NCBI RefSeq assembly: GCF_963921235.1
Contig: NC_086109.1
Coordinates: 65,658,001-65,722,000 of the forward strand
Direction: 5' to 3'
Length of the DNA: 64,000 bases
Source of the DNA: Mobula hypostoma
Lineage: Eukaryota
Shown here: positions 1 to 64,000 of the stretch, one piece after another
Layout: every line of letters begins with the position of its first letter
Position numbering within the stretch: position 1 is the stretch's first letter
Notes under the pieces: model-generated
Seen by the model: the letters and a program-made list of their open reading frames with translations, nothing else
The model's database searches: none
Told to the model about the DNA's origin: nothing
Made by a program: the position numbers and the translations under genes

Positions 1-198
1 AGTCGTTCAGATGCTACCTGACCTGCTGAGTATTCCGAGCATTTAGAAAATCTGTATCTGCTGTACTATGCTTTTGCTGCATCACTTTGAGTCCCGCATG
101 TGTAACGCAGTGACTGGACACGACATATCAGATTTCATACTTTCACAAATTAGTCTGCTTTATCCTTCCTTCGGAGTCAATGTTGCTGTGTAGATTAC

Positions 199-394
199 CT
201 CTGAGAATGGCCTTGACATTCGTTCCAGAGCAAATTCGAAGTGGCACAGTTCACAGTGGCTAGAACAGGAAGCTGCCAGCCACTGCTCCAGGCAGCTACG
301 ATGAACAGTTCCCAGAGTTCCTGAACATTCACATGGGGACAGCAGGCTTTCCTTATCACTTGGTTCATGGCAAATTCTGCAGATTGGAATATCA
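199..394 (-). CDS. MARCHF3-like: MARCHF2/3-family E3 ubiquitin ligase, RING-CH (C4HC3) exon
   Basis: Translates (S)[65 protein letters not shown], with all 8 RING-CH ligands and the conserved W. Acceptor ttttcattccgtgcAG at 395-396; donor GAG|GTAAT at 198-197. Downstream TM exons lie outside the window. Confidence 0.95.
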
Positions 395-1659
395 CTGCAC
401 GGAATGAAAAGTAATAGGCTTGACAATTATTTTCCTTAATTAAAAATTATGGCTTAGATTTCACAATGCATCTGCCCAGGTCACTGACTATCTTGCAATA
501 ACTGTTTCTAAGGCCAGTTCAGTGAATTGATAGCCAACTTCACAATCCATTCTCCCATCCCCTGACTCAAAGACAAAGAGAGTAAATACATATGTAAAAT
601 GAACTGGCCACAAGGGCTATTTAACATTCCAGTACAAATAGCTCGATAAGCCACAGCTGGAGGATGGAGTCCAATTCTAGGCGCCACAATGATATGAGGC
701 ATAACAACCAAAGGGAAGGTTTTTTTCCTCTCTGAACACACAACAAATAATCTAAAATGTGTTGCCTAAAAGCAATGTGGAAGCAGATTTCAAAGGGAAA
801 TTTTTGATACATACTTGAAGGGGGAATTTTGCAGACCACTGTGCAGATTCAATGGCCAAAAGTGTTTAAAATATTTCTGTAACTTTCCTGAGAGGGTATA
901 GATTATCTGGAGCATCGTGGGATCTTTAGATTAAGTACCTAAAGCAGAAGACTCATTGGATTTGCAATCAGTAAATTTTATAGGCTGTAACTTCAAGTAA
1001 CTGAATAAATTTAGTTAAAACTGACATTTGGTGGGATCCAAGAAAAGTTTGTGGTAAATCTGTTAAAGTATTAATTGGTGGACAGCACCCATGATGTTGC
1101 TGAATTTGGGGTATCAAACCATATAATGTGTTCTTCACAATATTCAGTTGTGCCCTGTCTATGGGAATACTTGGGTTACTGTAGTGCAAGGCAGCGACCT
1201 AACTATTTGAACAGACACAGTGCACGACTGAATATTTTTCTCAACACATTTATTTCACAGTAGCACTCTCACCATCTGATAAAATAAGTGGGCAGAAATA
1301 TATTTTATTGTTCCTTACTCAACAAAACTGGTCTGATAACTACATGTCAAGTTATATTTCCAGATGCATCCAACTGAGTCAAACAGGTGACAGCAAGCTG
1401 CACAAGAAGCTTGGGGCCCCCAGTGACATCATTCCAATGAGGAAAAGAAAATGAGTGCACATTCAGTCCGGAGGACAAAAAATATGATTGCATTGACATG
1501 GCTTTCATGTGATTTGATATACCATGATGTGAGGTAATATCAAATCCTTTTTTATTTTTACTTATGTCTTTTTATGAGTGCTGGCAACCCTAGAAAGAGG
1601 TCTGGAGTGACTTTCCTGAGCTCTTTGCTCTTTCCTGTCCTTAATCAGCACATGGAATG

Positions 1660-1940
1660 GCAGGGCAGTGTAGTGGTTAGCACAATGCTTTACAGTCCCA
1701 GCGACCCAGGTCCAGCTCCTGCCGCTGACTGTAAGTTTGTACGCTCTCCTCCTGACCGCGTGTGTTTCCCATGGGTGCTCCAGTTTCCTCCCACAGTCCA
1801 AAGGCACACCGGTTGGTAGGTTAATTGGTCATTGTAAATTGTCCCTTGCTTATGCCAGGATTAAATTGGGGGGGCAGTTGTGGCTCGAAGGCCCGGAACG
1901 GCCTATTCTGCACTGTATCTCAGTAAGTAAAACAAAATGA
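1660..1940 (+). mobile_element. tRNA-derived V-SINE (HE1-like)
   Basis: tRNA-like head, V-domain GTTTCCTCCCACAGTCCAAAG...GGTTAATTGG...TAAATTGTCCC, A-rich tail. Related copies at ~2115-2275(-), 17575-17740, 22520-22720, 23495-23720, 26840-27365 (split) and 62060-62250(-). Confidence 0.8.
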
Positions 1941-2749
1941 GCAACCTGCAGCAAGATCAGAGGATGTCAATCAGGAAGAAAGATAAAGATCGTAAAGATT
2001 AGCTTTATTTGTCACATGTACATCAAAAGTGAAATGTGTCCTTTGTATCAAATCAAATCAGCAAGAAAGCCTGCCACTGTTGTCACGCCTCTGGTGTCAA
2101 CACTGCATTCCCACAACTCACCTGCTCTAACCGATGTCTTTGGACTGTCGGAGGAAATCCAAGCCCCCGGAGAAATCTCACTCAGTCATAGGGAGAAGGC
2201 ACAAACTCCTTACAGGCAGTGGTGGGAATTGAACCCTGACCGGTGATCAGTAGGGCTGTAAAGTGCTACTGTGCCATCCCTCTAAACAGATGTCCCTTCT
2301 GTTCCTTCACTATTAATTGGACCTTCCATAACCTGCCAATAGCAAGATCCACTTGCATCATACTCAGGAGGAGATAATGAAAAGGAGAAGTTATTAGCCT
2401 CAACAACAAAAAACCCTCTATACAATTGGCTGATTCAGTTTGTGTGCCAACACTGCACAAGCCAGGATGAGATTTGTAGCCACCTCCTCAGTGTTGCTGC
2501 CATTTACAACTTTATACCTCTTCCACAAAAACACACACTGCCTTTGATTTGTATTTTATCTTTTTGTTCACTACTATAGGTAAACGATGGCGCCATCCAT
2601 GGATAATGAAATCTATGATATAGTATCCCAGTCTCAATTTAATTCAGATTTGGAATCTAATTTTAATGTTAGTGAGCTGCCCTGCTAATCTCCTTGCCTG
2701 ATTGAAAACACACATGCAAGTTCCAAGACCAAAGTCTTATGTCCTGACT

Positions 2750-3960
2750 GTATAAGGCCAACACGTCAAAGGTTTGCTCCACACCCTGAGCCACATTTCA
2801 AAACCATTTCCCTAAATTCCATAGGAGGTAGTGAGATAAATGAACAGGATCCACAAAGATGTCCATGAGGCCAGAATGAAGCAGAGTCGATGCAGGTGTC
2901 AAAGTCAATATTATCTTCAGGCTGAGGGATCATACCATAAAGGCCAATCAGCGCAGCAGTGAGCGATGGTATGGATTTCACTTCCTTTAAGGCAACTCAG
3001 AGTGCTCCTTTCCTCTAGGCCCTCACTGTTTGTACAAAGTGCCTCCCTTCCATTACATTCCTCAGAACTCAGCCACTATGGCATACATCTTTCTTTCCTC
3101 TCCTCATACCACTCGGATGTCAGCTGAGGAGCCCCTCACTCCTGCCTCTACTTTCTATGACTGCGTGCATGCATGATCGCAAGCAGAGGGACAAGATACC
3201 GTCACATTTGTCTAGGTGAGGTGGGGAAACCTGGGCAGTCTCGGCCCTTGAGTGAGGTGAAGATAGCGGTCCACCTCAACAGAGTAAGGGTTGAAGAACT
3301 GAACTACAAACTTTATTTGTTGATATTTAGTAGAGAAGATATTCCAAGAACAATTGCCTGCTGTGAACTCTATTAGCATCCAGGATTGGGTCCATATGCG
3401 AATTCAGGTTTTTACTGTGTGTGGCACCTGGAATGGACTGGAGGCAGAACATGTAAGGGAAGAGCCACCTGCATGACTGAATCAGGGCTATTGTTAGCTG
3501 AAGATCTCTTTGCAGGAGTTCATATCTCCCGATCAGCCCCTGATGATCGAAGTTGTACAAATTCACGTTTTGGTGATATATCCCCCTTTGATCTATCTTG
3601 TCATTCTCCATGAAATCATGTGGTTAGGGTATTCTGAATGGGATCTTAATACGGAAGGATGGTGGGGAAAGGGGGAAAATGGTAGTTTGTTCTTCTGATC
3701 TTGAATACTCACCTTGGATGGGAAATAACTTAGCAAGAAAATGGGATTGAATTCTGATTCACTCAGTTGGATGCCCTTCGAAAGGGTAACACATTTTGTA
3801 CAAGAGCAAATGATAGTGGTGGGAAATCAGCTTTGCCTTCTGTGCGGAACAGACGGGATGCTCATGAATTTAGCATCACCCAATTTTCTGATTACTGTTG
3901 ACACAGACGTCACCTGTGGGATCATGAGTGGAACTTTGCATCACATATTAATCTAATTTT
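2750..3960 (-). mobile_element. Highly degraded L1/Tx1-like LINE remnant
   Basis: Fragments such as NLNSHMDPILD (cf. GDFNxxLDPxLD of the APE endonuclease) and a degenerate pre-RT segment; many stops. Confidence 0.4.
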
Positions 3961-4000
3961 TTCTACACATTGAGAGTATTTAATAACTACAGAAACTAAC

Positions 4001-4173
4001 CTAGAAATGCTGCTAGTTCTGACCATTGATGATGGGGGATGGTCATCACTGCCTGAAACTTCCATTACATATTGTAGCTTTTGTGACAACAGACCGTTAG
4101 AACTGGCAACTGGCGGGTTGTTACTTGCATTGTTCAAGTGACTTTCTGATGCCTGCAAGTTACCAGTCTTCAT
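4001..4173 (-). CDS. MARCHF3-like: MARCHF2/3-family first coding exon (N-terminus)
   Basis: gccATG at 4173; MKTGNLQ...QYVMEVSGSDDHPPSSMVRTSSIS resembles MARCH3 QYVMQVSAKDGQLLSTVVRT. Donor AG|GTTAGT at 4000. The 173 nt (phase 2) splice in frame to the exon at 394 (AG+T=Ser). Acceptor tttgtttctttccctttaAG puts the exon start at 4262. Confidence 0.88.
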
Positions 4174-5204
4174 GGCAATCAAGTCAAAATCATTTTTCCA
4201 ATTTATTACGTTCCCTTGTACTCCAAATGTAGGAAGTATGAAGTTATTAATATAACATCCACCTTAAAGGGAAAGAAACAAAAGTGACTTGATTTGCTAT
4301 TCTAAAGGTATAATTCAAACCATATTACATAAAACTGCGTTGTCAACGTTATTTTATTGCAATTGGCACAACAATGAAATGACATTAATAACAACTTTTT
4401 AACGTGGTAAAAACATTTACCACACTTCTCAGAAGAATAAAGTTGGCCCCCTTAACCAAAATAAAGGTAGACAATAAATCATGTGAAATATAACTTGTTC
4501 AAGGAATTAGTCTGAAGGAAATTTTAAAGGCAGAGAAATAGGGAAATCTGTAATTCCAGAGTTTGGTTGCCATTTCCACAAAATAAACTTTCAAAGTCAC
4601 TTTCAAGATACGAGGATCGATAGCAAGGCCGGCATTTACTGTCCATTTCTAATTGTTATTGAGAAGGAGTTGGTGAGAAACATTCTGCTACATCTTTGGT
4701 GTGGCTGGTGTCACAATGCTGCCGAGTAGCGAGTTCCAGTATTTACACCCCTCCCCCTCTACCTCTTTATTCTGGTATCTTCTCCCTTCCTTCTCAGTCC
4801 TGACAAAACATTGACTGTCTATTCATTTCCACCGATGCTGCCTGACCTGCTGAGTTCCTCCAGCATTGAGTGTGTGTTGCTCGTGATGATGAAGCTCTAG
4901 TGACTGGAGATTTGAAAGGGAAGAGAAGAAACCATCTACAATATCTGTTAACATGAGATAAATAATTTTTATGATAAGCTAATTACTTGCCAGATCTTTA
5001 ACAGAGGTGAACATAATGGAGTGTTTGATAGCAGGAATGACTAACAATAATTCCTCGTATAGAAGATATAAGTATCATTTGCCTTTATATGAAAACATCT
5101 ACAATACTCTAAAAATAATTATCTAAGCTGTTGAAGAGGGGTGTGCTATTTATTTGTCATTGAGATATTTAACATCCATTCTACAGACATGAAAATAAAC
5201 AAAC

Positions 5205-5582
5205 TGGAATTCGGAAGAATGAGGGGTGACTTTATTGAAACCTATGGAATGGTGAAAGGCCTTGATAGAGTGGATGTTTCCTCTGGTGGGAGAGTCTAAG
5301 ATCAGAGACCATAGCCTCAGAATAGGGGGTGTCCTTTTAGAACAGAGATGAGGAGGAATTTCTTCAGCCAGGGAGTGGTGGATCTGTGGAAATCTTTGCC
5401 CTAGTCAGCTGTGGAGGCCAAGTCTTCAGGTATATTTAAGGTAGAGAGGGTGATAGATTCTTGATTGGCCAGGGCATGAAGGAAGTTGGGGCTGAGAGGA
5501 AAATTGGATCAGCTATGATGAAATGGCAGAGCAGACTCAATGGGCCAAATTCTTCTCCTATATCTTATGGTTATATGGTCTT
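5205..5582 (+). mobile_element. CR1 LINE 3' end
   Basis: LEFGRMRGDFIETY...RTEMRRNFFSQGVVDLW C-terminus and tcttatgg-type tail. Confidence 0.85.
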
Positions 5583-8139
5583 AAAAGGTTTCTACTCTTG
5601 ACCTTTATGGACCAGAGAGGCATGACATAGAAAACATAACAGGTGGCTAGCCTACCTTCTCCTTGTCACCGTGAGTTGATTTAGACAAGGATTCTGCACA
5701 TGTGATAGGTTTGATTTCACCTGCAGAACCCCTGTCAAGACTTATTCACGACAAATGGGAATGTGGAAGAGAATCAAGTCGATGGAAGCACAGTCAGCTA
5801 AAAGCAGGGGTGGAGGAGGAGAAAATTTGACAGAAAATTATGAAATGTACACAGTTAAACTGTATGATTATTCATTTCTTGCCCTATTTAATGGTTCTCT
5901 CAGCTGGTCATTATTATCCTGCTTGAAGGCAGGAGCAAAATTACTCCAGAATAATTCAATCCTTCAGACTGAAAGGACAGGCTAAATTGGCCCTCACTGT
6001 ATATTGTTTTTGAATTAACTGGGACAAGAACTTCATAGAAATGCATTCAAAAATATTTTTACAGCAATTGGTCAGAGTAAAGGATAATATAATGGCCTCA
6101 CATCCAAATATCCTAGCGATTATAAATGATTGATTCTTAGTCAATTGTATTTTTCAGATATGGAAGAAAGCGTATTCAAATAATTATCCATTTAACACTG
6201 CAATAATTTTTTTTTTGCTTCTTAACCAGTTATTAAAGTGAAGTAACCTCATGCTCTGAACGCTAAAGAACTCCAGAGATAACGAATGTAACCTTCTTAG
6301 TATTTCTTCAATCTACCATCTTTCAATTAAGTTCCATGTTATAATTACAGTCTGGGTGACTGGCTCTTTACTCTCTATTGGTTATATTTGTGATTAAGTT
6401 AGATTTATGATCATCTTTTGAATGCAATAAATCACTTAACCTTGAATAAAATGAAAAGCCATTTTTATTAAGCTGAACGTGTTTAAGTTCTGGAAATATC
6501 TCTGTTATTATGAAGTAATATTTCATTACTGAGCACTATGTCCTGTACATTTCCATTTGCTGTTGTAGCACTTCTGAAATTCAGTCTTTTCCTTTGGCAA
6601 CAGAAATAACGAGTGTTTAACTTCTATCTGGATAATACCTATTAGGCACCAGTAGGATATTTCCTGTATTACTTGTTGCACAGTTATGTGCTGAAAGGGG
6701 CCAATGCTTCTTGACCTATGTGAATAACTTGACTAAGGAATGATACTCTGCAGCTGATACTAAGCCTCGAAGTGTAATCTGGTGAGAGAATACTAAAAGA
6801 TGGTAGAAAGGCATAGACAACTTTAAGGAATGGGACGACATGTGAAAGATGAAATTTAATGCCCAGGCAAAGTGACTTCTGCCACAAGGAAAAATATTTG
6901 TTGAAGCAGTACAAACTGAGTTAACATTTCAGGTAAAGAAAAATCCCCTTCAGTTCTGATGAAGGGACTCGGACTTGAAAATTCACCCATGTTTCTCTTT
7001 CCACAGATGCTGTTTGACCTGCTGAGTGTTTCTAACATTTTATTTTTATTTCAGATTTCCAGCAGTTCTGCTTTATTTTATTTTCATAGCTGATATTGAC
7101 CCTGAGGCAAACCAAGTTTCTATGTCTTTATGTAAAATGCGATAACATAGCGAATATATACAATACAATTTGTCTGCCTATCTAATAAAAAATCTCAATG
7201 GCGTATTCCTTGATTTATTGGATCAAGATATTTAAGAACACTTACCTTTGCCAGTGATTATTGCTTTTCAATAAATGTTGATAATTTACAGAGAAAAATG
7301 TAGTTGTTCGGTGTGTTAAAATAATTACATTAAAATACATTAAAATAAACAGTGGGGGTGTGTAATTATTTTGCATTTCTCTGTTTATATAATGAGCACA
7401 ATTCCTAAGTTATAAGCTCAAATTTCTTCATCACAGTGCCAGATAAACAAGCAAAAAAGAGCTATTCAATTGTATGAAAACCCCAAAACCCAAATCGTTC
7501 AGAGAATGGGAGTTACCATTAACACCTGTTCATGATATGTGAGCCTCCAATGCCACCAAACAGCATTACTTCTTAATGTTCCCTTCACTCATGAAAACAA
7601 GTGCAAAGAAGATGGCCGATTGCTCCCTTCCTAGACTTGGAGATCTCCACTCGCCAAGCAGTTGATGCTGAGGGTGTGATGGAGCATCTGGCAGTCTGAT
7701 GCTGTAGCTTTGTGCATCTTCTTATTCCAAGAGAAAAGGAAAAGGATTAATGAGTGTGTGACAAGGTGTGATATGACCGTCACAGTTGGAAAGCTGCAAG
7801 TGTGAGAAGGGTGCACGAAGAAGTGTAGTTGTTAGTAGACGGGAGTTTTTGTTTCCACAGACTTGACTTCAAATTTGAGGTCATTATAAACTTTTTCCAG
7901 AATGGTATCCCAAGCCACATTCTCACACTTCAGTTTTATTTCCGACTTACTCTGTGTGTTCTTGAGCACATGGGCCCTCTACCTGGTTCTTCCACTGGAT
8001 GCTCAAGTCTACCCTACTTCTCAGAGATCCTTGAGCAGAAACCAGCAGTCATTGGATTCACTGCTCACACCAGTCAAAGACCGTGCCTGCTACTTTTACT
8101 CGGTGACCAGTCATTTCAAGGATCCTTAGAGACTTAAAC

Positions 8140-8472
8140 GCCAAAATGGCCACAATCTTGTCATAGGGTTTGGAGGCTTGCATGCTTCAATCATCTGGAG
8201 AGCTATGTTGGCTGGAGTCAGCACTTTACGCTCTGGCTCTTGGTAGGGTCACCCATGCCAAACAGGTCAACGGGCAGAGGCCAGACTAAGAGTGGTCCAC
8301 TGGTCCTCCAGGTTCTGGAGATCAACTCAGGCCTAACAACCCTGACTGGCCAAAAAAAAAAGTTATGGAAACAAAAATGAAGAAGCCTTCTATAGCTGTG
8401 TGTGACAAAGCTGGAGGACCTTCATTACTATCCCAAGTGCCAGCCAGTGGCGTAATGGGCAGTAATAATTAA
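8140..8472 (+). mobile_element. Non-autonomous RTE-like retroposon (5'UTR plus 3' end)
   Basis: RTE-type 5'UTR-like sequence fused to an RTE-like 3' end with a short (TAA)-type tail; no ORF. Confidence 0.45.
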
Positions 8473-8903
8473 AGACTTCAGAGCTACTTGACCTTTGCTT
8501 GATGCAAATTGTGCAAGATCCCCACACAGCAGCATCTTAGCATGTGTTTTCATGCAATAATGAGTTTCTACATCTTGATGTGGATATATCACCTCTTGTC
8601 TCCTGGCTTACAAGGTGCTACTCTTCTGCATGTTTTATCCTGTAAACCCATCTGATGGAAATAATAGTCTACAGTATGGAAAAAAGGTCCTTCAGCTCAA
8701 CTTGTCCATGCTGACCAAGTTATCTCCCTAAACTAGTACCATTTGCCTACATTTGTTTCCAGATACCTTTAAACTTCTTCTATCCGTGTATCTATCTAAA
8801 TGTATTTTAAACATTTGAATTGTACCCACCCCTATCATTTCTTCTGACAGCTTGTTCCATATATCCACCACCCTCTTGACAGAAAGTTGCCCTTCAGATC
8901 TCT

Positions 8904-9210
8904 CTTGTATTCGATTGTATTTGATGTAATATAATAGCCCAGCTTTGTTTAGTTTTGTTTAGTTCAGTTTTTGGTTCAGTTTAGTTTAGTTTTTTTTTAT
9001 TTTGGGGTTTCTTTTTCTTGATATTTTTTCTTTTTTCTTTTTATCATGTTTAATTATATTAAGAGTTTGGGAGGTCTAATATACTTGTATTATCTGTAGT
9101 TTTTACTTGCATATATCAGTTACCAATAATGTAATCCCAATCTCTTTGTATTAGTACTGTTGCTATGTTTATGAATTTGAAAATGAATAAAAAGATTAAA
9201 AAAGAAAGAA
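8904..9210 (+). mobile_element. L1/Tx1-like 3'UTR insertion within a CR1 tail
   Basis: T-rich body, AATAAA and A-rich tail; flanked by the duplicated agatctct (8896-8903 and 9211-9218). Confidence 0.55.
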
Positions 9211-12084
9211 AGATCTCTTTTAAAACTTTCCCCTCTTGCCTTAAACCTATGCCTTCTGGTTTTGGACTCCCTTACACTGGGAAAAGGACTGTGACCATCC
9301 ACTTTTTTTTTTCCAAGGACATCTTCAATCTCTTATTGCTGCTGTCAGTGGTTCCCACATGCTTTAAAAGATGACTATCATACCAGTACCCAAGAAGATC
9401 AGGGAAGCTATCTTAATGACTATTGCCCATTTGCACTCACACCTACTGTGTGAAGTGCTTTGAGAGGTTATTCATGGTCAGAATCAATACCTACAGCGGA
9501 TGCAATCTCACTGGCTCTCCACTTGGCCTTGGATCTTCTGGACCATAGCAAAGCCTATTGATTATAGCTCAGCATTCAATACAACCATACCTTTAGTTCT
9601 AATCAAAAAGCTCCAAAACTTGAGCCTCTGAACGTCCTTCTGCAACTGGATCCTTGACTTCCTCACTGGGAGACCACAGACAGTGTGGATCAGAAATAAC
9701 ATCTACTCCTCACTGACAATCAACTTTGGTGCACCTCAAAGATATGTGCTCGGCCCACTGCCCTACTTTCTTTGCACTCATGGCTGTGTGGCTGGCTACA
9801 CATGAAGCACAGCAGTAAATTTGGCAATGATACAGCTTTTGTTGGCAGAATTTCAGATGGTGACGAGGAGTTGTACAGGAGTGGGTTAGATCAGCTGGTT
9901 GAGTGGTGTTGCAACAGCAACCTTGTACGCATTATCAGTAAGACCAAGGAATTGATTATGGACTTCAGGAAGGGGAAGTTGAGGGAATACAAACCAGTCC
10001 TTATTGAGGGATCAGCGGTGGAAAGGATGAGCAGTTTCAAGTTCCTGGGTGTCAACATCTCTGATGATCTATCCTGGGTCCAACATATTGATGCAATTAC
10101 AAAGAAGGCACCACAACAGCTATAATTCATTAGGAGCTCGAGGAGAAATGGTATGTCACCAAAGACCTGTAAATTTCTGCAGATGTACCGCAGACAGCGT
10201 TCTAACTGGTCTGGAATGGATATCGGGTGCAAGTTGAATAGGGACTTAACAATGGCATGTGGCAAAGGAAATGTCGCAGTAGTTATGGGGGATTTCAACA
10301 TGCATTTCAACATGAACTGGGAAAATCAGGTTGGTACTGGACCCCAGGATAGGGAGTTTGTAGAGTGCCTACGGGATGCATTTTTGGAGCAGCTTGTACG
10401 AGAGCTGACCAGGGATAAGGCTACTCTGGATTTAGTGTTGTGCAATGAACAGGATTTGATAAGTGAACTTGAAGTAAAGGAGCCATTAGGAGGTAGTGAC
10501 CATAATATGATAAGTTTTTATCTGCAAGTTGAGAGGGATAAGGGCAGATCAGAAGTGTCAGTATTGCAGTTGAACAAAGGAGACTATGGAGTCATGAGGG
10601 AGGAGCTGGCCAACGTTGACTGGTTGGATATCCTAGCAGAAAAGACAGTGGAACAGCAATGGCAGGTATTCTTGGGAATAATGCACAAGGTGCAAAATCA
10701 TTTCATCCCCCAGAGAAGGAAGGATTCAAAGGGGGGAAAGTGGCCACAGTGGTTGACAAAGGAAGTTAGAGATAGCATAGCATTAAAAAAGAAGTATAAC
10801 AGAGCTAAGGTGAGTGGGAAGACGGATGATTGGGAAATTTTTAAGGAGCAACAGAACTTAACTAAAAAGGCAATACGGGGAGAAAAACTGAGGTATGAAC
10901 ACAAGCTAGCTAGAAATATAAAGGAGGATAGCAAAGGTTTTTTTTAGGTATGTGAAGAGAAGGAAGACAGTTAAGAACAATGCTGGGCCCTTGAAGAATG
11001 AATTGGGAGAAATTGTTATGGGAAACAGAGAAATGGCAGACGAATTTAAGAAGTACTTTGGATCTGTCTTCACTAGGGAAAAGACACAAGCAATCTACCA
11101 GATGTATGGATGGGCCAAGGACATAGGGTAACAGAGGAACTGAAACAGATTGACATTAGGAAGGAAACAGTGATGAGTAGACTGATGGGACTGAAGGCTA
11201 ACAAATCCCCAGGTCCAGATGGTCTGCATCCTAGGGTACTAAAGGAGGTGGCTCTGGAAATTGCGGATGCATTGGTGATCATTTTCCAATGTTCCTTAGA
11301 TTCAGGATCAGTTCCTGAGGATTGGCAAATGGCTAATGTTATCCCACTTTTTAAGAAAGGAGGAAGGGAGAAAACAGAGAACTATCGCCCTGTTAGCCTA
11401 ACATCAGTAGTGGGGAAGATGCTGGAGTCCATTATTAAAGATGAAATAGCGGCATATCTTGATAGCAGTGATAGGATTGGGCCGAGCCAGCATGGATTTA
11501 CCAAGGGCAAATCATGCTTGACTAATCTATTGGAGTTTTTTGAGGATGTAACCAGGAAGATAGACGCGGGAGTTCCAGTGGATGTGGTCTACCTTGACTT
11601 TCAGAAGGCATTCAATAAGGTACCACAAAGGAGATTGGTGGGTAAAATCAGAGCTCATGGCATTGGGGGGAGGATATTGACATGGATAGAAAACTGGTTG
11701 GCAGATAGAAAGCAAAGGGTAGCAGTGAATGGGTGTTTCTCGGAATGGCAGGTGGTGACTAGTGGGGTGCCACAGGGCTCAGTATTGGGACCACAGCTGT
11801 TTACGATTTACGTCAATGATTTAGAGGAAGGCATTGTGAATAACATTAGCAAGTTTGCTGATGATACTAAGCTGGGTGGCAGTGTGACATGTGATGAAGA
11901 TGTTAGGAGAATTCAAGGTGACTTGGATAGGCTGGGTGAGTGGGCAGAAACTTGGCAGATGGCGTTTAATGTGAATAAGTGTGAGGTTATTCACTTTGGG
12001 AGCAAGAACAGGAAGGCAGATTATTATCTGAACGGTGTGGAGTTAGGTAAGGGAGAAATACAAAGAGATCTAGGAGTACTTGTT

Positions 12085-12216
12085 AACAACAGCAATTCTG
12101 CAGATGCTGGAAATTCAAGCAACACACATCAAAGTTGCTGGTGAATGCAGCAGGCCAGGCAGTATCTCTAGGAAGAGGTGCAGTCGACGTTTCAGGCCGA
12201 GACCCTTCGTCAGGAC
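12085..12216 (-). mobile_element. Short Penelope-derived insertion carrying a minimal hammerhead ribozyme motif
   Basis: Interrupts the CR1 RT between duplicated tgtt (12081-84 and 12217-20). Minus strand reads cagtc-CTGACGA-agg gtctcgg cct-GAAA-CG-TC-gactg (12218-12181). Confidence 0.8.
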
Positions 12217-12218
12217 TG
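12181..12218 (-). ncRNA. Minimal type I hammerhead ribozyme motif (intact core)
   Basis: CUGANGA and GAAA boxes, helix II AGG/CCU, palindromic ACGU helix III, GUC cleavage triplet, helix I CAGUC/GACUG. Confidence 0.7.
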
Positions 12219-13789
12219 TTCATCAGTCTCTGAAGGTGAATGAGCAAGTGCAGCAGGCAGTGAAGAAGGCTAATGGAATGATGGCCTTTATTACAAAGGG
12301 AATTGAGTACAAGAGCAAGGCAATCCTTTTGCATTTGTACAGGGCCCTGGTGAGACCACACCTGGAGTATTGTGTGCAGTTTTGGTCTCCAGGGTTAAGG
12401 AAGGACGTCCTGGCTGTGGAGGAGGTGCAGTGTAGGTTCACTACGTTAATTCCTGGGATGTCCGGACTGTCTTACGCAGAGAGGTTAGAGAGACTGGGCT
12501 TGTACACGCTGCAATTAAGGAGATTGAGGGGGGGATCTGATTGAGACAGATAAGATTATTAAGGGATTGGACAAGATAGAGGCAGGAAATATGTTCCAGA
12601 TGCTGGAAGAGTCCAGTACCAGAGGGCATGGTTTAAGAATAAGGGGTAGGTCATTTAGGACAGAGTTGAGGAGGAACTTCTTCTCCCAGAGAGTTGTGGA
12701 GGTGTGGAACGCGCTGCCTCAGAAGGCAGTGGAGGCCAATTCTCTGGATGCTTTCAAGAAGGAGCTAGATAGGTATCTTATGGATAGGGGAATCAAGGGT
12801 TATGGGGACAAGGCAGGAACCGGGTATTGATAGTAGATGATCAGCCATGATCTCAGAATGGCGGTGCAGGCTCGAAGGGCCGAATGGTCTACTTCTGCAC
12901 CTATTGTCTATTGAGAGTCCACTGAACCGGATTGGAAAAAGCTGCAGAAATTTGTAAACTCAGCCTGCTCCATCATGGGCTTTAGCCTCTCCAGCACTGA
13001 GGACACCTTCCAAAGGCAATGCCTCAGGAATTCATTAAGGACTCCCATCACTCAGTGTGTGCCCTCTTCTCACTGCTACATTCAAGTAGGAGGTACAGGA
13101 GCCTTCACTCACAACTCTGAATGATTGCACAATCTACAGACTCACTTTCAAGAACTCTGCAACTCATATTCTCAATATTATTTTTATTTGTAAAATTTAC
13201 CCATTCATTTCTCTTTAGAAGGTACAGATTGCCTTTCTTTTTCTAAAGGCAGTGAATTTCAGATTTTTACTCAACTAAATCTTTACATCCCTAACTAAAT
13301 CTTCATATCCCTCTACATCTTATATTCATTATTGATCCTTGAACTACTTGCTTATGTGTAATGTTTCTCTCTGTCCGATCTGACATAACCTGTTATGTAT
13401 TTATCGAACCTCCTCTCAGTATTCTTTGCCACAAGGAAAACAACCACAGCCTCTCCAGTCCATCCCTATAGCTGAAATCCCACAAATTGTAACTATCTGA
13501 CTCAACCTCTTCTCTGAAAGTTAAACACATGTACCAATGGAAATTGCAGTATTCTGCTTGATGCTCAGATTGATGGAACTTTGAATGATAAGGAAATCAA
13601 AGCATATTGAGTGTTGTTGAGTAAGTGAACAAGCCATGTCATTGAAAAGCATAGCATGGAAAATTTCATGCATAGTTAAATAGATTAAAAAACTCAAAAT
13701 AATATAAAGCCATCAGAAATGTGTATATCACTAACATAATGTCTGAATTCAAATGAATAGTTTTAGGGTCATAAAAGTTAGTGACCACT

Positions 13790-14280
13790 ATCTATTACAA
13801 GCCCACCAATGACCACAGCTCCTTTCACCCTACTTCCTGAAAGGATCCCATTCCATTCTCCTTGGTTCTCCTAACTCCATCAGATATGGAGATGACAACT
13901 TCCAAAACAATACTTCTAGGATGTCTTTGGTTTCTTTCCACAATAGTTGGGAGGTCTCTATTCCATCTCTTACATTTCTGCTCTCAATTCCCTTTCCTCT
14001 TTCCCCCAACGTGCCCAAAGCAAGGGTAGGCATCTCCTTGACCTCACCTTCCACCCCACCGCACTGTAGTTACATGACATCACCGTCAGGTCCAATATCC
14101 ACCTCTCCTTCCTGTCGGCATTCCGAATAGATAATTCCCTTTGCAACCTACTAGTTCATCTGTTCACCTTCCCACGTGACCACTGGCGTTGCAACATTTT
14201 CCCTACTAACTCCGTTCTTCCCACAGTCCAAGGACTCAAACACTCCTTCTTGGTGAAGCAGTGATTCACTTGCACTTCTT
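13790..14280 (+). mobile_element. Degraded Penelope-like element fragment
   Basis: Similar to the RT-to-GIY-YIG linker of the copies at 46315-46821 and 61043-61520 (e.g. gtccaaggactcaaacactccttc...gtgaagcagtgattcacttgcac). Confidence 0.6.
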
Positions 14281-16042
14281 CAGAAGGTGATAGAAGCAGG
14301 TTGAACTAGCAACCTCTGAAAAACATTTGGAAAAGTTTAGATGGATATAGGGCAAACAAAGGCAAACAGGATTAGCACAGGCATCCCCGTTGACATGAGC
14401 AAGTTGGGCCAAAGTGCCTGATTCCATGCTGTAGGACTCCAAGAATCTAATCTGACTCCTATTTTTAGTAAAGCCCTAATCATAGGGACTGTCAATATAA
14501 CACACAAGATTATTACTTGGTTTGTGTTAGATGGTTTAGGCCGGCAGAGCTGTTAGACCTGTGGAAAGGGTATTCCATTCTTTTAACCTTTGTCAGAATC
14601 AGAATCAGGTTTAATATCAGTGGCATATGTCATGAAATCTGTTAACTTTGTGGCAGCTGTGCAATGCAATACATGATAATAGAGAGAAAAAGTAAACTGA
14701 ACTACAGTATATATACAGTGTGTATGTATAAATATATATAATTAAATAGTTAAATTAAATAAGTAGTGCTAAAAAGGGAAATTTGTAGAGACAAGAGTGG
14801 TCTTGAGATCCAACTATATGGCTGATAATTTTACAAAAATAACTAGTTCAAAACCAATACATACTTGTAAGTATGCTACTTAGTCATCTTAAAGTAAAAC
14901 TATTGACACTGAATGGACCCCAAGAAATTATCTATAAGTCATGTAAAGGTGAATCTATGAATTATATTTCAAGACATTTCATTTCAGAAAGGATGCTTCA
15001 CCATCAAATTGTCCAAACAAAAGTCCCTGCAACATCAGAGTCATGATCAAGTAAGATATACTAACAAACTTTTAAAACATCTTTCAAGATAATGCAATAC
15101 TCCCCCAACCCCCATCTAGATCAACAGTGGGAACGGGTTTACGTGAGGGATGCATTGATCATTTCTACGTTTAAAAGACCCTTCTCCTTGTCCAAGAATA
15201 TAATCATCAATTGAAATCATTGCATCTCATAGACTGACAACAGACATTTTGCATGTCCAGAGAGACTCCGATTAAATCTGTGAGTAGATTCAACATTATT
15301 TGTAGTTACTGCATTCACAATTTAACGCCTTTCAGATGCAAGTCATCTTTAACCAACCTGTTAAAGTAGGTTTATAATCACTCCGGTGTCGAGGTTTTCA
15401 ATTACTGGTTCCAGCGGCGAGTTCAAATGATCTCCTGATTAATTTCTGTACCTGACGTACAATGGAACGGATATAATTAAATGTTTGTTCAAACTGTATT
15501 TCACGTTCGTCCTAGTTCAGTTTGCGGCAACTTTACTATCAATGACTATTAAACCTCCAGCACGATATCAAAACTGGTTCCACCAAACAGTTCCAACCAA
15601 CTCTGTTAATAATTCAATGACGTGTCGGAAAGCAACATAGCAAGCAAAACACAAATCAATGGCAGTGACGTATGTAGTCAGGTCTAATTCCAAAAGCAGC
15701 TTTTAAACGCTCTCGGGCAAACACCTATTGCAAAATAACGTTTTGCAAACATGCGATATAGCGATGAAGCTTACGCATAGACAAAGGCCCGGAGAAGATA
15801 AAACTGGGTCAGGACAGCTGTCACCAGTTGAACCCTCCCCTTTTGGCGTCTGATGATAACAGTTCATTGGCCTTGCTTAGTACGCACGTTGTCTCTGGGC
15901 GCTGGGGGATTTGCGTGGATGTTTTCGTATTGTAAATCGATGTTTTCATCAGAAACGTAAACTCACAGTTCAAACTTTTCCGTGTTTCATCTGTCCAGCC
16001 TGCCTTTACACCAGAATCATCTGTCTGTAAGGTAGCGCTCAC

Positions 16043-16140
16043 TTGTCGGCGTTCAGCGTCAGCTAGGAATGGCGTGGTTGCATTCCACCTTCAAAGTAAT
16101 AGAAACGCCCCCAGAGTATCTCCAGCTCAGGAACTGTTTG
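16043..16140 (-). other. Probable non-coding first exon of the MARCHF gene (5' limit unknown)
   Basis: Strong minus-strand donor inside the CpG island, upstream of the exon starting at 4262. Confidence 0.5.
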
Positions 16141-16189
16141 TTGTAATATCTCCAAACTACTGGTGCTCGCTATCATTCCGGCGCGAAAG

Positions 16190-16278
16190 TAACACGAGAA
16201 TAAGGCGTACAGGACTCAGAACTAGGAAGCAGTTCTCCCGTGCGGGCACAGAGATGGGGTCGGCTGCTGCGGGCTGAG
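16190..16278 (+). other. Probable first exon of an unidentified divergent transcript (5' limit unknown)
   Basis: Donor GAG|GTGAGC at 16279. Contains a 7-codon ATG..TGA mini-ORF (MGSAAAG) just before the donor. Confidence 0.45.
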
Positions 16279-16294
16279 GTGAGCAGGAATTGCA

Positions 16295-17100
16295 GAATCG
16301 GAATCGGGTTTATTGTCACAGACATGTGTCATGAATTTTGTTGTTTTGGATAGTGCAGAGGCATAATATTGCTGTAAATTGTAAAATAAATAATGCATTT
16401 TAAAAAGGGGATAACGAACTAGTGTTTATGGTTCACAGACCGTTCAGTAATCTAACGGCCGAGGGGAAGAAGTTTTTCCTGGATTGTTGATTGAGGATGT
16501 ACCTCCTCCCCGATGGTATGACGAGAGGTGGGCATGCCCCGGATGATGAGGACCCTTAGTGATCCGTGCCGCCTTCTTGAGACACCACCTTGCCCTTGAT
16601 GTTGGAGAGAGCTGCACCCATCTGCAGCTTCTTTCGGTCCTGTGCATTGGAACTTCCAGACCAGGCTGTGGTGCAAGCTGTAGAATGCTCTCCACTGTAT
16701 ATCTTGTAGAAATTTGCTGGAGTCTGTATCACTTCAGATTAGAGTTGCCGGCATATACCTTCTTCGTGATCGCATCAATGAATGCGGCTCAAAATAGAGC
16801 TTGTGTGGATACCGACACCCACCTTCTCCGCCGCTGACGTCTCCTTCCTGAAGCTGACAATCGGCTCCTTGGCCTTACTGATGTTAAGTGCGAGGTTGTT
16901 GTTACCCCCAACGTTCAAGCAGCCGATCTATCTCACTCCGGTATGTCTCTTTGTCACTTTCTGACGTTCTGCCAGCAACGGTGGTGTCATCGGCGAATTT
17001 ACAGATGGCGCTGGAGCGGTGCTGAGCCACCCGGTCATGGTTGGAGAGTTGAGCGGTGGGCTAAGCACACACCCTTGGAGAAGTTATTACTGATCTGCAC
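16295..17100 (-). mobile_element. Rex1/Babar-like LINE 3' remnant adjoining the promoter
   Basis: (AGAATC)n-type tail at ~16295-16310; homologous to 18400-19200; CpGs unusually retained. Confidence 0.7.
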
Positions 17101-20100
17101 TGTTTTGTACAGTTTATAAATCTTGGAAAAATTCTACCTAACATGTTTTTTTTTGTTTGGCTGACGCTTATTGCACAGAATAGAGGTAGATCATTCAGCA
17201 GGACATGCAGGAGTCAGGATTGGAGATAGGCATGCACCAGACTAGGGAGGTATGGCAGAGTTCCGCCCTTGAAGGATGCTGGTGAACTAGACCACTAGAC
17301 TGAGGTTTATTTTCAACTATCCAGGACAACCATTGTGAATATCAAATAACCCTGTTTTGGGTTCAATGACTAAGCATTTGAAGCCTCCTGGTTAGGGAAT
17401 TCCAAAAATTCACCATCCTCTTGTTTAAGAAGTTTCTTATAATACCTGTCCTGAATTCCTGCCCCATATTTTCCAACTGTACTGAACACTGTTTCTATGA
17501 ACACCAGACTGGGGAAAGGACAACTTTGCATCTACCCCGTCAAGCCCCAGGAATTTTAAGTATCATCCCTGCAAACTGGGTTCAATTCTGCTGCTGTCTT
17601 TAAGGAGTTTGTAGTTTCACCCTGTGACTGTTGGTTTCTTCCAGATGCTTTGGTTCCCTCCCACATTCCAAAGACACATGGATTAGTAGGTTATTTAGCT
17701 GGATAGGTAATTGGGTGGTATGGGGATCATTGGGCCAATCTCTAAATTTACTGTTTGCCTTCCTAATTGCTTGGCAAACTTTCATGTTAACTTCAGTTGT
17801 TCCAGTAAAAGGATACTCAACTCATTCTGAAACCCCACATTTTTCAATCGCTCAGCAGTTAAAAACATACTCTGCTTTTCTATTGCCCAACCTCAATTTT
17901 TCCACATTGTTTCTTACTCAAAGCTTTTCTGTCTTCTTCCATGGAGATAGGCATAAAATTGTTGTTTAATTTCTCTGACATTTCGTTATCACTGAATATA
18001 ATCGCTCCCGTTTCAGATCGTAAGATATCCATATAAACTTTTAACTGATCTTTTTCGTCTTTTCAACATAAATCTTCTTGTTTTTATGCTTTTCAATAGA
18101 CTTCTTTTGTATTCTGTTTTCTTTTTTTAACAACATCCTCAAGGTTAAAAGTAAATTTAATATCAAAGTATATACCTGTCACCATACACATTTTCTTGCA
18201 GGCATACTCAATAAATCCAATAACCATAGTAGAATCGATGAAAAACCGCACAAACTGGGTGAACAACCAGTGTGCAAAAGACAATAGACTGTGCAAATAC
18301 AAAAAGAAAGTATAAATGACTGAATCAATGTATAAACAAACAAACGAGCAACCAATAGATATTGAGAACATAATGAAGAATCCTTGAAAGTGAGTCCATA
18401 GGTTGTTGGAACATTTCAGAGATGGGGCAAGTGAAATTAACCCCTTTGGTTCAAGAGCCTGATGGCTGAGGGGTAATAACTGTTCCTGAACCTACTGGTG
18501 TGAATCCTGACACTCCTGTACCATCTTCCTGATTTCAGCAGCAAGAAGAGAGCATGGCCTGACTGGTGCCCCTGATGATGGATGCTGCTTTACTGCAACA
18601 ATGCTCCATGTAGATGTGCTCAATGGTGTGGAGGGTTTTACCCATGATGGGCTGAGCTGTATCCAATACTTATAGGATTTTTCACTCAAAGGCCAGTCAA
18701 TATACTCTCCACCACACATCTATAGAAGTTTGTCAAAGTTTTAGGTGTCATGCCAAATCTTCACAAACTCCTAGGGAAGTAGATGCACTGCTGTATGTTC
18801 TTTATAATTGTACTTACAAGCTCGGCCCAGGACAGTTCCTCTGAAATTATAACACCAGGAAATTTAAAGTTTCCATCCCTGTCCACTTCTGATCCCCTGA
18901 TGAGGACTGGCTCATGGACCTCCAGCTTCCTCCTCCTTGGAGTCTATAATCAGCTCCTTGGTCTTGCTGACATTGAGTAAGAGGTTGTTATTATTGCACC
19001 AATCAGTCCCCCTCCTATATGCTGATTCATCACCACCTTTGATTTGGCTAATGGCAGTGGTGTCGTCAGCAGACTTGAATATGGCATTGAAGCTGTGCTT
19101 AGCTATGCAGTCATAGGTGTAAAGTGAGTAGAGCAGGATGCTAAGTACACAGCCTTGTGGTGCACCAGTGCTGATGGAGGTTATGGAGGAGATGTTGCCA
19201 ATCCATACTGACTGGGGTTTGAAAGTGTGGAAATCGTGGATCCAATTGCACAAGGAGGTATTGAGGCTAAGGTCTTGAAGCTTAATGATTAGTTTTGAGG
19301 GGATGATAGCATTGAAAGCCAAGCTGTAGTTGATAAAGATCATCTTGATGCATGCATCTTTACCATCCAGATGTTACAGGCTTGAGTGAAGATCCAATGA
19401 GATTGCATCTGCTGTGGCCCTTTTGTGCTGGTAGGCAAATTGGAACAGATCCAAATCACTTCTCTGAAAGGATTTGATATGTTTCATCACCACCTTCTCA
19501 AAACACTTCATCACTGTGGATGTAAGTGCTGTTGGATGATAGTCATTTAGGCAGGTTACCACATTCTTAGGCACCGGTATAATCGAAGCCTGCTTCAAAC
19601 AGGTCGGTACCTCAGACTGCCAAAGTAAGAGGTTGAAGATCTCAGTGAACAGTCTAGTCAGTTAATCAACACAGGTCTTTAGTACTTGGTCTATCTGGGC
19701 TGGATGCTTTCCATGGGTTCACCTTCCTTACAATTTGCTCACACCTTGGCCTCAGAGACTGAAGTCACAGGATCATCAGGGGCTGTGGGAGTTCAGAAAG
19801 GTTCCTGTATAATTTGACAGTCAAAGTGAGCATAGAAAAGCATTGAGCTCATCTGGAAGTGAAGCACTGTTGTCACTTTGCCTCTTGATTTTACTTTAAA
19901 AGAGGTGAATGTATTCAAAGCTATGCCACAACTGATGAGCGTCCGACATTGATTCATGTTTTGTCCGGAATTGCCACTTCACCTATGAGATGGCTTTCCA
20001 GTGACCTTACGTGGACCTCTTGTAACTTCCTTGGTCACTAGACATAAATACCTTTGACCTGGCCGTTAGTAGATTATGGATCTCATGGTTCATCCAGGGC

Positions 20101-20853
20101 TTCTGATTGGGGAAATCTCTAAATAATTTTATGAGGACACACTGGTCCACAACGGTTTTTATAATGTCCATGACAACCATGGTGAATTTACTCAGATCCA
20201 CAAATGAGTCCTTGAACAGAGCCCTAAACACTGACTTGAAACAATCCCATAGCTGCTCCTCTGTCTCCGTGACCACCTGTTGTCCTATTCTCTGGAGCCT
20301 TGCTCTTTAGCCTCTTCCTGTACGCAGGTAGGAGAAGGACAGCCAAGTGATCAGATTTCCAAAGGTGCCTTCTGGGCATGGAACAGTAAGCATTCCTTAT
20401 CTTCGTATAACAGTGGTCTAGTGTTTCGGGACCTTGGGAGCTACAGGCTATATGCTGATGGTAATTGGGCAGCAATTTCTTTAAATAAGCCAGATTGAAA
20501 TCCCCGACTATGATATGGAATAGCATTCAGATGGACAGTTTCTTGTTTGATAATCGCTCATGAAGTATCTCAAGTCCCTGATTACAATCGGCCGCTGGTG
20601 GTATGTCAGCTGTGGTCAGGATCACGGAGGAGAACTCCCTTGGTAAATAGAATGGACGACATTTGTTTGATCATTAGATGTTCAAGATCAGGGGAACACA
20701 AGTTCAACAAAACCACCACATAGAGTTCATCATGAAACACACACCTCTGTCTCTTGCCTTTTCTGAATCCACAGTTCAGTCCATCCTGTGTATTTAGAAG
20801 CTTTCAAGTCTGATTGCCGTATTTGGCATGCTGGGAGTAAGCCATGTCTCAGT

Positions 20854-21311
20854 CAGTCAGTGGGTGCCGTCCCAAATCCAGGGTTGGCGGCTATGCACTT
20901 CCATCTTCTTCGATCTTGTGACAGCAGTGAGTACAGCCTCTCCTCCAGCTTGTTCTCGCTGGCCGCCTTGGCACCGCCTGCTGCCGCCCCCGCCAAACTT
21001 GAGCGTCCAGCCGCGGCTGCTTCTTCGAGCTCGGCCCTTCCTTAGGTGGAGGCCTTGGGCAGGTCCAGGCACACGGTGCAGCGCCCAAGTTCATCATGTC
21101 TCTTCTAACTAGGTGCATAGCATACGATTCGTAGATATGTGGTGAGGCTTTAATCTCTTCCACAGAAGATGGCCTTTGGCTTACAAGGAGTTCATCCGTC
21201 CTTTGTCAGTTCTTGTTTTTCTCAGTCCTGCTGGGTGTCTTCACACCCTCCTCACCAGACTGTCCGGTGGGGGAGCTGGCCTAAGTCGCCGACTATAGCC
21301 CCTGGCCGAGC
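20854..21311 (-). mobile_element. 458-bp chimeric non-autonomous retroposon with an RTE-like 3' end and a captured host-gene fragment
   Basis: 13-bp TSD gccatgtctcagt (20841-20853 and 21312-21324). The 3' part encodes QDRRRWKCIAANPGFGT followed by an (ACTG)n tail. Confidence 0.75.
20921..21082 (-). pseudogene. ZFTRAF1: Circularly permuted fragment of ZFTRAF1/CYHR1 N-terminal coding sequence
   Basis: Minus strand: gc TGC ACC GTG TGC CTG GAC CTG CCC AAG GCC TCC ([11 protein letters not shown]) precedes ...[12 protein letters not shown]+t. Joining the two ends restores [22 protein letters not shown], matching recalled ZFTRAF1 [22 protein letters not shown]. Confidence 0.85.
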
Positions 21312-21789
21312 GCCATGTCTCAGTAAAACGCAGAATAAAACAATTTCTCATTTCTCTTCAATACACTAATCTTGCCCTCAGGTCCTCAATCGTTCTCCAG
21401 CGACTACATATTTGCAAACAAGATGCTGCGTTAGAGGAGGACTCATTTTTTTTTTGTGTTTCAGCCTGGCTTGGAATACCTCTGTCCTGCCTTGCTTCCA
21501 GCCATAGTGATGGACCTTTGCTTAAAAATGCTGTACCTGCTTGCTTGAGAGTTAAATCTACCCAGTTCTTCAGATGATCGTGGGATCTGTAGTTCATTAA
21601 GTCGATTTAAAAGTACATCGCTTGAAGGGAAATTACATGCTGTAGACTGTAGTGAGAGTAATTCAAAAGAAGATTATTTACTGGTCTTCTTCTGTTGAAT
21701 TCTGTAACTTATCAATTTTCAGGTTTAATGCTTCATTTGGCATCACAGCCTGCCTTTTGTTTTGCTCTACTACATTCAACTTCTGGACA

Positions 21790-23470
21790 CTGAGTACACA
21801 GCAAAATGTATATTCGGTTGCTGTTAATCGATTACAGCTCAGCATTCAATATCATCATCCCCTCAGTATTAATCGCAAAGTGTCTAAACCTGAGCCTTTG
21901 TACCTCCCCCTGCAAATGGATCCTTCATTTCCTTATTGGGAGACCACAGTTAGTATGGATTGGTGATGACATCTCCTCCTTGCTGTTGGATCTGGATATA
22001 ATGTTGTCCAGATTGTTGTTGGGAAGTCAAAAATGAGGTGGAAATGTCACGGTTACAGCCATTTTGTTAGCTGCTCACCATAATACAGGTCAGATCGACT
22101 CAACCTGTATCAGCAAGGCAAGTAACACAAAGGCAAAAACAAAAGACAAATGTTCACTATTTATTGTGCAAAGTAGTTGAAGCTGATTAGATAAGGGAGT
22201 TGTCTTTAGAAGGAACAGTCTGTGAAACAACAAGGACAATCTTGACTTGTGCTACCATAATATCTTGGGCTCACAGACAAAGAAGCGATCGTAGTATTTA
22301 GAACCATGTACAAATAACTGAAAATCTACCAATAATTTACAGGCAAACAGCTGAATATACAAATATATAAGCAAGAATAACAAAATTTTAAAAAACAGAA
22401 AAGTAACAATTGAAATAGCAGTTTAGACTTTAATCCAGCATTGCTGACAATCAACACAGGCACTCCTCTAGGCTAGTGCTCGATTCTCTCTATACTCATG
22501 TCTGTGTAGATAAGCACCACTCAAATGCATATGCACTGTACAGGATTTATACTTTCTCCCCACTGACTGCTTGGGTTTCCTCCAGGTGCTCTAGTTTCCT
22601 CCCACATTCTAAAGACCTATGGGTTAGTAGGTTTATTGGTCACATGTGTATAATTGGGTAGTGCGAGCTTGTTGGGCCAGAAGGCCCTGTTACTGTGCTG
22701 TATCTCTAAACAAAATAAAAATAAAAATTCAGAGATGACACCACTGTTGTTGGAAAAACCTTAGATGGCAATGAGGAGTCGTATAGGAGTGAGATAGATC
22801 AGCTGGATGAGTATTGTCACAACAACATCAGCAAGACTAGGAAATTGACTGTGGACTGCAGGAATGGGAAGTCAGGAGAACGTGCACTAGTCCTCAGTGA
22901 GAGATCAGTGTTGGAAAGGGTGAGCAGCTTCAAGTTCATGGTTGTCAGCACCTCAAAGGATCTATCTTGGGCCCAGTACATTATTGCAATAATGAAGAAT
23001 GCATGCCATTGACGCTGCTTTTTAAGGAGTTTGTGGAGATTTGAATGACACCAAATACTCCCTTAAGTTTCTATAGATGTATTCTGGAGAGCATGCTGAC
23101 TGGTTTCATCACAGCCTGGTATGGAGGCTTCAATGCACAGGATCATAGAATCTGCAGACTCGGCCAGTTCTATCGTGAGCACAACCCTCCCTAGCATCAA
23201 AGTCACCTTAAAGAGGTGATGCCTGAAGAAGGCAGCACACATCATTAAGGACTGTCTCCATCCAAGATATGCCCTCTTCTTGTTACAGTACTACCTTCAG
23301 GGAGGAGGTACAGGAGCCTGAAGGTACACACTCAATGATTCAGGTACAGCACCTTCCCCTCTGCCACCGGATTTCTGAAAGGTCCATGATCCCATGAACA
23401 CTAGCTTACTATTTCATTTTTGCACCATTTATGTATTTGATAATTTATTACCTTCGTTGGATATTTATTA
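21790..23470 (+). mobile_element. Degraded Rex1/Babar-like LINE RT and 3' end with nested insertions
   Basis: [19 protein letters not shown]...[13 protein letters not shown]; the RT continues from ~22440 after an insertion; V-SINE nested at ~22520-22720. Confidence 0.7.
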
Positions 23471-24529
23471 TTTGTTCACTTTGAACTAAATAGATAGGGG
23501 GTGGCAAATGGTGCAGTGGCAGTTGCTGTCTCACTGCTCCAGAAACCTGGGGTTCAATCCTGATGTTGGGTACTGTCAGTGTGGAGTTTGCATGTTTTCC
23601 CTGTAACCACATGGATGTCCTCTGGGTACTCTGGTTTCCTCCCACATTCCAAAGATGAGGAGTCTGCTGGGTTAGTAGGCTGCTGTAAAATGCCTCCAGG
23701 ATGTAGGCGAGGAGTACTAGAATTAGGCTTAATAGCACTGGCATATGTCATGAAATTTGTTCTAATGCAGCGCAGTACATTGCAATGCACAATAATAAAA
23801 ATTGTCAATTACAGTAAGTATATATAAATCTATATACAAAAAAGTTAAATTAACTGAGCAGAGCAAAAAAAGTAATGAGATAGTGTTCGTGGTTCAATGT
23901 CTATTTAGAAATCGGGTGACAGATGGGAAGAAGCTGTTCCTGAATCACTGAGCGTGTGGCTTCAGGCTCCTGTACCTTCTTTCCAATCGTAGCAATGAGA
24001 TCAAGGCATTACCTGGATGGTAGGGGTCCTTAATGATGGATGCCGCCTTTTCGAGGCAATCGCTCCTTGAAGATGTCCTGGATGCTGGGGGTGCTAGGAG
24101 CTATGATAGAGCTGACTGAGATTACAAGTCTCTGCAGCTTATTTTGATCCTGTGAAGTGCCACCCCTCACAACAGACAGTGATGCAGCTAGTTACAATTC
24201 TCTCCATGATACATTTGTAGAAATTTGCAAATCTGAAGGGTGTTGATGGTAATTTGGGGAGAATTTGAAAAAGGGGGGATTAATGTAGGGATAGGGGGAT
24301 TAATGTTTGGTTAATGGGCAACACAGACTTGATGGGCCAAAGGGCCTGTTTCCCAGTTGTATTTCTCAGTGACTATAGCCACTGTTTCATCACTGCCTGA
24401 CTTTTAATGTAGTCTTTTCATTTACCATAGCTACCTCACTTCATACCATCACAAGTCTCTTTATTGAGATTTACAACCTGAGTTTAAAGTTGATCTAAAT
24501 CACTTTATATTTCTGTATTATATTTCATA

Positions 24530-25235
24530 TTGTGATTCATAAAGTCTCCTTTATTACAGAATCCTCAATCCCTCATTTCACTTGGGTAGCCAACAGCCCA
24601 AAGATATGGGTAATTTTTTTTCCCAGTGTCAGGTAACCCACTCCCTGTGTGTCCCTTTCCCCCTAGCACTGGCCCACCTGGGTTCTCTGTCCCTTTGGCC
24701 ACCTTTCCTTCCCCCTCACACCCTTCCCCACTTTTAAGTCAATTTGTTACTATCCCCAACTGCCCGTCACTCACACATCGGCCCAGGCTTTCGTCTACCT
24801 TGGTCTGCCTCTTCCATCCCTTCCTCCATCTGGTCCATCCCACCTCTCACCCCTTATGTCGTCTTCCAGCCTCTGAGTTTACATTCCCCACACATTTCCT
24901 ACCCCCACCACCTGGTTCCATCCACCCATTTATTTCCTTATCTGTTTCCAACTATCACCCCGTAGCCTCTGTCTCAGGCTCCCCACCACCTCACTGTGGT
25001 CCACCTGTCCAGCTGCCCCCTCCTCTCCAGGTTGCCTCCTCTCTACTCTCTCAGTCCTGGATGCAGAATTTCCACCATAGGCTGATCCCAGCCTGTTTTA
25101 CCCCTCCTCTCACCTCTTTTTACTGGCTGCCTCGTCACTACACTCTCTCCTGAAGTAGAATCTCGACCAGAAACATTGATCGTCCCTCTGTCTGCATAGA
25201 TGCTTCTTGACACCACCGTTCGTTATTTTTTCAGA
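24530..25235 (+). mobile_element. Penelope-like 3' region/pLTR remnant (pyrimidine-rich)
   Basis: Ends in a degenerate ctgaagtag...gaaacattga...gatgct motif, like other copies. Confidence 0.5.
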
Positions 25236-26349
25236 TTACACAATTTTGTCATCAAATAACCCTTTTCTCATTATCCTATCCTACATCTAAAATATGATTC
25301 CTCAATATTCAGTGTAAATTGACACAGTGTAAATCTGGCAATATATAAATAACTTCAACAGCCAAATTATGCAAAGGAAGATCTTATAAACATAAGCTAA
25401 ATGGGCATTTAATTTGGAGGAATAAATGCAAGCCAGCAGCCTGGGAGAACTTGTTGCGTTGTATTTACTTATTTTTTTTCAACTGATGAACAAGAGGCCC
25501 CCATGTAAATATTATGTCCAAAAGATGGAATTTTGACTGCGGAACTTCCTGCACTGAAATGTCAGGACAGGTTTTCTGCTTGCTTTCACTGGGCAGGAAA
25601 TTAATCCTACAGCTGTCTGACTTGGGATTTGGAGCATCAGCACTGACTAGTGGATCAAACAAACCCACCTCTTTATATAGCAAAGTGCCTAATACACAAT
25701 GGAGTAGACAAGAATTTTATGACTTGGTGATCAGGAGCTTGGATGTTAATTATAAACCTCTGTGCTAATCCTGTGATCACCTGGATGGCTTGCCAAGTTT
25801 CTCTGTCTAAGCACTCATTTTATCCTTTCTTGCATGCTGATAGCCCCATGTTGCCATAGCACCAGCCTGATGATGTCAGAGATACACAAGTTCTACGTCA
25901 CTGTTATTCTTCTTGCCCATTCACCTGTCCTTATCTTGTTCAGTGTGCTCACAACAGAATGGTAACACATTGTGTGGATAATTTTTAAACATTCACGGAA
26001 AAAATTTGAAATTGTGAATGTTCTGTAAATTGGGTATCTTCCCTGTTATTTTCATTTAAAGTTACTTTACAAAGATGTGACCTTTTTACGTAGAGCTGAT
26101 GGTAACAAGCTATAAAAATATATTTTCTAGAGATTAGAGCAGTTGTGGGATTGTTGACACTGTTAAATTGGAGGGAAAATGTTGATATTGCAATTTTCTT
26201 TGTATCTTTTGGACAAAATACTTGGCCAAATGTGGTGGCAAAAGATATACATCTTTTACAATATATTTGTAATATATAAGCTTAAGAATGAGATATTCTT
26301 AAGTACAGTGATTTATTACAACATGCAGTACTCTGTAGAGCTGTAATAC

Positions 26350-26815
26350 TGAGAGCGGCTTTGGTCACAACACTGTTGGAAGTATGTGACTACACTGAAG
26401 AGGGTGCAAAGGAGATTCACCAGGAAGCTGCCTGGGATGGGATGTCTGAGTTGGGAGATTTTGGATAGGTTGGGTTTGTTTGTCTTGGAGCAGAGAAGGC
26501 TGAGGGAGATACCTGAAAGAGTGAAATAAAGTTACCAGGGGTTTAGAGTAGATAAAAGAAACCTTTTCCTGTGGCTGCGGTGTCTAAGACCAAAGGGCAT
26601 AGCTTTAATGCGTAGAAGGTTTGGAAGGAATCAGAGGAAGAGTTACTTCACGCAGAGACAGTTGAAGTCTGCAAAGTGCTCAGGAAATAGTGAGACTCTC
26701 ACACATTTAAACAATCTCATGAGTTGCAGTAAATGGGATTAGTATGGATAGCTGCTTGCTTGTCAGAATAGACACGGTGGGCGGAAAGGCCTACTTCTGT
26801 ACTCTACGATTCTGT
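26350..26815 (+). mobile_element. Old CR1 3' fragment
   Basis: Degenerate RVQRRFTR-LPGM...LEQRRLRGD region. Similar remnants at 27400-27830(+), 28115-28480(-) and 29580-29840(+). Confidence 0.65.
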
Positions 26816-26911
26816 TGCAAAGAGTACTAGAACAAGAAATAGTGGGGCAGTAGAGTGGCATAGCAGTTAGCTTAATGCTATTACAGTACCAGTGATTTAA
26901 GACCATAATAC

Positions 26912-27308
26912 AGACATTCGACCCTGCAAAAACTCATTTCAGGGAGGTAGCACCATCAATTTGTGGGAGACTCCCAGGAAAGGTGGGATGTCTGCAATAG
27001 AGTAGTTCCTTAGCAGCCAGCCAGCCAGTTTAAATAATGTTAGCTATGCTAATGAACGAATGACACCTGTTAAACTCACCTCAACATGTCTTTTACAGTC
27101 TTAACCCACCATGGGCAATAGAAAAGTCACTGTTGCAAACAGTGCAGCGAGCAACACTGTCATTATTTTGACCCCTATTAGGCAGGGATACACTTTAGTG
27201 TAGTCTGGGGTGACGTATGTTTTATATTTTCTTTTTTTTTTGGAACACTCTGCCATGGCGTGCTCTCGCTCACACGCTCTCTCTCTCGTGGTCGCTCGCG
27301 CGCTCACC
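26912..27308 (-). mobile_element. hAT-like DNA transposon fragment encoding an N-terminal BED-type zinc finger
   Basis: MAECSKKKRKYKTY...YPCL (frameshift) NDSVARCTVCNSDFSIAHGG (frameshift) DCKRHVE; lies between the head and tail of a V-SINE. Confidence 0.55.
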
Positions 27309-29149
27309 CTGGGCCCATCGGTCCAGAAAGGCCTTTTACTGTGCTGTATCTCTAAATGAAATAAAAGAATAAGGAAATCATAATATGTCATTATTAAATA
27401 CTGACCAGCCACAACTGGGATATGGTGTTCAATTCTGGCAGCGCACTTTAGGAACAATATGAACGTCTTGGAGTAGGTACAGAGGACGTTTACTGGAATT
27501 ATTCCAGGGGCTTCATTTCTGTGGATAGGATGAAAAGCTGAATCTATTCTCCTCAGAACAGAAGAGATTGCACTTTGATAAATCCAATTAAAATCATGAA
27601 AAATATGAGTTAGTGAAACTGTTCTCAGTGGCGGAGAGAACATAAATGCAGAGACATTGAGAGTGATTGACGATAGAACCAAAATTAATGTGAGGAATTT
27701 TCTTGGATGGGGTGGAAATGCACTGTCGGAGGGGGTAGTGGAAGCAGATTCAATCCTGTCATTAAAAAGGTAAATCTCTGTCAGGGGAAGGAAATTTTGC
27801 GGGACTATGGGCAGGAGGAGTGTTCTTGCCTAGCACTGGTTTACAGGCAACGGCCTCATTCAAGCTTGTGACCCCTCTTTGAGGAAGCTTGGGGCTAGCC
27901 ATTTCAACCAGAGCAAATACTTCATTTGTCTCTGACCAGTGACCGATTATGGGATTTGTGTACCTGAATCAGCCAGCAGGCCTGGCAAACTGGTTGAGGA
28001 TCCACGGTGTGTGCGATAGGGTGGGAAACAATTGTCATTTTGTTCAGGGGCATTCAGCATGTTTTGAATCTAGAATCAGGATGACCAGTACAGTTTTTTC
28101 AGTATAAACAGAGTAAGACCATAAGACATACAGTAGGGCCAGAATTAGCCCCTTCAGCCCATTGAGTGTGCCCCACTTTTCAGTCATGGCTAACTTCTTT
28201 TCCCTTTCCATCCCATTCTTTTGCTTCCTTTCTGTAACCTTTCACACTCTCACTAATAAAGAACTTACCAACCACCACTTTAAATATAATGACTTGGCCA
28301 CCACAGCCATCCGTGGCAGTGAATTCCACAGATTCACCACCCACTGGCTAAAGAAATCCCTCCTCATTTCTGTTCTAAAGGGACATTCTTGCATTCTGAG
28401 ATAGTGTGCTCTGGTCCGAGACTGCCCCACTATTGGAAATATCCTCTCCACATCCACTTTATCTTTCAGTATTCTATAGGTGGGAGCACCAATGTTTATT
28501 CTGTCCTAAGCCACATTCAACAGATCCAGAGTTAATTGCACAATGTGTTCTATAACTGATTTCCCATACTCTCCAGCTTTGCCCCCAACAGATACATTTT
28601 TACAGTTGTAAATCTAGTCCAAGGTAATTGCTAATCCCCTCAGAACAAGGGCGGTGAACATATGGCATACGTGCCGTAGGTGGCTCATTAAAACACATTT
28701 TTGGCACACAGCTTGCAGTGTTGCCCCTCAATCTTTTAAACCCCCACCCATAATAAAAAGATGCATGATGATTATCTTTACTGCCAAACAAAGCAGTGAA
28801 TTATTTTTTACAATGCAAGAGTGGTGAGATGTTTTCACAGGAAACATTTCATGCGGGCTTGGCACCAGCTAGACGGTTGCAAGAACTCGTGAATGTTGGA
28901 TGATGTGTTTTGAAATCTTCACAGACCTGGTGTACACATCTGTATTTGGATAGTAAACAGTTGGGATAGTTGACATTGACTTTGATTTTCCTTCTGTCGT
29001 TTGCGAATGAGCACGGGACACTCAGTAACAGATACAATAAATAATGTGTGTAGTTTAGCACCTCCATGAATATTTATTTTTACTTAAAAATTAATATTAA
29101 TAATTTTTGAACAGGTTTTTTGAAATACTTAATTTATTTCAATCTCTGC

Positions 29150-29478
29150 TGACATTTTACTTCTTCTCATCCCCCCTCCCCCCTGTACTTCCCCATTTCG
29201 ACCTTTTACTTCCCCCGGATCTCCCCCTCCTTCTCTTTCTCTTATGGTCCACTGTCCTTTCCTATCAGATTCCTTCTTCTCCACCCCTCGACTTTTCCCT
29301 CTCACCTGTGTTCACATTCCAGCTAGCCTCTTTCTCCTCGCCCCACCTTTTTATTTTGGCTTCCTTCTTCCTTTGCAGTCCTGAAGAAGGGTCTCAGCCC
29401 AAAACAGCGACTATCTATTCATTTCCATAGATGCTGCCTGACTGGCTGAGTCCCTCCAGCATTTTGTGTGTGTTGCTA
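29150..29478 (+). mobile_element. Penelope-like pLTR/tail with a degenerate hammerhead
   Basis: cagtcCTGAAGAagggtctcagcccAAAAcagcgact, then gatgctgcctgactggctgag...tgtgtgtgttgc. Confidence 0.7.
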
Positions 29479-30384
29479 AACATCTAAATATCCCTTTTTT
29501 TTAGAACAAAGTCCATAATTACTGTTACTAATTCATTAATCAATGATAACCTCTGCTGAAAATTACTACGGTACATGGGAGAATCTTTTAGAAGGGTGGT
29601 GCATTTGTGAAATTTGTTGCCACACGCAGCTGTGAAAGCCAGGTCATTATGTGTATTTAAGGCAGAGATTGATAGGTTCTTGATTGGACATGGCATCAAA
29701 GGTTACGTGGAACAAAGGCCGGGAACTGGGGTTGAGGAGGAGATAGAAAGAAGGGATCAGCCATAATTGAATAACGGAGCAGACTCGATGGGCCAGATGG
29801 CCTAATTCTGCTCCTATGTCTTTTGGTCTTATAGTCTAAGATTATTGCCAGTTTGGGAACATGCTCTCAGAAATAGTCATCACCCCTGCTGCAGGAGATA
29901 GTATCTAATTTCTTCTGAGGTGGTCTCTTGGGATCAAGAGTGGTTTGCTCCATTTTGTGGAATCGGAGTTGAACAGTGCAGGCTGTCCCACAGTTGAGAC
30001 GGGAGGTACTTGTTGGGATGGGTGGGTAGGTGGCTGACTTCTTACACTATTTACACAAGGCTTCCAAGATCTCCCAGGACATAACCTCAAGGTAATCTAT
30101 TCCATCCTGAATGCTCTTTCTTCACTTTGAGCAGTCGTCGACCAAAATTCCCAGAAGTCAGTGGGGCTGCTGCATTTCCTCAAGGAGGCTTTGAACACAT
30201 CCTTGAATCTTTTCCTGCCTAGTAATCTCTTTCCATGGCAAAGACTGGAACAGAAGGTCTGGTTTGGGAATCTTGTCAGGCGTGTCTGATATGACCGGCT
30301 CAGTATACCTGCCTCAATACTTGTTATTTTTAATTTTAATATCAAAATCAACTTTATTCATAACAAAATATTACAATGGATTCT

Positions 30385-31015
30385 GATTCAAATACCTGGG
30401 GATACGAATTGACAATAAACTGGACTAGTCAAAGAACACTGAGGCTGTCTACAAGAAGGGTCAGAGCCGTCTCTATTTCCTGAGGAGACTGAGGTCCTTT
30501 AACATCTGCCAGACGGATGCTGAGGATGTTCTACGAGTCTGTGGTGGCCAGTGCTATCATGTGCTGGGGCAGCGGGCTGAGGGTAGTAGACACCAACAGA
30601 ATCAACAAACTCATTCGTAAGGTAGTGATATTGTGGGGATGGAACTGGACTCTCACTGTAGTGTCTGAAAAGAGGATGCTGTCCAAGTTGCATGCCATCT
30701 TGGTCAATGTCTCCCATCCACTACAGAATGTACTGGTTGGGCACAGGAGTACATTCAGCCAGAGACTCATTCCACCGAGATGCAGCACTGAGCGTCATAG
30801 GAAGTCATTCCTGCCTGTGGCCATCAAACTTTACAACTCCTCCCTTGGAGGGTCAGACACCCTGAGCCAATAGGCTGGTCCTGGACTTATTTCATAATTT
30901 ACTGGCATAATTTACATATTACTATTTAACTATTTATGGTTCTATTACTATTTATTATTTATGGTGCAACTGTAACGAAAACCAATTTCCCCCAATAAAG
31001 TATGACTATGACTAT
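30385..31015 (+). mobile_element. Rex1-type LINE 3' end (young)
   Basis: KYLGIRIDNKLDW...KKGQSRLYFLRRLRSFN, ORF 30517-30873, AATAAAG + (TATGAC)n tail. Confidence 0.85.
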
Positions 31016-31600
31016 TAATTGGGCCATCGATTATTCGGGGCAGCCACTTATTTGGGACAACTTTTAAAGAACAAAAGCCAATTGAGAAATAGCCAGGGTT
31101 CCCTTCGTTTATTTGGAACACTCTGCTGCTTAATTGGGGCAGGAGACTGCTGCCAAATAGTTTCTAACTAGCATCACTCATGTGCACTTGTGCGCCATCA
31201 GACACAACACCGTGCTTAGAACGAACAGTTTTTAAATAGTGTCGGAAACAAGAGGTTGTGCAGATGCTGGAAATCCAAGCAACATACACAAAATGCTGGA
31301 GGAACTCAGCAGGCCAGGCAGCATCTACGGAAAAGAGTATGGTCAACATTTCAAGCTAAGACCCTTTGTCACAACTAACACTAAATAGTGTCAGTTGTGT
31401 GCACGTGTTCAAAAAGCAGTGAGTTTTGAAAGCAACGAGCAGATTCTTTGAATAACTCCAATAAATAACAAGCTGATAAATTCCCGTAATGCTTTGTCAC
31501 ACACAATGTAAGTGTTTTTGGAACATTTGGTAACAGTTCTGGGTAGGGGAGATGTTTATGCATGTTCTAGATAACAACACAGCAGTTTTCAATGAAAGAA
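31016..31600. mobile_element. Tigger/pogo-like non-autonomous DNA transposon remnant with a nested Penelope tail (~31245-31378,-)
   Basis: Repeated (c)ttaattggg(g)c subterminal motifs; weak assignment. Confidence 0.35.
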
Positions 31601-31844
31601 AATTAATCACTCTGATTAATTGTATGAACTGAGCACTCCAGCTGTTAATTCAGCTGTGAATTACCACAGCCGAACAGGAAAATACAAAAGGAAGGGAAGT
31701 GGTACATTTAAATAGCACCTTTCACATTGTCAGGCTGAGCCCCAGAGCTGCAAGATTAATAAAGAACTTTTTTAAAGTATTGTAGAAAATAGAGCAATCA
31801 GGTTGCTAACATGGGAAAAGAGATTTGTCTGATGCTCCTGAAGC

Positions 31845-32743
31845 AGTTCACATTGGTGAGACCATCATAAATTGGGGGACTGCTTCGTTGAACACCTGCG
31901 CACCATCTGCCACAAGCAGGATTTCCTGACAGCCAAATATTTTTATTCTGATTTGCATTCCCTTTCGGACATAGCAGTACAAAGCCTCCACTCGTGCCAA
32001 GATGAGGCCACCTTCAGGGTAGAGGAGCAGCACCCTATATTTTGTCTGGGTAGTCTCCAGCCTGGTGGCAAGAATATCAATTTCTCCTTCCAGTATTCAA
32101 ATTTTCCCTCCTTCCCTTCTTCCTCCATTCCTCATTCTGACCTTTTAGCTCTTCTCACCTGCCTGTTACTTCCCCCTGGGTCCCATCCTCCTTCCCTTTC
32201 TCTTATGGTCCACTCTCCTGTCCTATCAAATTCGTTGTTGTCCAGCCCTTGACCTTTAACACCCACCTGGCTTCACCTATCACCTTCCAGCTAACCTCCT
32301 TCACCCCCACCACCCGACAAACTTTTTATTCTGGCAACTTCACCCTTCTCAGTCCTGAAGAAGAGTCTTAGTCCAAAATGTCAACTATCTATTCATTTCA
32401 TGGCCAAGTGGTTAAGGCGTTCGTCTAGTGATCCGAAGGTCGCTAGTTCAAACCTTGGCTGAGGCAGCGTGTTGTGTCCTTGAGCAAGGCACTTAACACA
32501 TTGCTCTGAGACAACACTGGTGCCAAGCTGTATGGGTCCTAATGCCCTTCCCTTGGACAACATTGGTGGCGTGGAGAGGGGAGACTTGCAGCATGGGCAA
32601 CTACCAGTCTTCCATACAACCTTGCCTGGGCCTGCACCCTGGAAACCTTCCAAGGGGCAAATCCATGGTCTCACTAGACTAATGGATGCCTATCTTAATA
32701 CCTTATCTATTCATTTCAATCAATGCTGCCTGACTTGCTGAGT
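31845..32743 (+). mobile_element. Penelope-like element 3' end (GIY-YIG C-terminus + pLTR), hit by a SINE and a CR1
   Basis: HIGET...GDCFVEHLRTICHK...EEQHPIFCLGSLQPGGKNI; the tail resumes at ~34047 after the CR1. Confidence 0.85.
32401..32703 (+). mobile_element. tRNA-head SINE with an RTE-like tail
   Basis: A box TGGCCAAGTGG, B box GTTCAAACC, 15-bp TSD tatctattcatttca (32386-32400 and 32704-32718). A second copy lies at ~45157-45410. Confidence 0.85.
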
Positions 32744-32759
32744 TGTGAAAGGAACTTGC

Positions 32760-34046
32760 TGTGAAAGGAAAATCATATCTGACGAATCTCATAGAATTTT
32801 TTGAGGATGTAACTAGTAATGTGGATAGGGGAGAACCAGTGGATGTGGTATATTTGGATTTTCAAAAGGCTTTTGACAAGGTCCCACACGGGAGATTAGT
32901 GTGCAAACTTAAAGCACACGGTATTGGGGGTATGGTATTGATGTGGATAGAGAATTGGTTGGCAGACAGGAAGCAAAGAGTGGGAATAAACGGGACCTTT
33001 TCAGAATGGCAGTCAGTGACGAGTGGGGTACTGCAAGGCTCAGTGCTGGGACCCCAGTTGTTTACAATATATATTAATGACTTAGACGAGGGAATTAAAT
33101 GCAGCATCTCCAAGTTTGCGGATGACACAAAGCTGGGTGGCAGTGTTAGCTGTGAGGAGGATGCTAAGAGGATGCAGGGTGACTTGGATAGGTTAGGTGA
33201 GTGGGCAAATTCATGGCAGATGCAATTTAATGTGGATAAATGTGAGGTTACCCACTTTGGTGGCAAGAACGGGCAAACAGATTATTATCTGAATGGTGGT
33301 CGATTAGGAAAAAGGGAGGTGCAACAAGACCTGGGTGTCATTGTACACCAGTCATTGAAAGTGGGCATGCAGGTACAGCAGGCAGTGAAAAAGGCAAGTG
33401 GTATGCTGGCATTTATAGCGAGAGGATTCGAGTACAGGAGCAGGGAGGTACTACTGCAGTTGTACAAGGCCTTGGTGAGACCACACCTGGAGTATTGTGT
33501 GCAGTTTTGGTCCCCTAATCTGAGGAAAGACATTCTTGCCATAGAGGGAGTACAAAGAAGGTTCACCAGATTGATTCCTGGGATGGCAGGCCTTTCATAT
33601 GAAGAAAGACTGGATCGGCTAGGCTTATACTTTCTGGAATTTAGAAGATTGAGGGGCGATCTTATTGAAATGTATAAAATTCTAAAGGGATTGGACAGGC
33701 TAGATGTAGGAAGATTGTTCCCGATGTTGGGGAAGTCCAGAACAAGGGGTCACAGTTTGAGGATAAAGGGGAAGCCTTTTAGGACCGAGATGAGGAAAAA
33801 CTTCTTCACACGGAGAGTGGTGAATCTGTGGAATTCTCTGCCACAGGAAACAGTTGAGGCCAGTTCATTGGCTATATTTAAGAGGCAGTTAGATATGGAC
33901 CTTGTAGCTAAAGGGATTGTGGGTATGGAGAAAAGGCAGGTACAGGGTTCTGAGTTGGATGATCAGCCATGATCGTACTGAATGGCGGTGCAGGCTCGAA
34001 GGGTGGAATGGCCTACTCCTGCACCTATTTTCTATGTTTCTGTGTT
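32760..34046 (+). mobile_element. Young 5'-truncated CR1 LINE (403-aa uninterrupted RT C-terminal ORF)
   Basis: ORF 32761-33972: YLDFQKAFDKVPH, QGSVLGP, KFADD, LVRPHLEYCVQFW; (CTATGTTT) tail. Confidence 0.95.
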
Positions 34047-35266
34047 CCTCCAGCATCTTGTGTGTGTTTCACGAGATTAAAAGAACCTGGTTTTGTAATT
34101 GCTAGCCAATATACTAGGGGGAAGTATAGTACATTTAGAATATGGCATGATTAAATCCAGACATGTTTTGCACTCTCTACATGTGTTGTATTAAGTAACA
34201 CAGAGCATGCTGTGGTGGCAATTTCCCAGTTAAGTGTCTTGCTAATAGCAGAAAAAATAGTATAATCCAATTGGCTACAATATTGGAGAGGGGTAATGTT
34301 GATGGAAATGCACAATGAAATGAAAGGCACACTGAACATTTTGTTAAACATTGCATTCCTCACATAGAATGTTGCCAAAAACATTGAACACATTTCAACA
34401 GCTAATTACTGCCCTGAACATTGGGGTGAAGTTCTCAATCGACAAAATGTCTCAATGTTATTCTCCTAGATACAGAAATTCAGGACCAACAGCTTTGCAG
34501 CATTTCTAGTACACGTTCTTCAACAGAGCAGTGCATCGGAAGAAATTTGGAATGAGATAACTAACATCTAATACAATCCCCCTGTTTATTGTTTTGCGTG
34601 TTTGAACTGTCCTTTAGAGTCAGACTGTTAGGGCATATTCTGGAGTTATGGGATATAGCAAATATTAATTTCAACAGAACCAGTTTTCAGATTTGAATAT
34701 GGATCGCGGATTGAATTAAAAATGCAGCTCGAAACAATGGTCCTCCTGGAGCTGCAGACTGGAGTTGATTGCAGACCAGGAAACACCCATTCACCTGAGA
34801 TATCTGCATAGGCATGAGTGCGGCAATGATGATTAACATTCAATCTGGGGTATCTGGAGTGTTAGTGTGAAGACTTAGGTGTTTGAAAATTATATATAAT
34901 TTAAATGAAATATTGTCAACACAGAGTATTGAAGTAACAATATCATTGTAACCTTTGAAATTGTAATGGGTTATCATTGATTTTAAGGGAATAAGGTGTA
35001 ATGTACTTAGAGTTTAGGAGGCCTCTTCTTCCAAGAGTGTCTCCAGTATAATTTCTGCTTGTTTGGCTGAATAAAGACTTCTATATCCACCAGCTTCAGG
35101 GTCTCTGAACTTTGTTCACAGTCACAACAGAAACATCCACTACGGAAGTGTCCTTCGGCCCATTTGGTTCATGCTGACCAGGATGTCCCACATAAGCTAG
35201 TTCCATTTGTGAGAGTACAATCTCAAATAACAATGAGATGGAGAAAAGTAAGGAGATAGAGAACTT

Positions 35267-36725
35267 AGACCATAAGACCATAAGGCATAGAAGCAGAATT
35301 AGGCCGTCTGGCCCATTGAGTCTGCTCCGCCATTCAATCATGGCTGATTCTTTTTTGTTTCTCCTCCTCAACCACAGTTCATCGCCTTCTCTCCGTAACC
35401 AAGAACCTAACAATCTCTGCCTTAAATACACCCAATGACTTGGCCTCCACAGCTGCATGTGGCAACAAATTCCACACATTTCTCCACATCTATGTTTTGA
35501 AAGGACACCCCTCTATCCTGAGGCTGCGCCCTCTTGTTCTAGACTCTCCCACCTTGGGAAACATCTTTCCCACGTCTACTCTGTCAAGGCCTTTCAACTT
35601 TCAAAAGGTTTCAATGAGATTCCCCCCTCATCCTTCTGAATTCCAATGAGTACAGACCCAGAGCGATCAAACGTTCCTCGTATGATAACCCTTTCATTTC
35701 TGGAATCATCCTTGTGAACCTCCTTTGGACCCTCTCCAATGCCAGCACATCTTTTCTCAGATAAGGGGTCCAAAACCATTCATAATACTCAAGGTGAGGC
35801 CTCACAGTGCCTTATAAAGCCTTAGCATCACATTGTTGCTCTTGTACTCTAGACCTCTTGAAATTAATGCTAACTTGGCATTTGCCTTCCTTATCACTGA
35901 CTCAACCTGCAAGTTAACCTTCAGGGTCTAATGCACAAGGACTCCCAAGTCCCTCTGCATCTCAGATTCCTGTATTTTCTCCCTGTTTAGAAAATAGACC
36001 ACACATTTATTTCTACTACCAAAGTGCATGACCATTCATTCTCCAAGATTGTATTTCATTTGCCACTTTCTTGCCTACTCTCCTAATCTGTCTAAGTCCT
36101 TCTGCATCCTACCTGTTTCTCCAACATTACCTGCCCCTTCACCAATCTTTATATTGTCTGCAAACTTGGCAACAAAGCTATCAATTCCATCATCTAAATC
36201 ACTTGTATACAGCATAAAAAGAAGTGGTCCCAACCCCAATCCCTGCGGAACACCACTAGTCACTGGCAGCCAACCAGAAAAGGATCCTTTTATTCCCACT
36301 CACTGCCTCCTATCAATCAGCCAATGTTGGTAACTTTCCTGTAATACCATGGGCTCTTAACTTGGTAAGCAGCCTCATGTGTGACACCTTGTCAAAGGCC
36401 TTCTGAAAGTCCAAATATACAACATCCACTGCATCCTCTTTATCTATCCTACTTGTAATCTTCTCAAAGAATTCCAACAGGTTCGTCAGGCAGGATTTTC
36501 CCTGAAGGAAACCATGCTGTCTTTGTACTATCTTGTCCTGTGTCACCAAGTACTCCATCACCTCATTGTTAACAATTGACTCTAACATCTTCCAACATCT
36601 GAGGTCAGGCTAACTATTCCATAATTTCCTTTCTGCTGCCTTCCTCCTTTGTTAAAGAGTAGAGTGACATTTGCAATTTTCCACTCCTCTGGCATCATGC
36701 CAGAGTCCAATGATTTTTGAAAGAT
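35267..36725 (-). mobile_element. CR1 LINE RT and 3' end, degraded
   Basis: QHGFLQGKSCLTNLLEFF, YLDFQKAFDKV, SGVPQG, RPHLEY...RVQRRFTRMIP. Confidence 0.9.
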
Positions 36726-36739
36726 ACTTAGTGAACTTA

Positions 36740-37870
36740 GTGACATGGTGTCATGACAACAATCTTTCCCTCAAGGTCAACAAAATAGCTGGTCATTGAC
36801 TTCAAGAAGGCACATAGTGCACATGTACCGGTCTACATCAACGATGTTGAGGTTGTGAGGGTGAGGTGTTCAAGTTCCTACTAGTGAACAGCACAAATAG
36901 CGTGTCCCGGTTACCACATAGACACGACAGCCAAAAAAGAGCTCGCCAATGCCTCTACTTCCTCAGAAAGCTAAAGAAATTCAGCATATCTCCAGTGACC
37001 CGTACCAAATTTTTATTACCATACCAGAGGAAGTATCCTATATAGATGCTTCACAGCTTGGTATGTCTACTCAAATTCAACATCAAGTTCAAATTTATCG
37101 TGCATATATACAACCAAACCAACCACCATTCTTCCTGGATGTCACGATCTCTGTGGATGTAACCTGGTCCCAACATGTCGACGCATCTATAAAGAAGGCA
37201 AGGCAGCGGCTATATTTCATTAGGAATTTGAAGAGATTTGGTTTGTCACCTAAAACACTTGGAAACTTCTATAGATGTACCGTGGACAGCATTCTGACAG
37301 GCAGCATCACTGGTATGGGGTGTGGGTTTGGGGGTGGGTGGGAAATTAGTCAGTTCGATATTGGATACTAGCCTCCGAGACATCTTCAAGGAGCAGTGCC
37401 TCAGAAAGGCGGTGCCCATTATTAAGGATATCCATCACCCAGGACATGCTCTCTTCTCACTGTTACCATTAGGAAGGAGGTACAGAAGCCTGAAGGCACA
37501 CACTCAGCAATTCAGGAACAGCTTCTTCCCCTCTTCCATCCTATTCCTAAATTGATACTGAACCCATGAACACTATTTCACTTTTTTAATGTTATTTCTG
37601 TTTTGCACTATTCTTAATCTATTTAATATACATATATACTTACTGTAATTAATTTACTTACTTTTTTCTTTCGATATTATCATGTATTGCATTGTACTGC
37701 TGCTGCTAAGTTAACAAATTTCACAACAGATGCCGGTCATAGTAAAGCAACACACATCAAAGTTGCTGGTGAACGCAGCAGGCCAGGCAGCATCTCTAGG
37801 AAGAGGTACAGTCGACGTTTCAGGCCGAGACCCTTCATCAGGAAATAGTAAACCTGATTCTGATTCTTCC
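36740..37870 (+). mobile_element. Rex1/Babar-like 3' fragments with a (TTCTGA)n tail
   Basis: KKARQRLYFIRNLKRFG...FYRCTVDSILTG, HHPGHALFSLLPLGRRYRSL. Confidence 0.8.
37747..37844 (-). mobile_element. 98-bp Penelope-derived insertion with a hammerhead core
   Basis: 8-bp TSD atagtaaa (37739-46 and 37845-52). Minus strand tcCTGATGAagggtctcggcctGAAAcgTCgactg. Confidence 0.8.
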
Positions 37871-38949
37871 GGACCACAGTGCACCCACAATACAGTACAT
37901 ATATCACACACAGCACATGAAACAAAATATTACCACAAATAAGTTAATAAAATATAATTCAAAGTGCTTGGGAAGTACACAGCACAGGTAAACAATAAAT
38001 AGCTTGCCGTTCTAGTGACCAGACCTCAGTGGTGATAGGGCATTCATTAGTCTCACAGCCAGGAAGAAAAAGCTCCTTCCCTGAACGAAAACAAAACTTT
38101 ATTTTATCTGAATCATATGAGATTCTTGCAACAGAATACATGCCAAGAAATACATGTTAAAGAATTGTTTATAAATTAGAAAACACATTTACTTAGCTCA
38201 GATGATACAATATTTAAGCCAATGAATTTTCAAGAAAATTCAAGAATGATTATGTAAATCAGAACACCTGGAAACAAAAACAAGCCTCACCTGTTAACTT
38301 TCTGTGTAGAATTTGTTTCAGTTTACCAGAAAAAAAAAATCAAGAGGTTGGAAAAACTAAATTTATGAGTTGGAAAGATTTTTTTCCACATAAATATTTC
38401 ATTATTTTAAAAGCCATCTGAATAAATACTGATTTGTAACAAATATACTTTCCTTTAAGGCACAAAAACACAACAGGAAATCTAGATTGTAGGAGAAATT
38501 GAAGATAGTGCTATATCCAAGGAAAAGTCATAAAAAAAAGCCAGATGAAGTACTAAGGCTGGTGACTGGGAGTGCTTTAGAATTTGGAAAATGATGACAA
38601 GTGAATAAATAAAGTGAGAAAGTAGAAGGAGACTGAACTAACAGAAACATAAAAACTACGAAAGACTTGCATGTGCTGTATATAAAAAAGGAAAAGATAT
38701 GAGAGTGCAAATCTGAATAGAGATGGAAGAACTTATGATGTGGAATTAAGAAAAAGCAGGAAAATTAATCAAATATTTTCTGTCTATCATCAATGAAGTA
38801 GACGTAAGGAAAGACTTAGAGAAATACTGGAGAGCCAAGTGCTCAATGATAGAAAGCCAAGAAGCCAAGGTAAATGCCATTAGTAAAGAAATACTTCAAA
38901 AGTTAATGAACGTAAAAACTACTAACCACCAAGGACTTAAGACAATGAG

Positions 38950-39730
38950 ACTAGAAGATATAGGAGCATAATTAAGCCATTTGGCCCATCATGTCTTCTC
39001 CACTATTCCATGATGGCTGATTTATTATCCCTCTCAACCCCATTCTCTTGCCTTCTCCCTGTAATCTTTGACACCCTTGTTAATCCAGAACCTATCAACC
39101 TCTACATTAACTGTGGTGGCAATGTATTCCACTGATTCATCGTTCTCTGACTAAAGAGTTCCCTCCTAATCTTTGTTCTAAAGGAACGCCTTGTTATTCT
39201 GAGGCTGTGCTCTCTGGTCTTAGACACCCCCACTATAGGAAATAACCTCTCTCTGTCCACTCTATCTTGGCCTTTCATTATTTGATAAGTTTTACTGAGA
39301 TTCAGCCACATTCTTCTAAACTCCAGTGAGCACAAGCCCAGAGCCATCAACTGCCCATTACAGGCCCATTAGCCCTTTTGTTCCTGGGTTCATTCTCATG
39401 AACCTCCTCTGGACCTTCTCCAATGCCAGCATGTCATTTTTTAGATAAAGAGCTCAAAGCTACTCACAAAAATCCAAGTTCAGTCTAACCAATGCCTTAT
39501 AAAGCCTCAACATTGCATCCTTGCTTTTATATTCTAGAAATCAAAGCTAATACTGCAGTGTCTTCCTTATCACCGATTCAACCTGCAAGTTAACCTTTAG
39601 GGAATCCTGCAGGATTCCTAAATCCATTTGCACCTCTGTTTTTTGAGTTTTCTCACTGTTTAGAAAATTGTCTATGCCTTTATTCTCTCTACCAAAGTGC
39701 ATGAAGATCTGCCACTTCATTGTCCATTCT
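38950..39730 (-). mobile_element. CR1 3' fragment
   Basis: ALGLCSLEFRRM...HSLRI...ELFSQR. Confidence 0.8.
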
Positions 39731-40799
39731 CTGAATCTAAGTTATTTTTCCATTTTTCCATCTTTGATGAGCTCCATCCTAGAATTTTGGAGGAGCTGGC
39801 TGCGGAGACAATGAATCCACTGATTCACATCTTTTTCCTGGTTTCTGCCCCCTTCCCTTCCAGTCACTATGAAGGATCTCAGCCCGAAACAATAACTCTT
39901 CAGTCCCCTCCATAGAAGCCTCCTGACCTGCTGAGTTCATCCAGCATTCCTTTGACTTTGTTCAAGATTTCCAACGTCTGCAGTATTCCTTGTGTTTCAA
40001 ATTCAGCCCTTACTGGAACTTTTCCTGTGGATTCGGGGGTACTAAATGGGAGGTCACTGTTTAAGAAAGGAGGGAAAGAAAAGGAGACTTGTGAGCTCGA
40101 AATAGGTGACTAGGAAAATGCAACGTTTATCATAAAGGATGCCAGATCAAGATGTTCAAAGTATTTGTTATAATTTCCACAACATCTATTTAGTTTAATG
40201 CTAGATTCATGTTAAGTACCTTGGATTACATTAGATAGCTATCATTAATATTAATCCTTTAATATAACTATTAATAAATTCCAAAATAGGATGTTGCCCG
40301 TTACCCCAAGCTCCTGACATTTGGCATCTCATAACTTGTGCTGCACAGAAGATGGGATTTTAACCTTCCCTTCCCCATTCAGAATAAGGAGTAGATGGGG
40401 TTAGAATTACCCTATTTACTGGCCAGAGGCTTAGAGTTCTCATTTTGTTTTGTCATTTTACATATAAAAGTCGAGGCCTTGTGGTAGCTCAAGAGCCTCA
40501 CCAGATGGATTTGGATTGAAGTGAGAGGCACTGTATTTTTGCCTGTAGCCCAGCAGCAGAACCTCAGTGGGTGGTGCTTGATGGCTGGAAGTGGTGAAAG
40601 AGATGAAGTCTCCAGGCTCTGCAATCGGCCTGATCATTTCTGGATTCCTTTTCCCAGTAGGTGCTTTCCCTGCCTGGCCAAACTGCACGCTCCTTCTACA
40701 AGATCCCACAGTACTCTTCTGGTCAGTTAGCAGAGAATTGGAATCAGGTTTATTATTAATAATTTGTATCACAAGAAATTTGTTGTTTTGCAGCAGCAG

Positions 40800-43700
40800 T
40801 GCAGGTTTCCGCACATAAAACAAAGTGAGGCATTTTATGTTTAACGAAACCCATAGCACATTTTATTGAACTCCCTAACTTACACAACAAAAGCACGATC
40901 AAAAACCTTTGTTCATAATGACGTCATCACGTCGGACCAGTCTCTTAAAATGAAAACCCAACTCAACGTCAGTGGTTGTGATTTCTCTCAGTTACGTTAC
41001 CCTACACAGGCCCCCCCCCCCCCGATATTCACTAAAACCAGCATTGTGCGCCTGTCTGTAATTCGGACGAACTGCCTGGTGCGGGTCCTACGTTCCGTGG
41101 GTAGAGGAACAATGGGTGTCTTGTCCAGAGGTGCACTGCATGCTCATGGTTATGTTGTGATGTTAGGGGCATGGTAGCAGAATACTTGGCCGGTTTAAGG
41201 TGATCTACCGAAATATGTTCAGGTTTACCCCTCTTTTCGATAAAAGTCTTTTCTCCCCATTCGAAAATACAAAATGGGCCATCATTAGGGGCCTAAGGGG
41301 ATGTTGGTGTGCCTCATGGTGGGTGAAAACAAATGAGGCAGAACGTAGGTCAACAGGAAGCCAAGAGTGTTGTACACCATGATGTGGGGTAGGAATAGGT
41401 GAAAAGGGATTGAATTTACTGAGGAGGGTGGAAGGCTGCTGAGGCTGACCCAGGCGGTCGTAGTGACAGGAATGAAATCACCTGGCACGCGTAACGGCTG
41501 CCTGTTTACTAATTCAGCCACGGACGACTGCAGGTCCTCTTTTGGAGCTGTTCTGAGCCCTAGCTGGACTCACGGGAGACGATCATGCCAGCACTCGTCC
41601 ATCAGGGAAGCCCTCAGAGCAGCCTCCAATGGGCGGGGAAACCACTCACATAGGCCGTTGGCTGTGGTGTGATGTAGCCTAACGCCAAGGATCTGGGCCA
41701 TCGCAGCCCAGAGGTCAGAAATTGAATTTGGGACCGTGGTCAGAGGAAATATCAAATGGGATGGCACGCTGAGCAACCTAGGTGCTGATGAACACCAAGC
41801 CATGTCTGTGGCCGTCGTCGTCCCCTGGCCATCTGGGGAGAGGGCGACCGGTTGAGACATTGCACAGCAGAGAGACACCAGTTTCCCTGAACTTAATGTC
41901 AGCCAACCGCAGGCCCATGACTGCTGTTCAGTAAGACTGGACCTCTGAGTCAGTAACTTGGTCAACTGCCATGCCGGCATAGTCAGCCCCTACGTGTATG
42001 GCCTCAACAGCTGGCCATTAGAGGCAAGAAGCTGCAGCATTATTTTTCCCTTTGATATGTTGTATATCCATTGTGAACTCAGATATGTTGGCCAGGTGAC
42101 ATTGCTGTCGTGCAGACCTAGGTTCTGATATCTTGGCCTTCATGCACACAAGGGGTTTGTGGTCAACGAACGCTGTGAAATGGCAGCGTCCTAGAAGAAA
42201 ACAAAAATGGCGGACAGCCAGAAAGAGTCCAAGAAGCTCGCAGTCAAACGTGCTGTACTTCGTTTCAAGCGGATAGAGCTGCCGGCTGAAGAAGGTGAGT
42301 GACTGCCACACGCCTCCAATCAATTGTTCATGCACAGCACCCATACCATAGTCTGAGGCATCAAGAGTAATGCTATGGGTGCACTGGGAAGTGGGTGCGC
42401 CAGTAAAGTTGTGTTAGAAAGAGCTCGTTTGATATCATCAAATGCCCTGGTCATGTCCACGGACGAGTCAAGCATCTGATTGGGGTATTGTCTTTAAGCG
42501 CACTATACAGAGGGAGCATAAGTTCAGCAGCTCGCGGAATGAAGCGGTGATAGAAATTTACGACACCTGGAAACTTGTGTGGTTTTTTTTGTAGTGTGTG
42601 GGTCAGTGGGAAATCCATAATAGTGGCTACTTTTGAAGGGAGGGGATTTGGACCTTCTGCAGAGAACCGATGGTCGAACAAGTCAGTAGTTGACAACCCA
42701 AAATGGCACTTAGCAGGGTCAATAACAATCAACCCATGTTAGCTTAAGCACTTGAAAAGTGTGCGGAGCTGAGATACGTGTTCAGATTTGGACACAGTGG
42801 TGACAAGTATGTCAGCCAGGTAAACAAAAAGGAAATGTAATTCTTTTAATACAGAGTTGGTAAGTCTGTGCTGCATTTTTCAGTTCAAATGGCATGTGCC
42901 GAAGCTCAAAAAGGCCAAACAGGTTTATCACAGCTGTTTTAGGAATGTCCTCTGAGCACACAGGCACCTAATGGTAGCGCCTAACTAGATTGACTTTGGA
43001 AAAATTGACTTTCTGGCTAAACGTGCTGATAAGTCCTGAATGTGTGGGACTGAGTAATGATTGGGGGTTGTGGCCATTGGACATAAGGAGGGGTGAAGTC
43101 CAGGGGCTATTCAGCTGGTGCAAAAATGCCGAGTCCTTCCAAGTTGGCAAACTCAGCCTTCGCAGTGCCAGCTATTCTGGGTTCAGCTGACCCATGTGGG
43201 CACGAACTGGCGGGCCAGTCATGGGAATGTGGTGCTCAACCCCATGTTTGGCGACTGTAGTGGAGAATGTGGGTTTGGTGAGGTCTGGGAATTTTCCCAG
43301 TAGTTGAACGAACTCCCATGCAGTGGTGCATGTGCTTGACAGAGTCGTTGTGGAGGACTTACTGGGGAAGCAGGTGAATAATCCAAAGTCCTGATGTCCA
43401 CAAGCAAGCAGTTCTTAAGGTCCACCAACCGTCCTTGGGCACACAGGAAGTCTGCACCAAGCAGAGGTCTAGCCACTTTAGCCAGGACAAAGTCCCATGT
43501 GTAACGTCGGCCACTGAAGCAGGGTGTCACCAATCATGTCCCATAAGTCTGGATATTGCTGCCATTGGCAGTCTCCAGCGAGGTCTCGTTGTCACATGAA
43601 TAGGTGATGCTGGTAGCACACTCACTTGAGCACCTGTGTCACACGGGAAGCATCACCCTGAAAGGGAGTCTGAAATGAACAGTAGGCGATCCTGGCGGCT

Positions 43701-44696
43701 GGAACCCACGGTGTTCACAGACCTCTGATGACCCAGTGTGCTGGCACTGACAAAGCTGCAAGGCGGCTGGCACTTCCTAGCATTCGTAGCAAAGCACAGG
43801 CCTGGTCATTTGTTTGGCAGCTATGGGTATCCTTATGCTGGGGGCCTTGCTGACCAGGTTTATTGAAGTAGAGAAAGGAAGAGGAATGATGCACTACTGC
43901 CTAGCCGAGTGTAGGCTATCAGCCATCTTAGCAAACCCTATAGTTCATCACGGGTACATTAGCAAGGGCTATATGAACTGGAGTGGGAATTTGCTGCATG
44001 AAGAATTCTTTGAAAATAAAACACTGATGGTGATTTCCCAGGAGAGACAGCATGTGGTCCATTAGCTCCACGGGGTCACCATCACCGAGGCTAGGCAAGG
44101 AGAGCAGCTGTTTGGTGCTCTCAGACCCTGATAATCCAAAAATCTGTAAAAGGTGAGCTTTCAGTGAACGGTATTTATCGTGTTCAGGTGAGTGTTCTAG
44201 TAGATTCACCACTCTGGCCGCACGCTCGCTGGAGCATCTGTGTCAGACAGGAAGCATCACCCTGAAAGAGAGTCTGTAATGAGCAGTAGATGACCCTACC
44301 TAACATAGAAATGTTAGGTGCTGCTGGCGGAGATTTCTCATAGAGCAATCCGGACCTCAGCTTGTATGAACAAAATGGTGCCATTTTGCTCCCAAAACTC
44401 TGGCAGTTTCAAAGTGACTGCGTTGGCCGACATACAGTATTCAATAACTCCAGAATCATCCTAGAGCGTCAGAGTCACCAATGTAGGTTTCTGCAAATAA
44501 AAGGAAGTGGGGCGTTTTATGTTTCATGAAACCCATGACACATTTTATTGAACTCCCTAACTTAAACAACAAAAGCACGCTAAAAATCTTTTACATAATA
44601 ATGTTGTCACATCAGACCAGTCTCTTAAAATGAAACCCTTCTTAAAATTCAGTGGTTGTGAATTATCCACATTTCTCCCACGTACATTACCCTACA
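40800..44696 (-). mobile_element. Degenerate Gypsy/Ty3 LTR retrotransposon with both LTRs
   Basis: TG...CA LTRs at 40800-41006 and 44482-44696; 4-bp TSD gcag. PBS TGGTGACtCtGACG (tRNA-Trp-like) just inside the right LTR; G-run PPT at ~41010-41023. Remnants of gag (43928-44212), protease (DTGAQVS; LLGADFL), RT (VYLADIL), RNase H (YSTFDCELLG...VDHKPL) and integrase (ANGLCEWF). Confidence 0.92.
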
Positions 44697-45879
44697 GCAG
44701 TATAATGCAAAGATATAAAAAATACTAGTTAAAAGTTCAAAATAAATTTATTATAAAATAATTATGTCAATAAATAATAATGATCAAATATTTATATATG
44801 TATATATATTTGTATGTCTGAGATTCATTTTCTTGCAGGCATTTACATGAAAAATGAAATGCAATAGGATTTAATACAAAAACAGGCAACTACTGGCAAA
44901 ACCAACGTGCAAAAGAAGACAAACTGTGCAAATAAAACTAAAACTGAGAAAATGAATCAGAGTCCTTGAAAGTGAGATGGTAGATCAGTGGTTCTTCACC
45001 TTTTTCTGCTTGTGGCCCACTTGTGACTTTCATTTAACTCTGTGCCCCCCCTCCCCCCACATAGTCTCTGTTAGTTGCAAAGCTTTTTTGGTCAACTGTA
45101 CTAATTATTCTAATAAACAGTTAATAATTATGTTTTAACAGGTTATGGGTATTGTGGACACGTGGCCAAGTGGTTAAGGCATTGGACTAGCGACCTGAAG
45201 GTCGTGAGTTCGAACCCTAGCCGAGGCAACATGTGTTGTGTCCTTGAGCAAGGCACTTAATCAGACATTGCTCTGCGACGACACTGGTGCCAAGCTGTAT
45301 GGGTCCTAATGCCCTTACATCGTCTTCCATACAACCTTGCCCAGGCCTGCACCCTGGAGAGTGAAGACTTTCCAGGCGCAGATCTAAGGTCTCACAAAGC
45401 TAATGGGTATTATTATATGTTAAATATAATGTTACAGGTATTTATGAAAAATACAACTATTTTAAAGCTCTAAATAGGATACTTTATTTATAATGTATAT
45501 CATATTCTTCCAACCAGCAACTAAAAAGTGCTTAGTGTTGTTACTTTGCAAATATAGTGAGATCATTGCGACTGATGCAAACTAGCAAGTTTTTGAATAT
45601 CTGGTTGCAACTTGGTTAAAGATAATTGAAGATCACCTCTTCACAACATCAAGATGGTCATGAACTCTTGGTAGCAGGTGAAGAGTATGATTAAAGACAC
45701 GTTCAACTAGATAAGAGGTAGGAATTCCAATTAAAAACAACTTTGCTTTCTCCCAGAACTGTAGAAACTTATTTTGAATATCACTGCTTATCCAGAAGTT
45801 TTATTTGCTGAACTTCAATTTTGCTTGAGCTGTGCAGCTCAGTAAGATATTTTTGCAATGTGCTGTCCACATTATTCAC

Positions 45880-46785
45880 ATACACACAAAGTACTCTGCA
45901 GATGCTGGGGTCAAAGCAGCACTCACAACATGCTGGAGGAACTCAGCAGGTCAGGCAGCATCCGTGGAAATGATCAGTCAAAGTTTTGGGCCGGAACCCT
46001 TCGTCAGGACTGTAGAGGGAAGGGGCAGAGGCCATGTAAAGAAGGTGGGGGAGGGTGGGAAGGAAAAGGCTGGTAGGTTCCAGGTGAAAAACCAGTAAAG
46101 GGAAAGATAAAGGGGTGGGGGAGGGGAGGCAGGGAGGTGATAGGCAGGAAAGGTGAAGAAGGAATAGGGGAAAACACAGTGGGTGGTAGAAGGAGGCAGA
46201 ACCATGAGGGAGGTGATAGGCAGCTGGAGGAGGGGGCAGAGTGAAATAGGGATAGGGGAAGGGAGAGGGAGGGCATTACTGGAAGTTGGAGAATTCTATG
46301 TTCATACCAAGGGGCTAGAGACTACCTAGACAGTATATGAGGTGCTGCTCCTCCAACCTGAGTTTAGCCTCATCATGGCAGTAGAGGAGGCCATGTATGG
46401 ACATATCCGAAAGAGAATGTGAAGCAGAGTTCAAATGTGTGGCAACCGGGAGATCCTGTCTGTTGTGGCGGATGGAGCGGAGGTGCTCGACGAAGCGGTC
46501 CCCCAGTCTGCGTCGGGTTTCACTGATGTAGTGGAGGCCGCACCGGGAGCACTGAATGCAATAGATGACCCCAACAGACTCAGAAGTGAAGTGTTGCTTC
46601 ACCTGGAAGGACTGTTTGGGGCCCTGAATAGTGCCAAGAGAGGAGGTGTAGCACTTCCGCTTACAGGGGATAAGTGCCGGGTGGGAGATCCGTGGGGAGG
46701 GACCGATCCCTGCAGAAAGTGGAGAGGGGTGGAGGGGGAAAGATGTGCTTAGTGGTGGGGTCCAGTTGAAGGTGGCATGAAGGTG
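45880..46785 (-). mobile_element. Penelope-like element (GIY-YIG domain + pLTR)
   Basis: ORF 46315-46821 GVIYCIQCSRCGLHYISETRRRLGDRFVEH...LEEQHLIY; hammerhead at ~45975-46012 with GAAA changed to AAAA. Confidence 0.9.
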
Positions 46786-47873
46786 AACATCATTCACATT
46801 CATCCCAAATGGATCCACCACCTAATCTGGAATATGCAAATCCAGCAGGTCTCTGAACCGAAATTCCTATCAGTGCGCAGTTGATTCAAATGTTCAAGGT
46901 ATACAATCAGATCATCATCTTGCAATTCTATTTTAAGAGTGCCAGTGAAGGAAATCACATAAATGTGATGTTCGGTATTGTTGCAGAAAAGTTTGAGTTT
47001 TCAAAGCCATTATATTTTCCAGCAGAATATTATTTCCTAAGAAATAGTTCTTGACTTCTTCAAAAATAGTTTCACCTTTGGTATCTGTTTTAAGCTTTCA
47101 AGCAAAATGTATTCTCTCACTGGTCTAATCGTCAATCTAAAACCTAACATAGGTCATCAGGAGGGCTTCATTATCTTGTAATGTGCTTTCATCGATTTGC
47201 AGGCCAAACTTCTTAACTTGCAGTTGTGTAACTAGTTGTTTTTCCACATCATCTGACATTTCATCAATACACCTTGATACTGATGAGTTGCTCAAGAGGA
47301 TGGATGGTTTGAATGCTTTCAAATGTGCTGTGATTCATAACAGTAGAAATTGCAACAGAAACTTCAGGCAGAATCAATGATTCACCCACAGTACGTGGCT
47401 TGCCAGCTTTTACAATTAAATTTGAAATCTCATAGGATGCAAGTAAACTTTTGTCTATCTTAGCTGCATTTTCACTAAACATTTGCTTTACGTTCGGCCT
47501 TGATTGAAAATTATCAGGCGGTTTTTTGAAGTAATCCAGTGTTTTATCTTCCTTGTCCTTATGTGCTGTCTTCAAGTGTTTCCTCAGCTGACATGGCCAC
47601 ATGCTTTCATTTGAGTGCGTGGTCATACAAATTAGACACAATGGCATCCTCTTGACCTGTGCAGATGGAATAAATAACGCCATGGGCAAGATACCAAATG
47701 GAAAAATGCCAACAATAGTTCTTTGCCTTAGTAGCCATGGATAATTTCATAGAAAAATAAAGAAAATTTTAAAATAAAGAAAAAAATGTGTGTATGTGCA
47801 TGTGTGTGCGTGCATGTGTGTGCATGCGTGCGTGCATCTTTCATGTCTTTATATGGTGGCCAGTGGTGTAGTA

Positions 47874-49157
47874 CAGCGGTCCCCAACCACCGGGCCGTGG
47901 ACTGGTACTCGGCCACAAAGCATGTGCTACCGGGCCGTGAGGAAGAGATATGATTTGGCGATATGAAAAAAATGAGTCAGCTGCACTTTTCCTCATTCCC
48001 TGTCACGCCCACTGTTGAACTTTAACACACGCGAGGTCATCACTGACCCAAGACGCAAATGACCCAAGACGTGCAAAGGAATGGGTCCGTGACCTATTTG
48101 TGAATGTCCCTGGTGAATCTTCCATGTCAGCGCAGGAAGAAGATCAACTCCTCGAGCTTGCAAACGACAGTGGGCTGAAAAGTATGTTTGACATAACATC
48201 TCTGCTGGCATTCTGGATCAAAGTCAAGGCTGAATATCCTGAGATAGCACTGAAAACGTTGGTTCCATTTCCAACATCATATCTCTGCAAAGTGGAGTTT
48301 TCTGCAATGAATGCAACGAAAATAAAATTGTGGAATCGACTGGACATAAGGAACTCCCTTCGAGTATCGCTGTCTCCCGTCACCCCTTGATGGGACCGTC
48401 TTGTTGCAGGAAAACAAGCTCAGGGCACTCACTGATTCAGTGATATTGGTGTGTTGCAATGATCTTATATGTTCATACGAGGAAAATATGCGCTGTGTGT
48501 TTAATATCCAAACGTTACTTAAAACGTTATGATGCTATTGACTTATAAGTGACTTATAATTCAGTGGTCCCCAACCTCCGGGCCGCGAAGAATACAGTGG
48601 TAACTGGAAGGCACCCAGCACATCTTTAAGAAAAAAGCCGAAATAAACAAGCTAATTAATTAGGTAACACACATCAAAGTTGCTGGTGAATGCAGCAGGC
48701 CAGGCAGCATCTCTAGGAAGAGGTACAGTTGACGTTTTGGGCCGAGACCCTTCGTCAGGACTAACTGAAGGAAGAGATCGTAAGAGATTTAATCAGATCA
48801 GAGGCGATTGCCGATTGCGTCGTCTCTGATCTGGGCCGACATTTACGTGCTGGGCAGCACCTAATTAATTAGCTTGTTTATTTCGGCTTTTTTCTTAAAG
48901 ATGTGCTGGGTGTGTTCCGGCCACTGCTGTACCGCTGCATTCTTCATGGCAATGTATCGGCCGGTGGCCCGGAGGTTTGGGACCACTATTATAATTGACT
49001 TATCACTATATTCATGCGAGGAAAATATGCACCATGTGTTTAATATTAAATTCATTAGATAAACCCCTTTAGAAACGAAATTGAGTGTATTAGCCGGTCC
49101 GCAAGAATATTGTCAATATTAAACCGGTCCGCGGTGCAAGAAAGGTTGGGGAGCCCG
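47874..49157 (+). mobile_element. Internally deleted hAT-Charlie element (transposase C-terminal dimerisation remnant)
   Basis: cagcggtccccaacc / aaggttggggagccc termini; ORF 48100-48390 FWIKVKAEYPEIALKTLVPFPTSYLC...NRLD; splits a tRNA-SINE (47855-47873 / 49158-49215). Confidence 0.8.
48562..48988. mobile_element. hAT MITE with ~100-bp inverted arms
   Basis: cagtggtccccaacctccggg / cccggaggtttgggaccacta termini; exact 8-bp TSD ttataatt (48554-61 and 48989-96). A Penelope tail is nested at ~48666-48790. Confidence 0.85.
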
Positions 49158-50454
49158 AGCCCCAAGGTAAGTGGTCCCAGGTTCAAATCTGGCCAGCTCC
49201 TTGCGTGCTTTCCATGTATACAAGTGTGTGATTAGGCTCAAAAGAAAATAGAAAATGTCAAAGAATTATAAGTATAATTTCACATGAAAAAGTATCAGTA
49301 TTGAATACACTATACAAAAAATGAAATTAATTTTCGGCAGTTCTTAGATACATGTTCTAAGTATTTTTTTAAAAATTTTTCTATTATATATGCAAATTCC
49401 ATATGGCAATAAAGAGCTTGTAATCACCAAGTAAAGTGAATTGAACCTCCTTTCAGGATATGTTAAGTATCGGGGATTGAATGGAAGCTGTAGTGGTAGA
49501 TCATGATGCAGTGGTAGTCATCATGCAGGATTATGTAACAAGATGGTGGCAACTGCCACTCCATTCCAGCCAACGGTGAAGTTTACTGCTTACTGTTCCC
49601 CTGTGCTGTGCTTTACTAAATGCATTTTGAATTATATTTTATTAACTTATTTTGTGTTATGTGCTGTGTGTGATATATGTTGTGTAGGTGCGCTGTGGTC
49701 CAGTGGAATTGTTTCGTTTCGTTGTATGTATGTACAGTCAAGTAACAATAAACCTGGACTTGAACTTGAACTTCTCTGTTCTTTGCACTTTGGTTGTTTC
49801 TGGCAGATGAACCCACTGCAGTAACTGCAGCCTTCATGTCACAGTTTATAAGCATTATAACAAAAGTATTTTGTTTGGAAGGCAAACAGAACGAGCTTCC
49901 TGTTCCATACTTGCTGATTGGCCTTGCTGCAAACAGCCACACCCAATGATCACAAACAAGAGAAAATCTACAGATGCTGGAAATCCAAGCAACACACACA
50001 AAATGCTGGAGGAACTCAGCAGGCCAGGCAGCATCTATGAAAAAGAGTACAGTCAATGTTTTGGGCAAAGACCCTTTGCCCAGTCTTCAGTTTGGTTATG
50101 ATACCCCTTGATGACTACAACATGGCCATGCCAGGCTTTACATATTAATCCCCTTCTGATAGGGGTTTTGATACAGAAAACCTGGCCACTTCTGATAGTC
50201 TTTCAGTTGGAATTAGATGTGGATGGCTCCCCATTAACATGTAATTATCGATAATAAAATTATCATAATCACTAGCTGGTGGTGCATGTTGTAGAGTATC
50301 CGGCTGGGTCACGCCTACCTGCTCACTGTACAATCAGTGAGTCGGGGATGGATGTGGAGCAGGGCTCACTGGGCCACCCTGCAGGGTACGAATGGTGATT
50401 TGTGTGTTGGTCAAACAGAAGCGGTGATAACAATTAACATGTTCCCCCCACCCA

Positions 50455-50480
50455 CCACACACACACACACACACACACAC
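50455..50480. repeat. (CA)n microsatellite
   Basis: Seen directly. Others: (CA)n ~55357-55379, imperfect (TG)n ~47786-47835, (AAAT)n ~60968-60987. Confidence 0.9.
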
Positions 50481-50509
50481 AGAGGCTAAGTTTTGCTGCC
50501 TCATTTCAA

Positions 50510-51312
50510 TAAGTTTCAATAGGTGCATTTAATGTCAGAGAAATGTCTACAATATACACGCTGAAATTATTTTTCTTCGCAGACATCCAGGAAAACAGAG
50601 GAGTGACCCAAAGAATGGGTGACAGATAAAACATTAGAACCCCAATGCCCCCCAACTCCCCCTCTCACAAACAAGCAGCAGCAAGGCAACTGCCCCCCAC
50701 CCCCACCGGCGAAAAAGCATCAGCACCCTTGGCTGAGCACTCAAGCGTGCAGCAAAGCATCAGTAAAGACACAGACTTGCAGTACCCCAAAGTCTACTCA
50801 TTCACCTGGTATTTGACATATCACAGGCTCTCCCCCCCCCAATAAGGGAAAAAGAGGTGTCTCCATTTTACAGCGAGAGGGGAGACATAACAAATAACTC
50901 ATTGATTTACGATGTTAAAAGTCTGTTGCGTTGCTTTTTCTGAGCTCTGTGCTCAGAGAGTTGGCACCAAAAAGCCGCAGCTCTCCGGAAATACAACCCC
51001 CAGCAGCTAACCTGCTGCTTCTGATGTCCCATGTTCTCCCACGATGCCTCAGTCAGGTTCAATCGGCACGTCCCCGGAGCCCTGAAATCCGGGAGCACGG
51101 TCTTCCAGGCTGTGTCCTTGGGATATCAAAAAGCGGCCAGTCATGAGACTCTGAGAGCAGGTCCCATTCCCACAAAGAACTGAAGTCAGAGTGTAACTCC
51201 AGGGCAGGGTCTTCAAAAGAACCCCACACACCCTGAAAAGGAAAAAGAGAGATATGAAAGGTAGAAATAAAGCTGTTTCCGAAGATGCAAGCAAAGGAGT
51301 AGCCATTTAGTG
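50510..51312 (-). mobile_element. Non-coding LINE-derived (UTR-like) repeat
   Basis: Shares its 3' region with 57905-58278(+) and loosely with 62420-63190(-); no ORF recognised. Confidence 0.4.
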
Positions 51313-51521
51313 CCATTTTAACTTCTAGCATCATCTTAACTTTGCACCATTTAGCATATTTTCCCATTTGTTTCATTCAGAGTTCCAATTTAATTACATA
51401 TATTCAGTTTTCGTTTATATATTTTAGTAATATTTTATTAAAACAGTAAACTTATCATGGCCCATTCAGAAACTCTTGTGGTCCTCAGTTTCCTGTTTTT
51501 TTACCACGTTGAGAACCACTG

Positions 51522-53180
51522 CTGTAGATTGTAGAATCAGAATAATGGTGACTGAATTTATCTACACCTCTTCGGGAGTCTTACGGTTGTAGGATCATAA
51601 CTGTTTGCAAACCTGGTGGTGTGGGACCTAAGGCTTCTGTACCTCCTTTCTAATAGTAGTGGACTGGATGGTGAGTGTCTTCAATGATTGATGCTGCTTT
51701 CTTGTTGCAATGCTGTGTGTAAATGAACTCATTGGTAGGGAGGTCTTTGCCTGTGATGGACTGAGCTGTACCCACAACTCTTTTCCATTCTTGGGTATTG
51801 GTGTTTCTATACTGGGCCGTGACGCAATCAGTTAGGATACTGTGCACCTTTTAGAGGCTTGTCAAAGTTTCAGGACATGATAAACCTATGCAAACTTCTA
51901 AGAAAGTACGTTTGTGATTACACTTATGTGCTGATCCCAGGACATTGAGCTGCATTTTAAAATCATTGAGCGTGGGTCTTCAGACTTTCGTTCAGGTTCT
52001 TTGATTTTCCAAATCTCCACAATCTCCTATTGAAGTATAGTCACTGGTGTGTCTTGTTCATAAATGCATCAGTATTTTGGGCCCAGGACAGATCCTCTGA
52101 GATGCTGATGCCCAGGAACTTAAAGCTGCTCAAGCTTTTCACCACTGACCCTTCAATGAAAAAAGGTGTGTGTTCTCCCAACTTCCCCTTCCTGAAGTCC
52201 TCAATCAACTCCCTGGTCTGGTTGACATTGAGTGTGAGGTTGTTGCTGCAGTAACCACTCAACTAGCTGATCTATCACTCTCTTGAACTGCTCCTCATCA
52301 CCATTGGAGATTTTGACATCTACAGAATCAGAATCAGGTTTCTTATCACCAGTATGTGTCGTGAAATTTGTTAACTTAGCAGTAGCAGTACAATACAATA
52401 CATGATAATATAGAAAGAGAAAAAAAATCAATTCAAGTATATATATGTATGTATATTAAATAGATTAAAGATAGTGCAAAAACAGAAATTATATATATTA
52501 AAAAAGTGAGTTAGTGTTCTTGGGTTCAATTGTCCATTTAGGAATCGGATGGCAGAGGGTAAGAAACTGTACTGAATTGCACAGTGATGTAATTGACAAA
52601 TTTATAGATGGCATTTGAGTTGTGCTTAGCCACACAGTCATGAGTATAGTGAGAATAAAGGAGTGGGTTAAGCACGCATCTTTTGTTGATTGTCAGCGAG
52701 GAGCAGATGTCATTACTGATCCATATTGATAGCGGTCTCCCAAGTCAAGCATCTAATTGCAGAGGGAGGTACAGAGACCCAGGTTTTGATGCTCAGAGCT
52801 TAATATTAAGGGGATGATGGTGTTGATCTCTGAGTTGTAACCAATAAACAGCAAACACAAGAAAATCTGCAGTTGCTTGAAATCCAAAGCAACAGCAATA
52901 GGTATTACAGTCGCAGTGCTCCAAGGTAGAGTGAGGTTGTGTTTGCAGTAGGCCTTTTGCATTGGATGATGAATTGCAGCAGGCCAGGGTACTTGCTCAG
53001 ACAGAAGGTAATTCTAGTTGTAACCAACTACATAAAGCACTTTATTGCAGTAGATGCGAGTTCTTTCAGATGGTGATTGTTTAAGCAGCTCAACCTGCTC
53101 TTCTTGGGCAACAGTACGATTGCTCCCCTTTAGAGGCTGGTGAGAACCTCAGACCCCAGCAGTGAGAGTTTGACCAAGTG
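51522..53180 (-). mobile_element. Degraded Rex1/Babar-like LINE
   Basis: CSNNLTLNVNQTRELIEDFRK...FKFLGISISEDLSW; a nested (AGAATC)n tail fragment at 52320-52585. Confidence 0.75.
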
Positions 53181-54095
53181 AGGTACCTTGGCCAACCTCC
53201 ATTATCAGCAAGGACAATATTGCTCCCACATCTCTCATCTTACTGAGCCGTAAGATTTGGTGCCAGCCTCCTGGGACCAGGGAAGGAAGATGGGTGGGTG
53301 AGGCTTGTCCTGGAGATTGGTGCCAGGCATCCACCAGTGGTCAGCCTCAGAGCTGCGGATCAGTGCCGGCACCTATTTTTGTCCCTTTCTGAAACCTGGT
53401 TCTGAGGTAGGACATTTGCGTTGGTAAATTTTTCACCAAAATAGTATACAGTAATTTGTTCAAGGTGCTAGTGATATCTGTGGCAATAGGCTGACAAGCT
53501 CCATCATGTAATTTTAGTGTGCACTATCCAGAGGGTTGAACCTGAGGAGCTGGGATGGGGGAGCAATATTGTGCTCGCTGATAATGGAGGTTCGACAGGG
53601 TACCTCACTTGGTGAAAAAATGCCAGCTGTTGGCATAGTGGCAACTTGGAGATGAGTGGTCCCAGGTTCAAATCTGGCCAGCTCCTTGCACACTTCCCTC
53701 CTTTGCTAGGTTGGGCGTTGAGTAAGTAACAGGGACTCATGAAAGGACACAAGACAAATGCTGAAGGTTGCCTCCTCACGCACCGCAAGGCGCAGAGCGG
53801 TATAACAAAATATTGTCAGGGAAAAAACTGGGTATCTAGGAAGTACTGTGGATGAGCAGCAGCAGTTCTAACACAATTTCTAACCCATGACCTGGTAAAT
53901 GACACATTCTGCCTCTACAATCAAGCCAGAGGTCAACCCTAGTTCAATGAAGTGCAGACTGGTGGTGCATTGGCAGCACGAGACATTCATAGAACCAAAG
54001 TGTATAAATTTTGCACAGCCCAACTTGTCCATACGAACCAAGCGGTCTACCTATGCTCGTCCCATTTACCTTGTTTGGCCCATATTCCTTTAGAC

Positions 54096-54175
54096 CAGGG
54101 GTTCCCAAACTTTTCTCTGGCATGGACCAATACCATTAAGCAAGGGGTCCATGAACCCCAGGTTGGGACCTCCTG
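54096..54175. mobile_element. 80-bp hAT-Charlie MITE
   Basis: caggggttcccaa / ttgggacctcctg termini; degenerate 8-bp TSD ctttagac/ccccagac. Confidence 0.6.
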
Positions 54176-54249
54176 CCCCAGACCTTTCCTATCCATGTAT
54201 CAGTCCAAAGGTGTTGTAAATGTCATTATTGTTCCCGAAAATGAAAAGG

Positions 54250-55600
54250 AAGAAAAGCCTGCAGGTGCTGGATATGGAACAAAGAACAATGGAAGAACTC
54301 AGTGGGTTAAGTGGCATCAGTGGAGGTTAAGGGAGTTAAATAAATGTATCGGGTAGCTATCCCTGCATCAAGAATGAGAGCAATGGGACAGGTTGCCAGT
54401 ATATTGCTGTACATGGGAGGAGGATGTGATAGGCACTGTTAGGTAATGTGGATCTAGATGGGATGATGGACAGATGGAAGCAAGATGATGGGATGGGATG
54501 AACAAAGAGAAAAGAAAACTAGGCAGACAGTTGAGAAAGTGTACGTGACAAAAGCACTGCGATTTTTCTGAAATTGGAAAATTTGCTGGTCACACTGTTG
54601 GGGTGTAAGTTATGTTACATGATATTCTTTCAATTTACTTTTGGCCTCTCTGTAGTAAAGGGGAAGTCCAAGGACAGATAGGTTGGGATGGGAGGGAGGA
54701 GAGGTAAAATAATATGCAACTGGAAGCTCAAGATAGCCAATAGAGACAGAGCACAGGTCTACAAAATGGTTTTCTGGTCTACAATGGATTTTCCAATGTA
54801 GTAAGCCCATATTGCAAGAACCAATGGCAGAGCAAGCTGGAACAAGAGGAGGTGAACCACGGAGTCCAAGACACAGTGGTCCCTGTAAAGTGTAGAATGG
54901 CAGTGAGCAGGAAGATGCGACTAATGGTGGGATTACGGCGGAGCTGGTGGAGGATGTCATGTTGGATGAGGAGGCTGGGTGGGTGGAGGGTGAGGACTAA
55001 GAGAACTCTCTTGCTCTTCTCATAGCAGGGAATAGATTCAGAGCAGGCATGCAGGAAATGAGGAAATGTGTGCAAGGGATCTATCAATTGCGACAGAGGA
55101 GGAAAACCCTCTAGAAGATCAATGTGGCCAATTCTACATCATTGGAACAAAGCTGTTTTGCAGAGCACCCGGATTCTGTCTGCAATGGTTGTTATAACTC
55201 TCCTCATTCCCACACTGATGACATCTGTCCTCAGCCTTATGCATTGCAACAAACACAAACTAGAAGAATATCATCTCACATTCTGCCTGGGTTGCCATTG
55301 ACATAAACATTGAATTTGCAATGGCAGGCAACCCACAAGCCCAGTGCTCTCTTGCCCACACACACACACACACACACACTCACCTCTCCACCTAGTTTTC
55401 TTCTCCCTTTGCTCATCCTTCCCATACTCTTTCCCCACCTGTTGCTACTTGCCCACCTTCCATTCCTTATCTAGCTCCTCCAAGCTTTGTGCTGTACCCT
55501 ACGTACTGCTATGTTCTGCTGCTCAGCCCTGACACAGGGTCTTGATATGAAACGTTGACTTGCATCTCTTTGGTCCACAGATGCTGCTCAACCCCAAGAT
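54250..55600. mobile_element. Old Penelope-like remnants in inverted arrangement
   Basis: Degenerate GIY-YIG pieces on - (54610-54960) and + (~55120-55300), each followed by a pLTR-like tail. Confidence 0.55.
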
Positions 55601-56589
55601 CTTTGTTATGCTTTTTTTTTGAAAATGAGACATTATCCTGGCATTGTATCCCAGACATTATAAACAGTGTGTTGAATGATCCCACAACCAAAGGATCAGA
55701 TCAAAGACCTGCTACAGTAAAACTCCGTTAATTCAGCACGTTTGAGGTTTGGTGGTGATGGATAAACAGACTTTATAGGCTGCCGGATGTCCAATTTTCT
55801 TGAAGAATGCTACAGTAGAATAATGCAAGTTCCAGTGAACTCATTAAGTTTAAAGCAAATGCAAGAACCGAGGCGTAAGTGAGAGGAAGGGTGCATGGGA
55901 ATTCAGAAGCCAAGCAGTGACGGAGGACCCAAGTGGTGCAAGTGGATGCATATGGACAGAGAAGGAACAGTAAAGGTTTTCATGGTGTGTTTGGGGAGAG
56001 GTTTGAGGAGGTAAGATACTAAATGAACCATTGAAATTTCCAAATTTGGATTGTCTGACTTCCAATGTACATGAACAGTTGCAAATAATTAAACAATAAA
56101 AAGGAGGAAACACTTCAAGATCACCAGCCATAACATGTTCAAAGGAAATTGCTTGTGTTGTTGGAATCAATTATTCAGCCTCAGGACATTGCTGTAGGAG
56201 TTCTTCAGTGCAATGATCTGGATCCAAATGTTTTCAACTGCTCATCAGTCTCCTTCCTTCCATCATCTGCTTGCTGATGATCACACAATATTTAATTCCA
56301 CCAATAGCTCTTCACTTAATGAATTCAGCAAAACCTAGATAACACATGGACATGAACTGTTAAGGTAAATACATCCATGCCATAAGGTGATTGCTTAAAG
56401 TATACAAGGCAGTCGTGGGACTTACCGTAGTTCTGTCATAGATTTCCATTTCACTGTGAGGATCTTGTTGCCTGGGAGTTTCCATGGATGGGTGCTCCTA
56501 GATAGCTTGGTCTAGTTTTCTTTACAGTACTACATGGGAGCATTGTGTGGAGACTTAAGAAATTCTGATACCACTTGATATGCAGGGCT

Positions 56590-57665
56590 TCAAGTATTGG
56601 AGGTGGGATGTTATGTTGAAGTTGTATAAGAAGTTGAAGAGGCCAAATTTAGGGTATCAGTGCAATTCTGGTCACCTACCTATAGGAAAGATATCAATAA
56701 GCTTGAAAGAGCAGAGAGAAAATTTACATAAATGTGTTGGAACTTGACGACCAAAGTTACAGGGCTAAATTGAATAGGTTAGGATTTCCTTCACTGGAGC
56801 TCAGGAGAATGAGGGGAGATCATAATGGAAAATTATGAGAGGTACATTACGGGCCATTTGGCCTACAATATTGAGCCAAACTTTTAACCTACTCTAAGAT
56901 CAATCTAACCCTTTCCTCCCACATAGCCCTCTAATTTTCTTTCATCTATGTACCCATCTCTGAGGTCAGGGTCGACCATAGATATTGTCCTAGCTGTCTA
57001 GATACGCAAAGCCAGGGCTGTACAATAGGTACCTATATGTCTCTTAAATATTGTTAATGCATCTGTCTCTCCCATCAACCTTGGTAGTGCAATTTATGCA
57101 CCTCTATACAAATGAACCTTACCTCTGACATCCCGTTCCTATACTTTCCTCCAATCACCTTAAAATTATGCCCCTTCATATTAGCTATTTTTTGGGCTGG
57201 GAACTAGTCTCTGACTGTCCTCTCTTTTCTATACCCTTTACAATCCTGTACACCTTTATCAAATCACTTCTCATCATCGTTTGCTCCAAATAAAAAAAGC
57301 CCCAGCTAACTTAACTTATCCTCATATGACATGCAGGTATAGATATGCTAAATGCATGTGGGCTTTTTCCCTTCAGGTTGGGAAAGACTAGAAATGGGTC
57401 ATGGCTTTAAGGTGAAAGGTGAAATATTTAAGGGGGATCTGAGGGGGAACTACTTCACTCAGAGGGTGGTGAGAGTGTGTTATGGACTTTTTGCAGAAGT
57501 GGTAGATGCAGGTTCAATTGTAACATTTAAGAGAAGTCTGGATAGGTACACAGATGAGAGCGGTATGGCAGGCTATGGTACAAGTGCAGGTAAATGGGAC
57601 TGGACAGATAGCACAGAGCAGATGGGCCAAAGGGCCTGATTCTGTGCTTGCAGTACTCCCTGATT
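56590..57665 (+). mobile_element. CR1 3' fragment with a nested inverted CR1 tail (~56845-57335)
   Basis: LKLYK...VQFWSP.YRKDI; GDLRGNYFTQRVV. Confidence 0.75.
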
Positions 57666-58744
57666 CTACAGTACATGCTCTAAAACTGAAAGTGTCTCAG
57701 ACAAACAAGTTCAACCTACAATGAGAAGTGCCCGTTTGAATTGACAGTGTGATGTAAAATGAGTAAGAAATGGTCATTATCGCATTTCACTCTGTGTTAT
57801 CCATTTCCAGTTGTGCAAGGCCGAAATAAACTGTGGCATCTCATTCCAACCTGACTGATTTCCCCAGCCAGGAAACAGAAAGGTCCTAGAGTAACTTTTT
57901 ATTTATACATGATTATTCTCCCTCGCGCTGTGAAAGCGGACCCTTTATTAGGGAGAGAGAGCTCGTGGTACGTTGAATTGTCGGGGGAATGATTAGTTTT
58001 TGTTGTACTGCAGATTGTGGTCTTTCTTGTGGGCTTTGCGATTGCTTGCTTGGTGGGTGGAGGGTGCTGATGTTTTGTTTGCTTAAGTGTGGGGCTGGGT
58101 CATTGCTTTGCTGCTGCTTGTGTGGGGTGGGGGAGTAGTCAGGGCTTTGGGGCTCTGACATTTTTACTGCCACTTATTCTTTGGGGCACTCTTCTGTTTC
58201 TGTGGATGTCTGCGAAGAACAAGAATTTCAGGATGTATATTGTATACATTTCACTGATATTAAATTAATCTATTGAATGATATCAAACAGACTTATTTTG
58301 GCACTAATTGTATCCCTGGTGAACGCTGGCCACTTGATCTGTTTTCAGCGTCTCTATGCAATGACCATCATGCTCTTGCAGTTCTGTTTTGTTTGCAAAA
58401 GTTCGAACTTTGCCGATACTGCCGCTGCACAAATACTTAAATGATTCCTCAGGATGTGGATGACACCAGCAAGGACAAGATGCATTTCACATTATGGAGT
58501 GCCATGAGGAGTGAGGGCTTACTCGACCACTTGTAGGGACACTAATGAGCCAACTACAGTGGGACGGGTATCTAGGTAATGATGGCGGGTTTTATTCCAT
58601 TGTGAGCTGATGCTAGCACATCCTTGGACTGTGTTGGTCATTGACAAATGATACATTACACTGTATGGTTTGATGTTTTGATGTACGTGCATGTGAAAAA
58701 TAAAGGTAATCTTTAAAGATAAACCATGAAGGATCTTTAAAGAT

Positions 58745-59315
58745 GGTTCCTTAAGGTTGTTATAGCCAGGAATGGTAATGGGGATAAGCTCCCCCACCTG
58801 TTAAATGCTCCCAAGGCGTGCACTTTAAATAGCCTCTGACAACCACATGACCTTCATGTGTGGCTTAGCTACAAAGCCTGGCAGAGCTGTTTCCACTGAC
58901 AGGAGAAGGGGCAAAGGCGGGTTACTAGTGCCTTAAAACCAGTCGCTTCAGGTAGATGGGGTTTGTCAGTTCATCTAGGAGAAGGAAAACTCTGATCTCA
59001 AACCTCCACTACCTTGCAGCTATACCTGCTCATGGGGGGAAGGGAGGGGCTTTGGGAGTAAACCCCGAGTGAAAAATCCAGAGCTGGAGTCCCTAAGGCA
59101 GTCCTGCATTGAGTTCTTTGCTGAATGGCAACTCCTGCAACACCTCTGGCACCAAACTGTATCGGTCTCTGCTGTTCCTTTGGGTTCACCAGATGCATGA
59201 AGAGGGGAGCTTGCTACATGGGCAACAGCTTGCTTTCCATATCGTACTGCCCAGGCTTGCATATCTAGACAGCTAGGACACTATATCCATGGTTAACTCT
59301 GACCAATGGTGGCCC
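58745..59315 (+). mobile_element. Non-autonomous RTE-like bipartite retroposon
   Basis: Its 3' part resembles the tail of the SINE at 32401-32703; a short related piece lies at ~56960-57025(-). Confidence 0.45.
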
Positions 59316-59687
59316 TCACCTCACAAAGATAAACCATCCTGAGCCAGTGTAGATAACTTTACTCACCTCAACATTGAACTGATTCCACCACCTCTGGACT
59401 CACTCACAAGGATTCTACAACTCACGTTCTCAGTATTAGTTATTTATTTATTAAAATATAATTGTTTCAATATTTGTATTTGCACCATTGTCTTCTGTGT
59501 AGTTTTTCATTGGTTCTGTTGCATTTCTTTGTACTACTGTGAATGCCTGCAAGAAAATGGTTACATACTTGTACTTTTATAATAAATTTACTTGGAACTT
59601 TGAAAATGATCTCTCTTTACCTTAAAGGAATTCAAATATTCCAGTGCAGTACAGAAAATGTGCTGAAGTGCCAGAGATTTCTTGTTT

Positions 59688-60200
59688 GGATGTACCTAAT
59701 AAAATGGCCACCGAGTATGTTTGTGGTCTTCTGATCTTGTAGCCCATCCACTTCAAGGTACGAGGTGTTGTGCATTCAGAGATACTCTTATGCACATTAC
59801 TGTTGTAACACATGGTTATTTGAGTAAGTCGCCTTCCTGTCAGCTTGAACTAGTTGGCCATTCTCTGACCTCTCATTCATAAGGTGCTTTCGCCTATAGA
59901 ATTGATGCTCACAAAAAAAAACCCAATTTTTTTGTTTTTCGCACCTTACTCTGTTAATTCTAAAAACTGTTGTGTGTGAAAATCCCAGCAGATCAGCAGT
60001 TTGAGATACTCAAACCACCAACAATCAGTCCATGGCCAAAGTCACTTAGATCATATTTCTTACCCATTCTGATGTCTGATCTGAACAACAACTGGACGTC
60101 TTGACCGTGTCTACATACCTTAATGCATTGAGTGGCTGCCACACAATTGGCTGATTAGATATTTCCTTTAACAAGCAGGTGTACCTAATAAAGTGGGCAC
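59688..60200 (-). mobile_element. Tc1/mariner remnant
   Basis: Repeated gtacctaataaa(a/g)tgg terminal motif; SISECTTPRTLKWMGYKIRRP resembles the Tc1 transposase DNA-binding region. Confidence 0.65.
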
Positions 60201-60584
60201 TTTCACGAAGTTGCATTTCCAACATTTATGCCTGTGGTAAGAGTTTAAAAGTACAACCTTGGCTGTTGCATGCTTCAGGATTTCTTAAAGTAATGAAACC
60301 TGTTGCACCGATGCAAACTTTTCTTGTTGTACCATAAATGTGGGATCAGAGTTTGTGATTCCTGAACCATTCACTGAGTGACATAATCACTGCTGAGCAA
60401 TGCACATTATAATGAGGCTATTTCCATACTGAGAACATGGCAGCTCTTCCCACTCATTAAAGGATAGCATCTGAACAAGAGCACTGGTTTACTCAACTGG
60501 TTTTTTCCCCCTCTCCCTCTCTGGATCCTGAATGAGGTTAATATCTGTGAAACTATCTTACCAGTATAAGACAATTGATGAGGC

Positions 60585-61902
60585 ACAAACACGAGGAAAT
60601 CTGCAGATGCTGGAAATACAAGCAAGACACACAAAAAATGCTGATGAACGCAGCAGGCCAGGCAGCATCTACAGGAAGAAGTACAGTCGACGTTTCGGGC
60701 CGAGACCCTTCGTCAGGACTAACTGAAAGAAGAGATAGTAAGAGATTTGAAAGTGGGAGGGGGAGTTCTGAAATGATAGGAGAAGACAGGAGGGGGAGAG
60801 ATGGAGCCAAGAGCTGGACAGGTGATTGGCAAAAGGGATACGAGGCTGGAGAAAGGAGAGGATCATGGAACAGGAGGCCTGGGGAGAAAGAAAGGGGGAG
60901 GGAAGGGAAGCCCAGAGAATGGGCAAGGAGTTATAGTGAGAGGGACAGAGGAGAAAAAAAAGGGGGGATAAATAAATAAATAAATAAAGGGTTGGGGTAC
61001 ACAGGGGAGGTGGGGCATTAATGGAAGTTAGAGAAGTCAATGGATCGCTCCCTACGCGACTCCCTTGTCCATTCGTCCCCCCATCCCTTCCCACCGATCT
61101 CCCTCCCGGTTCTTATCCTTGTAAGCGGAAGAAATGCTACACATGGCCTTACACTTCCTCCCTCACCACCATTCAGGGCCCCAGACAGTCCTTCCAGGTG
61201 AGGCGACACTTCAGCTGTGAGTCGGCTGGGGTGATATACTGCGTCCGGTGCGCCTGATGTGGCCTTTTATATATTGGCGAGACCCAACGCAGGCTGGGAG
61301 ACCATTTCACTCAACACCTACGCTCTCTCAGCCAGAGAAAGCAGGATCTCCCAATGGCCACACATTTTAATTCCACGCCCCATCCCCATTCTGATATGTC
61401 AATCCACGGCCTCCTCTACTGTCAAGATGAAGCCACACTCAGGTTGGAGGAACAACAGCTTATATTACGTCTGGGTAGCCTCCAACCTGATGGCATGAAC
61501 ATTGACTCCTCTAACTTCTATTAATGCCCCAACTCCCCTTTGTACCCCATCCCTTATTTATTATATATTTTTTCTCTCTTTTCTCCCTCTGTCCCTCTCA
61601 ATAACTCCTTGCCCATCCTCTGGCACTCCCCTCCCCCTTTCTTTCTCCCTACGCCTCCTGTCCCATGATCCTCTCCCTTCTCCAGCCTTGTATCCCTTTT
61701 GCCAACTTTCCAGCTCTTGGCTCCATCCCTCCCCCTCCTGCCTTCTCCTATCATTTCAGATCTCCCCCTCCCCCTTTCAAATCTCTTACTATCTCTTCTT
61801 TCAGTTAGTCCTGATGAAGGGTCTCGGCCTGAAATGTCAGCTGTACCTCTTCCTATAGATGCTGCCTGGCCTGCTGCATTCTCCAGCATTTTTTTTGTGT
61901 GT
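60585..61902. mobile_element. Penelope-like insertion: + strand GIY-YIG/pLTR unit (61043-61902) preceded by an inverted pLTR (60585-61042)
   Basis: QGPRQSFQVRRHFSCESAGVIYCVRC..GLLYIGETQRRLGDHF..LEEQ..RLGSLQPDGMNI; ~440-bp imperfect inverted arms. Confidence 0.9.
60685..60720 (-). ncRNA. Minimal hammerhead ribozyme motif in a Penelope pLTR
   Basis: agtc-CTGACGA-agggtctcggccc-GAAA-CG-TC-gact. The partner at 61807-61842(+) has a mutated helix III/I. Confidence 0.65.
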
Positions 61903-64000
61903 CAATTGATAAGGCAATTGCTTAATCCTATTCTCTTACTTTTGGAGAAAACTGTCCAGTCTATCAAGTCTATGACACCTTTCAATACAAACCATCAATC
62001 CCTTTACTTATTCCCCTATAAGCTGTTTTCTATCTTCCGATTCTCTTACCACCCACCAACACTGGGAGTAATTTACAGTAGCCAGTTCACCTTGCATCCA
62101 GAATATACTGTAAATGGAAATTGCAGCCTCCATTGGAAAACTATATGATCACAGGGGAAACACGCAAACTCTAAACAGAGAGCACCCAAGGTCAGGATTA
62201 AATTAGGTTTACTGATGTTGAGAGGCAGTAGCAGTACCCAGTCTGCTGTACATGTTATTTACTCTTCTTCTGCTTTAAGCGATGGCTGATGAGAAGGGCA
62301 ACATTTCCTGTAGCTCAATGCCTGACAGAATCTCTTCAACTTTTGAAGCATCAGCTTGAATGGGAAAGATGGTATACGATGCTGATAAAGAGATTTAGAG
62401 TCTTAGGCCAAAGTTCAAAGTACTTTTTTTAAAATCAATGTAAGTATGCAGTAGACAACCCTGAGATTTGTCTTCCCACAGACAGCCATGAAACGAAGAA
62501 AACCATGGAACCCATTCAAAGAAAAACATCAAACACCGCCCCCACATGCAAACAGCACCAAAAACTGAGCGAAAAACACAGAATATAAAACATCAAATCT
62601 TCAGTCATTGAAAAAATCAAGGAATGTTCAGGTCAGCTCAGTTTAGTTCAATCCAGTGCTGTGCTGTTCACTAACTGAAGGCCACAGCCCCAGTCTTCCC
62701 CAATCAAAGACGCACAAAACTGCAACAGAACAGATGGAACTAGAGACCAGAAACACATCATAACATAAACTACAGAGTCCAGTCCAAAAACAGGGTTGGT
62801 TAAACCTTGACCAAGACCCAGAACTCTGGCACCATCCTCCAGCAGCATCAAGAGACAGAGTGAGGGAGAGAGAGAGAAAACGAACCTAGGCACCTTCGTC
62901 TGGCAGCAGCGAGCGAGAGAGAGAACTGTCACCCACAGACAGGTGAGGAGGCACTGAACACACGCTCGCCTTCTGCTCGCATCCTTGTTGATTTCAATCT
63001 TCCGTGGTGACTTGATCGGCAGGATCGGCCAGGAATGGAGTTGATCACGGGCTTGCGCCCTGCGTCCAGGCTTCTTCGCATCGAGGCCGTGCACTTCGCT
63101 TGAAACCTCACCAAACTCCCTCAGAGGCAGTGAATGCCAGATCACTCAATTGGTCAAAGGAAGTGAAAAAAGTTTCTGAAAGATGTCGCCCTTGATCGTA
63201 TCGTTTACTGATGTCATTTTCTTTAATTAGATTTCAAGGTTAAACCTTTCAGTGGTTGTATTGATGATTGTGGCCTACCTTCACTGCCTTTAACTATAAT
63301 CCTACATTAATTCATTTTTATGCTCCACACACCTGCCCCATCCCTCCTCGAATTCACTCCCACATCCACACACTAGGGACAATTTATAGTGGTCACTTAA
63401 CCAACATATACAGAAGTGATTTGCAGAGATATTTACGCGAGAATCTCTTGATGTCCTCTATTAACTGAATTTGTGGCCTTATCCTACATCTCAAAATAGT
63501 TTTTGGCCTGCAGGTTGGAGAAAAAGGGCAATGGGACTTGTGAGACCTTGGTGAAAGAGGGGACTAGTGATCTCAACTACTCGATTTAAAGGCTGATAAT
63601 AGAGCAACTTCACTGAAGGAATTGTGGTAAATTAAATCGGGCTCAAAGAGAAAGAGAACATTTGGAAAAAGAAGCAAAAACAGAGATCAAAAGTACTAAA
63701 GATTTACAACCGTCAAAATTAGATTTCAAAAAGCTCTGTGGGTTTGTTAAGTTGGCTTAATTTGTTCTTTATACCCAATTAAGTGCCAGTACTAACTTGG
63801 CACAGCAAGTTTTAACAATTAATTTGGCGAAGGCAAGCAGCCATTTTCCTGAGGTGAATTGTAACTTGAGCAGATTTGTAGATTGTGGGTACCTCTTCTT
63901 TGCTTCAAGGTGATAGATGATCTACCTGTCAATAATGTCAAAACACATTGGCATCAATATCCAAATACTGTTCAATTACAAAGGTACAGCTATATGAAAT

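What the first reader, a model, noticed from the sequence alone, without database searches (positions are those of the whole stretch)
20841..21324. Chimeric RTE-tailed non-autonomous retroposon that mobilises the captured gene circle
SEEN: a 458-bp insert splits the FTETWL motif of an old Rex/Babar endonuclease and has a perfect 13-bp TSD. Minus-strand layout: ~230 bp non-coding leader, the 162-bp permuted ZFTRAF1 block, a ~67-bp end encoding QDRRRWKCIAANPGFGT, and an (ACTG)n tail that overlaps the target sequence actgag. KNOWN: RTE-clade LINEs end in a DRxxW C-terminus and short tandem-repeat tails, make long TSDs, and give rise to 5'UTR+3'end bipartite derivatives. INFERENCE: the circle was captured where the LINE's internal ORF was lost, and the chimera then moved as one unit by target-primed reverse transcription. 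If multicopy, this would be a SINE-like family spreading a host exon fragment, possibly a source of antisense or small RNAs against ZFTRAF1.
Basis: partly seen in the sequence, partly recalled or inferred. Interest (0 to 1): 0.75.

Follow-up and report, generated by a model that had tools for sequence, protein, structure and literature searches.

The report
Retroposon copy carrying a swapped exon piece
A 458-base jumping-gene copy with no genes of its own landed as one piece inside an older dead jumping gene of a ray, carrying a slice that reads like a host gene's first exon with its halves swapped; the scan's earlier notes, unchecked here, call it one copy of an abundant family.

Summary
Window 20854-21311 (minus strand) is a 458-bp insert flanked by a perfect 13-bp target-site duplication. 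Removing it restores the endonuclease frame of an old LINE. The insert ends in two ACTG units that run on in register into the first five bases of the duplicated target. That, with T runs just upstream, is the mark of target-primed reverse transcription, so leader, block and tail arrived as one unit.

An RTE-type partner is likely but unproven. The last 22 codons stay open, hold a DRxxW motif and reach their stop inside the tetramer repeat, which fits RTE. No partner LINE could be fetched.

The copy-number test failed. 

The scan found this before on other DNA: at least eight other windows of this devil-ray genome hold the same permuted block, and follow-ups there call the family abundant.

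New here: the first 55 bases fit an HDV-like ribozyme topology starting at base 1. This is suggestive only (0.8% background, descriptor set after seeing the sequence).

The parts
21312..21324 (-). Target-site duplication, copy at the element's 5' side (ACTGAGACATGGC on the element strand)
   Evidence: 13 of 13 identical to 20841-20853; the neighbouring bases differ on both sides.
21325..21341 (-). Target context upstream of the duplication. On the element strand, T at positions -1 to -4, and at -8, -10, -11 and -13 to -16.
   Evidence: sequence. It matches the T stretch about one helical turn upstream that is reported for RTE-related retroposons (PMC6007223). This is a single site, so anecdotal.
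21257..21311 (-). Candidate HDV-like ribozyme (element nt 1-55). P1 is nt 1-8 (C4 bulged) with 31-37; P2 is 11-15 with 51-55; P3 is 17-19 with 28-30; L3 is 20-27; P1.1 is 22-23 with 39-40; there is almost no P4; the candidate catalytic C is nt 50.
   Evidence: My own descriptor hits exactly at the element's first base. It hits 4 of 1000 dinucleotide shuffles and 0.8% of all start positions in the window. The descriptor was loosened after I had seen the sequence. No Rfam model matches. Status: suggestive only.
21083..21311 (-). Non-coding leader, 229 nt
   Evidence: stops in all three sense frames. No tRNA and no Rfam family. Folding z-score -1.8. No similarity elsewhere in the window.
20921..21082 (-). 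A short first piece is followed, after an in-frame stop, by a longer piece that ends ...[11 protein letters not shown].
20862..20920 (-). LINE-like coding 3' end, frame SQDRRRWKCIAANPGFGTAP, open up to the tail
   Evidence: The stop codon TGA falls within the ACTG repeat itself, so the 3' UTR is essentially only the repeat. This is the RTE-clade trait stated in PMC1291365. No special fold (z -0.6).
20854..20861 (-). Tail: two ACTG units, continued in register by ACTGA of the target
   Evidence: Five bases of in-register microhomology with the first bases of the duplication.
20841..20853 (-). Target-site duplication, copy at the element's 3' side
18912..21600 (-). Host of the insertion: an old, stop-ridden LINE with an APE-type endonuclease followed by reverse transcriptase
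   Evidence: frame restored across the empty site; FTETWL, GDFN and SDH motifs. (RVT_1, E 1.9e-09 at 18912-19343).

Best explanation
This is one copy of a non-autonomous retroposon that depends on a LINE and most likely uses an RTE-clade LINE's machinery.

Shown: its RNA consisted of a non-coding leader, a 162-nt host-exon-like block and the last 59 nt of a LINE reading frame, ending in ACTG repeats. It was copied into a staggered cut in an old LINE. The nicked target strand annealed to the ACTG repeats and primed reverse transcription, and a 13-bp target-site duplication resulted. All three modules therefore moved together.

Inferred: the partner is of RTE type. The block was taken up once in a master copy in place of the LINE's reading frame. 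[quoted passage not shown] By the scan's earlier notes, which I could not check, the same chimera occurs in many other places in this devil-ray genome.
For: - Perfect 13-bp duplication around the whole 458 bp.
- Host endonuclease frame restored on excision.
- Tail repeat in register with the target's first five bases.
- No EN or RT domain and no long sense ORF in the insert.
- The frame with DRxxW stays open until a stop inside the tetramer repeat. This is the short, repeat-made 3' UTR that characterises RTE (PMC1291365).
- The duplication length lies within the 7-15 bp RTE range, its first base is A, and there are Ts about 10 nt upstream (PMC6007223).
- The tail matches none of the other LINE sequence in the window, including the CR1-like copies at 10.1-12.5 kb and 32.8-34 kb and the host LINE.
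- An HDV-like topology starts at base 1. HDV-like ribozymes at the 5' junction are known for RTE, and forms without P4 are known (PMC3774820).
- Leads only: scan notes of at least 8 other windows with the same block inside RTE-tailed inserts.
Against: - Family status and the RTE label rest on indirect traits and unchecked notes.
- ACTG is not AT-rich, unlike the classic RTE tails.
- DRxxW near the C-terminus is, to my knowledge, not unique to RTE.
- The single-site target signature is anecdotal.
- The ribozyme fold needs a bulge in P1 and a weak P3, has G-C instead of the usual G-U at the base of P1, competes with two stable hairpins, and is missed by every Rfam model.
Confidence: 0.65

Rival explanations
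1. It is the same kind of element, but its partner is not an RTE-clade LINE. The tail would come from another clade that ends in short tandem repeats, such as L2, CR1 or Rex1.
For: No RTE LINE was found to share the tail. ACTG is not the AT-rich repeat typical of RTE. Overlap of the 3' end with the target is also reported for the CR1 and L2 clades.
Against: As far as I know, LINEs of those clades have long 3' UTRs, while here a protein-like frame runs into the repeat. The 13-bp duplication, A at its first base and Ts near -10 fit the RTE pattern. The tail matches none of the CR1-like or Rex1-like LINE copies in the window.
Confidence: 0.2
2. It is a one-off chimeric retrocopy. During a single target-primed reverse transcription at this site the enzyme jumped from a LINE RNA end to a host RNA (or RNA circle) and then to a third RNA, so no family exists.
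For: Nothing similar was found in the window or in any collection I could reach. Template jumping is a known property of LINE enzymes (my knowledge).
Against: The scan's first-stage reader independently noted the same permuted block inside RTE-tailed inserts in at least 8 other windows of this genome, and follow-ups there report hundreds to thousands of copies (unchecked by me). The collections I searched do not hold ray repeats, so those blanks carry no weight.
Confidence: 0.08
3. The block entered this copy in place, after a leader-plus-tail element had already inserted, for example as a small DNA circle repaired into a break.
For: The block is GC-rich and sharply bounded.
Against: There is no second duplication or repair scar at the block's edges. 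The scan notes say the block is in the family consensus (unchecked).
Confidence: 0.04

Closest known systems
SVA_F1 (human, MAST2 exon 1) and pt_SVA_D6 (chimpanzee, STK40 exon 1) (PMC6139936)
   Same: [quoted passage not shown] The chimera then spread as a subfamily.
   Different: In SVA the exon is colinear, sits at the 5' end, was acquired by splicing, and the partner is L1 with a poly(A) tail. Here the piece is internal, reads as permuted, ends in the middle of a codon rather than at a splice site, and the tail is a tetramer repeat.
RTE-related short retroposons: Au-like SINEs, AfroSINEs, Bov-tA, horse SINE2-1_EC (PMC6007223)
   Same: A short element with a LINE-derived 3' end and microsatellite tail. 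The duplication is no longer than 13-15 bp, its first base agrees with the tail repeat, and there are Ts about 10 nt upstream.
   Different: Those have a Pol III (tRNA-type) head. None is detectable here. Sharing of the tail with an RTE LINE is shown for them and not shown here.
circRNA-derived pseudogenes, e.g. the 33 circRFWD2-derived copies in mouse (PMC4897178)
   Same: Genomic copies that hold pieces of one gene in non-colinear order, lack a poly(A) tail, occur in many copies and are associated with retroelements.
   Different: In those the junction is an exon-exon back-splice. Here the pieces appear to come from one first exon. A first exon has no upstream acceptor site, so ordinary back-splicing does not explain it (inference; the native gene was not seen here).
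Ribozyme-headed RTE elements: HDV-like at RTE 5' junctions (PMC3774820); twister with Perere-3 (PMC8501958)
   Same: The target-site duplication abuts the predicted cleavage site, and the candidate fold starts at the element's first base. Architectures with little or no P4 are documented.
   Different: No Rfam model matches. P1 is bulged, with a G-C base pair in place of G-U. There is no covariation or cleavage evidence.

Membership tests
LINE-dependent non-autonomous retroposon inserted by target-primed reverse transcription | Target-site duplication around the whole insert, and the pre-insertion site restored on excision | tested here: met
LINE-dependent non-autonomous retroposon inserted by target-primed reverse transcription | 3' tail that overlaps the target (priming by microhomology) | tested here: met
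   Two ACTG units continue in register into ACTGA of the duplication.
LINE-dependent non-autonomous retroposon inserted by target-primed reverse transcription | No endonuclease or reverse transcriptase of its own | tested here: met
   Stops in all sense frames of the leader. The 62-aa open frame has no Pfam domain.
LINE-dependent non-autonomous retroposon inserted by target-primed reverse transcription | Many dispersed copies with different flanks | not testable with these tools
The protein, metagenome and scan-sequence look-ups cannot see ray repeats. The scan notes say yes.
RTE-clade-mobilised short retroposon | 3' end shared with an RTE-clade LINE of the same genome | not testable with these tools
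   No partner was fetched.
RTE-clade-mobilised short retroposon | Very short 3' UTR made of 3-5-nt repeats (PMC1291365) | tested here: met
   The frame is open to the tail and the stop lies inside the ACTG repeat. The repeat is not AT-rich.
RTE-clade-mobilised short retroposon | Duplication of 7-15 bp; first base agrees with the tail repeat; Ts about 10 nt upstream (PMC6007223) | tested here: met
   13 bp; A first; T at -10, -11 and -13 to -16. This is one site only, so weak.
SINE in the strict sense | Head derived from tRNA, 5S or 7SL with a Pol III promoter | tested here: not met
   ARAGORN finds none. Rfam finds none, even at E up to 10.
HDV-like self-cleaving ribozyme | Nested double pseudoknot (P1, P2, P3, P1.1) with a C in J4/2, starting at the cleavage site | tested here: inconclusive
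   My descriptor hits at base 1. It hits 4 of 1000 shuffles and 0.8% of window positions. The descriptor was post hoc, P1 is bulged and P3 is weak.
HDV-like self-cleaving ribozyme | Match to a curated HDV-type covariance model | tested here: not met
   No hit at E up to 10 on 281 nt.
HDV-like self-cleaving ribozyme | Covariation among copies; self-cleavage | not testable with these tools
   No other copies are in hand, and this needs bench work.
Retrocopy of a circular RNA (back-splice type) | Pieces of one gene in reversed order, joined at exon boundaries | not testable with these tools
   The two pieces share one frame and their outer ends fit as adjacent codons. The native gene was not available, and places 21047-21084 were barred from searches.

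The most novel reading that the evidence does not exclude
A ribozyme-headed, RTE-dependent retroposon family replaced its reading frame with a one-turn copy of a small circle (DNA or RNA) that came from the CpG-rich first exon of ZFTRAF1. The module was kept because it helps the element's expression, as the MAST2 exon does in SVA_F1. The family would then be a multiplied fossil of a circle that re-entered the germline genome.
Probability: 0.15. Interest if true: 0.75.

Novelty: new variant of a known kind. Interest (0 to 1): 0.42.

Why it matters
Non-autonomous retroposons that pick up host exons are known from SVA. One that carries an exon piece in circularly permuted order would be a multiplied record of a small circle, or of a one-turn copying event, entering the germline. 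That would give a way to study how such circles form and how LINE enzymes switch templates. This particular copy adds a clean insertion site: an exact duplication, an in-register tail and a restored host frame. These show that the chimera moves as a unit. It also adds a candidate self-cleaving head. As a locus it is ordinary: one more copy of something the scan has already met several times.

Tried and rejected
Depth, other copies and presence in relatives were therefore not seen.
- Word search with the 62-aa minus-strand frame and the 63-aa plus-strand frame, both beside the barred places: no hits.
- Full phmmer search of 1.84 billion representatives with the 62-aa frame: only one spurious tandem-repeat protein. 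A 12-residue conserved stretch and a 22-residue LINE end are too short for this to count against ZFTRAF1 or RTE.
- ESM Atlas: nothing.
- Pfam on the frame: nothing.
- Metagenome scan with a 19-mer from the tail: six contigs that match only those 19-20 bases. These are chance hits.
- Scan look-ups by sequence: blank.
- tRNA or Pol III head: rejected.
- A strict HDV descriptor with an unbulged P1: no hit.
- A special fold of the tail: none.
- A paralogous empty site for the host LINE in the window: none.
- Not attempted because barred: any search with letters or translation of 21047-21084. This also ruled out the 90-, 94- and 71-aa ORFs that cross those places.

Full report
**What is there.** On the plus strand, GCCATGTCTCAGT stands at 20841-20853 and again at 21312-21324. 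The bases next to each copy differ, so the repeat is exactly 13 bp. Between the copies lie 458 bp (20854-21311) with no second copy in the 64-kb window (blastn, word size 7).

Exact direct repeats of 13 bp or more at 50-1000 bp spacing are not rare here: 11 in the window against 1.2 in shuffles, several probably from other insertions. The repeat alone proves little. Two further facts settle it:
- Removing the insert and one repeat copy restores a continuous minus-strand reading ...CFILRFTETWLTPSMPN.... The GDFN and SDH motifs of an APE-type endonuclease follow, and then reverse transcriptase (RVT_1, E 1.9e-09).
- On the minus strand the insert ends in ACTGACTG, and the duplicated target begins ACTGA. 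The repeat therefore runs on in register for five more bases, about 1 in 1000 by chance.

The host's Rex/Babar label was not tested beyond these motifs.

**Anatomy on the minus strand.**
- Leader, 21311-21083 (229 nt). It has stops in all frames, no tRNA and no Rfam family, even at E up to 10.
- GC-rich block, 21082-20921 (162 nt).
- Coding-like end, 20920-20862. Its frame reads SQDRRRWKCIAANPGFGTAP.
- Two ACTG units, 20861-20854. The frame's stop codon is formed inside this repeat, so there is essentially no 3' UTR apart from the repeat.

In the translation printed, the block's two pieces lie in one frame. The end of the second piece and the start of the first piece fit together as adjacent codons, which is what an exact circular permutation of one coding stretch would give.

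**A limit I had to respect.** Local scripts either masked them or used only the pieces beside them.

Three things were therefore not tested here: the identity of the block with ZFTRAF1/CYHR1, its base-exact permutation, and the copy number of the element. The longer piece of the block alone found nothing in:
- Pfam
- the word search
- the full phmmer search (one spurious repeat protein)
- the ESM Atlas

With only about 12 conserved residues, these blanks mean little.

**How it got there.** The duplication encloses leader, block and tail together, and there is no second scar at the block's edges. The three modules therefore entered in one event. The in-register overlap of the tail repeat with the first bases of the duplication is what is expected when the nicked target strand anneals to the repeat at the RNA's 3' end and primes reverse transcription (model in PMC6007223). 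On the element strand the duplication starts with A, is preceded by TTTT, and has Ts at -10, -11 and -13 to -16. Nishiyama and Ohshima report for RTE-related retroposons:
- duplications mostly 7-15 bp, and not above 13 bp in the animal sets they analysed
- a first base that agrees with the tail repeat (A for most animal RTEs)
- a T stretch about ten bases upstream

This site fits all three, but it is a single site.

**Is the partner an RTE?** The RTE clade is characterised by unusually short 3' UTRs made of trimer to pentamer repeats (PMC1291365). Here a protein-like frame with a DRxxW motif runs into a tetramer repeat, which fits. To my knowledge L2 and CR1 LINEs have long 3' UTRs, which does not fit. 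The tail also matches none of the LINE sequence in the window, including the CR1-like copies at 10.1-12.5 kb and 32.8-34 kb and the host LINE itself.

Against the RTE label: ACTG is not AT-rich, DRxxW is to my knowledge not exclusive to RTE, and I could not fetch any LINE that shares the tail. I put the RTE label at roughly two in three.

**The leader.** The scan's notes say that other RTE-derived short elements in this genome begin with HDV-like or twister ribozymes, so I tested the head.
- A strict HDV descriptor found nothing.
- I then allowed one bulge in P1. The first 55 nt now satisfy the nested double-pseudoknot order exactly from base 1:
  - P1: nt 1-8 with 31-37
  - P2: nt 11-15 with 51-55
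  - P3: nt 17-19 with 28-30
  - L3: 8 nt (20-27)
  - P1.1: nt 22-23 with 39-40
  - a C at nt 50
  - almost no P4
- This descriptor hits 4 of 1000 dinucleotide shuffles and 0.8% of all start positions in the window.
- HDV-like ribozymes cutting at the 5' junction are known for RTE, and forms without P4 are known (PMC3774820).

I relaxed the descriptor after seeing the sequence. P3 is weak, the base of P1 is G-C rather than G-U, two stable hairpins compete with the fold, and no Rfam model sees it. I call it a candidate, at about even odds.

**Family status.** I could not obtain a second copy. The collections I could reach do not hold ray repeats, and scan look-ups by sequence were blank. The only first-hand hint is that runs of six organism labels share some exact 31-mers with the 1-kb stretch. 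I could not tell whether those words lie in the insert or in the host LINE.

The scan found this before on other DNA. Twelve findings name ZFTRAF1/CYHR1. At least eight are in other windows of this devil-ray genome (species), each with a 165-180-bp permuted block. Most sit inside RTE-tailed inserts of about 290-570 bp. Their follow-ups report hundreds to thousands of copies and presence in related species. Those are unchecked AI notes and I use them as leads.

**Comparison with known things.**
- The nearest analogue is SVA_F1 and pt_SVA_D6. These are non-autonomous, LINE-driven elements that took up a GC-rich first exon of a host gene and then spread. That exon can act as an internal promoter (PMC6139936). 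Unlike them, the piece here is internal, permuted and not bounded by a splice site.
- circRNA-derived pseudogenes also show reversed order, lack poly(A) tails and are associated with retroelements (PMC4897178). Their junction is a back-splice between exons. A first exon has no acceptor site, so ordinary back-splicing does not explain this case.
- A circle opened at one point, or copied for exactly one turn, would give an exact one-unit permutation. That remains inference.
- The element is not a SINE in the strict sense, because it has no Pol III head.
- The block lies in sense orientation in the element's RNA, so the antisense or small-RNA idea has no support here.

**Verdict.** The chimera moved as one unit by target-primed reverse transcription. 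It is a new variant of a known kind and, as a locus, one more copy of something the scan already holds.

Noticed in passing
window 32386-32718: A 303-bp insert (32401-32703) is flanked by a perfect 15-bp direct repeat. By eye its first bases look like a tRNA with box A and box B, but ARAGORN calls no tRNA and Rfam gives nothing at gathering score. Probably a decayed tRNA-type SINE copy.
   Followed up: partly
window 10153-12544 and 32761-33972, plus strand: Two LINE copies with long open frames: Exo_endo_phos_2 and RVT_1 at 10.1-12.1 kb, and RVT_1 at 32.8-34.0 kb. Their C-terminal regions look CR1-like by eye. Neither shares the tail of the element studied here.
   Followed up: partly
whole window: Eleven exact direct repeats of 13-19 bp at 50-1000 bp spacing, against 1.2 expected. 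Examples are 48478/49017, 58715/59325, 59691/60180 and 63225/63717. Some may be target-site duplications of other short insertions.
   Followed up: no
window 43626-44270: The 19-bp repeat at 43646/44250 is preceded on both sides by similar but imperfect sequence. It looks like a roughly 604-bp tandem duplication rather than an insertion.
   Followed up: no
window 20600-21600 (run table): Four small runs (105-170 million letters) from one study of the source organism hold 50-82% of the sampled words of this 1-kb stretch. The tool guesses they are RNA but has no record of it. If they are RNA, the locus lies in a transcribed region. I could not lay reads to check.
   Followed up: no
window 46315-46821 (minus) and 31872-32252 (plus): Two ORFs share a motif-rich stretch (...RLGDRFVEHLRS...H...EA..R.EEQHLI..LGSL). 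By eye it resembles a GIY-YIG-type endonuclease of Penelope-like elements. Pfam gave no hit at E 0.001.
   Followed up: partly

What the first reader, a model, noticed from the sequence alone, without database searches (positions are those of the whole stretch)
20921..21082. Base-exact circularly permuted ZFTRAF1/CYHR1 coding fragment: a fossil of an integrated small circle
SEEN: on the minus strand a 162-bp GC/CpG-rich block starts gc|TGC ACC GTG TGC CTG GAC CTG CCC AAG GCC TCC ([11 protein letters not shown]). It then jumps at ~21047 to PKEGPSSKKQPRLDAQV and, after one frameshift, [24 protein letters not shown] plus a single t. Joining the last base to the first gives ctg ctg t|gc tgc acc = L L C C T, with no base lost or gained. 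KNOWN (recalled): ZFTRAF1/CYHR1 reads ..[32 protein letters not shown], so the downstream part of the gene sits in front of the upstream part. INFERENCE: a B-A order with a seamless A/B join is what results when a circle is opened at a new point and integrated. The roughly nucleosomal size, the apparent origin in a GC-rich 5' exon and a closure point that is not a splice site fit microDNA-type eccDNA better than a back-spliced circRNA. Germline fixation of such a circle inside a retroposon would be unusual.
Basis: partly seen in the sequence, partly recalled or inferred. Interest (0 to 1): 0.9.

Follow-up and report, generated by a model that had tools for sequence, protein, structure and literature searches.

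The report
Retroposon copy with permuted exon piece
The 162-base stretch really is a piece of a RING-finger gene's first exon (ZFTRAF1/CYHR1 by recall) with its two halves swapped to the base. It is not a DNA circle that landed here: it is one worn copy of a very abundant jumping element, shared by several related species, whose founder already carried the swapped piece.

Summary
Observation confirmed. Against a natural exon 1 fetched here (P0002-P0004, loci L001-L006), the block gives two matches in swapped order that abut exactly. Rotated, it gives one 65-66-nt match (88-91% identity, E about 1e-20). That exon reads [25 protein letters not shown], then a GTAAAC donor.

The local reading is not supported. 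The block lies inside a 458-bp insertion (20854-21311) flanked by an exact 13-bp target duplication, which splits the endonuclease motif FTETW|L of an older LINE. Contigs from DNA runs of two species cover piece A and the 71-nt tail at 13,000-70,000 summed depth. The flanking LINE gets 400-2,000. Contigs run straight through the A/tail boundary and end in many different flanks. Words from the 5' part are held by the same six organisms.

The "frameshift" is a private 16-nt net deletion. The family form is 178 bp, has an open frame, and reads YSVL.

So this is one copy of a high-copy LINE-tailed retroposon family. The permutation arose once, in the founder. Both closure ends lie inside exon 1, 9 nt short of the donor in the homologues, so ordinary back-splicing is disfavoured. 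A small circle of RNA or DNA, or jumps between two adjacent RNA fragments, remain open.

The scan had already flagged the same block at 8 or more other loci of this genome.

The parts
21312..21324 (-). Upstream copy of the target-site duplication ACTGAGACATGGC. It is the host LINE's own codons for ..(F)TETW..
   Evidence: Exact 13-nt direct repeat, only 2 matches in the window, 0.12 expected. Removing the insert restores the frame ..CFILRFTETWLTPSMPNTAIRLESF...
21083..21311 (-). 5' part of the retroposon (229 bp). Origin unknown. No tRNA, 5S or 7SL head.
   Evidence: No tRNA, no Rfam family, no Pfam family. Its 31-mers are held by DNA/RNA runs of organisms A, B, C, D, F and H, including very small runs, so it is a high-copy family part.
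21048..21082 (-). Piece B: the last 35 nt of the captured exon-1 segment, encoding (C)[11 protein letters not shown], the first residues of a Sina-type RING finger.
   Evidence: 88-91% identical to L001/L004/L006 exon 1, directly after the match of A's end. The spliced homologue peptide hits PF21362 Sina_RING at 34.9 bits (cut-off 29.3), starting at this Cys. In the homologues exon 1 runs 9 nt further, GTG TAY CAG|GTAAAC.
20921..21047 (-). Piece A: the upstream 127 nt (143 nt in the family form) of the same exon-1 segment, ending ..[10 protein letters not shown](L/V)L + first base of the Cys codon.
   Evidence: The last 31 nt match L001 at 93.5% and abut B's match exactly. The family majority at 20927/20928 gives YSVL, as in P0002-4. 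Summed contig depth is 13,000-71,000 in X3 and X8.
21004..21006 (-). Private deletion scar: 1 nt in place of 17 nt of the family form.
   Evidence: Loose ends at 21004 (behind) and 21006 (before) in 14-21 contigs per DNA run carry the extra CCGAGGCCGTGTCGGCC (+ strand). With it, A reads through in one frame.
20850..20920 (-). LINE-type 3' tail of the retroposon (about 71 nt), ending in (ACTG)n.
   Evidence: Highest depth in the region, 21,000-65,000. The family ends at 20849/20850 with many different flanks (60-63 contigs, agreement about 0.4). Other elements share only this tail and diverge exactly at 20921 (loose ends at 20918).
20841..20853 (-). Downstream copy of the target-site duplication. 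Its first 4-5 nt could equally be the end of the (ACTG)n tail, so the duplication is 8-13 bp.
18912..20840 (-). Host element: an older, decayed LINE (reverse transcriptase and endonuclease regions) into which the retroposon inserted. It continues upstream at 21325 to about 21600.
   Evidence: RVT_1 hits. ORF fragments. Contig depth 400-2,000, 30-100 times lower than the insert.

Best explanation
The block is an internal module of a non-autonomous, LINE-tailed retroposon. Its layout is: 229-bp 5' part, 178-bp permuted exon-1 module, 71-nt tail ending in (ACTG)n.

Shown:
- This copy was inserted whole by target-primed reverse transcription into the endonuclease region of an older LINE, making an 8-13-bp target duplication.
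- It then decayed: CpG changes and a 16-nt net deletion.
- The family is very abundant and is shared by several related species.
- The module is an exact circular permutation of a contiguous stretch of the first exon of a conserved Sina-RING gene (ZFTRAF1/CYHR1 by recall).

Inferred:
- The permutation arose once, when the family's founder was made.
- My preferred mechanism has the partner LINE's reverse transcriptase copy the 71-nt tail and then switch to a roughly 178-nt circular (or end-to-end joined) RNA from exon 1. It goes once round, stops where it meets its own product, and switches to the template of the 5' part.
- That gives 5' part-B-A-tail, all in one sense, with no base lost at the opening point.

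Odds for the founding step: RNA circle about 0.4; jumps between two adjacent RNA fragments about 0.25; DNA circle about 0.2; other about 0.15. The confidence given is for the locus-level and family-level reading, not for the founding step.
For: Insertion: exact 13-bp flanking repeat. The host LINE frame ..FTETW|LTPSMPN.. is restored when the insert is removed.

Family:
- In DNA runs of organism A (X3) and organism C (X8), summed contig depth is 13,000-71,000 over 20846-20985 and 21014-21046, against 400-2,000 over the LINE flank.
- 1,426 and 1,260 contigs were laid.
- Contigs cross 20921 without a break (records 3, 9, 17, 26).
- The family ends at 20849/20850 in many different flanks.
- Words of the block and of the 5' part are held by organisms A-H, even in runs of 60-120 million letters.
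- 30 of the 45 block words that avoid this copy's private changes (and the low-depth 20986-21013 zone) span the B|A joint, so runs holding 4-5 of 11 sampled words almost certainly hold the joint (an inference).
- The family form is 178 bp with an open frame and YSVL.

Parent: searches give 22/22 residues, swapped abutting HSPs, and a single HSP after rotation. Exon structure. RING.

Orientation: the module and the retroposon are in the same sense.

The scan's earlier notes list the same 165-180-bp permuted block in RTE-tailed elements at 8 or more other loci. These are leads only.
Against: - That other copies carry B in front of A therefore rests on word sharing and on unchecked notes.
- Summed contig depth is not a copy number, by the tool's own warning.
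- The partner LINE was not found in the window, and 'RTE' is not verified.
- No Pol III head was found, so how the element is transcribed is unknown.
- The parent gene of this species was never seen. The exon boundary is taken from three homologues of unnamed organisms.
- Nothing here separates an RNA circle from a DNA circle or from fragment jumping.
Confidence: 0.85

Rival explanations
1. One reading: a small DNA circle (microDNA/eccDNA) from ZFTRAF1 exon 1 was opened and integrated at this very locus, inside a retroposon copy, and fixed in the germline.
For: Exact one-unit permutation. Size 162-178 bp. GC-rich first-exon origin. The closure point is not the exon's donor.
Against: Piece A is continuous with the tail in thousands of contigs with different flanks, in two species. 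Block and 5'-part words are held in six or more organisms. The whole 458 bp has one target duplication. The same block is noted at 8 or more other loci.
Confidence: 0.02
2. Founder made at DNA level: a 178-bp eccDNA from exon 1, cut once, was ligated into a break in a master copy of the retroposon, which then amplified.
For: A single cut plus ligation gives exactly one unit, with nothing needed to stop a polymerase. Size and GC-rich 5' exon origin fit what is described for microDNA (reviewed in PMC9527254). A 2-nt overlap (CC) at the B|A joint is possible if the parent reads CCA CCT AAG, as the homologues read CCA CCC AAG.
Against: Orientation would be random, yet the module is in the retroposon's sense. 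Both ligations would have to be loss-free. No re-integrated microDNA that became part of a mobile element is known to me.
Confidence: 0.2
3. No circle: the reverse transcriptase made end-to-end template jumps across two neighbouring fragments of one cleaved ZFTRAF1 mRNA. Fragment a..p was copied first, then fragment p..b. The shared cut at p gives the base-exact fit.
For: Run-off at a 5' end followed by a jump to another RNA's 3' end is an established property of non-LTR reverse transcriptases (own knowledge: R2 enzyme studies). Every piece of the element is then one RNA fragment, all in one sense. Dong et al. also warn that open-ended RNAs with close ends can mimic circles (PMC4897178).
Against: It needs two fragments of the same rare mRNA to be picked in succession, and four jumps instead of two. 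No filler bases are seen at any of the three joints.
Confidence: 0.25
4. Canonical back-spliced circRNA retro-copied, as in circRNA-derived pseudogenes.
For: Non-colinear order in a retro-copied sequence, many copies, retroelement context, as for mouse circRFWD2 copies (PMC4897178). The base after B in the parent is GT (Val codon GTG/GTT in all three homologues), so a cryptic donor is conceivable.
Against: In three homologues the real donor is 9 nt downstream of B's end. A's start lies in the middle of the exon-1 coding region, about 60 codons after the ATG, where no acceptor is expected. First exons have no upstream acceptor.
Confidence: 0.08
5. Linear excerpt from a tandem duplication in the parent gene or in an intermediate element.
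For: Not excluded directly, because the parent locus of this species was not seen.
Against: An excerpt would have to start and end at the same phase of two adjacent units to the base (about 1 chance in 178). The three homologous exons show no such duplication.
Confidence: 0.05
6. Assembly chimera or chance resemblance.
For: None found.
Against: RNA-run contigs match this copy exactly on both sides: 20650-20855, 20956-21040 and 20950-21046 with 0 differences. X1 holds 10 of 11 sampled words of the block. The rotated match has E 1e-20 to 1e-22.
Confidence: 0.01

Closest known systems
circRNA-derived pseudogenes (Dong et al. 2016, PMC4897178)
   Same: Retro-copied host-gene sequence in non-colinear order. 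Many copies from one source (33 or more for mouse circRFWD2). Retroelement sequences in the flanks. No poly(A).
   Different: There the reversed joint is a back-splice exon-exon junction. Here both ends of the unit lie inside one exon, 9 nt short of the donor in the homologues. The unit is exactly one turn and is an internal module of a LINE-tailed retroposon with orders of magnitude more copies.
SVA_F1 (MAST2 exon 1) and pt_SVA_D6 (STK40 exon 1) composite retroposons (PMC6139936)
   Same: [quoted passage not shown]
   Different: Those exons are linear, sit at the 5' end, were acquired by splicing at the exon's true 3' end, and reached about 84-94 copies. Here the piece is permuted, internal, does not end at the donor, and is far more abundant.
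microDNA / small eccDNA and their reintegration (review PMC9527254)
   Same: Size near 180 bp, GC-rich 5' exon source, a closure point not at a splice site, and possibly a short microhomology.
   Different: No DNA circle is shown. The sequence is not a single-locus insertion but a heritable module of a mobile family.
Chimeric retrocopies made by LINE reverse-transcriptase template switching (U6-L1 and similar; own knowledge, Buzdin and colleagues 2002-2003)
   Same: Several unrelated RNA-derived pieces joined head to tail in one sense, with one target duplication for the whole.
   Different: Known chimeras are colinear copies of each template and are mostly single-copy. This one holds a permuted template and became a master element.
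LINE-tail-dependent SINEs of fishes and elasmobranchs (stringent 3'-tail recognition, PMC4176376; elasmobranch SINEs, PMC5499810)
   Same: A short non-coding element with a LINE-type 3' tail ending in a short tandem repeat, a target duplication, and very high copy number.
   Different: No tRNA, 5S or 7SL head was detected. The body holds a protein-coding exon piece.

Membership tests
LINE-mobilised non-autonomous retroposon (SINE-like) | Whole element flanked by a target-site duplication | tested here: met
   Exact 13-bp repeat at 20841-20853 and 21312-21324. The host LINE frame is restored on removal.
LINE-mobilised non-autonomous retroposon (SINE-like) | Many dispersed copies with different flanks | tested here: met
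   1,260-1,426 contigs per DNA run. Summed depth is 30-100 times that of the flanking LINE. 60-63 contigs have unlike flanks at 20849.
LINE-mobilised non-autonomous retroposon (SINE-like) | 3' tail shared with an autonomous partner LINE | tested here: inconclusive
   Other elements share only the 71-nt tail and diverge at 20921. No partner LINE with this tail is in the window. The label 'RTE' is unverified.
Classical SINE | Pol III head derived from tRNA, 5S or 7SL RNA | tested here: not met
   ARAGORN found 0 genes. Rfam found no family at E up to 1 except a chance snoRNA hit of 16 bits.
circRNA-derived pseudogene | Parts of the parent in reversed (non-colinear) order | tested here: met
   Swapped, exactly abutting HSPs. 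A single HSP after rotation.
circRNA-derived pseudogene | The reversed joint is a back-splice junction (exon 3' end joined to exon 5' end) | tested here: not met
   In L001, L004 and L006, exon 1 ends 9 nt after B's end (CAG|GTAAAC), and A's start is inside the coding part of exon 1. Caveat: these are homologues, not this species' own gene.
Re-integrated microDNA/eccDNA | A circular DNA intermediate | not testable with these tools
   Needs circle-enriched DNA sequencing of these species.
Re-integrated microDNA/eccDNA | An insertion event at this locus, independent of retroposition | tested here: not met
   The block is continuous with the family tail in thousands of contigs. One target duplication encloses the whole 458 bp.
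ZFTRAF1/CYHR1 gene (source of the fragment) | Sequence identity to the gene's exon 1 across the A|B join | tested here: met
   22/22 residues and 57-59 of 69 nt match natural exon 1 of P0002-4 / L001, L004, L006. Exon 2 completes a Sina_RING. The gene's name itself is from recall only. No tool named it.

The most novel reading that the evidence does not exclude
The founder of a retroposon family with tens of thousands of copies, spread over several cartilaginous-fish species, was built by copying (or ligating in) a roughly 178-nt circle, RNA or DNA, excised from inside the first exon of ZFTRAF1. This would make it the first mobile-element family whose body preserves a non-back-splice small circle.
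Probability: 0.45. Interest if true: 0.7.

Novelty: new variant of a known kind. Interest (0 to 1): 0.45.

Why it matters
At this locus nothing unusual happened. It is an ordinary retroposon insertion, and the scan should treat the many 'captured circle' notes in this genome as copies of one family.

At the family level it is a neat natural record. An exon fragment was captured by a non-LTR retroposon in exactly permuted order and then amplified enormously. If the founder template was a small circle that did not arise by back-splicing, the family would be heritable evidence that such circles (microDNA, or ligated RNA fragments) can feed back into the germline genome through retroelements.

It also gives thousands of dated copies from which the original joint can be rebuilt. 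And it parallels the repeated uptake of GC-rich first exons by primate SVA elements.

Tried and rejected
I did not send that piece again, so B and the B|A joint were never laid.
- Attempts to fetch the parent gene that failed:
  - PDB search with the rotated peptide: 0 hits.
  - Full-text search for the peptide strings: 0.
  - Rotated 36-aa query: too short.
  - Rotated 41-aa query: no candidate.
  - Exhaustive phmmer of the 62-aa ORF against 1.84 billion representatives: only P0001, a spurious tandem-repeat protein.
  - A two-row alignment made to widen the length filter: 1,843 candidates, none scored.
  - Pfam on the raw window peptides: nothing meaningful.
  - A JGI metagenome scan for a family-consensus 29-mer: 0.
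- The rotated family-consensus 60-mer finally worked.
- No other copy of the insert and no partner LINE tail is in the window.
- The tail fold is not better than shuffles (z = -1.08), so no structural claim is made.
- No tRNA or Rfam head was found.
- Considered and rejected: local eccDNA integration, assembly chimera, chance resemblance, canonical back-splice.

Full report
**1. What is in the sequence.**
- A 35-nt piece B (21082-21048) reads gc + TGC ACC GTG TGC CTG GAC CTG CCC AAG GCC TCC, which is [11 protein letters not shown].
- It is followed directly by a 127-nt piece A (21047-20921). A reads PPKEGPSSKKQPRLD.. and, after a frame change, ..[27 protein letters not shown] plus one t.
- Rotating the block (A then B) gives ..[22 protein letters not shown] in one frame.
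- A and B are GC-rich: 65% and 71%. The surroundings are about 42-50%.

**2. Is it really a permuted gene piece?**
Several routes to the parent gene failed. A search with the rotated, family-corrected 60-residue reading then returned three natural proteins of 99-105 residues.
- All three read ..PPKK(R/K)..(E)(S/A)[26 protein letters not shown], followed by a few intron-encoded residues.
- BLASTP gives 22 of 22 identical residues across the A|B join (E 6e-15).
- Their DNA was fetched as L001-L006.

- The window block in its own order gives two HSPs in swapped order that abut without gap or overlap. In L001, block 132-162 maps to 417-447 and block 1-34 maps to 448-481. In L006 the ranges are 411-441 and 442-475.
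- The rotated block gives one HSP of 65-66 nt at 88-91% identity, E 1e-20 to 1e-22.
- In all three loci the exon continues for 9 nt after B's end (GTG TAY CAG) and then meets a canonical donor, GTAAAC.
- In L001, about 1.25 kb downstream, exon 2 reads [32 protein letters not shown].
- The spliced peptide passes Pfam's cut-off for the Sina-type RING finger, starting at the Cys of CTVC (PF21362, 34.9 bits against 29.3).

No tool supplied a name, and the organisms of L001-L006 are not given. This species' own gene was not seen.

**3. What surrounds it.**
- The block lies in a 458-bp insert (20854-21311) bounded by an exact 13-bp direct repeat, ACTGAGACATGGC. It has 2 matches in the window where 0.12 are expected.
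- The insert interrupts a decayed minus-strand LINE (RVT_1 hits).
- Taking the insert out restores the LINE's frame through the endonuclease motif ..CFILRFTETW|LTPSMPNTAIRLESF...
- The insert therefore came in as one unit with a target-site duplication. That is the mark of target-primed reverse transcription.
- From 5' to 3' it consists of a 229-bp part of unknown origin, B, A, and a tail of about 71 nt that ends in (ACTG)n.
- No tRNA-like or other known RNA head is present.

**4. It is one copy of a very abundant family.**
Contigs of four public runs were laid on 20650-21046.
- In DNA runs of organism A (X3) and of a different organism C (X8), summed contig depth is 13,000-71,000 over 20846-20985 and 21014-21046. 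It is 400-2,000 over the flanking LINE. The tool warns that this is not a copy number, but the contrast is 30- to 100-fold.
- 1,426 and 1,260 contigs were laid.
- Contigs run straight across 20921, the supposed end of the captured piece (for example records 3, 9, 17, 26).
- The similarity ends at 20849/20850, where 60-63 contigs per run continue into unlike flanks (agreement about 0.4). This is as expected for many insertion sites.
- A minority of contigs share only the tail and diverge exactly at 20921. This places the A|tail joint independently of any reading of the gene.
- Words of the 162-bp block are held by runs of organisms A-H. Words of the 5' part are held by A, B, C, D, F and H, including runs of only 60-120 million letters, where only highly repeated DNA assembles.
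- Of the 45 31-mers of the block that avoid this copy's private changes and the low-depth 20986-21013 zone, 30 span the B|A joint. Low-coverage runs holding 4-5 of 11 sampled words therefore almost certainly hold that joint. This is an inference, not a direct reading.
- The scan's earlier notes describe the same 165-180-bp permuted block inside 'RTE-tailed' elements at 8 or more other loci of this genome. One follow-up reached the same family reading. I treat these as leads.

**5. The window copy is worn.**
- The family majority differs from it at 20949, 20928, 20927, 20919, 20899 and 20880. Several of these are CpG decay.
- The majority at 20927/20928 turns YSLL into YSVL, exactly as in P0002-4.
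- Most members carry 17 nt where the window has 1 nt at 21005. With them the module is 178 bp, the length given in the other notes.
- With those 17 nt, A reads through in one frame: ..KKQPRLEADTASGSSLAG...

**6.
- No circle integrated here.
- The permuted module is a family trait inherited from the master element, and this locus is an ordinary retroposon insertion.
- A circle can only belong to the founding of the family, before organisms A and C diverged.

**7. How the founder most likely arose (inference).**
An exact one-unit permutation with no base lost at the opening point (..GCTGT|GCTGC..) needs either a closed template or two templates that share one cut.

(a) RNA circle, which I prefer (about 0.4). 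The partner LINE's reverse transcriptase copies the tail and switches to a small circular or end-joined RNA of the exon-1 segment. It goes once round, stalls at its own product, and switches again. This uses two switches. It predicts the observed common sense orientation of all parts, and it fits how chimeric retrocopies are known to form.

(b) End-to-end jumps across two adjacent fragments of one cleaved mRNA (about 0.25). This explains the exact fit without any circle. Dong et al. give a similar caveat.

(c) A 178-bp DNA circle cut once and ligated into a master copy (about 0.2). This gives one unit automatically, and size and source fit microDNA. Orientation would be arbitrary, and both ligations must be loss-free.

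(d) A canonical back-spliced circRNA is disfavoured. In the homologues B ends 9 nt before the donor, and A starts deep inside the coding part of a first exon. The base after B is GT in all three, so a cryptic donor cannot be excluded.

(e) An excerpt from a tandem duplication needs a 1-in-178 coincidence.

The B|A joint may hide a 2-nt overlap (CC), if the parent reads CCA CCT AAG as the homologues read CCA CCC AAG. That would fit (a), (b) or (c) alike.

**8. Comparison with what is known.**
- It works like a LINE-tail-dependent non-autonomous retroposon. It fails the Pol III-head criterion of a classical SINE.
- The capture of a GC-rich first exon recalls SVA_F1 (MAST2) and pt_SVA_D6 (STK40). 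Those exons are linear, 5'-terminal and acquired by splicing.
- The reversed order recalls circRNA-derived pseudogenes, of which the mouse circRFWD2 group is also multi-copy and flanked by retroelement sequence. The back-splice criterion is not met here.
- I found no description of a retroposon family with a permuted intra-exonic module. This literature search was limited.

**9. Verdict.**
- Observation confirmed.
- Interpretation partly supported: the permutation is real and is not at the splice donor, but the event is not local and the DNA-circle origin is unproven.
- Novelty: a new variant of a known kind (chimeric LINE-tailed retroposon with a captured exon piece).
- Interest is moderate. 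This locus is ordinary and the scan has met the family many times. The family's founding event is a real curiosity worth one focused study.

Noticed in passing
window 20850-20920 (loose ends at 20918): A second kind of element shares only the 71-nt tail and continues upstream with a different sequence (sense ..GAGGCCAGAAAAAGAG + CG + tail). It may be the partner LINE's 3' end or a sister retroposon. It was not found in the window.
   Followed up: partly
window 20650-20855, 20950-21046: Contigs from RNA-labelled runs X1 and X2 match this very copy with 0 differences, including the private deletion region. X24 holds all sampled words of the 5' part. The locus may be transcribed (for example within a host transcript), or the libraries may contain DNA.
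   Followed up: no
window 10153-12544 (+): A LINE with long open frames: a 264-aa endonuclease (Exo_endo_phos_2), a 344-aa reverse transcriptase (RVT_1, 105 bits), and a 154-aa continuation. It looks much younger than the LINE that hosts the insert.
   Followed up: partly
window 32761-33972 (+): A 403-aa open reverse-transcriptase frame of the same kind of LINE as at 11110-12544.
   Followed up: partly
window 46315-46821 (-): A 168-aa ORF whose C-terminal half (..VIYCIQCSRCGLHYISETRRRLGDRFVEHLRSI..) looks by eye like a GIY-YIG nuclease domain of a Penelope-like element. Pfam gave no hit at E up to 0.001.
   Followed up: partly
window 21806-22036 and 22476-22661 (+): LINE reverse-transcriptase fragments in the opposite orientation just upstream of the host LINE, suggesting nested or adjacent old insertions.
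   Followed up: no
The tool says this is no evidence of anything. It meant the B|A joint could not be examined in reads.
   Followed up: no
P0001: The only hit of the exhaustive protein search was a 695-aa tandem-repeat protein (unit about 60 aa..RRYALLSEEHRRW..). It matches by chance on RLYSLLSQDRRRW and is unrelated to the finding.
   Followed up: yes
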